Positions 1 to 64,000 of a DNA stretch of 64,000 nucleotides are shown in pieces. The stretch is from an uncultured delta proteobacterium (GTDB taxonomy: Bacteria > Desulfobacterota > Desulfomonilia > Desulfomonilales > Desulfomonilaceae), in the NCBI GenBank assembly GCA_963789265.1, contig CAWBKB010000004.1, forward strand, positions 64,001 to 128,000, written 5' to 3'. Numbering within the stretch: the stretch's first letter is position 1; every line of letters begins with the position of its first letter. The translations under genes and the position numbers were made by a program. Under the pieces are notes generated by a model that was not told where the DNA came from, did no database searches, and worked only from the letters and a program-made list of their open reading frames with translations.

Positions 1-65
1 AAACTCTTGACATGAACCAGTCTCCTTGTCACGCCTCTTGGAGGTGAGGTCAATAATCTTTTATC

Positions 66-488
66 TTACTTCGAAGCTTCGACAAAAGCCATCCTTAATT
101 GAAACAAAGTCTCCGTAAGTATCTTTTTCTCCTGATCCGTGAGGTTGCCGCGAGTCTTTTCTTCAAGCATCGCCACGATGTCAATGGTCTGCCTGGCGCC
201 GGGCAGATCTTTCTGTGGTTCCTCAGATTCAGACACTTTGATGAACCCAAGTTGAAAAAGGGCTGTGTTGGCAAGGCTCAAAACAAAAGTTGAAAAATCG
301 AGCGGCCTCGGAGCTTCAGCCTTCTCCCCCCCGGTTCGTGGTTGCTCCTCCGGGGGAGGTTCCCGACGCGTCTCTTGCTGCAGAGGCTCCTTTTCAACGC
401 CCCCAGGTTCTTCTTTTGCCAACCCTTCGGTGGTAAACCGCCTTTTATCGGTCACTTTGAATTCGCCAGGTCGTTCAGACTCTTCCAT
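66..488 (-). CDS. DUF1844 domain protein
   Basis: FKVTDKRRF N-terminus and C-terminal DFSTFVLSL...ARQTIDIVAMLEEKTRGNL...L.LRMAFV motif; start taken at MEESE. Confidence 0.85.
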   Translation of the reverse strand: MEESERPGEFKVTDKRRFTTEGLAKEEPGGVEKEPLQQETRREPPPEEQPRTGGEKAEAPRPLDFSTFVLSLANTALFQLGFIKVSESEEPQKDLPGARQTIDIVAMLEEKTRGNLTDQEKKILTETLFQLRMAFVEASK

Positions 489-521
489 ACTGCTACTCCA
501 TGCTCCACCGCGTCTCAAAGG

Positions 522-1463
522 TCACAGACCCTGCCGGGGATTGATCGGATTACGTCGCTCGAACTCGGCCAAAAGATCTCGGGAGACGGAATCTACACGA
601 TGAGGAACTGCCACCTGGGTCGTTACGTACAGATCACCCCGCGCATCGCCTTTCAGGGACGGGAACCCTTTTCCCTTAAAACGAAAATTAGTGCCGGACT
701 GGGTCCCCGCGGGGATTTTCAGAATCAATCGTCCGTCAGGCCCCGGAATTTCCACCTTCGTTCCAAGGATCGCTTCGCCGATCGTTATCGGAATCACGAG
801 AAAAATGTGATCGCCATCCCTTCGGAAAAACCTATGAGGGCTTACAATTATGTCCAAGAATAGGTCGCCCGGAGGACCGCCGTACCTGCCCGGGGCTCCT
901 TGACCGGGTACTCGAATTCTAGAGCCTGTATCAACTCCGCCGGGGATGTGAACATTGATTCTACGTTCCAGGACCCGGACTACGGCCGAAGTCCCGTGAT
1001 AGGCCTCATTGAAGTCAATGGCCAGTTCGTACTCCAGGTCATCCCCTCGCGCCGGCCGGCGACTCCGAAACGACGAATCGGAATTCGCCCCAAAAAATTC
1101 GGAGAAAACATCATCAAACATGCCGCGTTTTGAAGTTCCGCCGAAGCTGCGAAAATCAAAACCGAATCCCGGACGTCCGAATCCGGTTTGGCCGAACGGG
1201 CTGCGGCCGCCGGACGAACTGTATCCCCTAGCCGTCGCCTCCAGGCCCTCATGGCCGAACATGTCATAGTTTCGGCGCTTCTCATTGTCGGCGAGGATCT
1301 CGTATGCCTCTGCCAACTCCTTGAATTGGACTTCAGACGCTTTGCTGTTATTATTTAAATCCGGATGATGACGCCTCGCCAGTTTCCGATAAGCTCGCTT
1401 GATTTCCTTATCGGAAGCGGACCGGCTCACCCCCAGTACCTTGTATGGGTCTCGTTTCAGCAT
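522..1463 (-). CDS. DnaJ-class co-chaperone, type II (CbpA-like, no Zn finger)
   Basis: DPYKVLGV...HHPD J-domain, G/F-rich linker, DnaJ C-terminal domain, no CxxCxGxG repeats. Confidence 0.92.
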   Translation of the reverse strand: MLKRDPYKVLGVSRSASDKEIKRAYRKLARRHHPDLNNNSKASEVQFKELAEAYEILADNEKRRNYDMFGHEGLEATARGYSSSGGRSPFGQTGFGRPGFGFDFRSFGGTSKRGMFDDVFSEFFGANSDSSFRSRRPARGDDLEYELAIDFNEAYHGTSAVVRVLERRINVHIPGGVDTGSRIRVPGQGAPGRYGGPPGDLFLDIIVSPHRFFRRDGDHIFLVIPITIGEAILGTKVEIPGPDGRLILKIPAGTQSGTNFRFKGKGFPSLKGDARGDLYVTTQVAVPHRVDSVSRDLLAEFERRNPINPRQGL

Positions 1464-1671
1464 CTCAGTTCTGTGCAGCGGCAACCTGTTGCGGTCCTCA
1501 GAAAACTCATAACGCATCTTCTTTCGCGGATTTCGCAGGCGCTTCCTGTATGCACAGGTTCAACGCGCTTCCGAGGATTGTTCGGAACATGAAGCCCACG
1601 GGCCTTCCTTATGGCCGGTAGCGTATATTCAAAAAAGGATTCAATTATGGGAGGCGAATCCCCGAGCCACA

Positions 1672-2112
1672 TCAGCGAAGATAGACAACTTCGACGCTTC
1701 GCTCGCGGTCGTCCTCAGATCTCGGTAGAAAAATCTCAAGAACACCGTCCACGTATCTGGCTTCGGCCTTGTCCACGTCTACTCTGCCGGGGAGAACGAA
1801 ACCACGCTCGAACGAGCCGTGCACTCGCTCTATACTCCTATATGCAGCGATATGCGGCTCCGATTCAAGCGGCCGTTCGCCGGATAATATCAAGCGATTT
1901 CCTCGCACTTCAATGTTAATGTTCTCGCGTCCCACCCCCGGGAGCTCAGCTCTGAACAAATAACCGTCCGGCGTTTCAAGAATGTCCACCGTCGGACACC
2001 AACAAGCCGTCCGTTTACATGTTCCTTCTTCCCCGAATGCATCAAACAGCCGACTCATCTTCTCTTGAAAATTCAGTAGATCTCTGAGAGGATCCCAACG
2101 ATTCAGTGTCAT
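1672..2112 (-). CDS. Hsp20/alpha-crystallin small heat-shock protein
   Basis: RWDPLRDL, VDILET, AELPGV, GSFERGF.LP, YVDGVLEI motifs. Confidence 0.93.
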   Translation of the reverse strand: MTLNRWDPLRDLLNFQEKMSRLFDAFGEEGTCKRTACWCPTVDILETPDGYLFRAELPGVGRENINIEVRGNRLILSGERPLESEPHIAAYRSIERVHGSFERGFVLPGRVDVDKAEARYVDGVLEIFLPRSEDDRERSVEVVYLR

Positions 2113-2238
2113 GCTGTCAACTCCGGATGAAAAAAGGCAAGTTTTCTGCTCTGATATTAATATTCCTTGTGCTGACATTAAGACTTTTTGCTCTCCTAGT
2201 CAAGGCCAAACAAGAAGAGCATCTGTGGCAGGGGGAGG

Positions 2239-3287
2239 CTACGGCTTAGGCGACGCGGCCATATAACCTTCTCTCCTCAGCTTGTTAACCAGCACCCAAC
2301 CTTTGCCTTTTGGTGCAGCAATTGTATGCGTCAGGCTCTTGCCGTTTGAGGTTGCCGGAAATACCGGGGCTGCCGCTTTGATTTTCGGATTTAACTCCAG
2401 GATTTCTCTGGGCGGAACTCCCGTTATGCGAGCAATTTCGGCTATTGAAAGATCCTTGTTAAGGATCAAACCAGTAACCTGGTCGAACGTAAAGGCGGGC
2501 GAATCCCTAAACTTCAGACCATAGGTCTCTCGGTGGGTATTGATGATCCACAAGGCAATCCACCTGACGATCAAATCTTCGGCGTTGTTAGGGAGCGGCA
2601 AGTCCCAATATTGACTGGTATTCCAGTGTTGCTGCAGATCCTGAATCGTTTTCGTGGAGGTAACATAGGCCGCCGCAGCCATAAGCCAGCTTGCCCCCCC
2701 TAGCTGTCCTCGAACTTCCTTGAGCCGCGCGGCAAAACACCGCGTGGAAAGTTCAAGGTCCGTCCGATCGTCATGCCACGAGTCTTCCGACATGACGACG
2801 CCGTCAGAAACTGTGCAAGGCTTCTCCAGTGCCCACCAGCCCACAACAGGCCCCTTCTGTGGGGGCTTCAGCGCCAGGGCCGACAGAAACAGGGGCAAAC
2901 AGGACAAATTCGTCCGGGACTCCCTCTTTTCGGAGGAGTTCCTCAAAGATCCATGCATATCGGCTTCTTTCTGTGAGCCAATCAGTACAGAACACTTCTG
3001 GCATCGAGCAACAGGAAATTGATCTGATATAGTATGCGAGATCGTACGTCCCGCCGTTGAACCGGGATCAGAGCGCCCGCAAAGCGGAAGGGTTTGTTCC
3101 CAAGCGATGCGGGAAGAGAGTACCTGGAACAGTTGGGGCGTGCCCCCTTTGTCGGCCCGGCCGCTTTCGTGGATGCCGGGAAAAGTCCGAAGAGCACGAT
3201 GAAACCGGCAACCAGGATCGCTTCCACGAGGGCCGATTTCACCACCGCGGTTAGATCCGGAAGCAGTTGAAGGTTATTTCTTTTCAA
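2239..3287 (-). CDS. MltD-like lytic-transglycosylase homologue, split by two frameshifts (about 2985 and 2890)
   Basis: ORFs 2982-3287, 2804-3004 and 2239-2958 join into signal/TM + SLT-like domain (DDRTDLELST...SWLMAAAAY) + LysM-like tail (EILELNP). Confidence 0.65.
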
Positions 3288-5010
3288 CCTTTATTTCTTG
3301 CTCCAATTTTTGAAGCTTCTCCTTCACTACGAGGTTGTCCGGATTGGCCTGGAGCGACTTTTGATAAGCTTCCAAGGCATCTTGTTTTCTGTTCTTGGCG
3401 AGCAGAATGTCCCCGAGATGTTCGGCCACAATAGGATCTGATTTGACTTTCTCTGTCGCCTTCTCCAGTCGCTCAAGCGCCTCGTCTGTCTTACCGGTCT
3501 TGAATAAGACCCATCCTAAAGAATCCATGATATAGCCATCGTCCGGCTTCAATGACGACGCCTTGCGGACAAGCTTCTCTGCCCTTTTCAGGTCTTTGCC
3601 AGCCGCTGCCAATGTGTAGCCGATAAAGTTGAGAGCGCTTGCGTCATCAGGATTTTCGGTAAGTATCTTCTCCATCTCGGCCATAGCTTGGCTGCGTCGG
3701 CCACTCTTTTCCAGAACATTCCCTAGAGAGTAGCGGATCTTGATGTTCTTCGGCTCTATCTCCAATGCCTTTTTGTAGACTTTGGCAGCCTCGTCGTACC
3801 TGTTTAGCTCTTCGAGAATCGAGCCCTTAATGTGAAAGAAGTCTGTCTCCTTAGTATCCGGGTCGATCGCCTCATCTATATATTTGAGGGCTTTGCCAAA
3901 ATCTTTGACTTTCAGAAACATTAGCGACAGCATGATCCTGGAATTGAGATATGTCGGTTGCCCTCTGCGAATCTGAACAAACTCCTTCTCGGCTTCGCCT
4001 AATTTTCCCTGTTCTTTAAGGATTCTCCCCAGGTGGAATCTAGCCTGGTCCCAACCGGGCTGGGTTTGAAGGACCTGATCGAGCAATTCTTTCGCTTTGT
4101 CAAAGCGTTTTTGCTCCGCAAGGATCAACGCCATTTTTATCTGAATCCCGAGATTAGAAGGCGCCAGCTTGGAAAGATCCTCAAACACCTTGTACGATTC
4201 CGAGAACTTCTTCTCACTGGCCAGGACCTGGCCCAGGCTCAGCCGAGCGTTGATATTAAAGGAATCCAGCTTCACAGCTTCTCTGAATTGCTCTTCAGCC
4301 TCGGGATACTTTTTCTGAAGGTAATAGATTCCTCCCAACTCTACATGGGCCTGGGCAGAGGTATCCGTTCCCTTCTCGACCAATTTCTTGAAAATCTCCT
4401 CTGCCTTGTCATACCTCTTGTCCTCTGCGTAGACCTTGCCTAGATAGAAATACCCTTCCTTTTCATCCGGAAACTGTTTGATCATCTTCGAGAAGGTCTT
4501 CTCAGCGTCCGGGAACAACTTCTGTGAGGCTTGGAGAGACCCTATAAAGACATAGAGATCCCGTTCGTCAGGCTTGAGTTCCAAAGCCCTATTGTACGCT
4601 TCGATAGCCCTGGTTCGGTCGCCGGTGACGGTGTAGATCTTGCCCAACAAGGTGTATGCCTCGACGTATTTCGGATCCAACATCGTGGCATTTCGAGCCA
4701 TCAGCAACGCCTCAGCCACTTTCCTGTTTCGAGCCAGCAGGTTGGCAACACGTGTGTTGAGATATGCCGACGTAGGGTCAAGCTTAAGAGCCTTGCGGAA
4801 GTACTCAATAACTGCTTCAGTTTGACCTTGGGCTTCCGCCTGCTCCCCCATAAGGAAGTACAAACCGGGGTCCTTCTCAAGATCGGGCAGGTCTAAAGCC
4901 TTCGGATCACCTGAGTGGAGTCTGGTGGCTGAGAATGACTGGCCCGCAAACAGAACCAACATTGCGACAAGCATTGCTAAAAAGGCGCGTGTCGGTGCAA
5001 TTTTTTTCAT
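3274..5010 (-). CDS. Secreted tetratricopeptide-repeat protein
   Basis: Signal peptide, many TPR units, ALNFIGY.LA / DSLGWV / EHLGD C-terminal motifs. Confidence 0.9.
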   Translation of the reverse strand: MKKIAPTRAFLAMLVAMLVLFAGQSFSATRLHSGDPKALDLPDLEKDPGLYFLMGEQAEAQGQTEAVIEYFRKALKLDPTSAYLNTRVANLLARNRKVAEALLMARNATMLDPKYVEAYTLLGKIYTVTGDRTRAIEAYNRALELKPDERDLYVFIGSLQASQKLFPDAEKTFSKMIKQFPDEKEGYFYLGKVYAEDKRYDKAEEIFKKLVEKGTDTSAQAHVELGGIYYLQKKYPEAEEQFREAVKLDSFNINARLSLGQVLASEKKFSESYKVFEDLSKLAPSNLGIQIKMALILAEQKRFDKAKELLDQVLQTQPGWDQARFHLGRILKEQGKLGEAEKEFVQIRRGQPTYLNSRIMLSLMFLKVKDFGKALKYIDEAIDPDTKETDFFHIKGSILEELNRYDEAAKVYKKALEIEPKNIKIRYSLGNVLEKSGRRSQAMAEMEKILTENPDDASALNFIGYTLAAAGKDLKRAEKLVRKASSLKPDDGYIMDSLGWVLFKTGKTDEALERLEKATEKVKSDPIVAEHLGDILLAKNRKQDALEAYQKSLQANPDNLVVKEKLQKLEQEIKVEKK

Positions 5011-5043
5011 GATATGTCTTGCCTCGTGCCGGATCGACGCGTG

Positions 5044-5721
5044 TCACCCATTTCCCGGCTTTGAAGATTTCAGTTTGTTGATAATATCAGTGTAGGGGGG
5101 ATGACCGAAAACAGCGCTTCCCGCCACGAATACGTCGGCCCCATGCCGAGCCAAATCCGGTGCCGTCTCGGGGCTCACGCCTCCGTCAACCTCGAGAAGG
5201 ATTTCTTGTCCCGAACGATCAATCATCTGTCTGATCGCCATCACCTTGGGAAGCATGGCGGGAATGAACGACTGGCCTCCGAATCCCGGGTTCACCGTCA
5301 TGACCATGATCACGTCGAGTTCCTCCATGACCCACTCCACAGCGCCTAGCCCCGTTGAAGGATTAAGCGCGGCGCCCGCTTTCACGCCCAATTCCCTAAT
5401 CCTTCGGAGCGTGCGATGCAGATGCCGGGCCGCCTCCGGGTGGACAGTAATTATGTCCGCGCCGGCGGCATGAAAATCTTCCAGGTAGCGGTCAGGGTCT
5501 GAGATCATCAGGTGAACATCTAGAGGAAGGTCTGCAACCCTTTTTGCGGCCTTCACGATCAAAGGGCCTATGGTGATATTGGGCACGAAATGGCCGTCCA
5601 TCACATCCAGGTGTATCCAGTCCGCGCCGGCTTCCTGCACTGCTCGAATCTCATCTCCAAGCCGAGTAAAGTCCGCGGAAAGTATGGAAGGAGAAACCAA
5701 AATGCTTTTGCTTATTCCCAC
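5044..5721 (-). CDS. rpe: Ribulose-phosphate 3-epimerase
   Basis: SPSILSADF, HLDVMDGHFVPN, MTVNPGFGGQ, VDGG motifs. Confidence 0.97.
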   Translation of the reverse strand: MGISKSILVSPSILSADFTRLGDEIRAVQEAGADWIHLDVMDGHFVPNITIGPLIVKAAKRVADLPLDVHLMISDPDRYLEDFHAAGADIITVHPEAARHLHRTLRRIRELGVKAGAALNPSTGLGAVEWVMEELDVIMVMTVNPGFGGQSFIPAMLPKVMAIRQMIDRSGQEILLEVDGGVSPETAPDLARHGADVFVAGSAVFGHPPYTDIINKLKSSKPGNG

Positions 5722-5802
5722 AGAACCTCTCTTTTCATGTCAATACTCGTCAAACGCAATCGACTAACCAAGTCTACGTAGAGCCCGGTACGACTGCTCA
5801 TA

Positions 5803-6816
5803 TCAAAGTTCAACACCTTGCAGCCGATACCCGCATTTGGGACAAAGCCCCTCTTTCAAAGTCTTTTTTTGTATCTTATATCCCGCTCGATCAATCAAAA
5901 GCTGAGAGCAGTCGGGACAGTATGTTTTTTCGCCGGGATCCCAGGGGACATTACCTGTATAAACATATTTCAGCCCCTCATCAAGTCCGGCCCGCCTCAC
6001 TCGACGAAGAACTTCGACATCTGTGGGGGGTAACGTTTGTTCTTTGTACTGTGGGTAATACCGGCTGACATGCCAAGGGGTTTCCGCGCCGAGATCGGTC
6101 CGGATGAACCGAGCCAACTCCCGCACCTCGGTGGGATCGTCGTTCAGTGTTGGGATGAGAAGGGTTGTCACCTCCAGCCATATACCAAGTTCTTTCATGT
6201 ATCGCAGCGTATCCATTACGCCTTCTCGCCTGGCTTTGCAATAATGTAGATAAAAGCGGTCGTTGAAAGCCTTTAAATCGACGTTGGCCGCGTCAATAAG
6301 ACCTTTTGAATGGTCGAGCATGTCCCGGGTCATGTAGCCATTAGTAACAAATACATTGAGAATTCCAGCCCTTCTTGCTTCAATCATCGTATCGTGAGCC
6401 AGTTCGTAGTATATGGTCGGCTCAGTATATGTATAAGCGATGCTTCGGCATTCGTTCGCGAGGGCCATGGATACTATATCGGCCGGAGAATAGGCCTCCC
6501 CGATTATACGCCCCCTGTCCCGTGGCATCTGAGAGATTGAAAAATTCTGACAGAATGAGCAGAAAAAGTTGCAACCCACTGTTGCGATTGAGAAGGATTT
6601 GCTCCCGGGAGCAAAGTGGAAAAGCGGTTTCTTTTCGATCGGGTCCACGTTCGTGGAGATAACCTTGTCGTAGACAAGCGTGTAAAGCATTCCATCCGTA
6701 TTCAAACGAACACCGCAAATCCCCTTCTTTCCTTGATCGATCTTACAACCATGACGGCAAAGCCGGCATTTGACGACACTATTTTCCAGTCGGTCGTACA
6801 AAACCGCTTCTTTCAT
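5803..6816 (-). CDS. amrS: AmmeMemoRadiSam-system radical SAM enzyme
   Basis: CxLC.H.C..CGVR N-terminus, DPIEKKPLFHF.PG, CNFFCSFC radical SAM motif, C-terminal Zn ribbon. Confidence 0.9.
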   Translation of the reverse strand: MKEAVLYDRLENSVVKCRLCRHGCKIDQGKKGICGVRLNTDGMLYTLVYDKVISTNVDPIEKKPLFHFAPGSKSFSIATVGCNFFCSFCQNFSISQMPRDRGRIIGEAYSPADIVSMALANECRSIAYTYTEPTIYYELAHDTMIEARRAGILNVFVTNGYMTRDMLDHSKGLIDAANVDLKAFNDRFYLHYCKARREGVMDTLRYMKELGIWLEVTTLLIPTLNDDPTEVRELARFIRTDLGAETPWHVSRYYPQYKEQTLPPTDVEVLRRVRRAGLDEGLKYVYTGNVPWDPGEKTYCPDCSQLLIDRAGYKIQKKTLKEGLCPKCGYRLQGVEL

Positions 6817-8270
6817 CTCCCGGGCTCCTTGAGGGACGCGAACAGCATGGCATTGAGGCCGTCAAAACTCCCGTTGGACATTATCAAAACCACGTCCCCT
6901 GACCGAAGCTCGTTCAAAAGAAATCCGAGAATATCGTCTGTACCGTCGAATGCTCGGGAAACTTTCCCCAGGTGCCTCAAATCCAGAGCCAACCGCTCGG
7001 AACTGAATCGCTCCGCCGGAGGAATTCCGACCACATTGCCAGGCTCCTTGAGAACGATCAGATCCGCGCAAAGAAAAGCATCCACGTACAATTCTTGAAA
7101 TACCGCCCGCTTGCTCGAATTGGTGCGTGGCTCGAATACTGCTACCAGCCGCCTATTCGGATAGCGGGAACGAATACCCTCACATGTGACTTTGACCGCA
7201 GTCGGATGATGGGCGAAATCATCAATTAATAGTATCCCCGACTTTTCTCCCCAGATTTCCTGTCTACGCTTTACGCCTTTGAAGGAGCCCAACGCGTCCA
7301 TGGCCCGTTGAGGATCTACGCCCACATTCGCAGTAGCTGCAATAGCTGCGACTGCATTTATCACATTATGAAAGCCGAACACCGGCAATGTTCCCGCAGC
7401 CGCCATCCTGTCGTCCTTCGTGATCACCGCTACTATACCTTCGGGACGATCGTGAAATTCGGCAACGCGCCACCTCACGGTGGATTCAAACCCGAATGTC
7501 TCAACCGATCGGTTGCCTTCTCTTATTATCTCCCGAACCGCTCCATCCTCTCCATTCGCGATAAGCCGCCCATTGGACAGCGTAATTTCCGCGAAAGCGC
7601 GGAATTGGTGTTTAATTTCTTCTAGGCTGGCGTAAATGTCTGCATGGTCGAATTCACAGGATGTTATCACGGCTATTGCCGGGATATAATGAAGGAGTTT
7701 CGGCGTCTTGTCAAAATAAGCGGTGTCGTATTCGTCCCCTTCAATTACAAACAAAGGACCGCCACCCAGTCGATAATTTCTGTTGAAGTTTATCGGGACG
7801 CCCCCGATCATGAAACCCGGGTCGTGCTGTTCCTGGTAAAGGATCCACGAGATCATAGCGCTGACTGTAGTCTTGCCGTGCGTCCCGGCAACGACGATGC
7901 AGGTCTTGTCGCCGATAAAGTAGGTCTTCAGCGCCTGCGGCATTGAGGTGAAGGGAATGCCCGATCTTTCTAGCTCAACTGCTTCGGGATTGGTCCGGCG
8001 GATAACATTGCCCACAACAACCAGGTCGGGGACGGAATCAAGATTAGATGCCCGGTATCCTTCCATTATGCCGATCCCTAAATCCCTCAAGAAATCGCTC
8101 ATAGGCGGATACACCGACTCATCCGAGCCGGTCACTCTGTAACCTCTTTCATGAAACATTCCTGCCAAAGAAGCCATTGCAGTTCCGCAAATCCCCATCA
8201 AGTGCACGCGCGCAGGGGGCGGCAGCAAAGGAATACGGTCAGGATCGCCTTTTAGTGCGCCATTTTCCAT
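6813..8270 (-). CDS. mpl: UDP-N-acetylmuramate:L-alanyl-gamma-D-glutamyl-meso-diaminopimelate ligase
   Basis: GICGTAM, VYPPMS, AGTHGKTT, EGDEYDTAYFDK, DDFAHHPTA, MSNGSF motifs. Confidence 0.93.
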   Translation of the reverse strand: MENGALKGDPDRIPLLPPPARVHLMGICGTAMASLAGMFHERGYRVTGSDESVYPPMSDFLRDLGIGIMEGYRASNLDSVPDLVVVGNVIRRTNPEAVELERSGIPFTSMPQALKTYFIGDKTCIVVAGTHGKTTVSAMISWILYQEQHDPGFMIGGVPINFNRNYRLGGGPLFVIEGDEYDTAYFDKTPKLLHYIPAIAVITSCEFDHADIYASLEEIKHQFRAFAEITLSNGRLIANGEDGAVREIIREGNRSVETFGFESTVRWRVAEFHDRPEGIVAVITKDDRMAAAGTLPVFGFHNVINAVAAIAATANVGVDPQRAMDALGSFKGVKRRQEIWGEKSGILLIDDFAHHPTAVKVTCEGIRSRYPNRRLVAVFEPRTNSSKRAVFQELYVDAFLCADLIVLKEPGNVVGIPPAERFSSERLALDLRHLGKVSRAFDGTDDILGFLLNELRSGDVVLIMSNGSFDGLNAMLFASLKEPGR

Positions 8271-8589
8271 GATCGTCAGGTGCTATCATCCTGTCGCCAT
8301 CCTGTCAAGCAGTAGAAAAAACAGGAAGATTCATACTGATTCGTTTTCAAGCAAGTGATATCAGTTTCCTATCAAACGACAAGTGCAGCGCGGATTTGAC
8401 AAGCCCGCCCGCGAGACACGGGGTGGCACCCGGGATCTCATGAATGGATGTTGGGGGCCATCCCGCGTCTCGCGGGAAGCACCGTCATGGTGCCGGGTCA
8501 GTGCCGTTCGCTATTTGCCGGATTTCACTTATTTGCGAGCGAAGTGGTATCAGATTATGTCAAGTCTCTTCTGCAATGACACGCCCCCC

Positions 8590-8647
8590 AAAAAAAAGCC
8601 CGACCGGTGAGTCGGACTTTGGAGGGTATGAGAGAAATCGGTCGGGC
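8590..8647 (-). terminator. Intrinsic terminator downstream of the outer-membrane protein gene
   Basis: gcccgaccg...cggtcgggc stem followed by a T run on the minus strand. Confidence 0.65.
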
Positions 8648-8694
8648 AACAAAAAATCGGGGGGAGGAAAGGGCTTACACCGGCTACACGGCCA

Positions 8695-9687
8695 TCAGAA
8701 AAGGAATCCTACCTGGACAAAGGCTCCATCCAGGGTAGTGTTAAACATCCTGCGAGATTTTTCTTTTTTGAGATAGGTGTAGTGGTAACCGCCCTTGATA
8801 AAGCCGAATCGCCCTGTCTTGATGGGAATCAGGTAGCTCAGGGCCGCCTCTGCATCGTAACCGATGCTGTCGTTCAAAAAAGCGACCCCACCTCTTCCAC
8901 TGAGAGCCAAGGTATTGCCGCGGAAGTTCTTCAGACACTTTTCAAACTCGAGACCGGTGAAGGCCAAATTTTTGGTGTCGTCCATAGCAACTGCCGCAAC
9001 AGTACCTCCTCCTACAGAAAGCTTGTCCTGAACATTGAGCCATTCCATAACGAAGTTGGTGGCGCTGTACGTTGTCCGGCTTAGAGTAAAGACGATACCG
9101 GCCCTATTTTCGTAACGCTCCCATTTGGAGTGAACAGGGGTGCCCGCCGCGAAGGTCTGGCCGTGGAAGCTAAAAGCTGTCGTGGGAAAATTTGTGGCCT
9201 CCATCTGCATTGGTGCAAAGGAGTACCTGATCGCCCACCGCGGCCGTATCTGATACTGAGCTTCGATCGACCAGAACGCGTTGCCTGTCTTATTGAATCC
9301 CAAGTGGTCGTTAAAATCGACTACTGCGGTTTGGACCCCCGTGAGATCGGTGCCGCTGCGAGCCGACCCTTGCAATCGAGCGAAAAGGACCTTTGTTCCG
9401 AGGACGAACTGCCCCTTTGCCGGCATCGGGAGGCAACAACCCGACCACCAATTTATGGGGTTATACCGGGACAAGCCTCTGAATCGGGAAGATATACCCC
9501 AAGGCTTCACCTTCAGGATCTTGGGCGCTGAGGTCGGAGGCGGCTTCACCTTTGAGATTGCCTTATATCCGGAGGCGCCGGTGCAGGGGTCATAGGTAGT
9601 TTGCGAGGAGTCCGCGAAAGCGGCAGCCGAGAGCACCGTCACGGTAGAAATCAATACACACAAGTACTTAATGAAGTTTCTTAACAT
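8695..9687 (-). CDS. Putative outer-membrane beta-barrel protein
   Basis: Signal peptide, alternating amphipathic strands, C-terminal ...GAFVQVGFLF ending in Phe; GGAGG upstream of MLRNF. Confidence 0.7.
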   Translation of the reverse strand: MLRNFIKYLCVLISTVTVLSAAAFADSSQTTYDPCTGASGYKAISKVKPPPTSAPKILKVKPWGISSRFRGLSRYNPINWWSGCCLPMPAKGQFVLGTKVLFARLQGSARSGTDLTGVQTAVVDFNDHLGFNKTGNAFWSIEAQYQIRPRWAIRYSFAPMQMEATNFPTTAFSFHGQTFAAGTPVHSKWERYENRAGIVFTLSRTTYSATNFVMEWLNVQDKLSVGGGTVAAVAMDDTKNLAFTGLEFEKCLKNFRGNTLALSGRGGVAFLNDSIGYDAEAALSYLIPIKTGRFGFIKGGYHYTYLKKEKSRRMFNTTLDGAFVQVGFLF

Positions 9688-10375
9688 AACACCCTCCCTC
9701 AGGGTTCTAATGTCTTGCGATTTCGACCTTACCAATATTTTCCAGGATGTCAAGAAAAAAATGATGTTGAATTGGAATGTTACTTGAAATATCTAGAAAC
9801 TAGTTTAATTAAACGAGAGGCTAATTTCCATAAACTGCCTCCAGATGCGGATAATATTACAAATTGCTGCTTTGTCGCCCCATCCTCTTCAACAAGGCGT
9901 ACAACTTGCTGAAATTACCAGGTAAATACGCATCCAACCGTCCGAGGAAGCCCACGCGGTCACAATCCTGTGAATCGTTGCTTGAATAAAATCTGACAAC
10001 ATACTGATAATGAAGCGTGTTTTATATAGATGATAAACAAGAGGGTGAATGTGGCGAGGACCTGACAATACGAGATCCGTTGCACCCCGGGCCGTATGTT
10101 TACCGGTTCTTGCGCGCCACAAACCTGCTCCCCCCAGGACGGAGGTCAGGTCTGTGCCGATTTTGCCGCCAACCGATTCTCACTCTTTGATAAAGAACCG
10201 CCAGGTAATATTCCGGAGCCGAAAAGTGGCGGAGATGGAAAGGGTACGCAGAGGGGGGGCAGGTCCTGAGTTGACGTTCAAAATCGTAAAGGTCTAAAAT
10301 CGTGAGAACAGCAGCCGAACCGTGGCCTGTTGCCGGATCGGGAAAGAAAGGTTAGGTCTCTTGCGGTGAGGGTTT

Positions 10376-11158
10376 TCACTTGACTTCAGAGTAGTAATCC
10401 TTCTCAAGCTCCGCCCCGGATGGTTGGAAGATTCTGAAGCGAGCCAATCCCCATTGATGAAGTCGGAAGCGCACGGAAGTCCACAAGACGCCCAAACCGT
10501 AAACAACGGATCGTCGGAAATTGATTGAAGAAGCCTCGGGGAAATACCGCGTGGGGCAGGAAATTTCACCCAGGTTGAAGTTAAAATAGACAGCTTGGGC
10601 TAACATCTCATTATCAAAGATGAAGTCATCCGAATTTTCCCAGAACGGTAGATCTTCGAGCACTTTTCGAGAAAAGGCCCTGTATCCTGTGTGAAATTCC
10701 GAAAGCTTGGACTGGAGAAACAAATTCTCTATCAGTGTGAGGAATCTGTTGGAAATGTACTTGTAGAGCGGCATCCCGCTTTTTCTTGCTCTTCCTCCAA
10801 GTATTCGCGAGCCGAGCACCACGTCATATTCTTCGGACACAACCATCGCGGCCATCGCGGGCACGAGCTTCGGGGAATACTGATAGTCCGGGTGAAGCAT
10901 TACCACAACGTCAGCCCCCAGCTTTAGGGCTTCGGTGTAGCAGGTTTTCTGATTGCGGCCGTAGCCATAGTTCCTGTGGTGAAGGAAGCATCGGATCCCT
11001 AGTTGCCTTGCAAGGCGTACCGTCTCGTCCGCGCTGAAATCATCGACCAGAAGAATATCGTCCACCACTCCGCGATCCAACTCGGATATGGTGGTCTCAA
11101 GTGTTTGCGCCGCGTTATACGCAGGTAAGACTACGACTATGCGCTTTTCGTTAAGCAT
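10376..11158 (-). CDS. GT2 glycosyltransferase (DPM1-like)
   Basis: VVLPAYN, VDDFS.DET, NYGYG.NQKT, HPDYQY motifs. Confidence 0.92.
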   Translation of the reverse strand: MLNEKRIVVVLPAYNAAQTLETTISELDRGVVDDILLVDDFSADETVRLARQLGIRCFLHHRNYGYGRNQKTCYTEALKLGADVVVMLHPDYQYSPKLVPAMAAMVVSEEYDVVLGSRILGGRARKSGMPLYKYISNRFLTLIENLFLQSKLSEFHTGYRAFSRKVLEDLPFWENSDDFIFDNEMLAQAVYFNFNLGEISCPTRYFPEASSINFRRSVVYGLGVLWTSVRFRLHQWGLARFRIFQPSGAELEKDYYSEVK

Positions 11159-11247
11159 TCTTTTCCCGACAAAGGACTGACTGCTACCCGGGCCGCCCGT
11201 AAGGGCTCGTCTCCTCGCGTCAGACGGATGGACGAGGAGAACGAGCG

Positions 11248-12327
11248 CTAGGCCCCGAGCCGTTGCAGGCGTTCTTTTTCACTTCGAATCTGAATCATTT
11301 CAGCGATGATGGAAACCGCAATTTCTTCGGGAGTTTCTCCTCCAATGGAGAGTCCTATGGGCGCGTGGACACGTAGGAGTTTCTCCCTGCTAAACCCTTC
11401 CTTGAGCAAAGCCTCCAGAATAAGTTTGGTCTTCCTTCTCGACCCGATCATGCCGATGTAACCCGCGTTTGTGCTCAGGGCCTGGGCGAGTACTGTTTTG
11501 TCATGGGCATGCCCACGGGTTACGATCACCAAATAACTGTCTTCGTCCACCGCGAGATCCGAGAACGCACCATGAAATGATTTTACCGTAACGATTCGGT
11601 GCGCGTCAGGGACTCGAGCCGGTGAAGTGAATTCTTCGCGGTCGTCCAGCACTACCACATTGAACTTCACGTATGCAGCCAGATGCGCGACACAAACGCC
11701 CACATGTCCGGCGCCGAAAATGAATACCGTGCCGTGAGCCTTCAGCCATTCGAGAAAGACAGGGGACTCGCAACCCGGGACTTCAAGGAGTTGAGCGGGC
11801 TTCATCAGTCTCGGCTGGGGTGCGTTTTGCAAAGCAGAATCGGCGTGAGGAAAACCTCCGAAGCGTCTTCCCTGCCCGTCCGTCAACAAATGGTCAACGG
11901 TCCCGAGTTTTTGACCACCAGTGGGAATAGCGATGTCAGTCAGGAAAAATCCTGAAGATCTGTCTTGCGCCATGGCTAACAACCGCTCGAAGATTTCTTG
12001 CCGGGCCGGATCCCTTGCATCGACGAATTCTACCAGGACCTCGGCTTCCCCGCCGCAAATCATCTCCGTAGATTCCGTCCCCGCCCCGGTAAAGGAAAAC
12101 AGCGCGCGGTGGGATGTGCCCTGCCGGAGAGCCTCGGCGGCAAACTTTTGCACCTGCGCTTCGAAAAGCCCTCCCCCGATTGTGCCCACGATGGTGCCGT
12201 CTTGCTGAATGAGGAAACGCGTCCCGACGTGTCGAGGGGAAGATCCCTTTACAGTGAGTATTGTGGCCAAAACAAAACTTTGGCCCTGTTCGAACTGTTT
12301 GACTGCTGCGCTCCAGATTGCCTGCAT
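11248..12327 (-). CDS. xdhC: XdhC/CoxI molybdoenzyme maturation factor
   Basis: GSSPR, GTIGGG, MICGG, FGAGHV, TRGH.HD, YIGMIGSRRK, APIGL.IGGETPEEIA motifs. Confidence 0.9.
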   Translation of the reverse strand: MQAIWSAAVKQFEQGQSFVLATILTVKGSSPRHVGTRFLIQQDGTIVGTIGGGLFEAQVQKFAAEALRQGTSHRALFSFTGAGTESTEMICGGEAEVLVEFVDARDPARQEIFERLLAMAQDRSSGFFLTDIAIPTGGQKLGTVDHLLTDGQGRRFGGFPHADSALQNAPQPRLMKPAQLLEVPGCESPVFLEWLKAHGTVFIFGAGHVGVCVAHLAAYVKFNVVVLDDREEFTSPARVPDAHRIVTVKSFHGAFSDLAVDEDSYLVIVTRGHAHDKTVLAQALSTNAGYIGMIGSRRKTKLILEALLKEGFSREKLLRVHAPIGLSIGGETPEEIAVSIIAEMIQIRSEKERLQRLGA

Positions 12328-12460
12328 GGCTCCGTCACCCGCGCATAATTTCTTGACCGAGACCGAATGGTCGGCCTTCGGCTCTTGGACTTTGAAAAAA
12401 CCTATTAAAATTAAATGCTACGACACAGCTTGTCAAGGGCTTGGGGACAGCAGAAGCATC

Positions 12461-12627
12461 TATAGCCGTTGCCACAAGTAATGACCTGTTGACCATCCGT
12501 CACCCCGGCGAAGGCCGGGGTCCAGTCCCGCGAGGAACGCGGGATTGAAACGACTGGATTCCGGCCTCCGCCGGAATGACGGTGTCAGGCTACCTCTAAT
12601 CGGACAATACTTTTGGCAATGGGTATA
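12461..12627. mobile_element. MITE-like element with TA-flanked imperfect TIRs (IS630-like) carrying a GTCA-type REP doublet
   Basis: tatagccgttgccacaagta versus reverse complement tatacccattgccaaaagta; internal gtcaccccggcgaaggccggggtccag...ctggattccggcctccgccggaatgac. Confidence 0.65.
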
Positions 12628-12801
12628 AAATACCGAGCCTGCCCTACGTGAGCCCTGGAGGGGCTCAATGATAGTAGCCCGGTCCCGCGCGGAAACGCGT
12701 GATTGCCGGGTGGCCGATAAGCGATGATTCAATCTTCGTCCCGGAGAGGCGCCCCTCGGGGACGAAGAAAAGTCTCTTGGCGGTTCATTCCCGGCGATAA
12801 A

Positions 12802-14477
12802 GAAACTGTCTCAAAAGTCGATTTTGGGCTCGCGATTCTCAACCGATTCTACTAATGAGATGTGAAAAGAGAATCGGAGAGGGAAAGGATTATGCCGCAA
12901 ATCAGAGCCGACTACAAGCAGGTGTTTCTGCTTCCGCCCGCTATAGATGACTGGATAGGGCCTGATCATCCAGCGCGCTTCATAGGAGACTTTGTGGATT
13001 CCTTGGATTTGGAGGTGCTGGGTTTTCGAGTTCCGAATGGCGAAACGGGCCGTCCTCCCTATAGTACCGATCTTTTGTTGAAGGCATGGCTCTACGGCTA
13101 TTTCAGCAGAATCAGGTCATCGCGCAAGCTTGAGAAGGCATGCATGGAGAACATGGGATTGATTTGGCTGACGGGTATGAATGCAGCGGATCATAATACC
13201 CTGTGGCGATTCTGGAGGGACAACAAGAAGGTTTTCAAGGGAATATTCAAACAATCGGTTCAAGTGGCAGTCAAAGCCGAGTTGATAGGTATGGCGGTTC
13301 ATGCATTGGATGGAACCAAGATCCCTGTCGGATCATCTCGGGAGAAGTTCGAGAACCAAGATCAGTTGGAGCGGATGCTTGAGAATTTGGACAAGTGCGT
13401 TGCCGACGTCATGACGGAGACAGAGAGGTGCGAGCAAGAGGAGGGTGGCGAATGGCGTCTTCCCGAAGCCCTGCAGGACGAGTTGAAACGCAAGGAGCGG
13501 ATACAGAAGGCCTTGCAGGAATTGGATAAGACTGACAAGAAGGTCGTCCATCCCTGCGAGCCGGATGCCCGGTACATGAAGAACCGGCGGTCTACTGAGC
13601 CCTCTTACAATGCTCAAGCGGTGGCAGACCAACAAAGCGGCATGATTGTGGCTGAGGAAGTGGTCGACGAAGGCAATGACAATGGGCAGCTTGTTCCCAT
13701 GCTGGATCGAGTTCAGGAAAATTTGGGCGCAACCGCAGAGGAAACCGTGGCGGACGCAGGATACTTCGCATCGGCTCAAATCGCGTTGGCCGAAGAGAAG
13801 GAGTACGAGGTCTTGGTCGCCAAGTCGTCGGGAGAGTCCGCTGCGGAAAAAGGCGCTCAATGGGACCCTTATCACGCTTCCCAGTTCGTCTACGACCAAG
13901 AGCGAGACGTCTGTATTTGTCCGCAAGGCGCATCGCTGAACTTTCTTCAGAAGAAAGTCACAGGAAAAAACGGAAACGAGATCCGGCGGTATCGATGCCG
14001 GGACTACTTGACGTGTCCTGAACGGTGGAAGTGCAGCAAGAGCAAGAATGGCCGTCTCATAGACATTAACATCTATCGTGACGCAGTTGAGCGCCACCGC
14101 AAGAAACGGGAGGTCCCGGAAAGCAAGACGCTACTCCGAGCCCGCAAGGTGATCATTGAGCCGGTCTTTGCATGGATAAAGAGCCACTTGGACTTTAGAC
14201 GGTGGACCGTGTCCGGATTATCCAATGCGAGGGCTCAATGGTCTTTGATGTGCGCCACCTTGAATCTCAAGAAGCTCTACAGCCATTGGCTGACGGGGCG
14301 TCTGGTGCTAACCGCGGCCTAAGACATCAGGACGGAGAGTGACTCATGGCTGCCTGAGGCATACTCATAGCCGGCCCCGGCTCGTCGGAGACAAGGGAGG
14401 CCAAGGTGCGAGATTAACCGCACCCTACCACCCCGAGAGTCGTCATCGTGCCACTACAACCGTTTTGAGACACTCTC
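12802..14477 (+). mobile_element. IS1182-family insertion sequence
   Basis: TIRs gaaactgtctcaaaa (12802) and ttttgagacactctc (ending 14477), 13/15 match, enclosing one transposase. Confidence 0.9.
12892..14322 (+). CDS. IS1182-family DDE transposase
   Basis: LLPP.I.DWI..DH.ARFI, GRPPY, SSRKLE, DGTK, YNAQ, ADAGY, CPQG, R...IEPVF..IK motifs. Confidence 0.93.
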   Translation: MPQIRADYKQVFLLPPAIDDWIGPDHPARFIGDFVDSLDLEVLGFRVPNGETGRPPYSTDLLLKAWLYGYFSRIRSSRKLEKACMENMGLIWLTGMNAADHNTLWRFWRDNKKVFKGIFKQSVQVAVKAELIGMAVHALDGTKIPVGSSREKFENQDQLERMLENLDKCVADVMTETERCEQEEGGEWRLPEALQDELKRKERIQKALQELDKTDKKVVHPCEPDARYMKNRRSTEPSYNAQAVADQQSGMIVAEEVVDEGNDNGQLVPMLDRVQENLGATAEETVADAGYFASAQIALAEEKEYEVLVAKSSGESAAEKGAQWDPYHASQFVYDQERDVCICPQGASLNFLQKKVTGKNGNEIRRYRCRDYLTCPERWKCSKSKNGRLIDINIYRDAVERHRKKREVPESKTLLRARKVIIEPVFAWIKSHLDFRRWTVSGLSNARAQWSLMCATLNLKKLYSHWLTGRLVLTAA

Positions 14478-14651
14478 TGAATTGCCGGGCTATTATCTTG
14501 GCGCCCCTCCGGGGCTCATAAGGTTGCAAGGAATCTCTTATCTTAACGCCTATGCGCGCCTCGCGGGACTGTCCCACTAATCTAAATTAGATGCCTACAC
14601 GCTCACGCATGCCGACAATTCTTTCGAGAACCAATATATGTGCGGCAACCC

Positions 14652-15107
14652 TCAAGGTTCCTGCCGGGTAAGCTTTTCCCGGGACACGGCCATGAGCGTC
14701 ACAATGGCCTTTGCTACGGGTACTTGGTTTCCGTTTCGTATGTCGAAGACTTCGGATTCGGACACGATGATCTGGCGTCCCTCCCGGATTACACGCGAAT
14801 TGCAGATTAGGGATTCCCCAAACGCGGGACGAAGAAAGTTGATCTTAAATTCTATGGTTAGAATCTGCATATTTTCAGGCACGGTAGTGAATGCTGAATA
14901 TCCTGCCGTATGATCTGCCATAGTTGCCATGACGCCCGCATGAATGAACCCGTCCTGTTGCCGGTGATCTTCTTCAATTTTCACGTTTGATCTAAATACT
15001 CCCCAGTCGGCATCCTCTGCTTTGAATCGGCAGAATCTGATGAATCCGCGCTCATAATCATTCTTTAAGTAGGCTATTCTTTCCTTACTCATTCGGCGTT
15101 GAGGCAT
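14652..15107 (-). CDS. PaaI-family thioesterase
   Basis: QQDGFIHAGV.ATMAD and TIEFKINFLRPA hot-dog-fold motifs. Confidence 0.9.
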   Translation of the reverse strand: MPQRRMSKERIAYLKNDYERGFIRFCRFKAEDADWGVFRSNVKIEEDHRQQDGFIHAGVMATMADHTAGYSAFTTVPENMQILTIEFKINFLRPAFGESLICNSRVIREGRQIIVSESEVFDIRNGNQVPVAKAIVTLMAVSREKLTRQEP

Positions 15108-15760
15108 GCTTCACCCTCGAAATGCTTGCTGCAATAGAATGGTCTTCATGTCTTATGACGGGCAAGGAGGTCAGCCGCTAAACTACGGATCCAGTGGCCA
15201 CCGTTCCGCTGAAGCTAGCAGTGGCTGAGGTTAGCCATTGGAATTGGAAAATGTCAAGGCAAGGTTTTCCAAGATCACGCCCTCGGTGCATTTATGCGAG
15301 GAAGGCTCTTGAACGCTAGGTGTTCCTTGGCAGTCGAAAAACCTCGTGAAAACCGTTTTGATGCGCGACATCGCGCCGGGAAATTCGCGCGTGCACCTAT
15401 TCTGTAACAACTCTTCAGCCTCAGGACTAGATGATTGATGGTATCTCCAAGTCATCACAGCGAAATCAGTTAGCATTTCTTATTACTATTAATCTGAATC
15501 AATTATTCAGTTAGCTGAAATTTGTTGCATAAGAGAGTATTTTTTTGGTAAAACAACACGCTACCTAACAATTGTCGACGGATCCAGATCCAGTGAAAAC
15601 AGCCTTGGGAATAGCAGTTGACGAGATTCTCGTCGGAAGCCTTTGTGGTGGGAGGGCGCTTGCCGATTCACCGCTGAGTTAAAATAGGCTTGCGCGCTCG
15701 TTTTGCGCGGAACTCAGGGCCGAGCACTAGGATCCGGTTACCAAGGCGATCATATCTTTC

Positions 15761-18561
15761 ATGGAGAGCCGTATGAACCACAAGTATATCTTTTCTTTTC
15801 GTGAGGGCGACGGAAAAAACAAGCAGCTTTTGGGCGGCAAGGGGGCCAATCTCTGCGAGATGACTCAGATCGGCCTAAATGTGCCACCTGGTTTCGTGAT
15901 CACGACCGATGCCTGTCTGGCGTTCCTCGCTTCTCCAAATGGAGATCTTCCTCCCGGACTGATGAGCGCCGTTAAAGAACATATCAACGCTCTGGAGAAG
16001 GTAACCGGAAAGGTCTTCGGGGATCCCCACAACCCGTTGCTCGTTTCTGTGCGCTCCGGATCTGCCCTTTCAATGCCCGGAATGATGGACACCATCCTCA
16101 ACCTGGGATTGAACTCGCTCACTGTGCAGGGGCTGATAAGGCAAACTCGGAATGAGCACTTTGGCTATGACGCTTATCGCCGCTTCATTCAGCTCTACGG
16201 CAAAATTGCGATGGGCGTCCCGGATGAACAGTTCAACCGAGACCCTCGAAGCCATCAAAGTCAGGTCGGGCGCTCTTACTGACGTGGACCTCACAATTGA
16301 AGACCTCAAGGAAGTCTGTGAACTCTTTCTCCATGTGATTGAGGAACAGACCTTCAAACCTTTTCCCGAAGACGTTTACCAACAGTTGGAACTGGCGATC
16401 AAAGCGGTATTCAAGTCCTGGATGGGGAAGCGCGCAGTTGACTACCGTCGCGAGTTCAACATCACCCCCGAAATGTGCAATGGAACGGCAGTCAGCGTGG
16501 TTTCCATGGTCTTCGGAAACATGGGCAACGACAGCGGCACGGGTGTGGGCTTCACCAGGGACCCTGCCACCGGCGAAAACAAGATGTTCGGCGAGTACTT
16601 GGTTAATGCGCAAGGTGAAGACGTGGTGGCTGGTATCCGAACGCCTAAACCTATTCAGGCAATGGCCGAGGAAATGCCGGACCTTTATCGCCAGTTGGAA
16701 GATCTGCGGACCAGACTGGAGAACCATTATCGTGAAGTTCAAGATTTTGAATTCACGATTGAAAAGGGCGTTCTTTATTGCCTCCAGACCCGCAACGGGA
16801 AGATGACGGCAACAGCGATGGTGAGAACTTCCGTTGAAATGGTGCACGAGGAGTTGCTGACCAAAGAAGAGGCGTTGCTGCGGATCAATCCGGAGCACCT
16901 CGAGGCAGATCCTCTATCCCGGACTCGACCCTAGCTTCAAAGCTAAACCACTTGCTCAAGGCCTGCCTGCATCACCGGGCGCGGCGTCCGGTAAGTGCGT
17001 CTTCGATGCGGATAGAGCGGAAACCTTAGGCAAAGCCGGGGTGAAGGTAATTTTGGTGCGTGAGGAAACCAAACCTGAGGACATTCACGGGTTTTTCGCT
17101 GCTCAGGGCATTCTCACGAGCCGCGGGGGAAAGACTTCTCACGCTGCGGTTGTAGCCCGAGGCATGGGAAAACCGTGCGTCGCGGGTGCCGAAGGGACTC
17201 GGGTCGATGTCCAGCACAGACTAGCGCTGGTGGGAGATCAGGTGATCCACGAAGGTGATGTCATCACTATCGACGGCGCAACCGGTAATGTCTACTTCGG
17301 AGAGATTCCTACGATCGAGCCGGAGTTCAGTCCCCAACTAAACATCCTTTTAGGGTGGGCCGACGAGTTGGCTAAACTGCAAGTCATGGCCAATGCGGAT
17401 ACACGGCATGATGCAGAGCGCGCGCGGTCATACGGAGCGGTAGGAATAGGTTTGTGTCGCACCGAGCGTATGTTCAACGCGCCCGACCGTTTACCCATAG
17501 TGGTCGAGCTGATACTGGCAGAGGTCTTTGAGGACCGGCAAAAGGCGCTAACCAAGTTGTTGCCGATTCAACGCTCGGATTTTAAGGGATTATTCGAAGC
17601 TATGTCCCCTTACCCAGTAACGATTCGGCTCCTCGACCCTCCGTTCCACGAATTTCTCCCCTTAGAAAACGAGCTTCTGGAACAGCTTGACGATCTGAGA
17701 CGTTTGCGAAAAACCGCCAGGACAACTGGAAGACTTCTGCAGAGTGTGAAGCTGGTCGATCCTGAATTGCACGCCAACTATTTGGAACAACGACGGGGAT
17801 TGCCGATATTCTTTGCAGAACTCGAAGTAAAAACAATAGACGAGGTAATCAGCAAAAAGGAGTTGATGCTCCAGAGAGCCCGTGCCCTCCGGGAGACGAA
17901 CCCGATGCTCGGGCATCGCGGCGTCCGCCTCGGCATTTCTTTTCCCGAAATCTATACCATGCAGATACGAGCCATACTGGAGGCCGCGGCCGAATGCGTG
18001 AAGGAAGGGGTAGAGGTTCACCCGGAAATCATGGTACCGCAGGTCTGCGCGGATACCGAATTGAAATGGGTGAAACAATATGTAGATAGAGTGCGGAAAG
18101 AGGTGGAAGAAGCCCACGGCATGAAGCTCGATTTCAAGTATGGCAGCATGATCGAAGTGGTGAGGGCTTGTCTGACAGCCGATGAGATGGCGCGAGTCGC
18201 GGAGTTTTTCTCGTTCGGCACCAACGACCTTACACAGGCCGCTTTCTCTTTCAGCCGTGAGGACGCCGAGAACAAATTCCTCCCCTTTTATCAGGCACGC
18301 GGCATTCTCGAAGGTAATCCATTTGAGGTACTGGATGTCAAGGGAATTGGACCTCTTATGAAGATGGCCGTACAAGCGGGACGCCTGGCCAGGCCCGGCC
18401 TCAAGATAGGAATCTGCGGTGAGCATGGCGGACATCCCGCATCCATCCGGCTGTGTCATCAAGTAGGATTGGACTACGTATCATGTTCGGGTCCCCGGGT
18501 GCCGATTGCACGCCTGGCCGCGGCACATGCTACGATGATGGAGAAAAATTACGACGTTTAG
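15761..18561 (+). CDS. ppdK: Pyruvate, phosphate dikinase (two apparent +1 frameshifts near 16240 and 16905)
   Basis: LGGKGANL, PLLVSVRSG..SMPGMMDT, QGEDVVAGIRTP, GGKTSHAAVVAR, FGTNDLTQ, GICGEHGG across three frames. Confidence 0.93.
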
Positions 18562-18736
18562 AGAGAAGGAGCCTGCGCAGTGCGAAGAACATACCCGTGC
18601 TTGGATTAAAATGGCGGGCGCTAAGTGTTCCAATCCTCGCTTGACAGAGCAATTCCAGCAATGCTACTGTATCAGAGCTATTTCACTTGATTTGCCTTGT
18701 GTTTCGATGATTCACGTATTGCATTGGGGTATAGCC

Positions 18737-19102
18737 ATGAATGTTCCCAGGGTTGCCGTGATTCTTATGCTCGCGATGCTTTTGCCCGCTGTAGCGTTAC
18801 CCTGCTTTGCGGGCGAAGCCGGCTTCAGAACCTGTGTCCCGGATCGGCCCATTCCGCCCGAGAGCGTCGGCCCCATTTCGGTTCCATTCGACCTCCCTAT
18901 CTGGCCCACGCTGATCAAAACAGAGTTTAACATCCTTCCCTGGGTGAGTATCGGCCGGGCCTCCGTTTGTATCCCCGGCACCTGCAAAACCATTGAGTTT
19001 CCCGCACCTTGTTTTTCGCTGAAGCCCATTCCTGTGTGGTTCCCGTGGCTCAGGCCACTCGATGTCGAGTGCCAAGAAAAGGGAGCGTGCGGCGTTCCTT
19101 GA
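18737..19102 (+). CDS. Hypothetical secreted Pro/Cys-rich protein
   Basis: Signal peptide followed by a Pro-rich, Cys-containing mature part. Confidence 0.55.
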   Translation: MNVPRVAVILMLAMLLPAVALPCFAGEAGFRTCVPDRPIPPESVGPISVPFDLPIWPTLIKTEFNILPWVSIGRASVCIPGTCKTIEFPAPCFSLKPIPVWFPWLRPLDVECQEKGACGVP

Positions 19103-19348
19103 ATCCATTTGCGGCAGGAACTACACGAGTAAATTGTAGACAAACATGATTGGCAGTAGTCCGGTCCCCGGAACGCTGGACTGCCTGCGACCGGGGGACA
19201 GACTGGACTCCGAATAGGGCCCGGGGTGACCCCGGGAAACCCTGCGCAAATCGGACAAGAATTTTTGCGATCTGTACAGGCCGTTCCTTCCCACGTGAAA
19301 GGTGCTCTATCGTTTCCCCGGGCTAGTAATGAAAGAGGTGCTGTTAGC

Positions 19349-21100
19349 GTGAACCGTTCCTCCCTAGCACTGACCTTGGAGCGGGTTCTGGAATTCTTAC
19401 ACGGGGACGGGCCCTTTCTTATGACAAGTGAGTCCCGTGATTCCTTTGCTCAAAAGGCTCAGGTTCTTCTCCGAAAGGCGCATCAGCAAGGAGAGGCCCT
19501 GTATGTCGGGATTCTCGGCGGAACAGGGGTGGGTAAATCCACGCTCATCAACGCTCTGGCGAAAAGTCAGATCTCGGGTGCTTCGAACAAACGACCTTTC
19601 ACCAATCGCGCGGTGGTTTATCGGCATAAGAGTACTCCTCGGGGACTGGACGAGATCTCCAGCCTCATACGGGAAGATGATGCTCTTCATGAATCCGATA
19701 TTATAAAAGATCTCGTGCTAATGGATCTTCCCGATTTTGATAGCGTCGAACAAGATAATCGCAAAGCCGTCCACGAAATACTCCCCTTTCTTGACTGTGT
19801 CGTATGGGTTGTAAGTCCGGAGAAGTACGTGGATTCCGTCCTTTATCACTTCGTGGGACAAACTCGAATACATCGCGAGAACTTCACGTTCGTGTTTAAT
19901 AAAGCCGACGAACTGATCAAGCAGGACAAGGGGGATCCTAATAGCAAACTCAAGGAAGCCCTGGGAGACTTCACATTTCGACTCAAGCATGAAAGCGGCA
20001 TCGAACAGCCTAGAGTATTCACTGTTTCAGCAAGCCACGAAGTTGAAGGAATGAAAGACCAACCGGTTCTGAAGAGCGAATTCAACCGGTTCCGAAGTTT
20101 TCTCATGGTTCGCAGGGACGCCAAAGAGGTCTCATCTGTTAAGATGGTCAATCTGGCAGAGGAAACCCGGCATCTGCTCAATGAGTTGAATATCGCAATT
20201 TCTCCTGAAAAAAAAAGGCGACTTTTGAACGGTCTCCCTGAAATCCTGAATGAGACTTCACAGGAGCCGGCGCTTGCGGGCCTCCACTTCATCGATCAGG
20301 AGAACAAACTTGCCGGCGAATTTTCGGGCCTTCTCTTGAGAGAAGACACGTCGATAGGACCTGTGCGGTTTGCTATGAGGGTACTCAACTGGGGGCGCGT
20401 TGGAGTGGACAAGCCTCCGGATGATCATTTGGAGCGTATATTACTGAGAACGGCGCGGGACGTTGACAAGAACAAACGCAGAGAGTTTGAAACGCTTGAC
20501 GCACGGCTGGGCTCGGAGCTTCTCCTCGCGTTCCGGCAGACTGAGGCTTCCCGTACCGGAGAAGACCCTGAAGAGACGCTGAACAAAGCTGTGAACCAGG
20601 CCTCCCAGCCAATGGCTCAAAAGATGAACCGAAGCAAAGGATCGCGTGCCGGCGGATTCTCAGGCTGGCGGCCTCTGTTCCAGAGACTTGTTTTAGGTAT
20701 TCCCGTGCTCATTTTGATCGCGAGGTTGGCCGGTCCGGCAACTGTCGAAGCGTGGCTGGACCATCCGAGCTTCCACGGCGGTTTAAAGATACTAGTGGGC
20801 TTTCTTACGTCGCTCTTCAGTTCTGACGGCTTGACCGGCCTTCTGGTACTGCTCATCTGCGATCTGTTCCTCATTTTCTATCTGGCTGCAAAGCGAATGA
20901 AAAACATAGAAAGGGACGCTCGCAACTTTGCTCTATCAGCGATCAAGAATCTGAATGACAACCTTGATGCGGCAACTCGCCGTCGTAAGGAAGAAAAGAG
21001 AGAAACCTTGCAGAGAATCCAGAAAGGTATTGATCACCTGACTGCTCTTAGCTCTATGTTCGACACTGCCGTTAGCGACCGGTCCGGCAAACTTCTCTAG
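19349..21100 (+). CDS. Membrane-anchored dynamin-like/MMR_HSR1 GTPase
   Basis: G1 GGTGVGKST, G3-like DLPDFDS, G4 NKAD, two C-terminal hydrophobic helices. Confidence 0.8.
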   Translation: MNRSSLALTLERVLEFLHGDGPFLMTSESRDSFAQKAQVLLRKAHQQGEALYVGILGGTGVGKSTLINALAKSQISGASNKRPFTNRAVVYRHKSTPRGLDEISSLIREDDALHESDIIKDLVLMDLPDFDSVEQDNRKAVHEILPFLDCVVWVVSPEKYVDSVLYHFVGQTRIHRENFTFVFNKADELIKQDKGDPNSKLKEALGDFTFRLKHESGIEQPRVFTVSASHEVEGMKDQPVLKSEFNRFRSFLMVRRDAKEVSSVKMVNLAEETRHLLNELNIAISPEKKRRLLNGLPEILNETSQEPALAGLHFIDQENKLAGEFSGLLLREDTSIGPVRFAMRVLNWGRVGVDKPPDDHLERILLRTARDVDKNKRREFETLDARLGSELLLAFRQTEASRTGEDPEETLNKAVNQASQPMAQKMNRSKGSRAGGFSGWRPLFQRLVLGIPVLILIARLAGPATVEAWLDHPSFHGGLKILVGFLTSLFSSDGLTGLLVLLICDLFLIFYLAAKRMKNIERDARNFALSAIKNLNDNLDAATRRRKEEKRETLQRIQKGIDHLTALSSMFDTAVSDRSGKLL

Positions 21101-21122
21101 GGGCATTGTTTCGAACAATACC

Positions 21123-21650
21123 TCAATATTCTATGCCCTTGAGCGCTCTGATTCCATGATCGAAATGGTGCTTTACGTTCACCATTTCAAGAACTTCGTC
21201 GGCCAGGGCACAGATGTCGGGATGGGCATCCCTACCCGTCAAAGCAAGGATCAAATGTTTGGGCTTGATTGCGATGAGACCAAGTACAGCCTCGACTTTG
21301 ACCAGGTTGAATCGGACGGCTACATTGATCTCATCTAGAATGACAACGTGGTACTCGCCCCCCGCAATAGCTGAACGTGCCTTTGCCAAAGCGTTTTCGG
21401 CCATTAAACGATCGGTTTGATTGGTTTGCTTGCCGCGAATGAATCCCTTCCTTCCCATGGGTTTTATGACAAAGGCATTTCCCAGCCTTTTTGCCGCAAA
21501 GTGTTCCCCTGAGCTGTCAGCGGCCTTTAAGAACTGGATCATGTAGACATTCATGCCTCTGGCGACAGCTTGTAGACCCAAGCCTAAGGCACGAGTGGTC
21601 TTTCCTTTGCCCGATCCTGTGAACACCAAGACGCGGCCTTTTTCGTCCAT
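21123..21650 (-). CDS. cobO: Cob(I)yrinic acid a,c-diamide adenosyltransferase
   Basis: FTGSGKGKTT.A.G, IQFLK, ILDEIN, LTGR.A, KHHF..G..A.KGIEY motifs. Confidence 0.92.
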   Translation of the reverse strand: MDEKGRVLVFTGSGKGKTTRALGLGLQAVARGMNVYMIQFLKAADSSGEHFAAKRLGNAFVIKPMGRKGFIRGKQTNQTDRLMAENALAKARSAIAGGEYHVVILDEINVAVRFNLVKVEAVLGLIAIKPKHLILALTGRDAHPDICALADEVLEMVNVKHHFDHGIRALKGIEY

Positions 21651-21823
21651 GAGCCTTACCTTGAACAAGAACAATCGGACCAAAGCCAATGCAGCGCGCG
21701 CGGCGGCAACGGCATCGGATCGAACTCCGCACAGTGCTTGATCCTCTGTTGTGGGACCGGAAAAGGTCTCACACCATCGCGATTTCAAGCCAGTGGCGCC
21801 ATGTTTTTGGTGGGGACAGTTTG

Positions 21824-21925
21824 GTAGGGGCGGGTTTCAAACCCGCCCCCACATCGTGTCCTGCTCAAGCGGGGAGCTATACCGGCGAATAGCATTGGCC
21901 CCGGGCGACCGCCGGTCGCCCCTAC
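21824..21925. repeat. GTAG-type REP doublet (REPIN-like)
   Basis: gtaggggcgggtttcaaacccgcccccac and inverted gggcgaccgccggtcgcccctac. Confidence 0.75.
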
Positions 21926-21935
21926 TCATTTAATC

Positions 21936-23102
21936 CTATTTAACCAGCTTCCATTTGCCGTCCTGAATCCGAACCATGATCATGGAGTTGGTATCCAGCC
22001 CGTTGTGATCTTCAGGGGTCAAGTTGTAAATGCCGCTTATACCGACATAATTCTTTGTATGCTCGATGGCTTCGCGCAGTTTTTCCGGGTTCGTTCCCGC
22101 CTTTTTCATGGCGTTGGCCACGATGTAGATGGCATCCCAGGCGTAGCCGGAATGGGTATTGATCGGATAATCTTTGTTGTAGTGATACACATCGTTATAC
22201 AGGTGAACAAACTCCTTTATGACCTTTTTTTGCGGATCGCTGTCAGGTAGTTGCTCCCATGCCATCAATTTGGTTGCCGGCATCATGTTGCCTTCAGAGG
22301 CAGTCCCGGCCAGCTCGATATAGTTCGGGCCGGGCTGGCCGTGGCATTGAAACAAGGGGGTTTTTATATTCAGTTGTTTAATATTCTTGGCCACAATCGG
22401 TCCGGCAGGACCGATTGTCCAACACACGATTGCGTCGGGGTTTGCGGCCGTGATTTTTGTCAACTGTGAGGTCATATCAGTATCTTTGGGATTGAAGGAT
22501 TCGTCGACTACTATCGTCAGCCCATGTTTGGGAGCCAATTTGTGTAACCAACCCTTTCCGTCCTTGCCAAAGCCGTCGGAAGCCGTGATCAGGGCAATCT
22601 TCTTCAAGTTTTTCTTCTGCATGTACTCATAGAGCTTCTCAACCGCGGTGGAACTTCGCTGCGGAGATTTGAAAACCCATTTGAACGTTCCCAAATGGCC
22701 TCCTCCCATGATGACCGGATCCCCACCCACGGTCATAAACGTGGGTATGCCTGCCTCTTCGACCTGTTTTTTTACGGCCATGCCGAGGTCAGTTGTGTCC
22801 GGGCCTATGATCGCGGCTACTTTATCCACATTGATGAACTTCTTGACAACCATCACCGCTTTGGTAGGCTCAGATTCAGTGTCTCCCAAGATCAACTCTA
22901 TAGGCCGGCCGTTGATACCGCCTTCTTTGTTGATCTTGTCCACCACCATCTTGGTAACCAGTTTTGTGGGGATACCAATGACGGCCGCAGGACCCGACAG
23001 TGAAAAGAAGGCTCCGATTTTAATGGGCTTAGCCGCTTGCACGGCAGTCACTCCCAAAACAAATAATGCCGCCAGCAGGAATACTCCTAATCTCTTCATC
23101 AT
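21936..23102 (-). CDS. Branched-chain amino acid-type ABC substrate-binding protein
   Basis: Signal peptide, IKIGA..SLSGPAA.IG, INKEGGINGRPIEL periplasmic binding fold. Confidence 0.9.
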   Translation of the reverse strand: MMKRLGVFLLAALFVLGVTAVQAAKPIKIGAFFSLSGPAAVIGIPTKLVTKMVVDKINKEGGINGRPIELILGDTESEPTKAVMVVKKFINVDKVAAIIGPDTTDLGMAVKKQVEEAGIPTFMTVGGDPVIMGGGHLGTFKWVFKSPQRSSTAVEKLYEYMQKKNLKKIALITASDGFGKDGKGWLHKLAPKHGLTIVVDESFNPKDTDMTSQLTKITAANPDAIVCWTIGPAGPIVAKNIKQLNIKTPLFQCHGQPGPNYIELAGTASEGNMMPATKLMAWEQLPDSDPQKKVIKEFVHLYNDVYHYNKDYPINTHSGYAWDAIYIVANAMKKAGTNPEKLREAIEHTKNYVGISGIYNLTPEDHNGLDTNSMIMVRIQDGKWKLVK

Positions 23103-23264
23103 GCTCTCCTTCAATCCCCTTCCTACTTCTCGTAGGGTATAATAGTGCTGTTAGAATTCCCGGAATGCCAAAAAGGTTGCCCGACGCCTCCCGACGTCCC
23201 AAGCCCGGAACAGGTCAAGACTTACCGCGCTCCCGATAATCGCTATGGCCTCTGCTCACCTCCT

Positions 23265-24011
23265 TTACGTAAGTTTGAGAGTCGGAGTCTCCGTCACCTC
23301 CTGACCCAAAAAGGCTCTCCTCACCTCAGTATCTTGCATCAGCTCCTCGGCCGGGCCGCTGGCAGTGACTGTTCCGTTCACAAGCACATAGGCCCGCTGA
23401 GAAATGGTTAGCGCCGCCAAGGCATTCTGCTCCACCAGGAGTATGGTGCGGCCTTCGCGGCGGAACTCCTGAATAATGCGGAATATCTCTCGGACAATCA
23501 AGGGCGCGAGCCCTAGCGAGGGCTCGTCCAACAACAGTAGGCGAGGGTTGGACATCAGTCCTCGCCCCATGGCAACCATCTGTTGTTCACCACCCGATAG
23601 AGTTCCTGCTCGTTGTTTACGACGAGCTTTCAGGGGGGGGAAGAGTTGGAAAATCCGGTCCATTTCCGATATGAGACGTTTCTTGGTCATTTCCCGGGAG
23701 CGCAAATAAGCGCCCATTTCAAGATTTTCCTCGACCGTGAGCGGCCCGAACAGTTGTCGGTTTTCAGGCACGTGGACAATACCCAGGCGCACCATTTTTT
23801 GTGAGGAGGCACGGGAAACATTCTCTCCCATGAAAACCACGTTGCCGTTTCGGGCCGGATGAATACCCGAGAGGCAATTCAGCAGTGTAGTCTTGCCCGC
23901 GCCGTTAGCCCCTATCAAGCAGACAATCTCCCCTTGCTTTACCTCCAACGAGATTCCTTTCAACGCGCAATTGCCGCCATAGTAAGCCTCCAGGTTTTCC
24001 ACATGCAACAT
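23265..24011 (-). CDS. livF: ABC ATP-binding protein, LivF-like
   Basis: GANGAGKTT, LSGGEQQM, LLDEPSLGLAP. Confidence 0.9.
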   Translation of the reverse strand: MLHVENLEAYYGGNCALKGISLEVKQGEIVCLIGANGAGKTTLLNCLSGIHPARNGNVVFMGENVSRASSQKMVRLGIVHVPENRQLFGPLTVEENLEMGAYLRSREMTKKRLISEMDRIFQLFPPLKARRKQRAGTLSGGEQQMVAMGRGLMSNPRLLLLDEPSLGLAPLIVREIFRIIQEFRREGRTILLVEQNALAALTISQRAYVLVNGTVTASGPAEELMQDTEVRRAFLGQEVTETPTLKLT

Positions 24012-25837
24012 TTAAACTACTCCGCCAAGATATGCAGCCAGCACCTTTTCGTCCCTTTGTATGTCTTCGGGGTGTCCTTCAGCAATTTTCCTGCCGTAAT
24101 TGAGAACTACAACCTTGTCTGAAATCCCCATTACCAGGTTCATGTCATGCTCCACGAGAAGAACGGAGATGCCACGGGATCGGATCTCTCTGATCTTCGC
24201 GGCCATTTCCCGAGTCTCAGCCATATTGAGGCCCGCCACCGGCTCATCCAGCAAGACAACAGTTGGCAACGGAGCAATGGCTCTGGCCATTTCAACACGC
24301 TTCTGTTCGCCATAAGAAAGGCTCGACGCGGGCCAAAGCCCTTTTTCCCCGAGGTCGAAAAAACTTAAGATCTCCCAAGCCCTGCGCTCGATCTCCTTTT
24401 CCTCCTTTTGGAAGCCGGGCAGGTGAAACAGACAGGATACAAATTCATTTTTGGTTTTGGCATGCAGGCCAACCATCACATTTTCCAGCACGGTCATATT
24501 TTCGAATATCTGGAGATTCTGAAACGTTCGGTTCAACCCTATGGAAGCTAGCTGATAAGATGGTCTGCCGCTGATCTCTCGGTCCTCAAAGAAAACTTTG
24601 CCGCTCCGGACCCGCTCTGCCCCCGAAATAACGTTAATAAGAGTCGTTTTGCCCGCACCGTTAGGTCCGATCAAGGCTGTAATCGAGCCTTTGGGCATTT
24701 CGAAGGAGACTTGGCCGAGGGCCATCAATCCCCCGAAGCTCACGGTGACTTTATCAACTCTCAAGACGGCCCGATTCTTTAATCCCGATACTGCCCCTCC
24801 ACTTTCGGAAGCAAATCCGGAAAGGTTGCGGTCCGCATCGACCTCAAGTAATTGACCGCCGCCGGCTATTTCGCTTCTCGCTGGTGATCTTCTCGAACGC
24901 CATCGGTCTTGAAAGGCTACGAGCAATCCTTCAGGAAGAAAAATCAAAATTAACACGAGGGTTAACCCATAAAACACGTCTTTGTATTCATCAAAGAAAT
25001 GTAGGACAAGAGGCAACGGAGTCAAAAAGACGGTCCCCGAGACAGCGCCCCAGATACTCCCCATTCCGCCGATGATGACCATGGTCACCAGTTCTATCGA
25101 AAAGAAAATGTCAAATGTTTTTGGACTGATGAAGGTCAGATAATGAGCGTATAAACTCCCGGCAACCGAGGCATAAAGGGCGCTCAGGTACAAAGACCTC
25201 GACCTTGTACCTCTCCGTCCGCACACCAACCGACGCGGCCGCCACTTCACTATCGTGCAACGCCCTCAATCCTCTTCCCACCCGTGAGTTCACAAGGTTT
25301 AGGGCCAGAAACAATCGAGACAAAAGCAAAGAACCAAATGAGGTAGTACATCTTCCGATCGGAATCCAGCGCCCAGGAACCAATTGTGAGACTGGGAATA
25401 CCGGGAAAACCCGAAGGGCCGCCAGTCATGTCTTCCCACTCGATCAGGACAATATTGACGATCAAGTTGAAGCCGAGTGTGGCCATGACCAGGTAGTGCC
25501 CGCGCAGCTTCAGAGTCGGGATGCCTATGATTAACGCGAGCAAGCCGGTCGCTACCAGAGCGATGGGCATGGCCGACCAGGGAGACAGGCCGTATGTTAC
25601 GGTGAGAATGCCGGAAAGATACGCGCCAAGACCATAAAAAGCGGCATGTCCCAGCGAGATCTGACCCGCATATCCGATCAGCAGGCTTAGGCCGACCACC
25701 ACTATTGTGTTCAGGCCGACGATATTTATCACATTTAAATAATAAGGATTGGGAATCAGGAAAGGGATAACGATGATTACCAGTGCGGGCGTTACAAAGC
25801 CCAGATAGGGTTTGATCTTCAACAGGCCTTGCGCCAT
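24012..25837 (-). CDS. LivM permease-LivG ATPase fusion (frameshifts near 25310 and 25205)
   Basis: GYAGQISLGHAAFYG and SRVGRGLRA permease parts in three frames, then GPNGAGKTT / LSYGEQKR / LLDEP ATPase domain. Confidence 0.82.
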
Positions 25838-25846
25838 ATACTTATC

Positions 25847-26031
25847 CCAATGCGCTTTCGAGCAAGTGATACGTGGTTTTAGTGGGGCAGGCATCTTGCC
25901 TGTCGTCATGCCCGCGTACGCTGGCATCCAGACTGGACCCCGGATCGGAGTCCGGGGCGACGAATGGCAGGCGCGATGCCTCCCCCACCACATCCTGTTT
26001 TAGGATTGTTACTTGTTTGATGGCGCATTGG
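25847..26031. mobile_element. MITE-like element with about 23-bp TIRs enclosing nested REP doublets
   Basis: ccaatgcgctttcgagcaagtga ... ttacttgtttgatggcgcattgg; inside, gtggggcaggcatcttgcctgtc/ggcaggcgcgatgcctcccccac surrounds a GTCA-type pair. Confidence 0.6.
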
Positions 26032-26195
26032 TATTATTCCAATGCGCCATCAAACAAGTAATCCCACCGCAGGCAGGACAGATGCCCTCGTGGGACGGAT
26101 GCACGAAGTCCATGCAGCCAAGCAACGTCGTGGCGTTCATACGCGGGAGTTTGGCCTCAAACCGCTCTAAATGTGACAGCAGGGAATTCATGGGA

Positions 26196-27080
26196 CTAAA
26201 TACGCTCCTTCTCTCCATAGCCTAATAGCCCGCTGGGTTTCATGAAGAGAACCAGAAGAAGCACCGCGAAGGCTATCACATCCTTGTAGGTGGAAGAGAC
26301 GAGCCCCGCGCCGAACGACTCCAGCAGCCCCAGCGTCAGCCCGCCTATGATAGCCCCTACGCTGTTTCCGTAACCCCCGAGAACCGCTGCAGCGAACCCC
26401 TTTAGGCCGAGTATCACGCCGATGTCATAGGACAGGGTGGTGATCGGAACTATGATGATTCCGGCCACTGCCCCAAGAGCACCGCTCAAGGCAAACGAAA
26501 GGAGGACCATTCGATTAACATTCACTCCCATAAGGGCTGCTGCCTTCGGGTTAAAGGACGCGGCTCTCATGGCTTTTCCTATTCTGCTCCTACCGAAGAA
26601 TAGGTGTAGCAAGATTACTACTATGATAGTAATGGCAAGGATCCAGAGGCTCTGAGGCAAAATCGCCGCCCGCAGGATCAGCAGCGGCGTATCCCCTGAA
26701 AAGGAGGGAAGGGCCATTTGATTCGTGCCCCATAGGATTTTGAAGACTGCACGCATCAGGATCGAAACACCAATAGTGATAAAAATGAGGATCAGGACAG
26801 CGCGAGATTTGGCCGGTCTTATGGCCAAACGTTCCACAAGCCCCCCCACCGCGGTTACAGACAGCACACCGAGGATAAAAGCCAAAGGCATGGGTAGATG
26901 CATCCGCAGGAGAAAGGTGTACATCATCAGACCGCCCAGGCTGACAAAATCTACTTGAGTAAAGTTAACGATCCCGATGGCATTGTGAATAATGCAAAAG
27001 CCGAGGGCTATCAGCGCGTAGATGCTCCCTGTGGTAAGACCGGCAACGACGAACTGCGTGAGCTCATGCTCCGTAGACAT
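26196..27080 (-). CDS. livH: ABC permease, LivH-like
   Basis: GSIYALIALGF, GKAMRA, GLKGFAAAVLGG motifs. Confidence 0.9.
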   Translation of the reverse strand: MSTEHELTQFVVAGLTTGSIYALIALGFCIIHNAIGIVNFTQVDFVSLGGLMMYTFLLRMHLPMPLAFILGVLSVTAVGGLVERLAIRPAKSRAVLILIFITIGVSILMRAVFKILWGTNQMALPSFSGDTPLLILRAAILPQSLWILAITIIVVILLHLFFGRSRIGKAMRAASFNPKAAALMGVNVNRMVLLSFALSGALGAVAGIIIVPITTLSYDIGVILGLKGFAAAVLGGYGNSVGAIIGGLTLGLLESFGAGLVSSTYKDVIAFAVLLLVLFMKPSGLLGYGEKERI

Positions 27081-27512
27081 GATGTCCTTTCCATGCTCCG
27101 CAAGAAATGATTGCAAGACCGGGATTCATCTTCTTGCGGACGTGACGAGCAAACGGCCGGGTACAGGAAGAGCCTGCTTTCAACAGTTAGGGGGCATCCC
27201 GCGAAACTGTGCCCTCACAAATCCAATGGCCTGAATAGCCCCTTGGTTGGAGGTTTTCAACTCGTTCCGGCTCTGCATAGAAGTGTTAAAGCATTTCCTC
27301 ACTAACCGTTCGTGAGAAAACTGTCAAGGAGAAGGTGAACCGAGTGGTAACCACTCTCTCACGTGGGGGCAGTCCTTCCCAGACTGTTGCAAAACCCTTG
27401 AGCCGGACAAAATCATAACGCGAATGCCCCCGTTCCCGGCAATCCCACTCGGAACGCGGGACTGCCCGCCATCCGCCCTCTCGGTTCTCCACATACGCAG
27501 GCATTACGAAAT

Positions 27513-27541
27513 GTAGGGGCGGGTTTCAAACCTGCCCCTAC
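27513..27541. repeat. GTAG-type REP palindrome
   Basis: gtaggggcgggtttcaaacctgcccctac, near-identical to 21824-21852. Confidence 0.75.
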
Positions 27542-27579
27542 CGGAAACACCGTGTCACTTGTTTTACGACACATTGAAG

Positions 27580-28290
27580 TCAAACAGCCAGATATCGTTT
27601 CTTGATTTCCTCGTTCTTTTCCAGGTCAGCTATGGTCCCCTGGTATTTGATGTGACCGTTATCCACTATGTAAGCCCGATCCGAATGCTTCAGCGCAAAC
27701 TTCACATTCTGTTCGGAGAGGAGCACCGTCAACCCCTCCTGTTTAATCAGGTCGATAAATCGCCCCAACACCTTGACAATGATGGGGGCCAAACCCTCGG
27801 ATGGTTCGTCAAGAAGGATCAATCGGGGATTGCCCATGAGAGTACGAGCTATCGTGAGCATTTGCTGTTCTCCACCGCTCAAATTTCCCCCTCGGCGATT
27901 GGACAACTCCTTGAGCCGAGGGAACAGCTCGTATATACGGTCTACACTCCATCCCTCGCCTTTAGATTTTGATCTTCTCCGGCCGACATCCAGGTTGGCA
28001 TAAACTGTAAGATCAGGGAAAATTCGCCGGTCTTCGGGGACGAACCCTAATCCAAGCCGGGCTATTCTGTACGGCGGCTTTCCCGTAATCTCGCGGCCGC
28101 CGAACTTCACGGTCCCCTGTTTTGGCGGGGTGAGACCCATGATGCTGCGCATGGTGGTGGTCTTCCCTGCACCGTTTCTCCCCAGCAGAACCACCACCTC
28201 ACCTTGATCGACTTTGAGTGAGATGTCGAAGAGGATATGGCTCAACCCATAAAACGTGTTAATATTCTCAACTTCCAACAGCATGCTCAA
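27580..28290 (-). CDS. livF: ABC ATP-binding protein, LivF-like
   Basis: GRNGAGKTT, LSGGEQQML, LLDEPSEGLAP. Confidence 0.9.
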   Translation of the reverse strand: MSMLLEVENINTFYGLSHILFDISLKVDQGEVVVLLGRNGAGKTTTMRSIMGLTPPKQGTVKFGGREITGKPPYRIARLGLGFVPEDRRIFPDLTVYANLDVGRRRSKSKGEGWSVDRIYELFPRLKELSNRRGGNLSGGEQQMLTIARTLMGNPRLILLDEPSEGLAPIIVKVLGRFIDLIKQEGLTVLLSEQNVKFALKHSDRAYIVDNGHIKYQGTIADLEKNEEIKKRYLAV

Positions 28291-29042
28291 TCCTCTTCAC
28301 CTAGATATGCCTCGATCACCTGGGGATTGGACGAAATCTCCTCTGGTGTTCCTTCGGCCAGCAAAGATTTGTAACAGAGCACCCGCACTTTCTGCGAGAT
28401 TCCGAACACCATGTCCATATCGTGCTCGATAAATACCATAGTAATTTTCAGGCGCTCCCATAGCTGCTTGACCAATTCCACAGTTTGCCAGCGCTCTTCG
28501 GGACTCATTCCGGCCATGGGCTCGTCAAGAAGAAGAAGCTCCGGTTCCAAAGCAAGCGCCACAGCTATGTCGAGCCTTTTCTGGTTCCCGTGTGCCAGAG
28601 TGCCGCTTTGGCGGTCGGCCAGATCCGCAAGACCGACATCCTCCAGAACTCCGTATGCTCTCTCGTGCACAACTTTGAGCTTGCTCACGGCCGTAACCAG
28701 ATTTAAATTGCCGTTGTTCTTGGTGATGATGGTGGCGACCACATTTTCCACCACTGTCATTCTGGGAAAGATGTTGGTTATCTGAAAAGCCCGGGCCATT
28801 CCCAGCCTGACGATGTCGAAAGGCTGCATCCCCGAGATATCTTTATCATTGAATATGATGCGTCCCTTGTCCGGAACGTGGTACCCGGTTATCAGGTTGA
28901 ACAGGGTAGTTTTCCCTGCGCCGTTGGGCCCGATGATGGCGCTCAATTCACCTCGTGAGACGGCGAAATTCACGTCGCTAAAAATCTGGTTGCCCTCGAA
29001 CGATTTTGACAGATTTTCAATTCGCAGAATATGATCGGCCAT
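28287..29042 (-). CDS. livG: ABC ATP-binding protein, LivG-like
   Basis: GPNGAGKTTLFN, LLDEPMAG, IEHDM, V.EAYLG. Confidence 0.9.
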   Translation of the reverse strand: MADHILRIENLSKSFEGNQIFSDVNFAVSRGELSAIIGPNGAGKTTLFNLITGYHVPDKGRIIFNDKDISGMQPFDIVRLGMARAFQITNIFPRMTVVENVVATIITKNNGNLNLVTAVSKLKVVHERAYGVLEDVGLADLADRQSGTLAHGNQKRLDIAVALALEPELLLLDEPMAGMSPEERWQTVELVKQLWERLKITMVFIEHDMDMVFGISQKVRVLCYKSLLAEGTPEEISSNPQVIEAYLGEED

Positions 29043-29157
29043 CTCAGTTCTTACCGCCCATCAGTTCATAACAGTGCATTGTCGGATATACGCATTGTGC
29101 GATAAACTCAGCATGCTACGAGATTACTCGATTGAAAGCCCACTGCAATTTCTCGTT

Positions 29158-30126
29158 TCACGATTGTGATTTGCGGAACAGCCTTTCATACAGACCGACC
29201 ACTCCGCCTGGGGCGAAAAGCACGACAACCAGCAAGATTATACCCAGGACAATCGCCCACATCTCGACCATGATGCTGCTCGATTGCTGAAGAATAATCT
29301 TAAGGAACATCAGAATTGCCGACCCGATTGCCGGCCCTGCCAGGGAATACATTCCTCCCACAAGACCGGCCAGAATCGGCTCCGCGGACTTGCTCCAATG
29401 GAGGAAATCCACTTGAGCGAAGCGATTCAGCTCGGTCAACAAACCGCCGGCCAGTCCTGCAAAAGCGCCCGCGATTACAAAGTTTATCAACTGATAACGC
29501 CTGACATTTATTCCTATGAATTTGGCGCGTTCCATGTTCTCTCTTATGGTTCTAATGCTCAGCCCGAAGGAGGAATTCACTATCATTCTCATGATCATGA
29601 AACAGACAAGGAAAAGCACAAGACATAATAAATAATAATTCGGCGGACTTAGAATGTCGGGCCTGGGAATTCCGTGTATCCCGTCGTCTCCACCCGTAAA
29701 GGTGTACCACTCGAAAACTATCATGTACAAAAGCTGACCGAATGCCAGAGTGAGTATTGCGAAGTACAACCCCAAACGACGCACACAAAACCACCCGATA
29801 ATGGCCGCAACGAAAGCCGCCACAACAGGCGCTGCCGGCAGAGCCAGGTACAGAGGCCAACCGGCTTTTTTCATCAGCAGCGCCACGGTGTACGCGCCGA
29901 CGCCAAAGAAAGCCGCGTGGCCGAAACTGACCATTCCTCCAAAGCCGAGAATCAAATTCAAGCTCAGAGCGAACAACGCCATGATGATCATCTCGGTAGT
30001 GACCCAGATCCAGTATTCTCCAGTCTTGCCTAGCCGATTCAACACAAATGGCAGAACGAACAGAGCCACCGCCACGACAATCCCTGCGACCCAGTTCATC
30101 GTGTTGTTCGAGTGCGGCTTGTCCAT
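29158..30126 (-). CDS. livM: ABC permease, LivM-like
   Basis: GMVSFGHAAFFG, YFAILTLAF, TGGDDG, SSFG..IREN motifs. Confidence 0.9.
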   Translation of the reverse strand: MDKPHSNNTMNWVAGIVVAVALFVLPFVLNRLGKTGEYWIWVTTEMIIMALFALSLNLILGFGGMVSFGHAAFFGVGAYTVALLMKKAGWPLYLALPAAPVVAAFVAAIIGWFCVRRLGLYFAILTLAFGQLLYMIVFEWYTFTGGDDGIHGIPRPDILSPPNYYLLCLVLFLVCFMIMRMIVNSSFGLSIRTIRENMERAKFIGINVRRYQLINFVIAGAFAGLAGGLLTELNRFAQVDFLHWSKSAEPILAGLVGGMYSLAGPAIGSAILMFLKIILQQSSSIMVEMWAIVLGIILLVVVLFAPGGVVGLYERLFRKSQS

Positions 30127-30148
30127 TGACGGCTTTTCCTCTCGATTT

Positions 30149-31033
30149 CTATCGTTCCGGTTTTCCAAAGAAGCCCCACGGCCGCACGACGAGCACCAGG
30201 GCCATGAGGGCATAGGGAAAGACCAGAGCCCATCGGCCGATAGAGAGTTGCAAGAATGTGGTCCCCGTACCAATGATCAGGGACCCCAACAATGCTCCGC
30301 CCACACTTCCCAGGCCTCCGATGACCACCACTGCGAAGCATTCGATGATCTTTTCCATTCCAATACCAAGGTCGATGCTGGCGAGTGCCGCGGTCAGCAC
30401 CCCGCCAAGGCCGGCTAACCAGCATCCCAGCATGAAGGTGGAAGTCATCACCCAAGAAACATTGACCCCCAGGGCCCCCAAAGTGTCCGGATAAGACACA
30501 GCGGCCCGGATCACATTTCCGGACCGTGTTCGATACAGAAGAAACCACAATCCCAGTGCAATTGCCGGCCCTATCATCAGTATAAATAGATTATACGTCG
30601 GCAAAGACAGCCCAAAAACACTCACGGATCCAGCCAGAATATCGGGCCGCGTAACATTTCTCGGCTCTCCGCCCCATATCACTCGCACCAGGTCGTCCAG
30701 TATCAGAACCAGGGCATACGTGAGCAGCAACTGGAGCAGGTGCTCCTTGCCGTAAACACGACGGAATAGCGTGACCTCCAGCAAGAGTCCTATCACGGCC
30801 AACACAGGGGGAACGACCAGTAGCAATATCAGAAAGCTAAATATGGTGCCGCCGGTCATTAGCGTGGACAATGAAAATGCGACGAACGCGCCGATCATGT
30901 AAAGAGATCCATGGGCAAAATTGATCACTCTGAGCACGCCGAACACCAGAGAGAGCCCGGATGCGATGATAAACAGGAGCATCCCCTGGCACAGGCCGTT
31001 GATCAGCATGAATATGATCATTTCAATGGTCAT
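30149..31033 (-). CDS. livH: ABC permease, LivH-like
   Basis: GLSLVFGVLRVINFAHG, FAVVVIGGLGS, RPWGFFG. Confidence 0.9.
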   Translation of the reverse strand: MTIEMIIFMLINGLCQGMLLFIIASGLSLVFGVLRVINFAHGSLYMIGAFVAFSLSTLMTGGTIFSFLILLLVVPPVLAVIGLLLEVTLFRRVYGKEHLLQLLLTYALVLILDDLVRVIWGGEPRNVTRPDILAGSVSVFGLSLPTYNLFILMIGPAIALGLWFLLYRTRSGNVIRAAVSYPDTLGALGVNVSWVMTSTFMLGCWLAGLGGVLTAALASIDLGIGMEKIIECFAVVVIGGLGSVGGALLGSLIIGTGTTFLQLSIGRWALVFPYALMALVLVVRPWGFFGKPER

Positions 31034-31102
31034 GGTCTATTGTCCCCACAGATCTCGTTTCAACATTTTGCCGTGCTGCGCGCAAAATCCTAACCCAGGG
31101 CC

Positions 31103-31288
31103 CATTGGAGCAAACTTAAGAGCATTTCGTTACCTCTGAAGAGCTCCAACGGGCCAAGGGCCATCAAAGTCTCCCTTTTTTAAAGGGGGCTTTAGGGGGA
31201 TTTTCAATGGGTTAGCTCAAAATCCCCCCTAGCGCCCTTTACGAAAGGGGGGAATTCAGCGTTCCGCGGGGCTAAGTTAGCTCCTATG
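31103..31288. mobile_element. MITE with CAT...ATG ends and 11-bp target duplication, carrying a CCCCCTTT/AAAGGGGG REP pair
   Basis: Ends cattggagcaaacttaag / ctaagttagctcctatg; flanks aacccagggcc (31092-31102) and aacccagagcc (31289-31299). Confidence 0.75.
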
Positions 31289-31429
31289 AACCCAGAGCCG
31301 GGCAGCGGGAGTCAGGTAGCATTGCTCCCCTCGGGCCGGGTAGGAACGAGGAAAAATAACAGACAGTCACTTGGAGCAGAGTCCCGCCGCCCAAGAGCTT
31401 CGGCGCGGTAACCAACGAGGAACGCCAGG

Positions 31430-32659
31430 CTATTTCTTTCCTTCCTGCAGCTTCTTTACTTCATCAACTGACAACCAGACCTTCTCTGCAGGAATTTCCT
31501 TTACATCCTTCATAATGAGAAATTTCTTGTAGTGGGGATCTTTGGTGGTCACGCCCACGTATATGCCGACGTTGGCCATGTGGTCTATCGCACGGATGTA
31601 ACGCTCGCCCCTCAAGGATTTGAACCTAAGTCCGCCGAGTACTTTGACCACCTGTTCCGAGTCGACGCTGTTTGCTTTCTTTATGGCGTCGGTCAAAGCT
31701 ATCATACCGTCATAAGCCATAAGCGCCCAGTCAGCCGGCCATTCCTTGGACTTGTCGACGTACTTCTTGGAAAAAGCCTTCATCTGCGGAGTATCCACAG
31801 CGTAAAACGGGCACCGTGCATACCCTGTCAGCCCTTCCGGCATCTGCATCCCGGTGGCTCTAAGGAGATCCAGGTCAAAGAGCGAACTCAACGGTGCTTT
31901 TTTGAAGAGGCCGAAGGGAATGCCTTGCTTTATAAACGAGCTCAGTTGCCCGCCCCAGAAGGCCGCGTATGTGGCATCGGCGTTTTTCGCCATGAGGGTG
32001 GGAATGAACGGCGAGAAGTCTGAGTCGCCTATCTTGACCCACACCGGGTCGAGGACCGTCGCCTTGGGGTTGAATTTTGCCATTGCCGTCTTGAAGGCCT
32101 TCAACTGATCGTGACCGTACGCATAATCGGGACCTGTCAGCGCGTACCGTTTATACGGCTTCGCGGACAGCGCCAAGGCCATGCCACGACCCTCTATTCC
32201 GGTATTGGGCACCACCTGGAACATGTAACGCTGAAAATCCGTCGTGGTAAGCGATTCGGCATTTGAGGTCTGAAAGACCACAATCTTCTTGAGTTCCTTT
32301 GCCACTTTCGTGATAGCAAGTGCCACGGCGCTGCTGGTGGGTCCAATAAGAAAGTCGCACTTTTCGTTGAGGATCAACTCCCTGGCCATGTTGGCGCCGA
32401 CATCGGGTTTGAGGTGCGCGTCACGGACAATCAGCTCAAGCTTCTTGCCAAGCACGCCGCCCTTCGTGTTGGCTTCTTCAATAAACAGGTCGAGCCCGGA
32501 TTTCTGGGATTTGTAAAAGGGTGCCGCGATTCCCCCCACGTCGGCCACAAATCCGAGTCGAATAGTGTCACTTGCGATGGCGCCACCAGAGGCGGCCAAT
32601 CCAGCAATCAGCAACATGGACAAGAAGGCTGCAACGATTCCGAATCCCTTAAGTCTCAT
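31430..32659 (-). CDS. ABC substrate-binding protein (Liv-type)
   Basis: Signal peptide, N.KGGVLGKKLEL..RD, PDYAYG; GGAGG before MRLKG. Confidence 0.88.
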   Translation of the reverse strand: MRLKGFGIVAAFLSMLLIAGLAASGGAIASDTIRLGFVADVGGIAAPFYKSQKSGLDLFIEEANTKGGVLGKKLELIVRDAHLKPDVGANMARELILNEKCDFLIGPTSSAVALAITKVAKELKKIVVFQTSNAESLTTTDFQRYMFQVVPNTGIEGRGMALALSAKPYKRYALTGPDYAYGHDQLKAFKTAMAKFNPKATVLDPVWVKIGDSDFSPFIPTLMAKNADATYAAFWGGQLSSFIKQGIPFGLFKKAPLSSLFDLDLLRATGMQMPEGLTGYARCPFYAVDTPQMKAFSKKYVDKSKEWPADWALMAYDGMIALTDAIKKANSVDSEQVVKVLGGLRFKSLRGERYIRAIDHMANVGIYVGVTTKDPHYKKFLIMKDVKEIPAEKVWLSVDEVKKLQEGKK

Positions 32660-32781
32660 ATTACCCTCCAAAGCTAAATGTTTGTGGGCTCGAGGAATCC
32701 TCGGTCGGCCGAGTATCCTACCGCCCAAGCTGCTGTTTTGGCCCGCGCTTGTCGAGCCGGCAGGTACAATTACCGCGGTTA

Positions 32782-33621
32782 TCAATATGTTAAGACCATT
32801 CCGCCGTCGAATAACAAATCGCCCCCCACTAGGTATCTTGCGTAACGAGAGAAGCCGAAGATGAAAAGATTCGCGGTTTCCGCAGGAGACATCATCTCCT
32901 TAACCTGCGACTTGCCCATCATGATGTCCCGGACCACTTCTTCGGGAGTAATGGCCCGCTGTTCCGCCTGAGCCGGTATCTGGTTGAGGGCCAGCGGGGT
33001 CCTGACAAAGCCTGTACTGACCGAGAAAGACCGGATCCTCCCTTCTCCTTCCGCTGAGATTGATTGACTCAGCGCTCTGAGCCCGAATTTCGTGATGTTG
33101 TATACCGCCTTGTTCTTTGTGCAAATATGAGCGTGGACCGAAGCCATATTGCCGATGACTCCCGAGCGGTCGGAACTCCTTTTCATGTGGGGAATGCTCA
33201 ATTTGGAAAGATAGAATGGAGCACGCAGCATAATACGTTGCATGAGGTCATACTTCTCCATCGGGAAGTTTTCCACCGGGTCAATATGCTGGATACCGGC
33301 GATGTTGGCCAGATATTTAATGGACCCAAGCGTCGCAGCCTCCTGAACTGCGGCCTCGATATCATCATCTTTGGTGAGATCGGTCTCGATAAAAACCATT
33401 TGCCCGCCCATTTCACGGGCCATTTCCTGCGTCTTTCTGCCTTCCTCGCAGTTGATGTCGAGACCCACCGTCATCAAATTGTTGGCCGCGGCAGCAACGG
33501 CCGTTGCCCTTCCGATCCCGGTTCCGGCCCCGGACACCATGCAGACGTTTCTGAGGTTGAAATCGTCATCCACAAGGATGAGAATGTCTTCTCTTGCTAT
33601 TTTGGGCTCCCTGACATCCAT
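32782..33621 (-). CDS. SDR oxidoreductase, 3-hydroxybutyrate dehydrogenase-like
   Basis: SGAGTGIG, NIAGIQH, MASVH, YNITK, V.TPLA..QI. Confidence 0.82.
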   Translation of the reverse strand: MDVREPKIAREDILILVDDDFNLRNVCMVSGAGTGIGRATAVAAAANNLMTVGLDINCEEGRKTQEMAREMGGQMVFIETDLTKDDDIEAAVQEAATLGSIKYLANIAGIQHIDPVENFPMEKYDLMQRIMLRAPFYLSKLSIPHMKRSSDRSGVIGNMASVHAHICTKNKAVYNITKFGLRALSQSISAEGEGRIRSFSVSTGFVRTPLALNQIPAQAEQRAITPEEVVRDIMMGKSQVKEMMSPAETANLFIFGFSRYARYLVGGDLLFDGGMVLTY

Positions 33622-33666
33622 AGTTCCTCGCCAAGTTTGAGTAAATTAGGCATCGCAGCGGAGTAA

Positions 33667-33681
33667 GCAAAATCGGAGCCA
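33667..33681 (-). promoter_or_regulatory. Sigma-54 -24/-12 promoter for the SDR/ABC operon
   Basis: Minus-strand TGGCTCCGATTTTGC with canonical GG-N10-GC spacing, divergent from a sigma-54 activator. Confidence 0.7.
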
Positions 33682-33845
33682 AAGTTCGCTGCCGGCAACT
33701 CTCGCCACAAAGAATTACGGCGAGCGGCTCTCCAAGGTCATAAGATAAAGTGATCGCGAGTCTAACATTTCATTTGATATAGGCATATCGTTGCCGGATA
33801 ATGTAGAAGAGTGGATACATGCAGTAACTTTGATACAGGAACGTC

Positions 33846-35294
33846 ATGATGGGAAACGGCCGAGAAATCGATTCCCGCGGCACCGGGGATTCGAGGCGAT
33901 CCGAGCCCAAAATTCAAGTTCCGCGCGCGAGCCTCGACCAACTCGAAATGTACAAACTTATCCTGGACAGCGTCTACAATGGCGTCGTAGTGACGGATGC
34001 GTACGGATACGTGACACACTTCAACAAACCGTACGGGCAATTCCTCGGGGTCGATCCGGAAGCCCAAATCGGCAAACACGTTACGGAAGTCATTGAAAAC
34101 ACTCGTATGCACATCGTAGCAGAAACCGGTCAACCTGAGATCTGCTGGAGCCATCGGATCAAAGGTCAAAATATGGTTGTGCAGCGCATCCCGATAAAAA
34201 AGGATGGCAGGGTCATTGCGGTCTTCGGCCAAGTAATGTTCAAGGATATCAGCGACCTGAGCAAATTGGCCAAGAAGCTTTCTCTGTTGGAATCAAAAGT
34301 AGAGTTTTATGAGCAGGAGCTGATTTCTTTGCGCTCCACCCGCTACACCATCGACAGCATAGTGGGCGTGAGCGATCAGATGGTCAACCTGAAAAGAGAA
34401 GCGCTCAAGGCTGCTAGGACTCGACTGCCGGTCCTTATAACAGGCCGGTCGGGGACAGGAAAGGAGCTGTTCGCTCAGGCTATCCACTGTGCCAGCGGGC
34501 GCAGATTATATCCTTTCATTCGTATCAATTGTGCGGCAATACCGAAAGATCTATTGGAATCCGAGCTTTTCGGTTACGAAAGAGGGGCTTTTACCGGGGC
34601 CAGATCCGATGGGAAACCGGGCAAATTTGAGTTAGCCCATCACGGCACGGTTTTCCTTGATGAAATAGGAGATCTACCACTTGAAATGCAGCCGAAATTG
34701 TTGCGAGTCTTGGAAGAAAAGGAATTTGAACGTATTGGTGCCACTTCTTTGCTTCGGGCCGATTTTCGGCTGATTGCCGCCAGCAACCAAAATCTCGAAG
34801 AGATGGTCGGTCAGGGTCGATTTCGACAAGACCTTCTTTATCGCTTAAACGTCATACCATTACACATTCCACAGCTCAGAGAGCGAAGGGAAGATATTAT
34901 TCCGCTGTCATCTCATATACTAAGAGAAATCGTGGCAGACGCTGGTCTGCGTGAGATAAAAATCGATCCCCGGGCGGAAGAAGTTTTGAGGAATTATGAT
35001 TGGCCGGGAAATGTTCGTGAGCTGTCTAACGTTCTTGAGCGAGTCTCTTGTTCACTTGAAAAGGATACTATTTATCCTCGCGATCTACCGTTCTACCTGC
35101 ATAACAAGCGGGCAAATTCAGCCGAACCCAGTCGAGCTTCTCTCAAAGACGTGAAATCTGCCTCGGAAAAGGAAGCTATTCGCCACGCGCTGGCCGCCAC
35201 GAACAACAACAAGGCGCGTGCCGTGGACCTGCTGGGTATACATCGGACACTCTTGTACAAAAAGATGAAGAGGTACGGGCTGCCCTTGGATTGA
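33846..35294 (+). CDS. PAS-domain sigma-54-dependent transcriptional activator
   Basis: PAS, GRSGTGKE, ESELFGYERGAFTGA, FLDEIG, WPGNVREL, Fis HTH. Confidence 0.95.
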   Translation: MMGNGREIDSRGTGDSRRSEPKIQVPRASLDQLEMYKLILDSVYNGVVVTDAYGYVTHFNKPYGQFLGVDPEAQIGKHVTEVIENTRMHIVAETGQPEICWSHRIKGQNMVVQRIPIKKDGRVIAVFGQVMFKDISDLSKLAKKLSLLESKVEFYEQELISLRSTRYTIDSIVGVSDQMVNLKREALKAARTRLPVLITGRSGTGKELFAQAIHCASGRRLYPFIRINCAAIPKDLLESELFGYERGAFTGARSDGKPGKFELAHHGTVFLDEIGDLPLEMQPKLLRVLEEKEFERIGATSLLRADFRLIAASNQNLEEMVGQGRFRQDLLYRLNVIPLHIPQLRERREDIIPLSSHILREIVADAGLREIKIDPRAEEVLRNYDWPGNVRELSNVLERVSCSLEKDTIYPRDLPFYLHNKRANSAEPSRASLKDVKSASEKEAIRHALAATNNNKARAVDLLGIHRTLLYKKMKRYGLPLD

Positions 35295-35367
35295 CACATT
35301 AATCCCCTACCTAACAGTAACATCTGTTTTCACGATTACGGGCCTTTGAGGGGGATGCTGGCCGCAA

Positions 35368-35577
35368 GAAACTGTCTCAAAACTATTTTGATGCCTAACA
35401 TCGTGCCACGATTGGATCTGATTCGTATAGTTGCTGCCCTCACCCCAACTCTCTCCGATAGGGAGAGGGAGCTGCACCAAAGCGGCTATTGAAGTCCCCT
35501 CGCCCTTTGGGAGAGGGATAGGGTGAGGGGATTACGTGGCACGATGTCGTCGTGTTCAAGGGTTTTGAGACACTTTC
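35368..35577. mobile_element. 210-bp MITE with IS1182 ends carrying a CCCTCACCCC-type REP doublet
   Basis: gaaactgtctcaaaa identical to the IS left end at 12802; right end ttttgagacactttc; internal ccctcaccccaactctctcc...gggagagggatagggtgagggg. Confidence 0.8.
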
Positions 35578-35746
35578 GTAAAATGGGCGTGCCGTCCGTA
35601 CGATAAGTGATTTGTTCCAAGCAACGACAACGCGCCTCGGAACCTCTGGCTGGAAAACACATGTGCATCGTTCGTCGCCGGATCCACCAGCAGCGGTGCC
35701 GGCGCCAAACATGTCATAAAGTGGAAGGCTGAGACAGCGCCGCGAC

Positions 35747-35870
35747 CTAAGTACAGGTTTTCGTAAATACGTTCGCGAATTTGGGTGCCACTGCTGGGCA
35801 AGCCAGCAGTGGCACCCAACCAAAGGCGATTACCCCCACACGAGCTGGTATTTCGTATAACCATATTTAG
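35747..35870. repeat. Palindromic element with a perfect 17-bp stem (related copy at 57454)
   Basis: ttgggtgccactgctgg-gcaag-ccagcagtggcacccaa within weak terminal inverted repeats. Confidence 0.65.
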
Positions 35871-36032
35871 GAAATAGAGTACTAGGCAAGAACCGTCCGA
35901 GCACGCGCTGGCTTTACACGCTGTAAGAAATACTGACATTGAAGACGTCCGGTCTCGTCGCGCGAATTGAAAGGCCAGAAAGAAATCACTGTGTTTAGAC
36001 GTTATTAAATTAGCAGAGCAGCTCTTCAGGAC

Positions 36033-36047
36033 TGGCACGGTCATTGC
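36033..36047 (+). promoter_or_regulatory. Sigma-54 -24/-12 promoter
   Basis: TGGCACGGTCATTGC, consensus match just upstream of the receiver gene. Confidence 0.75.
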
Positions 36048-36093
36048 TACATCCTGATTTCTGTCGCCTTTTGTTCCTTGAGAGCGTACTTCC

Positions 36094-36498
36094 ATGAACG
36101 CCCCATTCAGAATACTGATCACGGATCGGAACCGCCATGTGAGGGAGCTTTTACAGCGCGAGTTCAGGCACGCCGGATTTCAAACTCAGGTGGCAAAGGA
36201 CGGCCAAGAAGTCCTTACGATCATGGAGACCGAGCAACCGCCCGATCTGCTCATCCTCGACCTGGAAATGCCCCACGGAGACGGGCTGGAAATACTGCAA
36301 CGTCTCCAAGCGCATCCGGCCCCTCTCCCCGTAGTGATACATGCTTTCCTGGCGGAACATTCAAGTCAACCCGCTGTCGAGAAGGCAGCAGCCCTCGTAG
36401 AGAAGAAAGGGGACACCAATTGCTTGAAAGCAGCGGTCATGGAGGTGCTCAAGAAACATTATCCAAGCCGCTTTGAGGGCATGCTGGAGAAAGTGTGA
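36094..36498 (+). CDS. Stand-alone response-regulator receiver protein
   Basis: RILITD, PDLLILDLEMP..DGLE, PVVIH. Confidence 0.85.
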   Translation: MNAPFRILITDRNRHVRELLQREFRHAGFQTQVAKDGQEVLTIMETEQPPDLLILDLEMPHGDGLEILQRLQAHPAPLPVVIHAFLAEHSSQPAVEKAAALVEKKGDTNCLKAAVMEVLKKHYPSRFEGMLEKV

Positions 36499-36653
36499 TC
36501 GCTGGAACTGCAAAGGTCTACTGTCACAAAAGAAAGTGGATCGAGGAAGAGAGAGCGCGAAGCGTGACTCCATTTCGGAAAGGGTCTAGTATAATATCCT
36601 AAGGAACCGGCTGAACTACCGGCCTCCGGAAAATTCCTGCAAGGAGTCCGCAT

Positions 36654-38063
36654 ATAGCTCCACGCGTAAAAGAAAGTATTATTATTTTCACGCGGTACCC
36701 CGAACCCGGCAAGACCAAAACCCGCCTGATCCCGGTGCTTGGGCGTGAAGGAGCGGCGGGTCTCCACCGCCGAATGACGGAATATGTTCTCGCACAAGCA
36801 GAGGTCCTGCGGACAAGACGCACGGTCGCAGTTGAAATATGCTTCGAAGGGGGCGATGAAGTCCAACTGAGCCACTGGCTTGGAGGTCATTTATCCTATC
36901 GGCGGCAAGAGGGAGGGGACCTCGGCATTCGTATGTGCGCGGCCTTCGAGCATGCATTTCTAGCTGGGGTGGAACGGGTTATACTTGTGGGAACAGACTT
37001 GCCAGGGCTCAACGACAAGCTGCTGGAACTGGCTCTTGAAGCCCTTCGAGACAATGACGTAGTCCTCGGACCTGCATGCGATGGCGGCTATTATCTCATA
37101 GGTCTGAAGCGGCTGTACCCCTCTTTGTTCCAGGGCGTACAATGGGGAACACAGGAGGTCTTGACGAAAACGCTCCGGATCGCCCATCGCAAAGGACTTT
37201 CGGTGAAGCTTTTGGAATCTATGGTCGACGTGGACCGTCCTGAAGACCTGGAAACCTGGGTCAAGGGCAAAACTTGCTTTCCGCGGCCCTCTCTTCCGTT
37301 TGATTCGGAGAGACAGGCCGCGTCTCGCGACGTTATTTCTGTGATAATACCAACGCTGAATGAAGCCTCCAACCTTACCGGCACATTGGACGCCGTGCGA
37401 GAGGCTGAAAGAGCGGAGATTATCGTCGTGGACGGAGGCAGCAGCGATCAAACAATGGAAGTCGCGCGGGCCTACGACGCGCGTAGCCTACAGGTCACGG
37501 CCGGTCGGGCAGCACAGATGAATGCAGGAGCCAGAGAAGCGCTGGGCGGAATTCTCCTGTTTTTGCATGCCGACACACAAGTACCGAAGGGGTGGGCATA
37601 TCTTGTTCGGACAGAACTGGACAAGCCAGGAATAGTGGGCGGAGCATTTACTTTGAAGCTCGATGAGAATGCGCGCTGGGCGGAAATAATCGAAAAGCTG
37701 GTGGATATTCGATCGCGTCGCCTGAAGCTTCCTTATGGCGATCAAGCTATCTTCGTACGAGCGGAACTCTTCCGCATTATGGGTGGATTTCCTGAGCTTC
37801 CGATTATGGAGGATTTCGAGTTTATGCGTCGTCTTCGGAGGAAGGGCCGAATAAGCATTGTGACAGAGACTGCCGTGACATCCGCGCGTCGTTGGAAGGA
37901 GAAAGGTGTCTGGTGGACCACCGCAGTCAATCAATTGGTGATTCTCGGGTACCTACTGGGCGTCTCACCACGGTTGTTGGCACGAATATATCATTTCAAG
38001 CCTTTCCGCGCCGATCGCCACGCGGCTCGGCCGAGAAAATCCTTTGTTCGGCCTTGGCCTTGA
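36654..38063 (+). CDS. Fused DUF2064 (TIGR04282-type) and GT2 (TIGR04283-type) glycosyltransferase
   Basis: In-frame IIFTRYPEPGKTKTRLIP upstream of the called ORF, GDLG.RM, GTDLP, GPA.DGGYYLIG, DVDRPEDL; then ISVIIPTLNE, LFLHAD, PYGDQ, TSARRW. Confidence 0.88.
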   Translation: MAPRVKESIIIFTRYPEPGKTKTRLIPVLGREGAAGLHRRMTEYVLAQAEVLRTRRTVAVEICFEGGDEVQLSHWLGGHLSYRRQEGGDLGIRMCAAFEHAFLAGVERVILVGTDLPGLNDKLLELALEALRDNDVVLGPACDGGYYLIGLKRLYPSLFQGVQWGTQEVLTKTLRIAHRKGLSVKLLESMVDVDRPEDLETWVKGKTCFPRPSLPFDSERQAASRDVISVIIPTLNEASNLTGTLDAVREAERAEIIVVDGGSSDQTMEVARAYDARSLQVTAGRAAQMNAGAREALGGILLFLHADTQVPKGWAYLVRTELDKPGIVGGAFTLKLDENARWAEIIEKLVDIRSRRLKLPYGDQAIFVRAELFRIMGGFPELPIMEDFEFMRRLRRKGRISIVTETAVTSARRWKEKGVWWTTAVNQLVILGYLLGVSPRLLARIYHFKPFRADRHAARPRKSFVRPWP

Positions 38064-38095
38064 AAGACAACGCCAGCCGCGAAAGGGGTCCGGCA

Positions 38096-39080
38096 TTGCG
38101 AGCATTGGTCACAGGGGCAACTGGTTTTATCGGAAGCCATCTGGCCGAGAAACTAGTGGAAAAGGGTTGGGAAGTCGTATGCCCGGTCCGTGATACGTCT
38201 AACCTGCGGAATCTGCACGGCATCCCGGCTCGAGTCATCCCTCAACGTGAACTGGACTTCGAACCGGGCAGGAATGGATGGTTTGATTATGTATTCCATT
38301 TGGCCGGGGCGACGCGCGCTCGCGATTACGCTTCTTATCGAGAAGCAAACGTCGAGTCCACCCGGCGCTTGCTGGAGCTGTTATCACAACCTGCTGCGCA
38401 TGCTTGCCTGAAAAGGTTCGTGCTGGTCGGCTCTCAGGCAGCATGCGGGCCGTCCTCCGGCAACGGAGCCGCCGTCATAGAGTCCGATCCGCTCCGGCCT
38501 ATTTCACTTTACGGGCGTTCCAAGGTTGAAGCGGAAGAAGTCGCCCTGGACTTCGCGGACCGAGTCCCTGTTACGATGATTCGTCCGCCGACAGTCTTTG
38601 GGCCCCGAGATGTGGATGTGTTGAGCATATTCAAGTGTGTGCGTTATCGGTTGGCTCCCTGTCTTGCAGGCCCGGACAGGATGGTAAGTATAATCTACGT
38701 GGAAGATCTTGTTGACGGCATCCTAACCGCGGCTCTGGCTTCAAAGTCGCGGGGAGAGATCTACTTTTTGGCAAACCAATACCCGGTGGTTTGGAGAGAA
38801 TTCGTGCTTCAGGTCGCCAGTATTTCCGGCGGTTGGGCTGTCACACTTCCCATGCCTCTTTTTGTGATGAAGCTTGCAGCATTAGTCGGTGACTTGCTCG
38901 GCAAGGTGCGAAAGACTACTCCACTCGTCAGGTCGGAAAAGTTCGAGGAAATGAAACAAATTGCTTGGGTCTGCTCTGCGGAAAAAGCCTATCGGGACCT
39001 GCAATGGCGCCCGAAAACCCCGTTGCCCGCCGCAATTGAAAAGACCCAAATATGGTATAAAGAAACACCGCTGGATCTAG
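38096..39080 (+). CDS. NAD-dependent epimerase/dehydratase (3-prime single-base insertion)
   Basis: LVTGATGFIGSHL, FHLAG, YGRSK; removing one A near 39063 gives ...KEHRWI-stop and removes the overlap with tatC. Confidence 0.88.
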
Positions 39081-39096
39081 TACGGGGCCGCTTGTC

Positions 39097-39879
39097 CTAC
39101 GGTAAATCTTCCGCGGTTGCCTCTGCTGCTTCGGCGAGTTTTCTCTCTCGTTCTCTCCTCTTTTCAAGCATGTCCAGGACCCGTATGCCTATCTCGTAAA
39201 ACAGGAGCATCGGCAGAGCCATAAGAGACTGATTTATCACGTCGGGAGAAGGGCTGAGTATGGCAGCGATCACGAAAGCCAGCACAATGAAGTATCTCCG
39301 ACCCTTCTTCAGATGCTGGCTGCTAAAGAGTCCGAGAAGCCCCAGAAATACAATCACAATCGGTGTCTCAAAGATTGCGCCGAAAGCCGCCATCAGGAGC
39401 ACGACAAGGGAGACGTACTCCCGAATGGCCAACATAGGCTTCAGCTCTGGAGACACGTAGCCCAGAAAGAACTTGAAAGCGGCGGGAAATACGAGGAAAT
39501 AGGCGAAGGCCCCACCGGCGTAGAACAGCAACGTGGCACAAACTATAAACGGCAGAGCCAGCTTACGCTCGTGCTCGTGAAGGCCCGGATAAACGAATTG
39601 CCACAATTGGTACAGCACGTACGGAAGTGCCAAAAAAAGACCGGCAAAAAACGCTATCTTCAGATAAATGAAAAAGGGATCGGGAAGGCTGGTAAATACC
39701 AGCGCAGTGCCCGCGGGGAGGAGCCGGGTAATCGGCGCGGCGAGCATGCTGAATAAGCGCTGGCTGAATACTACGGATATTCCAAATCCGACGCAAATTG
39801 CCAAAACTGATCGTATCAGCCGCGTGCGCAGTTCTTCCAGGTGTTGGAGAAAAGGCATCCGCCCTTCGACGTCGTTCAC
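39097..39879 (-). CDS. tatC: Twin-arginine translocase subunit TatC
   Basis: MPFLQHLEELRTRL, YQLWQFVYPGL..E, FETP, AAILSP.PD, LFYEIG. Confidence 0.95.
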   Translation of the reverse strand: MNDVEGRMPFLQHLEELRTRLIRSVLAICVGFGISVVFSQRLFSMLAAPITRLLPAGTALVFTSLPDPFFIYLKIAFFAGLFLALPYVLYQLWQFVYPGLHEHERKLALPFIVCATLLFYAGGAFAYFLVFPAAFKFFLGYVSPELKPMLAIREYVSLVVLLMAAFGAIFETPIVIVFLGLLGLFSSQHLKKGRRYFIVLAFVIAAILSPSPDVINQSLMALPMLLFYEIGIRVLDMLEKRRERERKLAEAAEATAEDLP

Positions 39880-40248
39880 AGTGGTGTCCTTCTCAAAAAG
39901 ATCTCGGCAGGCAGGGTTCTACTTATAGCAGTTCTCTAGAGTACTTTCCGAATGCGCACTCAGTTGTCTGAGACAAAAACCGGACTTAGCTGCACCCGGG
40001 TTCCGGCGCTCGACGTAATGAAGCCAAAACACAATCGGAAATTATTTTCAAGAATTGCCATAGTCCCGCACAGTCACGCGGTTCCGCTTTCTGCGGTAGC
40101 CTTAACTATTGTAACAATACTCTTTATGACTGTAACGTTCAAGCAGGGTGGAAACGCATTTCTTTCCCCAACGTTGAACCAATCCCTCGATCAGTACTCT
40201 TCACGTCCGAATCAGGCGGGATTGCATAACCGTCACTTGCCGCAACGG

Positions 40249-40647
40249 CTAACCCTGCGGAGCAAAAATGATAGCTCTGTACAAGGCCAGCCCTACCAGA
40301 AAATCGGCAAAGAGCACGCAATCGTCGGCAAACATGGATTCCAGCAGCCAGCTCAGGGGCTGGGCAGCCGGGCTGGCTTTGTAAGACCCTGCTATAGTAG
40401 AGAATATAGAGAAATCGGTCATCATTATGATGCCGACAAAAGCAAGGAAACTGTTGAGCAGTAACCCCCACACCGCGGTGCGCCTTGAAAGAAAGAGAAG
40501 GCTGACCATTACGACGTGAATCCCTGAAAATAATGAAGGCCAAAAATACGTAAGGGTTTTGGGAGGGTGAATCCGAAAGTGGAGCATGAACCCGCCCAAG
40601 CTCAGACCTAGCAGAGCAACCCACAATTGCCAGCGTTGTTCGCTCAT
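40249..40647 (-). CDS. Hypothetical integral membrane protein
   Basis: About four hydrophobic helices; LH.RIHPP motif. Confidence 0.65.
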   Translation of the reverse strand: MSEQRWQLWVALLGLSLGGFMLHFRIHPPKTLTYFWPSLFSGIHVVMVSLLFLSRRTAVWGLLLNSFLAFVGIIMMTDFSIFSTIAGSYKASPAAQPLSWLLESMFADDCVLFADFLVGLALYRAIIFAPQG

Positions 40648-40655
40648 AATTTCCC

Positions 40656-40757
40656 TCATTTAAAATGGATAGACGAACCCAGCAGGAACAGAAGTATTAT
40701 CGTGACCAGATGGAGAATCCAAAAGCCTGCTTTCGGATACATCAAGCGCTTCAACAT
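40656..40757 (-). CDS. Small membrane protein (33 aa; not in ORF track)
   Basis: MLKRLMYPKAGFWILHLVTIILLFLLGSSIHFK, GGGGGAG upstream, stop 8 nt before the next start. Confidence 0.6.
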   Translation of the reverse strand: MLKRLMYPKAGFWILHLVTIILLFLLGSSIHFK

Positions 40758-41300
40758 GATCATCTCCCCCACAATATTTGTGATGCAAGACGCCCGGCAG
40801 TGTAAACGATGCTAAATCCGACGAAATGGACCACCCACCATCTGAAAGAGAGAAACCGCCATTTCTTATTCAATTAGATCACCTCCCCCTGCATGCGCTC
40901 AGCAAGTCTTCAACAAGTGTGACCCGTAGATTCCTAATGTTTCGCTACTTTGGATTCCATGTACAATTAGTTGCCGATTTCCATACCACACCATGACGTA
41001 TCCGGCATATTTTTTGACTTGATTCTTATCTCCATTTCATTTCACAATTGCACATAGAGACCCTAGCGTCAACGGATACGCCTGGAAGCGGAAAGACACG
41101 CAATCGTGACGGTACGTGACACGGCTAGCGGGCATAATTACTTTGAAAATTGAGACTATCTATCAGTCCTAGTCACGTGCGCTTTATACGGGTTTTCAAA
41201 AATTCTGTCTTTTGGGGTTGGATATCAACGGATAAGGTTGTGCATTCCGTGAAAGCTCTCGAGATCAGCTTTAATATCGATTCTTTTGAAGGGGGAAATC

Positions 41301-41978
41301 ATGCAGGACAAGTTGTCCGCTGCAGTCGAATCAGGAAACAGCGATGAGGTTCAACGCTTGTTGGCTGGCGGGGCCAGTATAAATGCAAAGGGATCCGACG
41401 GCCTCACCGCTCTCATGAGAGCTTGTCTCAAAGGCCATGCGGCAGTGGCAAGAGTCCTCCTTGATAAAGGGGCCGACGTGGACGTGCAGGACAACTATGG
41501 TTGGTCGGCCTTGTTATGGGCGTCTTCGTTGGGCCAAGTGGAAATAGCGAAAATGTGCATCTCAAAGGGAGCCAATCTTGGAGTCAAAGACCAGTATGGA
41601 GCTACATCTTTGATGAAAGCCGCCCGACGGAATTACCCGGATGTGGTGAAGCTTTTGATCGGGAGCGGCGCTGATGTTAACGCCAAGGACAGCATGGGGC
41701 GCACAGCCTTAATGAGGGCAGCGCGCAGAGGATATTCAGAGGTCGCTAGGCTGCTTTTGGATGCCGGGGCTGACACCGAGGAGTCGGACGAACGCGGCGC
41801 CACTGCTCTCATAATCGGCGCATCTGAAGGCCAAGTGGAGACGGTCAAAGTGCTTCTGGAGTTTGGGGCTGCGATCCACGCACGCGATAAGAACGGCTGG
41901 ACCCCATGGTTATGGGCCTTTTCCGCCGGCCATGCGGAAGTAGTGAAACTGCTGAAAACTTATGGGGCTGAATACTAA
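41301..41978 (+). CDS. Ankyrin-repeat protein
   Basis: About six to seven G.TALM.A...G...V..LL..GAD units. Confidence 0.92.
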   Translation: MQDKLSAAVESGNSDEVQRLLAGGASINAKGSDGLTALMRACLKGHAAVARVLLDKGADVDVQDNYGWSALLWASSLGQVEIAKMCISKGANLGVKDQYGATSLMKAARRNYPDVVKLLIGSGADVNAKDSMGRTALMRAARRGYSEVARLLLDAGADTEESDERGATALIIGASEGQVETVKVLLEFGAAIHARDKNGWTPWLWAFSAGHAEVVKLLKTYGAEY

Positions 41979-42118
41979 TACTGCTGTAGTTTTCCGTTTT
42001 ACAGCCTGTAAAAAATTACAACAGCCACCCATTTTAGACTTGAGCCGAAATTGCCTCGTCTACTAATTATACGTTTCAATTTCAAATAGTTATTCGGTCT
42101 GTGCCAAGGATTTCATCT

Positions 42119-42133
42119 TGGCACGGCAATTGC
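42119..42133 (+). promoter_or_regulatory. Sigma-54 -24/-12 promoter
   Basis: TGGCACGGCAATTGC consensus match with AT-rich upstream sequence. Confidence 0.75.
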
Positions 42134-42343
42134 TCAATTAATATATCGAGTTATTCGGTCACTTCAAAACAAGTGGGAAGTTGGCCCCGCCGGTCGTATT
42201 CAGGATACCATCACAAAGAGGTCTACAGAACCATGCGTGAGACCAGAAGCGACGCGACGGACGATAACCAGTCACAACAGAATACTTCTTGCTGGGTGTC
42301 ACGACGCGATAGGACTTTTTGCCCGGAATGCCAGGGGAGGTGA

Positions 42344-43782
42344 ATGTCGATGGCCTTAATGATCTGTTACGAATGTGATGGAAAAGTCTCCAGTCTGGCC
42401 AAAGCATGTCCCCACTGCGGGGCTCCCATGCAGAATAAATTGATACACGTCGTGGAGTCAGGTGACCTGAGCACGTTGCGGCAGCTCGTAGACAGGGAGG
42501 CTGATGTTAATGCCGGCGACAAAATTGGGGCGACAGCGCTTATGAAAGCTGCTGAATTGGGCCGGATAGACATGGTAGAGCTACTCCTGACTAGTGGTGC
42601 CGATTACAGACTCACAGATCAAGGAGGTGCCACAGCCCTGATGTGGGCCGTATCGACCGGAAATGCAGGGATCATGAGAAGACTGTTGGACGCAGGGGCC
42701 GAGGTCAATACCAAGGGCGAAGGAGGGAGCACCGCAGTAAATTGGGCTGCCTCACAGGGATACCCAGAGGTAGCTCGCCTTCTTATCCAATACGGGGTGG
42801 ATGTGAATTCCGAAAACGATCTCGGTCGAACGCCGTTGATGGAGGCTTGCTTGCGGGGCCATCTCGAGTTCGCGGAAGTCCTGCTGGAGCGCGGCGCTGA
42901 AGTCGATCGACAGGACGCGGCCGGTGAAAGTGCTTTGTTGAAGGCCTCGAGGGAAGGCCGAATCAAGATAGTGGAGGTCCTTTTGAGAAACGGGGCTGTT
43001 CCCGAGCCAAGGACGGTCCGATGGGCCGCGGCCAACGGCCACTCGGACGTGGTAACCCTCCTGCTGGATAATGGCGCTGATGTGAATGCCCGTAACGAAG
43101 CCGGTGTCACCGCGCTGATGCGTGCTGCTCTCATGAATCATGTTGAAGTTGTGAAGTTGCTCCTGACAAGGGGCGCCGACGTGGAGGACAAAGACAAAGA
43201 AGGTTGGCCGGCTCTCATTCTTGCTTGCCGTGAAGGGCACGAAGAGGTGGTCCGGGCGCTACTGGATGCAGGAGCTGACATAAGTGTCGTGGACGCCAAC
43301 GGATGGACACCACTGATATGGGCCGCGTCTCTGGGCCACGTGGAAGTGGTAGAGTTGCTGATGAGTCGCGGGGCCGACCCTGATACTCGCGACCCACATG
43401 GTGCCACGGCCCTGATGAAGGCAGCCCGCCGCGGCTACCCCGAAACTACCCAACTGCTGCTGAATAATGGAGCTGACGTCAACGCCGAGGACAAGGCGGG
43501 CTCCACGGCTTTGATGAGGGCCGCTAGAGGCGGTCATACCAAGGTGTTGAAACTGCTTTTGGGAAAAGGAGCCGACGTGGACAAAATCGACAACGAGGGG
43601 CAAAGCGCACTGATTTTAGCTGCCGGCGAGGGGCACAGAGAAGCGGTAAGGCTCCTCTTGGAAAAAGGCCCGAATTTGCGAAACGCGAGATACAGAACGG
43701 CTGGACGGCCGCAATGTGGGCCCGGTCTATACGAAACAAAGATATTCTCGCACTGCTGGAAAAGTATGCGCAGCGACAGTAA
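42344..43782 (+). CDS. Zinc-ribbon + ankyrin-repeat protein (frameshift near 43685)
   Basis: CYECDGKVSSLAKACPHCGAPM then about 13 ankyrin repeats; last repeat continues as NGWTAAMWA...EKYAQRQ-stop in another frame. Confidence 0.88.
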
Positions 43783-43933
43783 TTTCACCGGGCCGGGGAA
43801 AAGGCGGCGGACAGGCATGTGGAAAACGGCTGACCGCATGCACCTGCATCGATCGAGGAGTTTTTGGGCTTGGTTTACGTGAAAGCCTCTCGGTCGACAA
43901 AACGGCCTCGCAGACTGCATGGAGGTAATACCA

Positions 43934-44686
43934 ATGTCTCTGACCACGTGTTACGAATGCGCGGAAAAGGTTTCCAGTTTTGCCGAAGCCTGTCCCCATT
44001 GCGGGGCACCTATGGAAAACAAGATTATACACGCTGCACAGGTGGGCAACGTGGAGAATGTTCGGAACCTTTTGGCTGGCGGAGCTGATGTAAACGCGAA
44101 AGATCCCGACGGCTGGACCGCCTTGATTTCCGCCTGCCGTGAAGGCCACACCAAAGTGGTAAAGGAGCTGTTGGAAGCGGGCGCAGATGTTCGAGCGAAG
44201 GACGGTCACGGCTGGACACCGCTGATGTGGGCCTCCGCCTCAGGATATTACAGAATAGTAAACTTGCTCATAGAAAAAGGAGCAGAACTGGAGGCTAAGG
44301 ACCAATATGGCGCCACAGCATTGATGAAGGCTGCTCGCAGGGGATTCGAGGAAGTGGCGAAATTGCTCCTGGACAAAGGGGCCGACGTCAATGCCAAGGA
44401 CGATTATGGCTGGAATGCCTTGATGAGGGCTTGCCGACGAGGCTATTCAAAAGTGGCCAAATATCTCTTGGAATCGGGTGCGGACACCGAACCAAAGGAC
44501 CAATACGGGGCCACCGGCTTGATCATCGCTGCTGCCGAAGGCCATTTGGATGTAGTCAAGCAGCTCGTGAATGCCAATGCCAACGTGCATGCCAAAGACA
44601 GGAACGGCTGGACCGCTTTGATGTGGGCATCTTCCGAGGGATACAAAGAAGTGGTGGGATTTTTGAAGTCGCAAGGGGATGAATAA
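43934..44686 (+). CDS. Zinc-ribbon + ankyrin-repeat protein
   Basis: CYECAEKVSSFAEACPHCGAPM then about seven ankyrin repeats; GGAGG RBS. Confidence 0.92.
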   Translation: MSLTTCYECAEKVSSFAEACPHCGAPMENKIIHAAQVGNVENVRNLLAGGADVNAKDPDGWTALISACREGHTKVVKELLEAGADVRAKDGHGWTPLMWASASGYYRIVNLLIEKGAELEAKDQYGATALMKAARRGFEEVAKLLLDKGADVNAKDDYGWNALMRACRRGYSKVAKYLLESGADTEPKDQYGATGLIIAAAEGHLDVVKQLVNANANVHAKDRNGWTALMWASSEGYKEVVGFLKSQGDE

Positions 44687-44858
44687 GAGGGCATTGATGT
44701 TTCCCGCATACGGAACTTATGTGCGGTTGGCAGTGGTAAGAGGGGCGTCCCCGCCTCGAGACGTACTTGGCCGCCAATTTACTTGAAACATCGTCATTAC
44801 TATTGAGGCCCACTGGTACCGCGCTTGACGTTAATCGTCTCTAATCAGCAGAATGGAG

Positions 44859-45795
44859 TTATAGAAAATATCCCGTCACGTATTTCAAGCCTAGCACGCC
44901 GATGATGATTCCAAGTATGGGCCGAATGATCCAACCCGGCACGTGCTTCTGGACGGATGCTCCCAGGTACATTCCGATGAATCCGCCAACACCAAAGGGA
45001 ACGCCGAGCAGCCAGTCTGGAGAGACAGCCTCACCGGACGAAGCAAAATGAGGTCCGATAAGCGGATAGAACCAGAACCCCTCATATCGACGTTATGCAT
45101 GTCCCCATTAAAGTTGCCCCGGCAATTGTATGAATAGGAAGATGAAAGGAGGCCACTATAAAGGGTGCTATGATAGCACCCCCGCCGATCCCGTAAATCC
45201 CGCCCACCAGAGAAAGCATGAACAAGCCGGTCGTGTGAAAACTGAAGCATTCACCGAAGAATTCATATTCGGTACGCTTAAGGGACCAACTTATTGTGCG
45301 AATGGCAGGCTGACTCGAATCAAGAGCAGCTTCACATTCTTTCGTACGTCGTTGTCGCATTTTGGCCTCAGCAGCTACCTCGGCGGTTTGTAGGCCTCGC
45401 CGGGCCACCGCCTGGTAGAGCATTCGGCAGCCGATGAATAAGAGCACACTACCGGCAAAGAGTTAGAATGGCCCGGGATCAGGCAGAAAAACGATTCGTA
45501 TGATCATTCCCAGAAATAACCCGGGTAATGTTCCTATGATAATATTCCAGGCCAGCGGCCAGTTCATCCTCCCCTCACGAAAATGCCGCTAGACAGCACT
45601 GGGGATGCCGACCACATTGAAGACAAGGTTCGTCAGCGTCACAGCCGGGCTTGTGAAACCGAGAACACCCACTTGAAAGGGCAAGATCAGGAAGGCGCCT
45701 GATATTCCGGCGATAGAAGTGAGAAAGGAAATAACCAGGCCTACCATAGGCGGAACCCATACGACCGTTTCAACTCCCGAAACAGGGAAGGTCAT
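44859..45795 (-). pseudogene. TauE/SafE sulfite-exporter-family pseudogene
   Basis: FPVSGVE, GISGAFLILPFQ, GGIYGIGGGAIIAPF, PDWLLG...GMYLGA; in-frame TAG (45589), TAA (45463), TGA (45082) plus a frameshift. Confidence 0.85.
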
Positions 45796-46294
45796 CTCTG
45801 TTACCCTTTTAACAGATGACTACCGTGAACACCATTGAGAGTAGCCGCTGACACACCTCGGCAAAAATTCCCCCCTCTCTCGGCCGTCCATCCGGGCACG
45901 GGCACTCTTTATCATTCTTTACCTACAGTTAAGGAGACAGAGTTGAACACGCGGCGTCAACCGCAACGAATTTCACTATAGAAGTTGTCAGCGTGCGGTC
46001 AAGAGAATAGATCAAGTCCATGACATTTTAGTTTTTCGCTCAATTATGATTTGCGTTGGAAAAATCCATTCCGGCTCCGAAACGGACGCATCAGTACGCA
46101 ACAGGCCCCGAAGACTCTGCCGACGCCACACGCGTATCATTTCTTCCGAGAGCAAAACGACCTTATCGACAATTCCTATGAAGCCCCCTCATTACCCCCG
46201 GCAATCCCGCGTTCCGCGCGGGTCGGCTCTACGGACGTTTTCATGTTTCGTTGCTAGCTATGGGAGTTGGTATCAAGAACTCCTGCTTCGAGAC

Positions 46295-46600
46295 TTACCT
46301 TGATGCGGCCACCTCGATGTGTCTCCTTGACCGCTTTGAAGCGGATAGGTGGTGCCGTTTTGCTTGCTCCAGCCGCGCCTTTCTTTGCCATGCCAATATC
46401 ACTGCTCGCTGCCGTCGCGCTTGCTGTAAAAGCCTGTCATACCGGTCCCGGAGGAACAGTGCTTTACGTTGCGCACGCTCCCACTGCTGCTGCGTAGCCT
46501 GCGCCGACTTACCGGCGAGCGCTTGCCCAGGTAGGGTCATAATTCCAAGCAGCAGCATGAGAGCTGTGAACAACAATAGACTTAATAATGATGCTCTCAT
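46295..46600 (-). CDS. Hypothetical secreted basic helical protein
   Basis: Signal peptide (ALA) then Arg/Gln-rich helix. Confidence 0.5.
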   Translation of the reverse strand: MRASLLSLLLFTALMLLLGIMTLPGQALAGKSAQATQQQWERAQRKALFLRDRYDRLLQQARRQRAVILAWQRKARLEQAKRHHLSASKRSRRHIEVAASR

Positions 46601-46982
46601 TTTCTCGCGCCCCCATCCCCACAACAATTGCTTCTATTCGTGTAGATTCCTGTTGCGCAAAAAAGATTCGGCCGGAAAGGTTCGGGGGCCTTCTCGAGAA
46701 ATAAGCGATGTAGAATTTTGAAGAGTTACGGGAAATAATCCGAGCCTACCGGTCGGGGAGACCGGATACTGGTTACGGCTCTGAGAGGTGTGCCGTTAGA
46801 TAAAGTCCAAGCTCGCATACCGGATAACGAGATACGGCGGTTCGGACGCGCATGCTTCATGCCTCGAACCGCCGCTGCATTTCTTCCCTGTCCGCTGCAT
46901 TAACCGCTATGAGACGGGTTTGGGAGACCGTTCCAAAGCAAAGCACGGAGTAGCAATGTCCGCCCACGCGATGCCCGTGAAA

Positions 46983-47396
46983 TCATTGGCCGCCCGCGGC
47001 CTTAAGGTACGGGCAAGTAGGAGTGGAAGTGGGTGACGTCGTTGACCCAGTGGTTCCCGCGGCTGTTTGAGTGGTGGAGTTCGGAGTGGTCGAGGTCGTT
47101 GCAGTCGTTGTTGTAGCAGCCGCGTTCTGATTAGTGGAGGATGTCGGCATGACCGGTGTCGCGGTCGTGTCCTGATTTGTCCCGGAGGTTGTCGTGGTAG
47201 ATGTGGTAGCCGCGTTTGGATCTTTCCAGGTTTTCTTTGTTCCTTTGGCCTGGGTCATGACATCCCCGGTGATTCTCCCGTCATTGGGGCCGATGCTCAG
47301 TCTCATATTAGTCTGAATCGTCATATTGGTCTGGTCAGCCATGCTAGCGCCTACAGTAGCCACCAGGACCAGGCTAATCAACAGAATAGTTTTCAT
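46983..47396 (-). CDS. Hypothetical secreted Thr-rich low-complexity protein
   Basis: GGAG RBS, signal peptide, long T/S/A tract, C-terminal CPY. Confidence 0.65.
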   Translation of the reverse strand: MKTILLISLVLVATVGASMADQTNMTIQTNMRLSIGPNDGRITGDVMTQAKGTKKTWKDPNAATTSTTTTSGTNQDTTATPVMPTSSTNQNAAATTTTATTSTTPNSTTQTAAGTTGSTTSPTSTPTCPYLKAAGGQ

Positions 47397-47889
47397 CGCT
47401 TCAACTCCAGGAAAGGTTGGATAAGAATCTATCCTTATGTGGAAAACCTTATCATATATAACAACAAATTACAACCATTTATTAAAGTAATACATTAAAT
47501 ATGGTTATCCTAGCCCATGATTCGAGGGCATTTGTGTGATTATCCCCTGACAGATGAATGCCGCGGATTTCTTCAAGAAGTTTCAAATGGGTAAGAAAGC
47601 GAAGGCGGACAATCCCTACCGTCGTAACGTAGAAAAATCTCGGCGCCTTTTAACAAAGAACTACAAATCTCGTCAAATTATTAAGCAAACCGAGAACGGA
47701 GAGCCTCAAAAAAGGACTGGTACCATTGCGCGTTCAAAAGAATGATCAAGAACGTCTTGGCCGGCAGAGACGTCGGCCCTATCCTGCGGCATAGCGACGC
47801 GCCTCCGTGCCTGTCGTTTTGCCGGTATGAAAGCGCATTGGTCTGAGGTCTCTTCAAAGATGCCGGTGCGTCCAAGGAGGAAAATTCCC

Positions 47890-48132
47890 ATGGACATCAA
47901 TCTCATTTATATTCTTGCGGTCCTCTTGTTTGCGATCGCAGGGTTCATCACGTATGAGGTGCTGTTGGCCATCGTTTGGCGGTCCGCCGAAGGGAGAAAA
48001 AATTCCATCTTCGATAATATTCATGATCACAGTAATCTGCGATCGTACGGGGCATGTTACGATAACTGCATGATTGAGTCTCACTGGGATCCCGGTCATG
48101 TCCCACTGTGTACTGCAACCTGTAATATCTGA
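47890..48132 (+). CDS. Small membrane protein with a four-Cys C-terminus
   Basis: AAGGAGG RBS; one TM helix; CYDNC...CTATC. Confidence 0.6.
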   Translation: MDINLIYILAVLLFAIAGFITYEVLLAIVWRSAEGRKNSIFDNIHDHSNLRSYGACYDNCMIESHWDPGHVPLCTATCNI

Positions 48133-48208
48133 TTTGTTTAAGGGCACGCGCCGTGATTCTAAAGTTCATGGCGCCACCCTTGTTGAGTTACCTGGCCTCA
48201 ACTCCTCG

Positions 48209-50819
48209 CTACAAGGCGGTAGTGGCGTCGCGTGGCGCAACTTGGGAGCTTTTGTTTTGCACCCCTTCCATGAATTCGGCATCCGCAAGGTCGCCGTGTT
48301 TGTCGAAGAAGGCAGCCAAAGATTTCGCAATGTCCTCATCGCTTTTCAACTGGACGTCCAATTGTCGTGTAAAACCGATCAATGAGCCGAGAGCGCGGAG
48401 ACGCCGTTGAATGTCTTCCTTTGGAAGATGGAGGATTCGGCCCACAATGAGATCGCCCTTTACCGTAACTTTAAAGTGGTAGTGGGTCAAAATGTCGCCC
48501 AGGAGCTGAGCTCTACGGGAGCGCCGTGTGAAATCGGTTACTCCCCCCAGAAATCTGAAGTAGATGTGGTTTTGATTATCGTCGTCTTCCATCCTGGCGT
48601 CGATGAGATTGAGGTGGTATCCAAGGCGTAGGTGGAGGTTCATATAGATCTCATTGATCACGGCCAAGTTAACCCCCGCGAGAGTTGCCCCCGCGGCGTC
48701 CCAGGTTTCTTGTAAAGCTCGACATTAAAGCCCTGAAATCCACTGCAACCGGCTCCGTGTTCCATGTTCCCGGCCGGGACACCCCTTCCCACAGAGCTTT
48801 GAGAGGTAACGATCGAATCTGATTAGCTCTGACCGTGTTTCCCTCTGCCAGAGGATCGAGCCCTCCCCCGAGATCGAGAATTTTCAGTCCCATAGGGACT
48901 TCAGATATAAGGGTCCACACGTTGGTGCTTTTGAAGCGCTTGAGCACGGTGGGGAGATCCATCAGTTCCTGAACTGCCTTTTCATGTATGAACCTGATCA
49001 TATCGTGGACGGATTCGCACCCGTCTGGGGTGAAGTTGTGCAACTGGGGATCCATGAGGTGGAGGGGAGCGACCCGTTGGAGAATTCTCCGCAAAAGGCG
49101 GAATTCAGGGGCTTCCTCGAAAACCACCGGTTGGGCCAATTCGTATCGAATCAGTTCCTCGACGCGTCCTTTGTAGACGATTCGATGGCTCGTATCGAGC
49201 GTAATTTCCATGCCGTCAGTAATCATGTCTGCGGCACTATCTACGCCCAGCAGCGTCGGTACACGGAATTCTCTTGCGATGGTGGCAAGATGTCCTGCCG
49301 CGGAGCCTCGTTCAGAAATTATGGCGGAAGCCTTGGGCACTATCCGGGCCAACCAGGGCGCGGTATATCGTGTAACCAGCACAGCCCCATCGGGAAATTC
49401 GGCCATATCCTCATTGGACTGCACAATATGTGCTGATCCCGATCCGACGCCTCCATGGGCCACGACTCCCCTGCCCCGTATGAGTATGGGATAATTGGCG
49501 CAAGTTTCGAAAAACTCCTCCGGTATCCGATCCGTGGTATCCGGCAGTCCCAAGCGCCTGCTCTGAAACAATCTGGGGTCGCCCTTTGCGTCCAATGCCC
49601 ACTCAAGTTCCAGCGGACGCTTGAAATAACGTTCCAGAGCAAGTCCCCACTTTGCCAGAGTACGCACCGCAACGTCCGGAATCGTCGCCTGTGTCTGTTG
49701 GTTTGGGGTGAGCGCAGTCTCTTCTTCACCGCCATTCGTTGCCGACCTTAAGAGAAGCTTCTTCTTTGCGATTCTGGCCTCTTTAATCTTGTACGGCGGT
49801 TCCTTTTCCACAACCCACTGATCAAGAACGTCCCTTCCTTCCGCGGTTGTTCGCCCCAATCCGAACGATGCATAAATCGCCATGCAATTGGGCTCCGGAA
49901 AATCCGGACATACTGTCTGGAGCACTCCGCTGGCCTGGCTGTTGACCATTTCCTGGCAAAGGACGGCCATGGCCACCTCCTCGCCTATGGTCCCCATCTG
50001 GTGGCGGTAATTAATAGTCTCCGGAGAGTAGAGACTGGCGAGCACCATCTTGTACCTGTCGAGGATTTGTCCGGGGGGCACATTCAGAAAAGTCTCATGA
50101 AGCCCGGCAAAAGACAATTCTCCATCTTCCCCGTACGCGCTGCTGCGCACCGACCAATTGTGTTTGCCTTTGTCGGCACGACGCGTGATAGCCTTGGCCA
50201 AGTCCTGGGGAATTTCGCCATCGAAGATGCCTTTTCGAATTTGTTCGGAGGCTTTGTCCAGGTCATCCTGGCCCGAAGCCCAGGCTTCGAGCCAAGAATG
50301 AATTCTGTCCTCAAGATGGTTGTGCTCAAGGAATCGGTAATAAGCCCGGGTGGTGATAACGAATCCGTCGGGCACGGGAAGGTGAAGGCGATGGATTATT
50401 TCAGCCAGATTATTTGCCTTACCACCGGTCAGTTCCGGATTGTCCAAAGGAGCGTCGGCGAGCCGAATCACGTACGGTGTGTCCCACGATTTCAGCCGGC
50501 CCCTAAGCTCCGACTCAACAGGCAGAACTCGGTCCAGAGTCGAGTAAAGCTTCAAATAACGGTCGGATCCGATCAGATTCAAGCCTTTTATCATGCGAAG
50601 CAACACGTTCTGGAGTTCGCGCACTGAATCCTGGAGATATTTTCGGTCGAATATGAAGTCTCCTCCGGCTTTTTCACCCAGATCCGCCATGAGTTCCATG
50701 GCTTTCTGGTGGTCTTGGAGCAACATACTCTGAAATTGCTCGAAAATCTGTGCAAACGCAATCGGGCTGCGCTGGCGTGCAACTGCTCTTCGAAACGTCC
50801 TGGTAAAAAACGTGAACAT
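48209..50819 (-). CDS. PEP/pyruvate-binding-domain dikinase-like protein (frameshift near 48690)
   Basis: GGKANNL, VRSSA.GED...SFAG, SGV, LEWA, swivel domain GHLATIAREFRVP, C-terminal LRLGYH / FRFLGG. Confidence 0.85.
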
Positions 50820-51533
50820 GCGCGCTCCTGCCTTGATGAAATACCTGATCAGGCTCCACCACCGCGGCAACCTGCCATGCACTCCCCTTACTTTCCGAGC
50901 ACGACTCTGTTGCGAATCCAGTCCATTAAGGATAAGTACCGCCAAGAAAAGACACTGATGATCGTTGATGATGCCCTCATACAGAAAGAGACTCTACCGC
51001 GTCGTCCGTCAAAAGGGGAGAGGGCATAGATTGCTCTTCCATTGAAGACAAAGAAGAATATCCGGTAGTTCCAGGCAGGATCTTGCCGGGACCCCGAATC
51101 TGCCCCTCAATGAGGCAATTACCATGACAAGCGGACGACGTTTTCGTCAACCCCGGGTCAAGCGGTAGAACCGACCGCCGGACACTAAGTTCAACAACTC
51201 CTAAAATATTTTAGCAGATTTTTCCTCGGGAGCAACATTGATAAATTTCATCTTTTTCTGTAGTCGTCAGGCGGACCATTAGAGTTCATTGCACAGCGCG
51301 CCGAGCATGCAGAGAATTCTCCTCGCAGCCCCGGCCGAATGCCATTCGCGAGCAGATCCTCACAAACCGGAATTCGACGCTCCGGACTGAGAAGCAAACA
51401 AAAATAGAATTTTCCGCGTTCCCCGCGGTGAACTATTGAAAATGTTTCATTGAAGACTGACTCAAAGATATGTTATCCATCCTTAACATTTCGGAATTGT
51501 ACCGTTGCCGGAGAACCCGGTTGAGAGACCAAT

Positions 51534-51626
51534 GTCATTGCGAGGAGAGGAATGCCGCGTTCCGCGGGAGAGTTATCTGTATTTGCCGGATGAGAGACGG
51601 CCGCGCGGCGGCGCCCTCGCAATGAC
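51534..51626. repeat. Degenerate GTCATTGCGAG-type REP doublet
   Basis: gtcattgcgagg ... cctcgcaatgac 12-bp inverted repeat. Confidence 0.6.
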
Positions 51627-51819
51627 GTTCGAGCTTCTTTGTCAAGTGAGCAGTTCCGTAGCATTTTGCCATAGCCGCTCTGGCATGGCTTCCAAGATAC
51701 AAGAAACCGATCCATCTGGGATGACGAACGTTGCTGCTGCTTTAGGTGAACAGTTCTATGCAGCTCAGGTGAGGGATCATACCGTCTGACTAACACCGAC
51801 TGAAAACAAGGAGCTTGCC

Positions 51820-53014
51820 ATGGCTAAAAGCGCGGATGAACAACAGATCATGAAAGTTTTGATTGAGCTCGCTGAGGAAGAGAACAAGCTCACAGAGACC
51901 ATGATAGATATGATGGGAGAGACAAATGAAATGGCTGCAAGTCGGACGGCAAACGCCGAATTGCGAACCAACTTGTCCGGAGAGCGGACTCAGCTCGTGC
52001 GGGAACAAACAAAGTTCAGCGCAAAGAGCACCGAGCTTGCGGAGAAACGGACTGAATTTGCCACCAAGAGAACAGGATGGGCCGAAAAGCGCACCGAGCT
52101 TGCGGATTATCGAACGAATCTGGCACGCGATCGGTACTTCGCTGGCGAACAACCGTACCGAACTAGCCAACAAAAGGACATCCCTGGCAGAAGGTCGAAC
52201 CTCGCTCGCGCAGAAGCGTACCGAGCTTGCAGATTATCGAACAAACCTGGCTCGCGATCGTTCTTCCTTGGCGAATGACCGTACCGAACTTGCCGCAAAA
52301 AGGACATCGCTGGCAGAGGGTCGGACCTCCCTTGCGCAGAAGCGAACCGAGCTTGCCGATTATCGAACAAATTTAGCACGTGACCGTACTTCCTTCGCGA
52401 ATGGCCGTACCGAACTGGCCAACAAAAGAACATCGCTGGCAGAAGGTCGAACCTCCCTCGCGGAGAAGCGTACCGAGCTTGCCGACTTTCGAACAAACTT
52501 GTCTCGTGACCGTACTTCCCTGGCCAACGACCGTACCGAACTGGCCAACAAAAGGACATCGCTGGCAGAAGGTCGAACCTCCCTCGCGGAGAAGCGTTCC
52601 GAGCTTGCCGATCTTCGAACAAATCTGTCACGTGACCGTACTTCCCTGGCCAACGACCGTACCGAACTGGCATCGAAGCGAACAGACCTTTCCTCCAGAC
52701 GAACTTCTTTGGCTCAGGAAAGAAATGACCTGGCCAGTAACCGTACTGTTTTTTCCACTTACCGTTCCATTTTGGCCAAAGGCAGAACTGATCTGGCCCT
52801 TATACGCACGGGCTTTGCTTCAATCGCTCTGGGTATCGGCTTGATTCGTTTCTTCGGTTTTGGGCTATGGTCAACCCTCGATTTGGGCCTTGTGATAGTG
52901 GGCATCGGCGTGACGACATTCGCGGTCCAAAGCTACATTGTCACGAAGACTAAAGAGCGCAAGCTGAATCGGGCCATATCTGAAATCATCTCCGAGCTAC
53001 AGCTTCTTGCCTAA
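51820..53014 (+). CDS. DUF202/YidH-like membrane protein with about 42 RTxLAxx heptads (frameshift near 52133)
   Basis: AAGGAG RBS; removing one G joins the two ORFs into 397 aa; ends in RTDLALIRTGF + two TM helices. Confidence 0.8.
52090..52721 (+). repeat. Coding tandem repeat: five 126-bp units, each six 21-bp sub-units
   Basis: RTELADY-RTNLARD-RTSLAND-RTELANK-RTSLAEG-RTSLAQK recurs five times. Confidence 0.9.
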
Positions 53015-53115
53015 ACGAATAGTGAAATGTGCTTTCAAATTCGCGATTCGCGGACGTCGTGTACTTGTGCAGTGAGGTTAACTTCCGTACCGAGCGGTAA
53101 AGCAGGGAGGCCAGG

Positions 53116-53404
53116 GATCGGCGTTAAAATAGCGTTAATCAGTTGGTCATAGGCGGTTGTCCCGAAGGGACGTTTTGATAGTAGCCCGGTGCTTCAGCGC
53201 CGGGGAAAGAGTCAAAAGAGAACCCCTGCGTCCCATAGGGACGTCCGAATGTTATCCTAGAAATCGATCTTTCAAGCGTCCCTATGGGACGCACAACCGG
53301 TACATGATTGGTCGCTTACCCGGCAATGAATTGCCGGGCTATTATCTTGGCGTCCCTCTGGGGCTCATAAAGTTGCACCGAGATGTCTTATTTTAACGCC
53401 TATG
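53116..53404. mobile_element. MITE with IS4-like ends and 11-bp target duplication, carrying multi-hairpin REP cargo
   Basis: Ends gatcggcgttaaaata / tattttaacgcctatg; identical flanks gggaggccagg at 53105-53115 and 53405-53415. Confidence 0.8.
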
Positions 53405-53429
53405 GGGAGGCCAGGGGTAGTGCTTTCTC

Positions 53430-53486
53430 AAAAAAAGAGCCCGACCTGCGGGTCGAGCTGGGAGACGCCGTTAGGCGGCCGGGCTC
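53430..53486 (-). terminator. Intrinsic terminator-like hairpin
   Basis: gagcccggcc...ggtcgggctc stem followed by a T run on the minus strand. Confidence 0.55.
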
Positions 53487-54123
53487 ACGAAAACAACGGT
53501 TGGTGAAAAGTGGGAATCGCCCTTGCCGATTGCCTAACAAGCTCCGTAGCTTGAATGTGTGGTCTTGACCATTTGGCAAATTCGAAGTGGACGATAGTGA
53601 GTCTTTTTCACCTACTGACAGAAATCCTGTAATTAGAAGATGAACTCCAATTTCATGAATCCGCTTTCCGATTTTTCCTTCAAAAGAAAGTGGGATTAGG
53701 GCTAAAGATTGCAATAAGGCAAATGGCCGGACATACGAATGGCGCATAAGGTATTCTTCTCAACATACCCTTCCTCTCAGCGCGAATTGTTGGAGACTTC
53801 TTTAAAGCCAACTCGGACTTATGTCAAGAAAAAAAATGACACATATACGAATAATTATGACAATAAATTAGAAATTGGTTCCTCAATTAATTAACGTATG
53901 GTTTCTTATTGTTACATAACTGATTGATAATAAGTGGTAAAAAGTGTCACAAAATAATCTAGCAGCCCTTCGGCCTTTCCCGCAGTTCTCCAAGGATATC
54001 GCTCCTACGGCCGCGGAGTGCCTGGAGAGTCAATTTTTTGTCTTGACAGAGGGGCAGACCTCGGTACACTTCACGTGCAATTGCCTGTGCGCCTATTAGT
54101 CCGTATGACAGAGGAGAAAGCAA

Positions 54124-54303
54124 ATGAGGAAAATCATATTGTTGGGAGCAATCGTTGCCTTGATTATTGCCGGGTCTCTCGCTGGGGCCAAGTCGCAGTT
54201 TATGGTAAAGTGCTGCGCGAATGGGAAGTGTCAAACCATGACGAGACCGGCCTGTCAGCAGCTAGGAGGACGTATAGTTGATAGCTGCGGGCAATGCAGG
54301 TAA
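54124..54303 (+). CDS. Secreted six-Cys peptide (59 aa; not in ORF track)
   Basis: GAGGAG RBS; MRKIILLGAIVALIIAGSLAGAKSQFMVKCCANGKCQTMTRPACQQLGGRIVDSCGQCR. Confidence 0.7.
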   Translation: MRKIILLGAIVALIIAGSLAGAKSQFMVKCCANGKCQTMTRPACQQLGGRIVDSCGQCR

Positions 54304-54384
54304 CACGTCAGCCAAAAAGAAAATCATCGGTGAAATTCAGATTGCAGCATGTCGGGATGCTTCGGGATTGCTCGTTGGCAAGTT

Positions 54385-56334
54385 CTAGAGTTCGATCTGC
54401 ATGCCCAGTTCGATGACGCGATCCGCGGGGAGCCCGTAGAAACTGACGGGCCAGGCGGCATTTCGAGCCAAGAACAGGAACAATTTCTCCCGCCAGAGGG
54501 TCATGATTGGCTCATCTTTCGGCGGTATTAAAATCCGGCCCCCCACATAGTAGGTTACCGAGTCCAGATTCACGTCCAATCCGTGCTCTCGGGCTCGTTC
54601 CAACTCTTCCGGGACTTCTGGGTTATTCATGAACCCGAAATGCAGAATTAGTCCATAGACGCCCATGCCGTACTCCTTCACCTCTGACCGATCCTTAATC
54701 CGTACCCGCGGAAAATCTTCAATGGTAATTGTAAGGAGGATGACCTGCTCGTGTAGCACTTTGTTAAGTTTTAGATGATGCAGCAGCATGGGTGGTGTAC
54801 CTTCACCGCTGGCGGACATGAATACGGCCGTACCGGGTACGCGCACCGGAGGATCTTCGCTGATAAGTTTAACGAAAGAATCCACGGGGATTATGTGCCT
54901 GTCAAGCCGTTGTTTCACGACATTTCGGCCGTGCTTCCACGTGGACATGACGATATAAACGACAGCACCCGCGAGCAGCGGAACCCATCCCCCCTCAACG
55001 ATCCTGAACATGTTCGAACTAAAAAAAGTAAGGTCTACCACCAGGAAGCCGGCAGTTACGGCTGAGGACGCAATCCAGTGCCAATGCCATAGTTCCCGAG
55101 TCACAAAGTAGGCAAGAATTGTCGTGATTACCATAGTAGTCGATACGGCTACTCCATAAGCGCCGGCTAGGTGGCTTGACGTTTGAAAGCCAAGTACCAG
55201 GGCTATAGTGGCAATCATCATCACCCAATTTATGCTCGAAACGTAGATTTGCCCGACCTTTTGAGCGGAGGTCTGCAAAACGCGCAGGCGAGGCAGTAAT
55301 CCAAGGAATGCCGCCTGACGACTCAAAGAAAAAACCCCTGAGATTACGGATTGGGAAGCAATGACAGTTGCCACGGCGGCAAGCACTACTAGAGGATACA
55401 GTGCCCAGCTTGGAGCCAGTTGATAAAAGGGATAAGTCGATTTTGCGCCGGTCAGCAACAGGGCTCCCTGGCCGAAGTAGTTCAGCACCAAAGCGGGCAA
55501 TACAACTGAAAACCAGGCTATTCGAATCGGCTTGGCGCTGAAATGTCCGACGTCTGCATAGAGCGCCTCTCCACCTGCTACCGAAAGGAAGACGGCTCCC
55601 AGCACCAGATATCCGGTGAATTGGTTTTTCACCAAAAAACGAATTGCGTGAACAGGCATCAACGCAGCAAGGACCTTAGGCTCGCTGATAATTCCAGAGA
55701 TTCCAAGGGCCGCACTTACGATGAACCACAGGAGCATTATGGGACCGAACACAGATCCTATGCTCGCCGTACCTTGTCTTTGAAAGACAAAAAGCAAGAT
55801 CAAGACAACTATGGTTATGGGAACAACATAGGGATCGAAAGCCGGGGCTGCCACCTTAAGGCCTTCTATTGCACTGAGTACCGAGATGGCCGGTGTAATG
55901 ATTCCGTCTCCGTAAAGTAATGCCGCGCCGAAGACGCCAAGCACAATCACCGTTGACCGAGTTTTCCGTTTGCGCCAAGGAGACAGAAGAGCCATCAGCG
56001 CGAGAATTCCCCCCTCTCCTCGGTTGTCCATGCGCATTACGTACATGATGTACTTGAGAGAGACGATAATAACGAGTGCCCAGAATATGAGCGAGAGCAC
56101 ACCGAGCACGTTGTCGGGTGAAGGAGAGACGGGATGTTTGCCGTCAAAACACTCGCGCAGAGCAAAGAGAGTATTTGTGCCGATATCGCCGTAGACGATG
56201 CCCAGGGCCGTTAAAGAAACTACGAGCACCCCCTTTTGTCGGCCCTCCGGGCGACGCGGTTCCTGTTCGCCATTGTCGCCTGCAAGTTTTTCCGGCTCTT
56301 CGTCTACAACTTGCTCTTTTTCTTCTTCCGCCAT
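54385..56334 (-). CDS. kup: KUP/HAK/KT potassium transporter
   Basis: GIVYGDIGT, DNRGEGGILAL, GDGIITPAISVLSAIEG, EALYAD.GHF, GQIY, AYGVAV. Confidence 0.96.
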   Translation of the reverse strand: MAEEEKEQVVDEEPEKLAGDNGEQEPRRPEGRQKGVLVVSLTALGIVYGDIGTNTLFALRECFDGKHPVSPSPDNVLGVLSLIFWALVIIVSLKYIMYVMRMDNRGEGGILALMALLSPWRKRKTRSTVIVLGVFGAALLYGDGIITPAISVLSAIEGLKVAAPAFDPYVVPITIVVLILLFVFQRQGTASIGSVFGPIMLLWFIVSAALGISGIISEPKVLAALMPVHAIRFLVKNQFTGYLVLGAVFLSVAGGEALYADVGHFSAKPIRIAWFSVVLPALVLNYFGQGALLLTGAKSTYPFYQLAPSWALYPLVVLAAVATVIASQSVISGVFSLSRQAAFLGLLPRLRVLQTSAQKVGQIYVSSINWVMMIATIALVLGFQTSSHLAGAYGVAVSTTMVITTILAYFVTRELWHWHWIASSAVTAGFLVVDLTFFSSNMFRIVEGGWVPLLAGAVVYIVMSTWKHGRNVVKQRLDRHIIPVDSFVKLISEDPPVRVPGTAVFMSASGEGTPPMLLHHLKLNKVLHEQVILLTITIEDFPRVRIKDRSEVKEYGMGVYGLILHFGFMNNPEVPEELERAREHGLDVNLDSVTYYVGGRILIPPKDEPIMTLWREKLFLFLARNAAWPVSFYGLPADRVIELGMQIEL

Positions 56335-56723
56335 CAGGAATTCCTTCCAGCGATACCAATTAATCCCGGAGTCCACGTAGGAGACGCTTTTCACAAAGGA
56401 ACTACGGGGCATGAAAATTATGTGTCGTCTCTAACAGCGCCTATAGCTCCGCGGACTCGCAGACAGGTCAACCTCGTTCCTTACAAAAGGCTCCATTGCC
56501 GGATGATGTGAATCCCAACAATGCACTTTGATTTCTAATTCTTCCAGTGTGGGGCGAGCAGCAAAGACCGCACAACGGTTGCCAGGTGTGGAATCCCATC
56601 AAGAACGTCGTGACATGGTTTATCACTTTTCGGAACTACTGTAAGTCAGCGATGCTTTAGCAATTAGCCGGGTCGATCAAACCAGGCGAATTCCCCGCCC
56701 CTACGCTTGAATTTGCGCAATTC

Positions 56724-56978
56724 TCAATCGACGATTTTAATATCCTGAGAAGATTCGACAAATGCCCTGAGAATCTGGCTATCCGACAACTGTTGACGCT
56801 CCTGGAGTTCTCCCTTGGATATTAACCCCGCTTGCACCAAGTAACCCAGGACTCGATCGAAGCCTTCGACCGTCAGACCATACTTCACACTCAACTCTAA
56901 ATCGGTCATGCCCGACCGAATGTCTTTTACGAATTCCTTACCCTTGATAGTTCGCGCATTCGGCTGGGTCTTTGGCAT
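56724..56978 (-). CDS. Small hypothetical protein
   Basis: AAAGGAG RBS; DIRSGMTD.EL..KYGL motif that I recall as recurrent in Desulfomonile proteins. Confidence 0.65.
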   Translation of the reverse strand: MPKTQPNARTIKGKEFVKDIRSGMTDLELSVKYGLTVEGFDRVLGYLVQAGLISKGELQERQQLSDSQILRAFVESSQDIKIVD

Positions 56979-57051
56979 AGTGCCGGACTCCTTTCATCCC
57001 TATTATAAGTCATGGAACAAAAGGATGCGGTCATCGGTCGGGTTCGTGAGC

Positions 57052-57369
57052 CTAAACCAGCCTGTATCCCGCCCCTTTCCAAGCTTCGACGCCGCCATTG
57101 AGAACCTTGGAGTTATTGTATCCCAATTGAATGTACTTGGCTGCCTGACCGACAGCCGCTCCGTCATCAGGTCAAGCGCAGTAAAATACAATTTCCTTGT
57201 CCTTGGACAAGTCAGTTAATCTGTCCCGAAAGGCACTCAGGTTGATAGCTCCCTCCAGACGCAGCCTCTCGCACCTTTCGTCATCAGCATAGGCGCACAC
57301 CAGGATAGCGTTGCCGGCATTCACTTCCTCATGAGCTTCTTCCGCATCGATGCGCTCGGGATTTGCCAT
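57052..57369 (-). CDS. Rhodanese-like selenoprotein (105 aa, Sec at codon 66)
   Basis: IVFYCA-TGA-PDDGAAVGQAAKYIQLGYNNSKVLNGGVEAWKGAGYRLV-stop in one frame completes the rhodanese fold. Confidence 0.85.
57139..57174 (-). promoter_or_regulatory. Bacterial SECIS element
   Basis: GGCUGUC-GGUCA-GGCAGCC hairpin; loop starts 21 nt after UGA and begins with G. Confidence 0.75.
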
Positions 57370-57453
57370 AATTAGTTCCCCCTTTTTCCAATATCTTATC
57401 CAATTCTCTCTTGATCACCCTATCTTGTCAATTGCTGGGTCGCGTCCTTAGTA

Positions 57454-57525
57454 CTAAGTGCTGCGTTGCGGAAATACGGTCGCGTGTTTGGGCGCCACTG
57501 CCGGCTTGCCCAGCCGTGGCAGCCG
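57454..57525. repeat. Degenerate copy of the 35747 palindromic element
   Basis: ctaagt...aaatacggtcgcgtgtttgggcgccactgccgg aligns with 35747-35797. Confidence 0.6.
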
Positions 57526-57617
57526 GCGCTTTAAGAAGGCAGCTCTCTCTTTGCGCGAGAATGGTTTTGTAGCACAACCGGCTCTGTGCTAAAATTTGGG
57601 AAAAAAGAGGTAATCAC

Positions 57618-57848
57618 GTGTCACATCGAGGAACAGAAATTCTAAGAGAGGCCCTATCTCTTCCTCCTGATGATCGGGCGGAAATAGCGGAGCGACTGCT
57701 GTCAAGTCTCGACCCCCCAGACCGACAGAATCTAGATGACCTGTGGGCAAGTGAAGCCGAAGACCGTCTTGACGCATACGAACGAGGTGAAATTAAAACC
57801 ATTGACGCCAAGCAGGTTTTTGATCAAATCGCTCCCAAGGCCAAATGA
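57618..57848 (+). CDS. Addiction-module antitoxin (TIGR02574-like)
   Basis: ALSLP..DRAEIAE.LL.SLD, W..EA..R..AY..G; overlaps the toxin start. Confidence 0.85.
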   Translation: MSHRGTEILREALSLPPDDRAEIAERLLSSLDPPDRQNLDDLWASEAEDRLDAYERGEIKTIDAKQVFDQIAPKAK

Positions 57849-58150
57849 ACGTCGAGTTTCTTGAACCCGCGTGGGCAGAGTTCATCGAGGCTGTGGAGTA
57901 TTATAATGGCCAAAAGGAAGGACTCGGCTTTGAATTTTCTGAAGAGATTTGGACTACAATCGAAAGGATTATCCAATATCCTGAAGCCTGGTCACTAATT
58001 TCCAAGAGAACTCGACGCTGCCGTACAAACCGTTTTGCCTACGGAATAATGTATCAAATCAGAGGTAAAACTCTCCTCATCATTGCCGTCATGCATCTTC
58101 GCCGCGAACCCCTATCTTGGAAAAGAAAAATTCCTAAGCGAAGCCAGTAG
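57845..58150 (+). CDS. RelE/ParE-family toxin
   Basis: A..E...AVEYY...GLG.EF, P.AW, RRC...RF.Y, IIAVMH.RR.P..W. Confidence 0.88.
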   Translation: MNVEFLEPAWAEFIEAVEYYNGQKEGLGFEFSEEIWTTIERIIQYPEAWSLISKRTRRCRTNRFAYGIMYQIRGKTLLIIAVMHLRREPLSWKRKIPKRSQ

Positions 58151-58338
58151 CTTTTCCTTCGTTCCACCTTGCTTATATACGTGACTCTGTCCTTCACGAT
58201 TGCCGTTGACCGAAGCTCCAAGCTGAAGTATCCTCGCAAGCCGGTAGGAATGCCGAAAAATCGATCACATCAACAGAGCATTGCATCCGTCGAAGGACCT
58301 GGAGAGAGGGGTCGTTCGCGGCCGTGACAGGAACCCGA

Positions 58339-60144
58339 ATGAGGCTGAAGCAAAGGCTGAAAGCTAAGCTGGACCAATTGATGCTATGGCGTGCAGTGCG
58401 ATTGGTATGGGAGAGCGCCCCGGGTTGGACTGCTCTCAATCTTGTCGCCATCTCGGTACAGGGCTTGCTTCCATTGGCAGCAGTGTACGTCATGAAGCTG
58501 GTTGTAGATGCGGTCACTGGGGCGATCGGACTTGGGACGGGTCAGGCGGACATGGGGCACATTCTCTTTCTGGTCTCGATTTCTGGTGCAATCATTCTGG
58601 TGCAATCCCTGGTAGCTTCCGCCGCTAATATTGTGAAGAGCATTCAGTCGCAGATGGTGACGGACAAGTTGGCCGTCATCATTCAGAGCAAGGCAGTCAA
58701 TGTCGATATGGAATGCTACGACGATCCCGACTATTATGACAAGCTGCACAGGGCCGAGGACGAGGTGGCCTTCCGTCCTAACAGGGTCGTGGACGGTCTG
58801 GTGGATCTCTTCAAGAACCTGATCTCGCTATTTGCGATGGCCGGGTTGCTATTTTCGTTTCATGCAGTCTTGGCCGCCGCGGTGCTGCTTGCATGCGTCC
58901 CTGACTTCCTCGTTCGCCTAAGATTCAGCGAGAAACTGTACAACTGGTTCTGTGACAATACTGCGCAAATACGGCTTGCGAACTTCCTGCATTGGATGCT
59001 CACCAAGCAGTTCCACGTCAAGGAAATGCGTATCTACGGTCTCGGGGCGACCCTGATGAATCGATTTGAGAAGATTCGCTCCGTCTTGCGGCAAGACAAA
59101 TTCAGACTTGTCGCTCGTTACGGCATTGGCGAAATGCTTGCCGGCATAGTGACCGTGGCCGCGTATCTGGCCGCGTACATCTTCATTGTCTACCGAACGG
59201 TTTCAGGGGCTATCACTTTGGGTGATATGGTCATGTATTACCAGGCATTTCAGCTTGCCCAGGAAAACTTCAAGAGCATGATGAGGAGCACTGCCCTACT
59301 TTTCGAAGATAGTCTGTTCATTGCAAGTCTCTATGATTTCCTGCACTGGGAAAACAGAATCAAAGAGCCCGCCCGCCCGAAAGCGCTCCCCAAAGACATT
59401 GTTTCAGGCATAGTCCTGGAGTCGGTCAGTTTTCGATACCCGGGCAGGAGCAACGATGTGCTGGAAGACGTGACCTTGAGCATGAAGCCTGGCCGGATTA
59501 CTGCTCTAGTCGGCGAAAACGGTTCGGGCAAGACCAGCCTGCTGAAGCTGTTGTGCCGGTTTTACGATCCCACAAGCGGCCGGATCGCCATAGACGGGCA
59601 GGATCTTAATTCGGTGAGCCGAGAAGACCTGTGGAGACGCATGGGAGTGATGTTTCAAGATTATGCAAAGTATCCGATGACTGCACGGGAGAATGTCTCT
59701 TTTGGCGCCTGCCACGCAGATGAAAGAATGGACCGTGTCGTCAAGGCGGCAAGCGAGGCGGCTGCCCATACCATGATTATGAATCTGCGGCACCAGTACG
59801 ACACGATGCTGAGCAACTATCTTGAAGGAGGACAGGAATTGAGCGAGGGCGAGTGGCAGAAAATGGCTCTCGCACGGGCGCTGTATAACCGCGGGCAAAT
59901 TCTGCTCCTGGATGAGCCGACTTCCTCCATGGACGCGATGTCCGAGCGTTATTTCCTTGAGCAGCTCAAAGCGCGATCTAACGGTCAAGTAGTGCTGCTC
60001 ATAAGTCACCATCTGCCGACGGTTAGCATGGCAGACTGGATATACGTTCTCGATCGAGGTCGTATTGTGGAAACGGGAACGTATGAGCAACTCTTGACCG
60101 TGCGGGGAAGTTTCTGGCGCCTATTCAAGGCCGGTGCCTCGTGA
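58339..60144 (+). CDS. ABC exporter, permease + ATPase
   Basis: TM domain, GENGSGKTS, FQDY, LSEGEWQK, LLDEPTS. Confidence 0.9.
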   Translation: MRLKQRLKAKLDQLMLWRAVRLVWESAPGWTALNLVAISVQGLLPLAAVYVMKLVVDAVTGAIGLGTGQADMGHILFLVSISGAIILVQSLVASAANIVKSIQSQMVTDKLAVIIQSKAVNVDMECYDDPDYYDKLHRAEDEVAFRPNRVVDGLVDLFKNLISLFAMAGLLFSFHAVLAAAVLLACVPDFLVRLRFSEKLYNWFCDNTAQIRLANFLHWMLTKQFHVKEMRIYGLGATLMNRFEKIRSVLRQDKFRLVARYGIGEMLAGIVTVAAYLAAYIFIVYRTVSGAITLGDMVMYYQAFQLAQENFKSMMRSTALLFEDSLFIASLYDFLHWENRIKEPARPKALPKDIVSGIVLESVSFRYPGRSNDVLEDVTLSMKPGRITALVGENGSGKTSLLKLLCRFYDPTSGRIAIDGQDLNSVSREDLWRRMGVMFQDYAKYPMTARENVSFGACHADERMDRVVKAASEAAAHTMIMNLRHQYDTMLSNYLEGGQELSEGEWQKMALARALYNRGQILLLDEPTSSMDAMSERYFLEQLKARSNGQVVLLISHHLPTVSMADWIYVLDRGRIVETGTYEQLLTVRGSFWRLFKAGAS

Positions 60145-60355
60145 TGACAAGGGATAGAAAGTTCCCGGTGTAAGTCAACGATTAGCCACGATATGACAAA
60201 TAGTTTGACAAACAGCCACTCCATGAGTATACCAAACACTTGACGTAAGATTCGACCTGTTCATCATCTAACCTTGCCAGCTTTAGTACTATCCTATATA
60301 TCGCGGAGGCCTGAGGTTTGTTACGACGGTGATCGCAAGTAGGTCGACACTCCCC

Positions 60356-62113
60356 ATGAAATCAGTCAAAGATCTCGACTTTTCACCGGCGGGGGAATAT
60401 TTCCCCTCTCCCTTGGACTGGCGGGATGTCATACTCTACAGCCTCCTGGTAGACAGGTTTGATGACGGCTCGTGCCCGTCTAATCACGAGGATACCGAGG
60501 CTCGAAGTGCTGAGAGGTCTAGAGGGAAGCGCAAAGTCTTTCAAGGCGGCAATCTCAAGGGAGTAATCCGTCGGCTGGATTACATTGCCGATTTAGGCGC
60601 CAACGGGATATGGCTTAGCCCTATTTTTAGGAATCGTCCCGAACGCGAGGATACTTATCACGGTTACGGTGTTCACAGCTTCCTGGAAGTGGATCCGCGA
60701 TTCGGTACAATGCAGGAACTTCGCGAACTCGTAACCAAGGCACATGCCCGCGGCATGTACGTGATTCTTGACATTATAGCCAATTATACGGGAGATAACT
60801 GGGCGTACGAAGGTGATCGATTCTGCGAGTATTCGCCTGAGGTTGCCGGACCGTATCCTTTCGGATTTTGGCGAACGCTGTCCGCGGGCAGGAATGGGTC
60901 AGGCAAGAATGGTTCGGGCAAGAATGGCTCGGGCAACAATGGTTCGTGCAATGATGCCGTGTGGCCGCAAGAGCTCCAACTGCAACAATATTACGTGAGA
61001 CGCGGAAAGATACGAGACTGGAAAGTGGAAGGTGCAGAGGCGACCGAGGGTGATTTTGACTCCTTGAAGAAGCTTGACATTCGACGGCGTGAAGTGCTGG
61101 ACATTCTTATACGGATTTACAAGTATTGGATACGCGGCGCGGATGTCGATGGATTTCGTCTCGATGCTACCAAACATATGGATCCGCTTTCCACAGCCCT
61201 CTTTTGTTCAGCGATTCGGGAATATGCCAAGACACTTGGGAAACACAATTTCTTGATTTTTGGTGAAATTGCCTCAGGGTATAAGACCATTGAGCAATAT
61301 CTCAAGGGCTGCGCTTGCTGCTCGGGAAACGGCCATCGACGTCATGGTGTTGACGCGGCGCTGGATTTTCCCTTGAGCTACATATTGGAGCGTGTGGTGA
61401 AGGGGTTCTCAAGTCCGGAAGAGCTCCGGTGGGTGTATAACGGGACCAATCCGCTGTACGCCAATGGACGAGATCCGGGTTTGAACTCTGTGACCTTTTT
61501 GGATAACCACGACCGGAATCAGCGCTTTATGCACAAAAATCCGTATCAACAGCAGTTGGTACTGGCGTTGGGGTATCTGTTGACCAGCCTTGGCGTTCCT
61601 TCCATCTATTACGGCACCGAGCAGGGATTTGACGGAGGGGGCCCCGATCTGCACTATGTGCGGGAGTGCATGTTCGGCGGCAATTGGGGAGCGTTCGGCC
61701 GGCGCGGACGGAGTTGCTTTGACACGAAACATCCTATTTACAAAAGTATAGCCGGCATTGCGGCCATTAGGCGGCAAGAGGCCGCACTTCGGTATGGCAG
61801 ACAGTATTTCCGGGAAACGAGCACGGACAGGGTACGCTTTGCTTATCCCGCGGACAGACACTGCACTTTGGCATACTCCCGAGTAATGGACGACACCGAG
61901 ATCCTCATCGCGCTAAACTTGGATTTCAATCCTCGAAATGACTTCGTCACCGTTGATTTCAATCTGCACGAGGATGGCGAATGGTTGGAGGATCTGCTAC
62001 AGCCGGGATTCCGGGCTCGGATCATCAAACGAAATGGGCGCAGCATGGTGCAAATAAGCCTGAAAGGCATGCAGATGGCTATCCTTAAGAAGAAAGATCA
62101 CTTTGCACTTTGA
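60356..62113 (+). CDS. GH13 alpha-amylase-family glycosidase
   Basis: FPSP.DWRD, GGNLKG, YHGY, DGFRLDA.KH, GEI, FLDNHD, IYYGTEQ. Confidence 0.92.
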   Translation: MKSVKDLDFSPAGEYFPSPLDWRDVILYSLLVDRFDDGSCPSNHEDTEARSAERSRGKRKVFQGGNLKGVIRRLDYIADLGANGIWLSPIFRNRPEREDTYHGYGVHSFLEVDPRFGTMQELRELVTKAHARGMYVILDIIANYTGDNWAYEGDRFCEYSPEVAGPYPFGFWRTLSAGRNGSGKNGSGKNGSGNNGSCNDAVWPQELQLQQYYVRRGKIRDWKVEGAEATEGDFDSLKKLDIRRREVLDILIRIYKYWIRGADVDGFRLDATKHMDPLSTALFCSAIREYAKTLGKHNFLIFGEIASGYKTIEQYLKGCACCSGNGHRRHGVDAALDFPLSYILERVVKGFSSPEELRWVYNGTNPLYANGRDPGLNSVTFLDNHDRNQRFMHKNPYQQQLVLALGYLLTSLGVPSIYYGTEQGFDGGGPDLHYVRECMFGGNWGAFGRRGRSCFDTKHPIYKSIAGIAAIRRQEAALRYGRQYFRETSTDRVRFAYPADRHCTLAYSRVMDDTEILIALNLDFNPRNDFVTVDFNLHEDGEWLEDLLQPGFRARIIKRNGRSMVQISLKGMQMAILKKKDHFAL

Positions 62114-63791
62114 ACGCTGCCATTCACGGATCAAATCTTCCTGGGCGACTCTGGCGGTGTTAGCCGCCGTCACAATCATCTACACTGCTTCGATTATAGC
62201 TGCCAACGGATTTACAATTGACGATGCCTATATCTCGGCCAGATACGCAAAGAACCTTGCCGTTAGCGGTCAATTGACGTGGAACTTGGGGGAATCTCCG
62301 AAGACGGAAGGATACACATCGCCGCTTTGGGTTGTCGCATCATCATTGATGTTCTTCGTGACTAACCGCTCTTCATTTCGACTGATGCAGCTCATGAGCA
62401 TTGTTTTCGGAGCTTTGACGCTATTGATGCTGTTTGCGCTGGCACGCAGGCTACATTTTTCGGGAAGCACGGCTGCATTGCCTCCTTTGTTTCTGGCCCT
62501 GAGTTCCCCGTTTGTTTTATGGAGTGCCTCCGGAATGGAGAATGCTCTTTACACGTTTCTGATTCTCCTGGGACTGTACCTGGTAATTGATGAAGAAGAT
62601 AAGGGATTAAGGTATGAAACTCCGTTGGTCTTATTTCTTGTCTTCCTGGCTCGGACGGAAGGCCTGGTGTTCTATGGCGCAGTGGTCATTGTCAGAAGTA
62701 TCAAATTCGTACTAAACATTGATGGCGCACGCGGCCAAATAAAGAAGCTTCTCACCTGGAATGCAATATTTCTATCCTGCTTTCTGGCGTACCTACTTTG
62801 GAAAATTTACTATTACGGAGCAGTTCTGCCTTTGCCCGTGTATGTCAAAAGGCCGGCCGGACTTGTGGGCTTGGCGTACGTCGGGAGCTTCTTAATTTAT
62901 GTTGCACCGTTTCTGTTATTAGCATTGCTTGGCTTGAGAAATGCCCGGAACATAAAGAAGCTGTATTTGTGGGCCGCGCTTGGTTCCTATCTCCTGGCAA
63001 TCTCCTTTTCAAATCCAATGATGGGATATGACTATAGGCTTCTGGTCGCGGCCTTCCCCCTTGTGTATTTGCTTGCCGCATGGGAGCTGGATCTGCTATT
63101 CAACAGCGAGTTCACAAATAAGGTGAATGCATTGCTATACATTGTGATTGTATGCTTTCTTTCGATTACGATTACAAAGTACCCGGTAGACTATGCGGAT
63201 TCATTGCGTGACAAAGCCTCGGCAAGCGCTCAAGTTCTCGGGCAAGTACACATTCCGCTGGGCAAATGGCTCCACCAACAGCAGGTAAAGGCCGGTATGA
63301 AGAGGGTTGCCCTTGCAGATGCGGGTGCCATTTCGTTCTATTTCGGCGGCGAGACCATAGACCTTTATGGCTTAAACGACAGAGAGATAGCGCACAAAGG
63401 ATTTTCCGTCCGGCGAGTTCTCGACAGAAAACCGGATTACGTGATTCTCAACAGCAGGAGCGATACGAAGTTTCAGGGCAACAACACACCCTGCGGGGAG
63501 ATGTCCGAGGAAATATTCGCGTCAGACCTGTTCAGAAAGCACTATTCGTTCGTGAAGCAGTTCGTGAGCTACAAGCCATTTTACTCATTATGGGTATATG
63601 AGCGGAAATTCAAAGGCTCTTCGCGTAAGTGCGTGCCTGGCATTTTTCATTCGCGTGTGCCTGTGAAAGTCCCTGGAATATGCCAGCATACCAACACGGT
63701 ATTTACCGCCCATCGCGGTTCCAGCACAAAACTGATAGGTCTTAACTATGCCTTCGTATCACCTGGATGTGGTTGCCCCCAGGTTTCGTAG
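62103..63791 (+). CDS. GT-C-type membrane glycosyltransferase (arabinofuranosyltransferase-like)
   Basis: DDAYISARYAKN, EGYTSPLW, SGME, RTEG, DAGAI, IDLYGLND; many TM helices. Confidence 0.75.
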   Translation: MHFERCHSRIKSSWATLAVLAAVTIIYTASIIAANGFTIDDAYISARYAKNLAVSGQLTWNLGESPKTEGYTSPLWVVASSLMFFVTNRSSFRLMQLMSIVFGALTLLMLFALARRLHFSGSTAALPPLFLALSSPFVLWSASGMENALYTFLILLGLYLVIDEEDKGLRYETPLVLFLVFLARTEGLVFYGAVVIVRSIKFVLNIDGARGQIKKLLTWNAIFLSCFLAYLLWKIYYYGAVLPLPVYVKRPAGLVGLAYVGSFLIYVAPFLLLALLGLRNARNIKKLYLWAALGSYLLAISFSNPMMGYDYRLLVAAFPLVYLLAAWELDLLFNSEFTNKVNALLYIVIVCFLSITITKYPVDYADSLRDKASASAQVLGQVHIPLGKWLHQQQVKAGMKRVALADAGAISFYFGGETIDLYGLNDREIAHKGFSVRRVLDRKPDYVILNSRSDTKFQGNNTPCGEMSEEIFASDLFRKHYSFVKQFVSYKPFYSLWVYERKFKGSSRKCVPGIFHSRVPVKVPGICQHTNTVFTAHRGSSTKLIGLNYAFVSPGCGCPQVS

Positions 63792-63844
63792 CTGCTTCTT
63801 GGCGTATTCATTGCCTTGTTCGGCAGCCTTTCTGAAAAGCAAAA

Positions 63845-63866
63845 GGGTCAAGTCTGCTCTTGACTC
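63845..63866. repeat. Short hairpin upstream of the RAYT gene
   Basis: gggtcaag-tctgct-cttgactc. Confidence 0.5.
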
Positions 63867-63894
63867 ATACCGGACGTGGTGGTATGGCTGGTCC

Positions 63895-64000
63895 ATGTCG
63901 CGGCCGTTACGAATTCAATATCCGGACGCCTGGTACCATGTGATGAACAGGGGCAGACGCGATGAAGTGATTTTCCCCGGACCGGAGGATTATCAGCGAT
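63895..64000 (+). CDS. REP-associated tyrosine transposase (Y1/HUH), 5-prime partial
   Basis: MSRPLRIQYPDAWYHVMNRGRRDEVIF...EDY is the characteristic N-terminus; truncated by the window end. Confidence 0.82.
   Translation, partial: MSRPLRIQYPDAWYHVMNRGRRDEVIFPGPEDYQR

Follow-up and report, generated by a model that had tools for sequence, protein, structure and literature searches.

A DUF202/YidH-family membrane protein carrying a stalk of 42 in-register arginine heptads in an uncultured delta proteobacterium

The window analyzed in this study is a stretch of 64,000 nucleotides from the assembly of an uncultured soil delta proteobacterium of the family Desulfomonilaceae (GCA_963789265.1, contig CAWBKB010000004.1, positions 64,001 to 128,000). 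On its forward strand it holds a gene for a membrane protein of the DUF202 family in which an arginine-containing heptad is repeated over most of the length of the protein (Table 1). The gene stands alone, being divergent from a gene for a PEP-synthase-like dikinase and convergent with a gene for a Kup potassium transporter. Scans for promoters and terminators around the gene gave matches no more frequent than in shuffled sequence. In the assembly, the coding region is split into two overlapping open reading frames on the forward strand (51820..52278 and 51926..53014; translation table 11), and the repeat passes from the first frame to the second at 52132-52136. When the CGGT at 52132-52135 is taken as one step, a single open frame of 397 aa results. 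The initial annotation had arrived at a protein of this length by removing one G near 52133, and reading in the continuous frame confirmed this. The heptad pattern already shows in the N-terminal head of the protein, where a hydrophobic position 4 can be traced back to residue 7. The two arginine-less heptads that interrupt the arginine pattern are common to subfamily A, to which the protein belongs, and to the Acidobacteriota-type relatives.

Table 1. Features of the stalk gene and of the adjacent dikinase gene; positions are counted from the first nucleotide of the window.
Feature	Positions	Strand	Description	Basis
PEP-synthase-like dikinase	48299..50945	-	PPDK_N and PEP-utilizers, plus C-terminal part of no known family	
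Shine-Dalgarno-like AAGGAG	51808..51813	+	6 nt upstream of ATG at 51820	read from sequence
Whole gene	51820..53014	+	397 aa plus stop, with one G of GG 52133-52134 skipped	colinear with L019 orthologue, 1195 nt
N-terminal head	51820..51942	+	residues 1-41	conserved in subfamily A (..IMxxLIxLAEEENxLTExM..)
Stalk	51943..52825	+	residues 42-335; 42 heptads R-T-x-L-A-x-x in one register	
Two Arg-less conserved heptads	52006..52047	+	residues 63-76; QTKFSAK STELAEK	
Five higher-order units	52090..52720	+	residues 91-300; 42 aa (126 bp) each	
Extra G splitting the frame	52133..52133	+		X1 contig and L019 without the base; dN/dS 0.12-0.18 on both sides
Pfam DUF202 (PF02656) match	52763..52942	+	residues 315-374	E 1.7e-10, 41.6 bits
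Last RT heptad and first membrane helix	52805..52855	+	residues 329-345, then loop GFGL	
Second membrane helix	52868..52942	+	residues 350-374	
Basic amphipathic C-terminal helix	52943..53011	+	residues 375-397	

Several further features were observed in the window. Downstream of the stalk gene lies a dispersed repeat (53100-53420), matched 53 times in the own genome at E <= 0.001 when the query's place is counted, which holds palindromes such as TGCGTCCCATAGGGACG / CGTCCCTATGGGACGCA (53227-53243 and 53277-53293) and is possibly a small non-coding mobile or REP-like element. An ORF of 101 aa at 57845-58150 matches a ParE toxin domain (E 7.8e-06; 26.8 bits, cut-off 23), and 43919-44686 encodes an ankyrin-repeat protein of 255 aa whose N terminus weakly matches a zinc ribbon. 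The following ~4 kb (44686-48669) contain short ORFs only; four of these were scanned (46251-46721, 46983-47396, 47067-47498 and 48209-48667) and gave no Pfam match, the last one being the dikinase's frame-shifted end. Further frame errors may account for the low coding density of this part.

To judge the integrity of the stalk gene, the site of the extra G was compared with the other repeat units, with read-derived data and with an orthologue. The other units read GAT/GAC CGT ACT TCx, and at 52132-52136 GAT CGG TAC TTC is found instead. The only public-run contig over position 52133 (X1; 246 nt, spanning 51975-52221 at a depth of ~6) lacks the base and shows no other difference; it may represent the same sample as the assembly, assembled another way. 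Two further runs, X2 and X3, cover only small parts, with position 52133 outside them. The orthologue, from a MAG labeled uncultured delta proteobacterium (L019), is colinear with the window gene over 1195 nt at 83.4% DNA identity, and the alignment contains three 1-base gaps only, caused by the one extra G in the window and two in L019. With these single bases skipped, both genes read through, and 341 of 398 protein positions are identical (terminal stop counted). Over the whole gene, the dN/dS ratio between the two is 0.15, and the four segments delimited by the indel sites each give 0.12-0.18, compared with 1.0 and 2.6 in the two other frames; judged by these ratios, the stalk gene is under purifying selection. 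All three extra Gs occur in the context GATCG-G-TACTTC at homologous positions of different units (52133 in the window; 6518 and 6771 in L019). A systematic base-calling error at GATCGTAC is not supported by the 8-mer counts, which show no genome-wide excess (GATCGTAC 170 vs. GATCGGTAC 59, a ratio like that of control motifs); the 11-mer counts (1 vs. 3) are too small to judge. A homopolymer tract is not present at the site. The frame break at 52133 is very probably an assembly error. Since both the X1 contig and L019 lack the base, the continuous frame is under purifying selection and the neighboring dikinase gene is frame-broken as well, the stalk gene is most likely intact and encodes 397 aa.

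Laid out backwards from the DUF202 motif, the array comprises 42 heptads without any register break and joins directly to RTDLALI-RTGFASI and the first membrane helix, as the initial annotation had described with about 42 R-T-x-L-A-x-x heptads running into this motif. Of the 42 heptads, 40 have R at position 1; position 2 is occupied by 38 T and 3 S, position 4 by 35 L and 5 F, and position 5 by 35 A and 6 S. The higher-order units begin at residues 91, 133, 175, 217 and 259. Units 1-4 have 37-39 of 42 residues in common pairwise, and unit 5 has 30-33 in common with the others. On the DNA level, identity amounts to 84-90% among units 1-4 and to 69-75% for the fifth unit, and Tandem Repeats Finder reported a period of 126 bp with 4.6 copies and 86% matches at 52087-52671. 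The units had been described as near-identical, which holds for the protein but not for the DNA. Since dS among units 1-4 is 0.32-0.67 at a dN/dS of 0.07-0.15, the duplications are old and the protein has been held by selection. The L019 orthologue has the same repeat number at a divergence of dS 0.58; from this comparison, the array length appears to be stable over such a distance and to vary only between genera. Recent tuning of the length by repeat recombination, as suggested earlier, is not supported, given the divergence of the units and an unchanged repeat number at 83% DNA identity. The stalk contains 62 R/K and 40 D/E residues, giving a net charge of +22, and at ~+0.5 per heptad the stalk as a whole is not strongly cationic. 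Read from the sequence, the intrahelical neighbors of each Arg at i+/-3 and i+/-4 are Leu and Ala, without an acidic partner. With a canonical coiled coil the array shares the unbroken heptad periodicity and does not share the hydrophobic residues at both core positions; the center of its conserved face is formed by Arg and Ala, with Leu and Thr at the flanks.

The proposed assignment to DUF202 was borne out by the PF02656 search, in which the protein scored above the gathering score (41.6 bits vs. a cut-off of 23.4; 46.6 bits for a 292-aa piece alone), the Pfam model spanning the first two helices only and the match being independent of a third helix. The rest of the Pfam and NCBIfam scan of the protein gave only sub-threshold coiled-coil noise. 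The sequence RSILAKG-RTDLALI-RTGFASI before the first membrane helix consists of in-phase (E)RTxLA heptads, as in DUF202 proteins, and the protein has two hydrophobic helices only, not three. Each of the three ordinary DUF202 genes of the own genome encodes three in-phase R-[ST] heptads and three hydrophobic segments, which contradicts the earlier assumption that ordinary members carry one or two (E)RT motifs. A second stalked gene was not found in the own genome. To our knowledge, the bacterial DUF202/YidH proteins form a large family with no known function, and the only DUF202 relatives studied so far that we know of are those forming the polyphosphate pore of the eukaryotic VTC. In a literature search on DUF202, YidH and PF02656, with subscription journals outside its scope, no title or abstract on a heptad array was found.

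A word-indexed search yielded 61 relatives of 160-511 aa. In 47 of them, 10 or more R-[TSN] heptads follow each other in register (typically 13-16, with a maximum of 21). The remaining proteins include some with three DUF202 modules, partly with a T2SS-E N-terminal domain. Proteins of the multi-module kind (P0009, P0014, P0016, P0039, P0052 and P0070) are 400-570 aa long and contain two or three DUF202 modules with ~six RT heptads ahead of each, and the T2SS-E N-terminal domain (PF05157) is present on some of them. PF28019 is annotated on P0008 and P0038, and PF27734 on P0031. In the genome collection, 27 loci with 16-36 heptads were found at E <= 1e-33, three weaker loci being left out of the counts. 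Desulfohalobiaceae, Syntrophaceae, Desulfobaccales, Desulfomonilaceae and delta proteobacterium MAGs encode proteins of 271-367 aa with 22-36 heptads, and the Acidobacteriota-type loci proteins of 259-287 aa with 18-22 heptads. The genes at L014, L019 and L020 are frame-broken in their own assemblies. Relatives with 22-36 heptads are thus common in related genomes, and the architecture is not unique. The 42 heptads of the window gene and L019 are the most among the relatives surveyed. Within the class to which the own genome belongs, matches at E <= 1e-15 occur in 20 of 122 genomes, the own genome counted, and are confined to one family (19 of 69 genomes without the own one; 3 of 6 in the own genus; 0 of 52 in the other family). 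As a measure of family size, the 1381 matches at E <= 0.001 in the representative library were rejected, many of the top 150 being unrelated giant coiled-coil/low-complexity proteins, and P0106, P0065 and P0157, which have the most RT heptads by regular expression in that library, turned out on inspection to be unrelated repeats.

Across the family, 494 heptads of 19 loci were pooled; the consensus has R in 95%, T in 89%, L in 82% and A in 79% of them (S in 16%), and E or D stands at position 3 in 45%. Both ends of the family alignment are conserved and the middle is variable. Heptad phase was analyzed by the distance from the distal anchor QTxFSxKSTELA, taken from the two Arg-less heptads, to the RTG before the first membrane helix. 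This spacing equals a whole number of heptads (2 to 38) in 55 of 56 proteins with both anchors, the single exception being a 183-aa entry. By this measure, the heptad phase is kept throughout the family, with a heptad number varying from ~16 to 42. The window gene is the longest member seen of an undescribed stalked branch of the DUF202/YidH family.

The dikinase recurs beside family members. Of 28 loci, 18 (the window among them) have a homologue in the flanking sequence retrieved, and the other ten include several loci ended by contig ends. Within subfamily A it is found nearby in only two of seven loci, namely the window and L019. The dikinase of the window is 58% identical to that in the stalk gene's cluster of L011. 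One Desulfobacterota subfamily has the gene order dikinase, response regulator, 267-aa protein, stalk gene, histidine kinase, response regulator, and in 11 loci of the Acidobacteriota type a cytidylate-kinase-like gene lies directly upstream. An equivalence of this cytidylate-kinase-like partner with the 267-aa partner (subfamily B) was rejected, there being no detectable relation (E 0.27). Histidine kinase genes flank the stalk gene in 17 and response regulator genes in 16 of the 27 genome loci; such kinase-like, histidine-kinase and response-regulator neighbors of other subfamilies are absent from the window. The own genome contains three dikinase paralogues and four DUF202 genes, and two of the former lie beside two of the latter, one of these pairs overlapping. 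In L044 (7060-9530, contig C5), the second dikinase paralogue, which is frame-broken, is overlapped at its 3' end by an ordinary DUF202 gene of 153 aa on the same strand. The third paralogue, in L043 (4166-11667, contig C1), belongs to a row of genes on one strand, namely TauE, Alph_Pro_TM, dikinase, response regulator, 263-aa protein and two Usp genes. The 263-aa protein shares 46% identity with the cluster protein of 267 aa in L011, and the row corresponds to the cluster of other genomes without a stalked DUF202 gene.

The dikinase gene of the window is broken near 48700 (frame -3 to -1), probably by another assembly indel, and the L019 orthologue is broken at a different place. Against the PEP synthase models TIGR01418 and NF005057 it scores 287 bits (cut-off 739.75) and 286.8 bits (cut-off 598), matching only their first two thirds; a full-length match to PEP synthase is not obtained. 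For the C-terminal 300 aa no Pfam match was obtained, and an Atlas look-up gave only unnamed or 'PEP-utilizing' clusters. The AlphaFold2 model of this domain is poor (pLDDT 59.6), and Foldseek with it returned nothing at E <= 0.001.

Structure models were calculated for the stalk protein. For residues 106-397, AlphaFold2 with a 32-row alignment gave a mean pLDDT of 86.4 and predicted one helix over residues 108-345, i.e. stalk and first membrane helix, followed by a four-residue loop and a second helix comprising the second membrane helix and the tail. The continuous helix joined to the membrane helix that had been postulated is in agreement with this model; at ~0.15 nm per residue, the stalk is ~44 nm long if helical. 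Foldseek of the stalk model against the PDB returned nothing at E <= 0.001, with only weak rows for Vtc1 chains (E 0.3-0.9), and phmmer of the C-terminal 104 aa against PDB sequences gave chance membrane-helix matches only (QacA, odorant receptor), which were discarded. Four copies of residues 218-397 gave an ipSAE of 0.69 in three runs, with at least 95% contact agreement and a partner pLDDT of at least 77, and the best of 3 controls gave 0.00. The ipSAE mark is reached by 20 of 30 proteins solved as one-chain pairs and by 1 of 23 solved as single chains, counts that come from two copies and hold only roughly for four. In the model, the bundle is parallel and in register, with Arg-Arg and Ala-Ala contacts at the same level. 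Each helix turns its L/A/x7/R side to one neighbor and its R/T/A/x6 side to the other, and heptad position 3 alone is never in contact. From these same-level contacts and the neighbor pattern, Arg and Ala are predicted to face the bundle axis and Leu and Thr to form the seams between helices, which agrees with the inward orientation of Arg considered earlier. The four-copy model supports self-association without showing it, as structure models readily place coiled-coil sequences side by side, and four copies are not distinguishable from five or six. A four-helix bundle has no real channel, and the tube with a lumen and the polyphosphate binding suggested earlier gain no support from the model. 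A core of like-charged arginines is energetically costly, and counter-ions are beyond the model.

On this basis, we propose with moderate confidence that the intact stalked DUF202 protein forms an oligomeric, arginine-cored and anion-holding stalk on a channel-like anchor, linked to a phosphotransfer enzyme. The stalk would lie in the cytoplasm, because the protein has no signal peptide, the net charge is +22 and in VTC this motif is turned towards the cytosol. It would continue the first membrane helix as a single helix of ~44 nm, and several copies would assemble as a parallel, in-register coiled coil with Arg and Ala to the axis and Leu and Thr as seams, the arginines thereby stacking every 1 nm along the axis. 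With Leu and Ala as i+/-3 and i+/-4 neighbors, the axial arginines would not be neutralized within the helix and would therefore probably hold anions; this anion holding, which we infer, is the weakest step of the mechanism. The stalk would then act as an anion-binding extension of the DUF202 channel-like anchor, and it probably works with the PEP-synthase-like dikinase and with the two-component and Usp genes recurring beside family members.

The main rival explanation takes the stalk as a rigid signaling rod or spacer, which sets the distance between head and membrane or relays conformational changes of the head to the membrane hairpin. Possible binding partners of the head would be a response regulator, the dikinase or a Usp-type protein, and the arginines would be structural, paired with acidic residues of neighboring helices and without a ligand. 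Length changes by whole heptads at strict phase (55 of 56) are expected of a signal-carrying coiled coil, and the conserved ends with a variable middle, the histidine kinase and response regulator genes in the flanks of 17 and 16 of 27 loci and the acidic residues at position 3 in 45% of the 494 heptads fit this reading as well. We nevertheless consider it rather unlikely: an R at 95% and a T at 89% over hundreds of heptads go beyond the need of a spacer, neither a histidine kinase nor a response regulator lies near the window gene, and position 3, the most acidic one, is the only non-contact position in the four-copy model. It is hardly probable that the repeat forms an amphipathic helix lying along the membrane's inner face, which shapes or senses the membrane with Leu and Ala in the lipid and Arg and Thr on lipid phosphates. 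The conserved L-R-A-T face does mix small hydrophobic and cationic residues, and the stalk is anchored at the membrane, but one Leu and one Ala per heptad make for weak hydrophobicity, Arg lies in the middle of the face and not at its edges, and the models show self-association and a straight helix continuous with the first membrane helix. A true pseudogene, or a phase-variable or programmed-frameshift gene with a real extra G and a full-length protein made rarely or never, agrees with the assembly itself and with the three 1-base insertions recurring in one context at homologous unit positions, and is highly improbable in view of the sole public-run contig without the base, the purifying selection on both sides of every indel, the lack of a homopolymer tract and of a genome-wide 8-mer excess, and the unrelated frame break in the neighboring gene that is expected of an error-prone assembly.

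Selection has maintained 42 strictly in-phase copies of the DUF202 signature motif in this protein, which offers a natural experiment on the role of this motif. If true, arginine filling the normally hydrophobic core position of a coiled coil over 44 nm would be an unusual structural solution, and such an arginine core would point to anion handling as the function of the DUF202 family. Since the stalk is soluble, repetitive and engineerable in length, the question is directly testable by biophysics, and the recurring dikinase neighbor provides a second handle on function.

In chemoreceptor signaling domains, length classes differ by whole heptads with the phase preserved, as in the stalk family. 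Chemoreceptors are antiparallel hairpins with hydrophobic cores, and they have no sequence relation to the stalk protein. In coiled-coil trimers and tetramers, such as the motifs of trimeric autotransporter adhesins, inward-facing hydrophilic core residues coordinate axial ions (PMC13580157). The adhesin-type cores consist of Asn, Gln and Asp over a few heptads, whereas the stalk has Arg at the core position in 40 of 42 consecutive heptads and its ion binding is only predicted. With DUF202/YidH proteins, e.g. E. coli YidH and the three ordinary proteins of the own genome, the stalk protein shares the in-phase R-[ST]-x-L-A heptads running into the first membrane helix. Ordinary DUF202 proteins have three heptads and three membrane helices; the stalk protein has 42 heptads, two membrane helices and, in addition, an N-terminal head. 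YidH itself is only listed as a candidate that failed a D-alanine export assay in the section consulted of one report (PMC10299036).

The yeast VTC consists of five three-helix subunits in a ring, with the first membrane helix lining the pore. Two rings of positive charge at the cytoplasmic mouth are made up of K24 and R31 of Vtc1, which are 7 residues apart, and of the equivalent residues in Vtc3 and Vtc4, and charge reversal lowers the polyphosphate content (10.1101/2023.01.27.525886). DUF202 is also given for Vtc subunits in a table of a diatom paper (PMC7283521). With Vtc1, Vtc3 and Vtc4 (PDB 7YTJ, 8I6V) the stalk protein shares the Pfam domain, and a phosphotransfer enzyme is associated in both cases. 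The SPX and catalytic tunnel (CYTH-like) domains of VTC were found neither in the protein nor in the 12 neighboring ORFs scanned, so that it is not a member of VTC, and the enzyme beside the stalk gene is, unlike that of VTC, a separately encoded PEP-synthase-like dikinase. The fold match of the stalk model to the Vtc1 chains is weak. Vtc1 and the ordinary paralogues have three membrane helices and the stalk protein has two; a pentameric pore as in VTC is therefore not assured. A bacterial counterpart of the VTC principle, in which the dikinase would make or charge a phosphorylated polyanion, a ring of stalked DUF202 proteins would guide this polyanion along an Arg-lined coiled-coil conduit of up to 44 nm to a membrane pore, and the stalk length, fixed by the number of heptads, would determine how far the enzyme is from the membrane, is a speculative extension that we regard as quite unlikely. 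The stalk looks like the two-ring motif of VTC repeated, with 42 heptads in place of two.
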